10,719 bases of DNA, from contig JBHLLF010000073.1 of NCBI GenBank assembly GCA_048885865.1, positions 1 through 10,719 of the forward strand. Reading direction: 5' to 3'. The position numbers were made by a program, and so were the translations under genes. The notes under the pieces are model-generated. The model was not told where the DNA came from. It ran no database searches and saw only the letters and a list, made by a program, of their open reading frames with translations. This DNA comes from Candidatus Hermodarchaeota archaeon. GTDB lineage: Archaea > Asgardarchaeota > Thorarchaeia > Thorarchaeales > Thorarchaeaceae. This document shows positions 1 to 10,719 of this stretch, one piece after another (the stretch's first letter is position 1; every line of letters starts with the position of its first letter).

Positions 1-8
1 TTGAGGAT

Positions 9-665
9 ATGGAAACTAGAATTGTCAGATCCAAATATGTCTACAAGATTTGTATCATTGGACCTGAGAGTGTAGGTAAGACCAGTACCGTTAACAGATG
101 GGCTCATGGCTGGTTCAGGCATGACTATAAATCAACTGTGGGCGTCCAGCATTCTAGTCGCGACTTGACACTGGGAAGGGGGAAGAAAAAGGCACCAATC
201 AAATTAATCCTGTGGGACATGGCAGGACAAGATGTCTTCAAAGAACTTCGCAAATCGTTCTATGATGGAGCAACTGGTTTGGTACTCATGTGTGACATCA
301 CAAGAAAACGAACCTTCAATCAGCTACCGAAATGGCTCAAGGAAGCTGAGGAGAATATCGGAGGGAAAGTGCCAGTAGTGGTAGTCGCCAATAAGGTTGA
401 CAAGAAACCGCACCGCGTTGAAGAGAAGGACATCAATAATTTTGCCAAGAAACTCGGAGCCCCCTATGTCATGACAAGTGCCCTTGATGGTTCAAATATC
501 ACTGATCTCTTTGAGATTATTGGCAAAATGGTGCACGAGGAATCGCAAAGCATAGTGCGGAGAAGACATAATTGGTGGAAAGAACTGAAGGGGATCACTT
601 CACCTCCGAAGCCCTTGCAATCCTCTCTGGGTGGCAAAAAGAAGAAGTCGTCTAAAGAAACTTGA
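9..665 (+). CDS. Rab-like (Ras superfamily) small GTPase with a basic/aromatic C-terminal extension
   Basis: All G boxes are present: G1 GPESVGKTS, G2 YKSTVG, G3 LWDMAGQ, G4 NKVD, G5 TSAL. Rab-family-like segments KLILWD, FKELRKSFYDGA and LMCDIT. GAGG lies just upstream of the ATG. No C-terminal Cys. Confidence 0.95.
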   Translation: METRIVRSKYVYKICIIGPESVGKTSTVNRWAHGWFRHDYKSTVGVQHSSRDLTLGRGKKKAPIKLILWDMAGQDVFKELRKSFYDGATGLVLMCDITRKRTFNQLPKWLKEAEENIGGKVPVVVVANKVDKKPHRVEEKDINNFAKKLGAPYVMTSALDGSNITDLFEIIGKMVHEESQSIVRRRHNWWKELKGITSPPKPLQSSLGGKKKKSSKET

Positions 666-1458
666 TGACCTCATCCAGGCTGTTTACAGAAATGTCTGCT
701 TTTTGATTTTGGCCTTGAGAATCAAACTGTACAATATTACCCGGGTCGCGATTCACTAGTATCGTGGTCATTCCGGCAGCATTGCCGCCCGCAATGTCTG
801 AGGCAGGATTGTCACCCACCATTACCGCATCATCAGCGTTGTAACCTAGAATAGCAACTGTTTCAGTGAAAATCTCCGGAAGAGGCTTTCCAACAACAAC
901 CGAAGTGACGCCAGTGGCATGTTCAATAGCCGCTACAATCGAACGTTCTCCAATGTAGACATCCTCAGTTCCGAGATATACTCCCCCATAATCGTAGCTG
1001 CCGCTGATACAGATGAGTTGTGCACCGTCTCGAACCATCTTCGTCGCAAAGTTGAGTTCTGCATAAGTGAGACCTCGATCTGCTGCAACAGCCACAAAAT
1101 CAATTGGTGGATTATTAGTCACGTTCAGGCCTCTTGCCACAAAGTCCTCAGTGGCTCCACCCTCACTGATAACGAAGCAACGGGCACCAGGTGACCGATT
1201 ATGTACATAAGCCGCTGCCGCCGCGCCAGCGCTGAAGGTCTTCTCGAGCTCAATCCCAAATCCCACTGATTCCAGTACATCACGAATCTGTCGAGAAGAT
1301 AGACGCCCTACATTGGTGAGAATGGCAATCGTCTTTCGTTTTTCCCTTAATGCATTCCAGAGATTCATTGCATCTTCAAATACATCAGGATGTTCGACAT
1401 CGCGAATGAGGGTGTTGTCCACATCAAATAGCCAAAGGCTCTTCTCACGAATACCCAT
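652..1458 (-). CDS. HAD-superfamily subfamily IIA (NagD-like) phosphatase
   Basis: Motif I FDVDNTL, motif II LTN, motif III VVGKP, motif IV MVGDNPASDIAGG. Start placed at ATG 1458, downstream of a CAGGTG RBS; the track's GTG at 1467 overlaps that RBS. Overlaps the GTPase 3' end by 14 nt (convergent). Confidence 0.9.
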   Translation of the reverse strand: MGIREKSLWLFDVDNTLIRDVEHPDVFEDAMNLWNALREKRKTIAILTNVGRLSSRQIRDVLESVGFGIELEKTFSAGAAAAAYVHNRSPGARCFVISEGGATEDFVARGLNVTNNPPIDFVAVAADRGLTYAELNFATKMVRDGAQLICISGSYDYGGVYLGTEDVYIGERSIVAAIEHATGVTSVVVGKPLPEIFTETVAILGYNADDAVMVGDNPASDIAGGNAAGMTTILVNRDPGNIVQFDSQGQNQKADISVNSLDEVIKFL

Positions 1459-1522
1459 CTCAGACACACCTGCCGTTGTGCTTCGTCAATAAAAGAATGT
1501 GACTCCGAGGCTCTGTAGCCTT

Positions 1523-1873
1523 CTATGGTTCTTCTCGCAACGGAATAACACAGATGAAACTGAATACTTCTGTTCCTTCTGTGTTATCATAGCCATGAAG
1601 ATGATCTGGCGGAATGAAAATCACATCATCTTTCTTCGCTACGTCCTTGTTGCTCTCTCCCAAAACCTTGGCTTCACCACTCAGAACGAATATCTCATGC
1701 TCCTCACCGTGGGAATGAAGCGGGATTATGCCTCCAGGCTGCATCTCAAAAAGCCTCATAGCGTATGTCTTTGCACCTGTACGTCTACCAATGAGCCAGC
1801 GCATCGTTGTCTTGGCAACTCCCGGCAAAGGAACTTCTGTTTTCTCGCGTTCTTCGTAGTTCACAACGTACAA
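1523..1873 (-). CDS. Small cupin-domain metalloprotein (Cupin_2, TM1459-like)
   Basis: Cupin motif 1 PLHSHGEEHEIFVLSG and motif 2 DVIFIPPDHLHGYDN, with C-terminal FICVIP. TTG start preceded by GGAGG. Confidence 0.9.
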   Translation of the reverse strand: MYVVNYEEREKTEVPLPGVAKTTMRWLIGRRTGAKTYAMRLFEMQPGGIIPLHSHGEEHEIFVLSGEAKVLGESNKDVAKKDDVIFIPPDHLHGYDNTEGTEVFSFICVIPLREEP

Positions 1874-2050
1874 TTTTCGCAGCCTCCATCTTGATGCTAT
1901 TATTAACCTGTTTGGGCGAATTGCCTCTATAAAGGTCTTAAGTTAGGTACGGCTCTCATTTGCGCCACAGAAAGCTTAATGTGAGGAGCCCTGCAATCAC
2001 CACTATACTGACGATAATCCCGAACGACCAAAATCACAGAAGGGATGCGA

Positions 2051-2572
2051 ATGAGTGACGATGATACATATGTTAGAGCCAAACTGACTGAAATCAATGG
2101 CGCAATTGATCGGCTCACACAGATGCTTAATAGAATGATAGATGTCCTCTCAAAAATCACAGAGGTTCAAGACTCAAACTCCGAGATATCACTAGCAGTT
2201 GCATCCAATAGCGAGAAGCTGGACGAACTCATGGCGAAAATTGAGAATATTTCCGCTTCTGGCCTAGCACGAACTGCAGAAGCGCCAACCCTTCAGCAAA
2301 AAGGAGCTGTTTCGAGTCTGCAGGCCGTACTTGATACTCTGGATTCACAGGTTCGAGAGGGAGTCATTGCCAGCGATTTGTCCATAAAAATCGCTCAAGC
2401 AGCCAGCACTCTCGAGCAAAGGGGAGGACTAGGCCAGCTTGTTGTTAAAATGCAGAGATGGGTAAGAATACTAAAGACATATGGAAGAGTGGATCCCATT
2501 AATCCATCAGACGTTCAGAAACTCAGGAATGATTTGAAGGAGTGGCAAAAGGAAGTAGCTCAAGCACGATAA
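2051..2572 (+). CDS. Hypothetical helical protein: N-terminal coiled coil plus a C-terminal four-helix bundle resembling the Vps28 C-terminal domain
   Basis: Heptad pattern over roughly residues 8-70, then an Ala/Pro/Thr linker. The C-terminal pattern VLDTL...L-x3-IA...KMQRWVRIL-x6-DPI-x7-LRNDL matches the Vps28 CTD pattern by eye. Start is ATG 2045 or 2051. The CDS is well supported; the Vps28 call is tentative. Confidence 0.7.
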   Translation: MSDDDTYVRAKLTEINGAIDRLTQMLNRMIDVLSKITEVQDSNSEISLAVASNSEKLDELMAKIENISASGLARTAEAPTLQQKGAVSSLQAVLDTLDSQVREGVIASDLSIKIAQAASTLEQRGGLGQLVVKMQRWVRILKTYGRVDPINPSDVQKLRNDLKEWQKEVAQAR

Positions 2573-2714
2573 AATGCGCATTTCAAGATGCGCGCGCTTC
2601 CAGAACCATATCCTTATTGCCCTTTAAAAGCGGACAAAATCTGGTGAATACTTAATAGCAGTCCCGGCGAAATTGAACTATCCCTCTGCCGGGAGAATAA
2701 AGGGGTGCGCATTG

Positions 2715-3053
2715 ATGTTGCCTACAGAATGGGAAAGCAGTGTAAGAAAAAGCATAGAACAGTTCCCTCAATCACAGAGAGACAAGATACTGGCAGCTTG
2801 GCATGAATGGCTCCAGACAAACCCTGAATCACCTTATTACAAGAGTTGGTCAGAGTATTCAACCAGAATTGATGATCAAGAAGCGCTCTACACAGAAACG
2901 AGAGTCTATATCAAGAGAGTCACAAATGAGCTTCGAGATTTTGAAGTCCCATTAACCAACTGGCAGAAAATAGCAAAGGCATTAGCTGCCGTTGCGAGCG
3001 TATTTCTTGTAATCTTTCTCGCTCTATCAAGAGTGATGCGCGGGGCTGAGTGA
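2715..3053 (+). CDS. Hypothetical tail-anchored membrane protein (112 aa)
   Basis: AGGGGTG RBS at 2701-2707 before ATG 2715. Trp-rich soluble helical region, then one C-terminal hydrophobic helix (IAKALAAVASVFLVIFLALS, about 2970-3029) and a 7-residue tail RVMRGAE. No N-terminal signal peptide. Confidence 0.75.
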   Translation: MLPTEWESSVRKSIEQFPQSQRDKILAAWHEWLQTNPESPYYKSWSEYSTRIDDQEALYTETRVYIKRVTNELRDFEVPLTNWQKIAKALAAVASVFLVIFLALSRVMRGAE

Positions 3054-3126
3054 TTAGGCAAAATAACTCAACGCCACAGAGAAGCCTACTTATATTGCCT
3101 CTCTGAAGAAATTTACACGAGCAAAG

Positions 3127-4665
3127 GTGTCAATTCTAAAAGCACTGCCAAGGTCTATGCAAGAGAGAATCAATGAGGCAGTGAAAGCAATTCATGCCGC
3201 GGATAAGGTCCTCGCCATCTCTCATATTGACGCTGATGGAATAAGTGCCCTTTCAATCGTTGTGAAAATGCTGGAAAGAGAGGGCAAAGATGTTGCATGG
3301 CAAAACATCCACCAGCTGAATTCAGAAACCATTATTGATGTTGAAGAGCTAATCAAGGAAAGCAAGCCAGATCTCTTGGTTTTCAGCGATTTTGGGACAG
3401 GTCAGATGGGAATAATCCAAAATTCTATCGTGGCAAATGGCAGTGTGGAACGAATAATTGTGCTCGACCATCATCTGCCGAATGAGGACGTTGAGGTGGA
3501 AAGGAGCACTGATTCGCTAATCGAAATCAATCCAAATCAACACGAGCTTGACGGGGGATATGACATATCCGGAGCAGGGATTGCGTTCTTGGTAGCATAT
3601 GCCCTCTCCAAGGAGAATGTAGACCTAACAGAATTGGCAATTGTAGGTGCAACAGGAGATTTGCAGGACTATTACGGCAAAGGTTTCCAAGGAATAAACC
3701 AAGACATTGTCCAGTTAGGCATAGATTCAGGATACATCAAGGTAGGAAAAGACCTCATCTTTTTCGGCATTAATACAAGACCTTTGCCCTACTTGCTTGA
3801 ATATGCCACAGAACCCTATCTTCCAGGAATCACTGGAAATGAGGCAGCATGCTATGGCGTCTTCGAACAACTCAAGATTCCAGTAAAGGATTCTGATGAA
3901 AATTGGAGAATCTGGGCAGGACTACAAAAGAAAGAGAAGCAGACTGTAATCCAATATCTAATCGATTATATAATTGAAGTCTATGGCGACCCAAGAATTG
4001 CGACAGGAATAGTGGGAGATGTCATAACATTAGTCAACCGGCCTGAAGAAACTGAAATGCGTTCGGCAAAGGAATTTTCAACTCTTCTGAATGCTTGTGG
4101 CAGGAATAGACAGCCACATGTGGGAGTCAAGATTTGCCTTGGGGACGAGGATGCGTATCAAGAGGGTACTGCACTTCTGCAGCAGCATCGTGCAAATCTT
4201 GCAGCTGCCTTGAGAAGACTGGAAGAGCACAAGTATACTGAGATGGATGGAATGTACGTCGTCAAGGACCCGCTGACCTCAGATACAATCATTGGCATTG
4301 TCATAGGTATGGCTCAAGGGTCAAGAATCGTGCCGATAGACAAACCAATCATTGGAGTGAGTACCAACAGCACTGAAGAAAGCCAGTTAATCAAGATATC
4401 AGGTCGGGCGAGGCAGAGTCTTGTGAACAAAGGGGTCAACCTCAAAGAATCATTTGTGCGGGCTGGTGAGCAGATTAGTGACGCAATAGGGCAAGAAGTT
4501 GTGGAAGCTGGCGGGCACCCGATGGCAGCGGGGGCATTTGTTCATGCTGACTACATCGATGACTATCTGGACCTAGTCTCGATTGATCTTGTTCTTTCCA
4601 GAATCCTCCCAAGAAGAGATGCACTAATGAAGAAGATTAGAGAAAAAAAGCAGGAAGGGGGATAG
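3127..4665 (+). CDS. recJ: Archaeal RecJ/Cdc45 (GAN-like) DHH-family phosphoesterase/exonuclease with DHHA1 domain
   Basis: DHH motifs SHIDADG, SDFGTG, VLDHH and GATGD; EFSTLLNACGR; DHHA1 motifs KISGR and AGGHPMAAGA. TATA-like CTTATATT at 3089-3096. Confidence 0.9.
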   Translation: MSILKALPRSMQERINEAVKAIHAADKVLAISHIDADGISALSIVVKMLEREGKDVAWQNIHQLNSETIIDVEELIKESKPDLLVFSDFGTGQMGIIQNSIVANGSVERIIVLDHHLPNEDVEVERSTDSLIEINPNQHELDGGYDISGAGIAFLVAYALSKENVDLTELAIVGATGDLQDYYGKGFQGINQDIVQLGIDSGYIKVGKDLIFFGINTRPLPYLLEYATEPYLPGITGNEAACYGVFEQLKIPVKDSDENWRIWAGLQKKEKQTVIQYLIDYIIEVYGDPRIATGIVGDVITLVNRPEETEMRSAKEFSTLLNACGRNRQPHVGVKICLGDEDAYQEGTALLQQHRANLAAALRRLEEHKYTEMDGMYVVKDPLTSDTIIGIVIGMAQGSRIVPIDKPIIGVSTNSTEESQLIKISGRARQSLVNKGVNLKESFVRAGEQISDAIGQEVVEAGGHPMAAGAFVHADYIDDYLDLVSIDLVLSRILPRRDALMKKIREKKQEGG

Positions 4666-4676
4666 GACCCCCTCTG
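4643..4676 (-). terminator. Hairpin plus T7 tract, a likely terminator for the 4-TM gene, overlapping the recJ stop
   Basis: AGGGGG-atagga-CCCCCT inverted repeat at 4656-4673. The A7 run at 4643-4649 reads as T7 just downstream of it on the minus strand. Confidence 0.6.
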
Positions 4677-4698
4677 GAGCGTATACTCTGTGTCGGAA

Positions 4699-5160
4699 TT
4701 AGTATTCCTCAGCTGTGAGTGAAGCTCCAATTATGCCAGGTACGAATAGGAGTGCGAATGACACGCCAAGGTCGATTGCTATGTTCTGTGCCAATGTACC
4801 CATCGCTTCTAGGTCGGTTGCAGATAGTCCCAATGTGAGAACTACATATCCAACAAAGAAGAGGCCAATTGCAATTAGAGATACAAAGAGCATTCTGACA
4901 CCGCTCTTTGAAATGAGTCCGGCGATGAATCCAGCAACCCCAAGAGCCACAAGTGGGGTGTAAATGCCGCTAATTGCAAAAGTGTATGGAAAGATGAGCT
5001 GTCCGAAGAGGACTCCGCCTTGGTATGCCACGATGTCAGTGAGATCTGTGGATCCAATAATTGCCTGCAGGTCTGCAATTGTCAAACCAAGGATTTGAAA
5101 TACACCAATTACGATAGCAACGACTAGCGCAATCACAAGCGCCATAATAGTTCTGAACAT
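4699..5160 (-). CDS. Hypothetical integral membrane protein (about 4 TM helices)
   Basis: Four long hydrophobic stretches with small-residue motifs (AGFIAGLIS, PGIIGA), similar in style to DUF5518-type archaeal membrane proteins. ATG 5160 is preferred over GTG 5172. Confidence 0.8.
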   Translation of the reverse strand: MFRTIMALVIALVVAIVIGVFQILGLTIADLQAIIGSTDLTDIVAYQGGVLFGQLIFPYTFAISGIYTPLVALGVAGFIAGLISKSGVRMLFVSLIAIGLFFVGYVVLTLGLSATDLEAMGTLAQNIAIDLGVSFALLFVPGIIGASLTAEEY

Positions 5161-5274
5161 TGTCGATAACACGTCCTATGTGGGTCAAGTAATAGGTACA
5201 TCTAGCGTGGCGCATCTATGCTTTTATATTTCATGGACAAAGACACTCACTGCTTATAACGAAAAGCGCTAGAC

Positions 5275-5736
5275 TCACTCTTTTTGGGCCATGATTAACG
5301 CGATATCATCGATATTGTCGAACAATATCTCAAGAACTCGAGGAGGAATATCAAATTCGCGAAGTTTCGATGGCTCAATCCACATAGGCTGAGCGTCAGG
5401 ACTCTCAGCTCGTAGCTCAAAAGACAGTGCTTTGCATAGATAGTGGTTGAGAATGAAATGGAATTCGATAGCTCCTTCGTCATCCGGAATAATCAGATCA
5501 GTTGTATTCACGAATTTGATAACTTTGCAATCAATTCCTGTTTCTTCGCGGACCTCTCTCAAAACAGCTTCTTCCTGAGTTTCACCCACATCAACTCCTC
5601 CGCCTGGAAAACTTAGACGCCCTTTTGCAGGCTCTTTGTCTCTTACTACCAGGAGTACTCCCTCAGGTCCAGCCACAATTCCAGCGACACCAGGAATAGG
5701 AAGCTTTGGATAGCGACGACTAGCCAGAATCGACAC
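5275..5736 (-). CDS. Nudix hydrolase (ADP-ribose pyrophosphatase-like)
   Basis: Complete Nudix box GGGVDVGETQEEAVLREVREETG, N-terminal RYPKLPIPGV and EFHFIL. The start may be CTG at 5727 (see findings). Confidence 0.92.
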   Translation of the reverse strand: MSILASRRYPKLPIPGVAGIVAGPEGVLLVVRDKEPAKGRLSFPGGGVDVGETQEEAVLREVREETGIDCKVIKFVNTTDLIIPDDEGAIEFHFILNHYLCKALSFELRAESPDAQPMWIEPSKLREFDIPPRVLEILFDNIDDIALIMAQKE

Positions 5737-5753
5737 CTCATCATCTGAATGTT

Positions 5754-6914
5754 CTAGAACTCTGCCAAGCCAGCTGGCATTGGAATGGTTTCACCGCATC
5801 TTTGACAGATCCATTTTGCGTAGATATCAAATCCCACGGTCGCATCATAGGGATGTCGGACTTCATTGCCACATGAGTTGCATAGAATCTTAACGTATTC
5901 ACGCAATTCAAAGGAAACTCGCCAAGCATTTCTAGAATACTCTAGTAAACCTATTCGGTCATAATGCTTTGCGAGAGCAACCCAAGGAGTGGCAGAAGTA
6001 GGATCCACATGTGTCCATTCTATGAGGCAATTGACGAAGTCTTCATCACGCCCAATCATTGACAACGCATAACATAAACCACGCCAACCTTCCGGAGTGG
6101 ATCCAACTAGAGATTTCGCTCGTTCTAAACAATCATCGCTAGATGTCCTATCAAGCAAATGATTGTAAAGAATTGCTAGGCGCGACAATGCCTCCACATT
6201 CTCCGGATCTTGCTCCAAGACCGTCTGGAAACATTCCCTGGCACCCTCGTGTTCTCCTGACTGGAATCGCAATTCTCCTAAGAGTATCAAGGATCTATAG
6301 TCATCTGGCGCCAGCATATTCGCTCGTCCAACAAAAGGCGCCGCTTCATAAGACCGACCTAGAGTGAGCATGAGGAAAGCGTAGTTCGAGATTGCTGACA
6401 TGAACTCAGGTTCTTGGCGATGCATCGTCGCCCATTGTTCCGCGGCAGCTGTGAAGTCGCCCAACCTGTATAGCGAAAGCGCATAAATTGCTCGGATATC
6501 GAGGTCTTCAGAGAAAGTTTCACAGGCTGAAGCCAATATCTTGACAGTCCTGGCATATTCGCCTTTCTTGAGAAGAACCCAACCCAGATCGGCATAGGGC
6601 TCAGGGGTTTCTGGACCAAGTGAGATTGAACGACTTAGCTCGTTTTCAGCGTCGTCAAACCGTGCAAGTGCGCGGTAGGCGCGACCTAGAAACATTGAAA
6701 GGATGCAGTGTTCTTCAACAAGGTCCTCAGCTCTTTCAAGTACTTCAACTGCTTTATGTGGTTGCTCGGTCTGAACATAGGCGATGCCGAGATACATGAG
6801 AATATCCGCTTCATAATCAAGAGATTCATCAATCAATGGTTCCAGTATAGCGATGGCATCGGTTGGCCGCCCTTCCTCCAAGGCATCCAATGCGAGCTTT
6901 ATACTCTTATCCAT
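5754..6914 (-). CDS. Tetratricopeptide-repeat protein with a C-terminal CxxC...CxxC zinc ribbon
   Basis: Repeated TPR signatures (YLGIAY..., FLGRAY...A, DLGWVL...GEY, LLGEL...GE...A...F...L...P). C-terminal CNSC and CQRC. GGTGA RBS at 6925-6929 favours TTG 6917 or ATG 6914 as the start. Confidence 0.9.
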   Translation of the reverse strand: MDKSIKLALDALEEGRPTDAIAILEPLIDESLDYEADILMYLGIAYVQTEQPHKAVEVLERAEDLVEEHCILSMFLGRAYRALARFDDAENELSRSISLGPETPEPYADLGWVLLKKGEYARTVKILASACETFSEDLDIRAIYALSLYRLGDFTAAAEQWATMHRQEPEFMSAISNYAFLMLTLGRSYEAAPFVGRANMLAPDDYRSLILLGELRFQSGEHEGARECFQTVLEQDPENVEALSRLAILYNHLLDRTSSDDCLERAKSLVGSTPEGWRGLCYALSMIGRDEDFVNCLIEWTHVDPTSATPWVALAKHYDRIGLLEYSRNAWRVSFELREYVKILCNSCGNEVRHPYDATVGFDIYAKWICQRCGETIPMPAGLAEF

Positions 6915-6971
6915 CAATTCATGATCACCGATCAAGTTACGCAATTCGCTCTAACATCCGCAGTGGCTCAT

Positions 6972-6984
6972 ATCATATTATAAG
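6972..6984. promoter_or_regulatory. Putative bidirectional TATA element between the divergent TPR and PRMT-like genes
   Basis: ATATTATAAG contains the palindromic TTATAA (6978-6983), about 27 nt upstream of ATG 7010 (leaderless geometry), within a 95-nt intergenic region. Confidence 0.5.
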
Positions 6985-7009
6985 AACCTCTGGATATGGC
7001 AATTTGACG

Positions 7010-7867
7010 ATGGACGAACATGAGATTTCCACACCATTCTCAATATTGCATGCTGCTGGACTCTTGAGTCAGCAGTCAAGGCTCTCCAAATTCGACCAAG
7101 CCCTGCAGCGGATTGTCACGGAAGATTCGTATGTTGTAGATCTTGGCACAGGAACTGGAATTTTGGCCATGTTGGCAGCTAGGGCTGGTGCTAGGAGAGT
7201 CACTGCAGTAGAGATAGATAGATTCTCAGTAGAATATGCCAGACAAGCCATCAAGCAAAATGGGTTAGACGATATTGTCGAGGTAGTCAGATGTCACTAC
7301 GGGAATTTCAGGCCAGATGAACGAGCAGACATTGTCACATGCGAGATGCTCTCTTCAATAATGCTAGTTGAGCCGCAAATACCTGCTAGTCAGTGGGCGG
7401 TTCAGAATATCTTGAAGGAGCGGGGCATTCTCCTCCCACGAAGTGCCACTGTCTATGTGACACCCATACAGTGTTCTGACATTTGGGACAGATTCCAGAG
7501 CTCTGGATTTAGATTTCCCAAAGTCCCTCAGACGATGGACAGAGATCCTTCACGAGACCTTGCTAACCTCAAAGTACTGGAGGAGTTCGACTTTCAACTC
7601 CATCAGAGTGAATGGAATGTAGACAAGAAGCTTGAGTTCGTGGCTCTCAAGGACGGTGTAGTTCATGGACTTGTCGGCATGTTTGAAGCTCCACTCACCG
7701 AGGATATAAAACTGACAATGGAGGACGGCTGGAGAGATCTCCTTCTTCCGCTAGATAATCCAGTAAGTGTTTCAGAAGGTGATATTCTGTGTTTTGAAGT
7801 GAGCTACTCACCTGCTGTGCTTGATTCACTTAGCCTACGTTGCCAGGTTATAGAATCAGAGAACTGA
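7010..7867 (+). CDS. Protein arginine methyltransferase (PRMT)-like class I SAM-dependent methyltransferase
   Basis: Motif I VVDLGTGTG, post-I VTAVE, motif II plus double-E loop ADIVTCEMLSSIMLVE (E-x8-E), motif III LKERGILLP, and barrel motifs GVVHGLVGMF and GWRDLLLPLDNPVSVSEGD. True start is ATG 7010; the track's extension to 6863 overlaps the TPR gene. Confidence 0.85.
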   Translation: MDEHEISTPFSILHAAGLLSQQSRLSKFDQALQRIVTEDSYVVDLGTGTGILAMLAARAGARRVTAVEIDRFSVEYARQAIKQNGLDDIVEVVRCHYGNFRPDERADIVTCEMLSSIMLVEPQIPASQWAVQNILKERGILLPRSATVYVTPIQCSDIWDRFQSSGFRFPKVPQTMDRDPSRDLANLKVLEEFDFQLHQSEWNVDKKLEFVALKDGVVHGLVGMFEAPLTEDIKLTMEDGWRDLLLPLDNPVSVSEGDILCFEVSYSPAVLDSLSLRCQVIESEN

Positions 7868-7868
7868 A

Positions 7869-8429
7869 TCAAGTATCAGCAATGAAAGTACCTGGCGGGT
7901 AGGCTTTGAAAAACTCCTCTCGAGTTATGTCCATGATTAGTAGATCGCCATACTTACCCTCGCGAAACTCCGTATTTCTCAAGAGCCCAACCTCCCTAAA
8001 GCCTGCTTTCACATATGCACGATAGGCTTCCACATTATCCGGGAAAGTGTCCAAGTAGATGCTCTCTAGCCCAAGAATGTGGAATCCAATCCAGAGCATC
8101 ACTCGCGTTGCATCCGTTCCATAGCCTCTAGAGCGGTTCTTAGGATTGTGAATGGATATCCCAAACTCAGCTCTTCGGTGGGGGAAGGCTATGTCTCTGA
8201 GGCCAATTGTACCTAGGAATTCGGCTGTCTTCTTCTCTACGATGGCCAGGTTTAGCTCGCCGTCCTTCCAGGGATTAGCTTTGGTAGCAAACTCAAGCCA
8301 TTCATGTCTAGAAACTGGAAGAGGAACTCCAATGGTCCTTCTGAGCTCCCAGCTGTTCCAGTGCTGCTCGATTGCATCAAGATCAGACATCTCTAAGGCT
8401 CTCAAAGCAACGAGAGTACCATAATACAT
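7869..8429 (-). CDS. GNAT acetyltransferase, RimJ/RimL/SpeG family
   Basis: LRALEMSD, RAEFGISI, acetyl-CoA loop RSRGYGT, N..A.RAY.KAGF..VG.LR. ATG 8429 has a TATA-like CTTTATTT about 25 nt upstream (leaderless). Confidence 0.9.
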   Translation of the reverse strand: MYYGTLVALRALEMSDLDAIEQHWNSWELRRTIGVPLPVSRHEWLEFATKANPWKDGELNLAIVEKKTAEFLGTIGLRDIAFPHRRAEFGISIHNPKNRSRGYGTDATRVMLWIGFHILGLESIYLDTFPDNVEAYRAYVKAGFREVGLLRNTEFREGKYGDLLIMDITREEFFKAYPPGTFIADT

Positions 8430-8551
8430 ATGATGGAAATCAATGCCAAACAAATAAAGGTCACTCCAAGAGAGCCGAGTCAATAGCGAAGCTTGGAAGG
8501 GGCATACTTTTATCATATATCGGCAGGCCGAATGACTGGTTGGTGATTACC

Positions 8552-9223
8552 ATGGAACTCAAGGGCCCATTATGTTACATTCTCGATTGGGATGATATCT
8601 ATAGCTATGCCTATCAGACTGCTCTGAAGATAAAGGAGTCTGGTTGGCGCCCAGATGCTGTGGTTGGCATTGCTCGTGGTGGATGGGTTCACGCGAGGAT
8701 TCAGTGTGACCTCTTGGGAATCAAGGACCTATTTAGTGTGAAGGTCGACCACTGGGGAGTCACAGCAACCAAAGATGGACACGCAAAGCTCTCAGTCCCT
8801 CTGGTCGGTAGCGTTGAAGGAAAGAGAGTCCTCGTTGTTGATGATATCACGGATACCGGCCAAAGCCTTACTATGGCTGTGAACCACATCAAAGAAGCGG
8901 GTAATCCTGCAGATGTAAAGACAGCAGCTCTAATGCACATTGATGGTTCCAAGTTCATTCCGGATTACTATGGTGTAGAAATAACATGGGCGTGGGAGAT
9001 TTGGCCTTGGAACTTCTACGAAGATGTTTCGTCATTAATTTCCAAGATTTTTGAGGGCGAAGATGTTAAGGAGATGACCACTGCGCAGCTGAAGAAACAT
9101 CTTAGAGAGTACAACAATGTGGTTCTATCAGATGATCAATTGTCCAAGATCAAGGCGCATCTTGGTTTCCTTGGTAAGATCGTCTATCCTCTTGATAAGG
9201 TCTGGAAACTGAAGGAGGAGTGA
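8552..9223 (+). CDS. Type I purine phosphoribosyltransferase (archaeal Gpt/Hpt-like, COG2236 type)
   Basis: VGIARGG, PRPP-binding loop VLVVDDITDTGQSL, and PDYY...W..WPW. GGTGA RBS at 8542-8546 before ATG 8552; TATA-like run at about 8508-8519. Confidence 0.92.
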   Translation: MELKGPLCYILDWDDIYSYAYQTALKIKESGWRPDAVVGIARGGWVHARIQCDLLGIKDLFSVKVDHWGVTATKDGHAKLSVPLVGSVEGKRVLVVDDITDTGQSLTMAVNHIKEAGNPADVKTAALMHIDGSKFIPDYYGVEITWAWEIWPWNFYEDVSSLISKIFEGEDVKEMTTAQLKKHLREYNNVVLSDDQLSKIKAHLGFLGKIVYPLDKVWKLKEE

Positions 9224-9227
9224 AACA

Positions 9228-10088
9228 ATGGCATTCGAAGCGAAGCTTGAATTTGTCCCAATAGACCGGACTCAGAAGGAAGAAATAGAGAATTTGCTCC
9301 CGATTGAGATTGGCATGTTTGGGGGTAGTGGCAACTATGATCCTACAGTCATAGAGAACCCCATGGAGATCAAAGTGTTCACGCCCTATGGTGAGGCCTC
9401 GGACAACTATATTGTTGGAAAGGCAAAGGGTCGTTCCTTTGTGTTTCTAGCGCGACATGGTAGAGGTCACACGATTCCGCCTCATGCTATCAACTATCAG
9501 GCCAATATTTGGGGCCTCAAAGCTCTTGGCGTCACAAGGATCATCAGTCCTGCCGCTTGTGGGAGCCTGCAACCAGATAAGGTCAAACTTGGCGAATTCG
9601 TGATTGCAGACTCAATCTTTGATAGAACCTTCGGAAGAAGGAAAGACACATTCTTCGAGGGAGGGCCTATCGCACACCTTCCATTTGCGGAACCCTTCTG
9701 TCCCGAACTTCGCAAGGTTGCTGTAGATACTGCTGGCAAGCTGAAGTATAAGATTCACGACAAGGGAACATATGTATGCATCAATGGACCTAGATTCTCC
9801 ACTAGAGCCGAATCAATGTTCTATCACAATCAGGGCTGGGAGGTCATTGGAATGACCGCATACCCAGAAGCAGCCCTCGCGATGGAAGCAGGGATATGTT
9901 TTGTTAATGTGAGTATGCCGACTGATTATGATGTCCATGGAGAAGAAGTTGTCACACACGAGGCTGTATTGAAAACTATGGCCGATAACGTAGATCGCGT
10001 GAGGAAGCTTACTTTTGAGATGATTGACAATATCCCAAAGGATGCAGGTTGTGATTGCCAGACCAAAATGAAAGGCGGCCTCTTCTAA
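9228..10088 (+). CDS. mtnP: 5'-methylthioadenosine phosphorylase (PNP/MTAP family)
   Basis: GGSG, TPYG, FLARHGRGH..PPH.INYQAN, GPRFSTRAES, IGMT..PEA.LA.E, the TDYD 6-aminopurine specificity motif and a C-terminal CxC. GGAGGAGTG RBS, 4 nt after the PRTase stop (operon). Confidence 0.93.
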   Translation: MAFEAKLEFVPIDRTQKEEIENLLPIEIGMFGGSGNYDPTVIENPMEIKVFTPYGEASDNYIVGKAKGRSFVFLARHGRGHTIPPHAINYQANIWGLKALGVTRIISPAACGSLQPDKVKLGEFVIADSIFDRTFGRRKDTFFEGGPIAHLPFAEPFCPELRKVAVDTAGKLKYKIHDKGTYVCINGPRFSTRAESMFYHNQGWEVIGMTAYPEAALAMEAGICFVNVSMPTDYDVHGEEVVTHEAVLKTMADNVDRVRKLTFEMIDNIPKDAGCDCQTKMKGGLF

Positions 10089-10093
10089 GGGCA

Positions 10094-10137
10094 AGCATAA
10101 GGTGCGAGTCCTTTCAGACACGCACCCTTAGTCTGCT
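10094..10137 (-). terminator. Long intergenic stem-loop (GAAA tetraloop on the minus strand) between the convergent mtnP and microprotein genes
   Basis: The minus strand reads TAAGGGTGCGTGTCT-GAAA-GGACTCGCACCTTA: about 13 bp with one U-U mismatch and one bulge, extended by an outer AGCA/TGCT pair. Confidence 0.6.
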
Positions 10138-10167
10138 AGATACGAGAAAAGGAAGATAGTATGGATA

Positions 10168-10248
10168 CTACCAATCGTCATCATCTTCCCATTCATCGTC
10201 TTCCCAGTCCTCTTCGGCGTCGTACCAATCATCATCATCGAAGAACAC
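10168..10248 (-). CDS. 26-aa acidic, Trp-rich microprotein MFFDDDDWYDAEEDWEDDEWEDDDDW
   Basis: Perfect GAGGTGA RBS 5 nt before GTG 10248. T-rich TATA-like element at about 10281-10290. Mixed synonymous codons (GAT/GAC, GAA/GAG). A pyrimidine tract and hairpin follow the stop. Confidence 0.7.
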   Translation of the reverse strand: MFFDDDDWYDAEEDWEDDEWEDDDDW

Positions 10249-10357
10249 TGAGTTCACCTCTGCATTCGTATAGCATCTCATATGAAAAAAGGCTTGCTGG
10301 CAGACCCTACCGAAGCAGTGATAGCCCATGACTTGACATGAGAAATTGGGTGCCACT

Positions 10358-10719
10358 GTGTCAATCAGAGTAGCTGTTGGTCAGATGGATCCTATCATTG
10401 GCGACTTAGCAGGTAATCTGACCAAGATCAAGGAGATTCTTGATTCTTCATTCGACAACCAAGTCGATGTTCTTGTCCTTCCCGAACTAGTAAATTCCGG
10501 CTATGTTTTCAACAGTCGCGAAGAAGCATACGCTCTCTCAGAAGCAATTCCAGAGGGAGTTTTCTCAAGACATCTGTTGGAATGGTCGAATAGAGGAGGG
10601 CTAGTCGTCGCGGGACTATGCGAGAGAGCGGAGGGCGATCTCTACAACTCTGCGGCAATCTTTGGCGCCGGCAAGCATCTCACTACTTATCGCAAGATTC
10701 AGCTATTCGACAAAGAGAA
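10358..10719 (+). CDS. Carbon-nitrogen hydrolase (nitrilase superfamily), 5' part, truncated by the window end
   Basis: Manual translation from GTG 10358: MSIRVAVGQMDPIIGDLAGNLTKIKE...DVLVLPELVNSGY...GLCE...LYNSAAIF...YRKIQLFDKE. Catalytic Glu (LPEL) and Lys (YRK) are present. GGGTG RBS upstream. Not in the supplied track because there is no stop within the window. Confidence 0.93.
   Translation, partial: MSIRVAVGQMDPIIGDLAGNLTKIKEILDSSFDNQVDVLVLPELVNSGYVFNSREEAYALSEAIPEGVFSRHLLEWSNRGGLVVAGLCERAEGDLYNSAAIFGAGKHLTTYRKIQLFDKE

Follow-up and report, generated by a model that had tools for sequence, protein, structure and literature searches.

A conserved acidic-tryptophan microprotein gene of archaea and its putative role as a partner of basic nucleic-acid-binding proteins

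Introduction

DSS1/Sem1 and prothymosin-alpha, the latter a protein of about 110 aa devoid of aromatic residues, shield or release basic partners in eukaryotes. The acidic motif of WASP and cortactin, the Trp motifs of Dsl1 and the W-acidic kinesin motifs are parts of large eukaryotic proteins. The conserved regions of DSS1 consist of aromatic residues with acidic flanks, and this protein binds many basic surfaces (PMC8442969). Small acidic disordered hubs of the DSS1 kind are known as eukaryotic, and an archaeal counterpart would bear on their origin.

Here we analysed a stretch of 10,719 nucleotides from a Thorarchaeota genome, referred to as the window, which represents one entire contig. 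It carries a 26-codon micro-gene whose peptide shares with the WASP/cortactin, Dsl1 and kinesin motifs the D/E-flanked Trp words, and with Arp2/3-type regulators an acidic run that has Trp at or near its end. A sequence-only reading of the window had proposed a stand-alone linear-motif peptide regulating Asgard actin/Arp-like, coat-like or TPR proteins, with a nucleic-acid mimic or a metal-binding peptide as alternatives. Acidic-W microproteins apparently constitute an archaeal family without earlier description: a literature search that left most subscription papers outside its reach found no paper describing the family or containing five diagnostic motifs, and sequence searches of Pfam, NCBIfam and PDB revealed no family for the peptide. 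An exact-sequence look-up of 10 family peptides in a collection of 15 billion proteins found none of them, which length filters or start choice may explain.

Results and discussion

A 26-codon gene under purifying selection

The micro-gene is located on the minus strand of the window (10168..10248), starts with GTG at 10248 and ends with TAG at 10170-10168. The encoded 26 residues comprise 17 D/E, 4 W, 2 F and 1 Y and not a single K or R, with Trp at positions 8, 15, 20 and 26 (gaps of 6, 4 and 5) and D-D-W as the C-terminal end; the composition and terminal Trp read from the letters all hold. The same reading had placed the start within a 62-aa ORF, behind a perfect GAGGTGA ribosome-binding site, and had expected gene callers to miss the gene or choose a wrong start. 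Both the start and the site were confirmed: the Shine-Dalgarno (SD) sequence GAGGTGA occupies 10254..10260 (minus strand) with a 5-nt spacer to the GTG, and its GGTG core is kept in orthologs and paralogs. This spacing is indeed shared with another gene of the window, the PRT gene, which has GGTGA at the same 5 nt, and it fits the peak of 4–7 nt found for long ORFs of this genome. The in-frame stretch 5′ of the start varies from 3 to 44 codons in relatives; the 62-aa ORF is therefore not the gene, and the start given in the ORF track is wrong.

Sequence comparison among relatives confirmed the 26-codon ORF as a conserved protein-coding gene under purifying selection on the protein. Syntenic DNA is present in many relatives. 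Each of the 21 loci read has retained the SD, the open acidic-W frame and a start codon, which alternates between ATG, GTG and TTG behind the same SD; length differences amount to whole codons. For 8 same-genus orthologs of equal length, pS was 0.67 and pN 0.059 (ratio 0.09). Variable sites among the 25 codons compared fall at third positions in 14 cases, at first positions in 2 and at second positions in 4, and the ORF is 84–99% conserved versus 47–91% for its flanks. Only one other frame gave a low ratio (0.16), an antisense frame sharing third positions, in which no start signal was seen. The argument that synonymous variation reflects selection on the protein rather than a slipped repeat is thus borne out. 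D and E interchange among lineages while Trp is retained, which argues for charge and aromatic anchors as the conserved property.

It is barely conceivable that the locus encodes no protein and represents a C/D-box-like RNA or a slipped DNA repeat. Weak Rfam matches to C/D snoRNAs (E 0.18–0.99, far below gathering scores) speak for an RNA, but Asp codon runs generate C-box words by themselves, the window copy lacks a D box and orthologs have no fixed box positions; the pN/pS of 0.09 and the conserved SD, start and stop likewise argue against it.

Signals and neighbours in the window

A degenerate TATA-like box, putatively a promoter element, lies at 10283..10290 (minus strand). The claim that the micro-gene has a TATA-like element of its own holds with respect to position, as a T-rich box is found at -32..-25 from the SD in 70 family loci; the T-run at 10290-10283 is, however, a degenerate version of it. 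The pyrimidine tract and hairpin expected 3′ of the gene are both there. The tract (10144..10156, minus strand) may act as an archaeal terminator. The hairpin (10091..10136), situated between the convergent micro-gene and mtnP, folds better than shuffled sequences (z -2.8), but it favours neither strand clearly and may belong to mtnP instead; most orthologs carry a hairpin of differing sequence at the equivalent place, with mixed strand preference. A scan for bacterial promoters and terminators, which covers no archaeal promoters, gave no match.

The tail-to-tail neighbour is an mtnP-like nucleoside phosphorylase gene (9228..10088, plus strand, PF01048), syntenic across the family and probably a synteny marker rather than a partner of the micro-gene. 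Head-to-head with the micro-gene is a nitrilase-family gene (10346..10719, plus strand, PF00795), which is cut by the contig end and likely starts with GTG at 10358. Between the micro-gene and the nitrilase gene, a motif at 10306-10325 (minus strand) has stayed constant within the genus, in contrast to its diverged flanks; it is possibly the nitrilase promoter or a regulator site. Elsewhere, the window encodes a Ras-like small GTPase whose C-terminal tail is rich in lysine (9-665), an orphan coiled-coil-like protein (2045-2572) and a small orphan protein (about 2733-3053) that has a hydrophobic anchor at its C-terminus and scored below threshold as a SNARE (E 0.057).

Distribution in archaea and the actin proposal

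An HMM search with the peptide alignment missed even the genome of origin and was uninformative, so degenerate DNA patterns were used instead, run with reversed controls that gave 0 matches. The strict acidic-W pattern, which demands one exact spacing and hence provides lower bounds, matched, in the three archaeal groups sampled, 57 of 301 Asgard genomes, 55 of 101 genomes of Thermococci and 51 of 201 of Thermoproteota. Identical or near-identical peptides were found in Thorarchaeota. In 87 of the 90 loci read, the motif lies within a stop-to-stop frame of no more than 115 codons, and these frames are mostly SD-led, Trp-terminated ORFs of 20–70 residues. A bacterial control phylum matched in 5 of 101 genomes, all in stop-to-stop frames of at least 140 codons, and four viral matches fell in frames of 95–334 codons. 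Two records were set aside: an 'Iainarchaeum' match (L088), a Thermococcus-like peptide on a 2-kb contig that is probably misbinned, and a 'Promethearchaeota' record, which is a same-genus genome.

The archaeal family consists of peptides of 20–60 residues, about two thirds of them D/E. Trp is spaced along the chain and usually also forms the C-terminus, as in 52 of 71 Asgard peptides and in 28 of 30 loci each for Thermococci and Thermoproteota. In Thermococcales a Lys run is fused to the N-terminus, no separate Lys gene is found nearby and the neighbours vary. Their common design, the occurrence of mostly one locus per genome and the same neighbour in Asgard and Thermoproteota suggest that the Asgard, Thermoproteota and Thermococcales peptides share ancestry, which is unprovable at this low complexity. 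Beside the Thermococcus peptide gene and divergent from it, next to a CDC48-like gene, lies a gene for a conserved uncharacterised 250-aa protein (L089:3281-4033 and orthologs) without a Pfam match, whose nearest named cluster is DUF460 at a low score.

The stand-alone acidic-aromatic linear-motif design put forward for this peptide is supported by these data. That it serves, as proposed, as a multivalent ligand on which actin/Arp-like, coat-like or TPR proteins of Asgard dock appears very improbable. The DDW and DDEW ends do resemble eukaryotic docking motifs, and the host genome has one PF00022 actin match and many TPR proteins. Nevertheless, four single-contig Thermococci genomes carry a peptide of the same design and gave no PF00022 match in a search that did match bacterial control genomes, so that an actin role cannot be the general function. 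The Trp spacing ranges from gaps of 3 to more than 10 across the family; the recurring neighbours include no recognised actin or coat gene, and the TPR genes nearby are several unrelated paralogs. A secondary use in actin, coat or TPR binding confined to Asgard is possible. The W-Y/F-D-A-E-E stretch is not kept in relatives, and its interpretation as an FFAT-like motif was therefore discarded.

Linkage to a basic protein and a Lys-rich micro-gene

The genome carries exactly two stand-alone acidic-W copies, that of the window and one on contig C21. The second copy is head-to-head with the gene of a very basic 272-aa orphan protein (L031:5693-6508, minus strand) and lies just upstream of an adjoining 24-aa Lys-rich micro-gene (L031 about 6903-6977). 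The basic protein, found in 85 of 301 Asgard genomes, forms a family of about 100 clusters at 50% identity with net charges of +18 to +41. An acidic-W micro-ORF, nearly always with an SD, is present within 500 nt of its gene in 64 of 70 Asgard loci, a count that includes related and thus not independent genomes; contig ends truncate 3 of the remaining 6 loci. Depending on the family, the peptide gene either diverges from the basic gene or follows it in the same orientation, and the linkage survives this switch. It repeats at distant homologs of the basic protein, including those of Thermoproteota.

A Lys-rich micro-ORF is also present in 35 of the 64 linked loci, and it accompanies the acidic peptide even in Asgard families in which no basic protein of this kind was found. 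This micro-gene is conserved, encodes 17–31 aa rich in Lys, Ala and Pro, has its own SD and resembles a histone H1 tail; it stands beside the acidic peptide in several Asgard families and some Thermoproteota. In one Asgard family (L038, L042), acidic and Lys peptides are found near genes that are histone-like by sequence. A further conserved protein (L002:127-690 and orthologs), encoded about 1.3 kb from the micro-gene and without a Pfam match, has a long acidic N-terminal tail studded with aromatic residues.

Neither the tested Thermococci genomes nor several peptide-bearing Asgard families yielded the basic orphan, which thus cannot be the sole partner; the divergent neighbour in Thermococcus is unrelated to it. 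In this genome it matches no Pfam or NCBIfam model, and one distant homolog shows only a faint PaaX_M mark. The predicted structure (pLDDT 84) consists of two ferredoxin-like domains and a three-helix bundle. Best Foldseek matches were Rv0674 (probability 0.97) and the PaaX repressor (0.91), which share the order of ferredoxin-like domains followed by a helical bundle, but the likeness is weak (E 1e-3 to 5e-3, TM <0.3) and a wide fold search returned generic helical bundles only. We refer to the modelled fold as weakly PaaX/Cas2-like. Complex prediction for the basic protein with its 31-aa cognate peptide scored 0.00, a value uninformative either way.

Related genera show the order nitrilase, peptide, basic protein, peptide, mtnP, which suggests a relocation of the basic gene and the second peptide in this genus. 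The peptide found at the 3′ end of the basic gene in related genera apparently stayed behind in this move and corresponds to the window copy. By its flanks, the window copy is nearer to the first of these two peptides (one comparison, modest scores).

A putative nucleic-acid mimic or chaperone

We assign a probability of roughly 0.5 to the reading that the microprotein is a disordered, Trp-anchored polyanion whose targets are basic nucleic-acid-binding proteins, towards which it would act as nucleic-acid mimic or chaperone. This reading is the most likely one because the linked genes share a basic, probably nucleic-acid-binding character. The peptide would be unfolded and act in trans, its acidic runs would imitate the phosphate backbone, and its Trp residues might occupy hydrophobic or cation-pi pockets as bases do. 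By this means it could shield or release basic nucleic-acid-binding partners, in the first place the basic orphan and the Lys-rich peptide, and possibly also surfaces of the translation machinery such as ABCE1. The divergent layout would also fit a simpler arrangement, in which the basic protein merely regulates transcription of the micro-gene.

Of the alternatives named beforehand, the mimic or chaperone fits the gene context best; metal binding leaves the conserved Trp unexplained. A polyanion that buffers cations (Mg, Ca, K or polyamines) in the manner of polyphosphate, possibly condensing with the Lys-rich peptide, would agree with the share of about two thirds D/E across the family and with its pairing or fusion to a polycation. 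We nonetheless regard it as improbable, as it accounts neither for the retained internal and C-terminal Trp nor for the tie to one specific basic protein.

ABCE1 context in Thermoproteota

Of 28 informative Thermoproteota loci, 23 have ABCE1 shortly after the peptide gene in the same orientation, as the next gene in 20 and the next but one in 3; one ABCE1 was confirmed by Pfam (Fer4_RLI and ABC) and the others were recognised by their N-terminal Cys motif. These loci span Bathyarchaeia and other lineages. No such linkage was seen in this genome nor in the Thermococci and Asgard loci read.

The 23 loci would fit a cofactor that assists ABCE1 in ribosome recycling or translation and loosely resembles the N-terminus of eIF3j/Hcr1, which is acidic and carries Trp. 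We consider such a role unlikely, though it overlaps the mimic or chaperone reading: the linkage is confined as described, the co-location may mirror the clustering of highly expressed genes, and eIF3j has a helical domain that the peptide does not.

Acidic runs at the N-terminus destabilise the ribosome, a process termed intrinsic ribosome destabilization (PMC9718836), and translation is aborted at such N-termini in both bacteria and eukaryotes. A cis-acting leader peptide could in this way tune a downstream gene such as ABCE1, as its position in Thermoproteota would allow. That this is the function seems quite improbable, since the window copy is tail-to-tail with mtnP and under strong purifying selection despite having no same-strand downstream gene, and since downstream genes differ among Thermococci; the same-strand layout of a regulated gene is found in Thermoproteota members only.

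Lto1 is an adaptor for Fe-S maturation of ABCE1 that uses a C-terminal Trp (PMC4523923), and the targeting signal has been defined as C-terminal [LIM]-[DES]-[WF] (PMC10245660). The conserved C-terminal Trp and the adjacency to ABCE1 might point to a comparable adaptor, a highly improbable function here: the first position of the tripeptide is D/E and not [LIM], the deca-GX3 motif is missing, and the targeting complex has been described for eukaryotes.

Returning to the mimic or chaperone reading, its extension to a whole archaeal system is more tentative, and we put it forward as a possibility that is not the probable case. Thermococcales, Thermoproteota and Asgard would then have in common an ancient set of Trp-anchored polyanion and poly-lysine microproteins, split or fused, joined in Asgard by a basic protein of PaaX/Cas2 fold, that control access to nucleic acids or ribosomes by charge pairing, as an archaeal forerunner or analogue of DSS1 and prothymosin. 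With no family model or paper found for it, a gene retained in three major archaeal groups would be a conserved cellular component of archaea that has been overlooked. The Thermococcales range of the family and the actin test are new, and presence in Thermococcales provides genetically tractable hosts, unlike Thorarchaeota.

Comparison with known systems

Apart from their shared Trp words, Arp2/3-type regulators differ from the microprotein, which stands alone with no attached WH2/central or other actin-binding domain and persists without actin. The acidic Trp motif of the eIF3j/Hcr1 N-terminus and the C-terminal Trp of Lto1 resemble it as acidic-Trp elements tied to ABCE1, whereas the family peptide has no folded domain, no deca-GX3 and no terminal [LIM], and this genome has no ABCE1 link. 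With DSS1/Sem1 (PF05160) and CSNAP it shares small size, acidity and acid-flanked aromatic residues. DSS1/Sem1, however, which binds PCI subunits or ubiquitin, has about 70 aa compared to 26 aa, and no C-terminal helix segment follows the last Trp of the window peptide; the latter is moreover archaeal and belongs to a family whose genes are linked with that of a basic orphan or with ABCE1. The window peptide and 62 relatives gave no match to PF05160 or any other Pfam model at E up to 1, in a HMMER search that is weak on low complexity. Membership in DSS1/Sem1, the Arp2/3 activators, the Fe-S targeting tripeptide class and the C/D sRNAs failed. Prothymosin-alpha with linker histone H1 resembles the locus as a disordered polyanion combined with a Lys/Ala/Pro-rich polycation, with the difference that both partners here are micro-genes of 20–30 aa, sometimes fused. 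By analogy, the family may be DSS1- or prothymosin-like in its action while being a member of neither.
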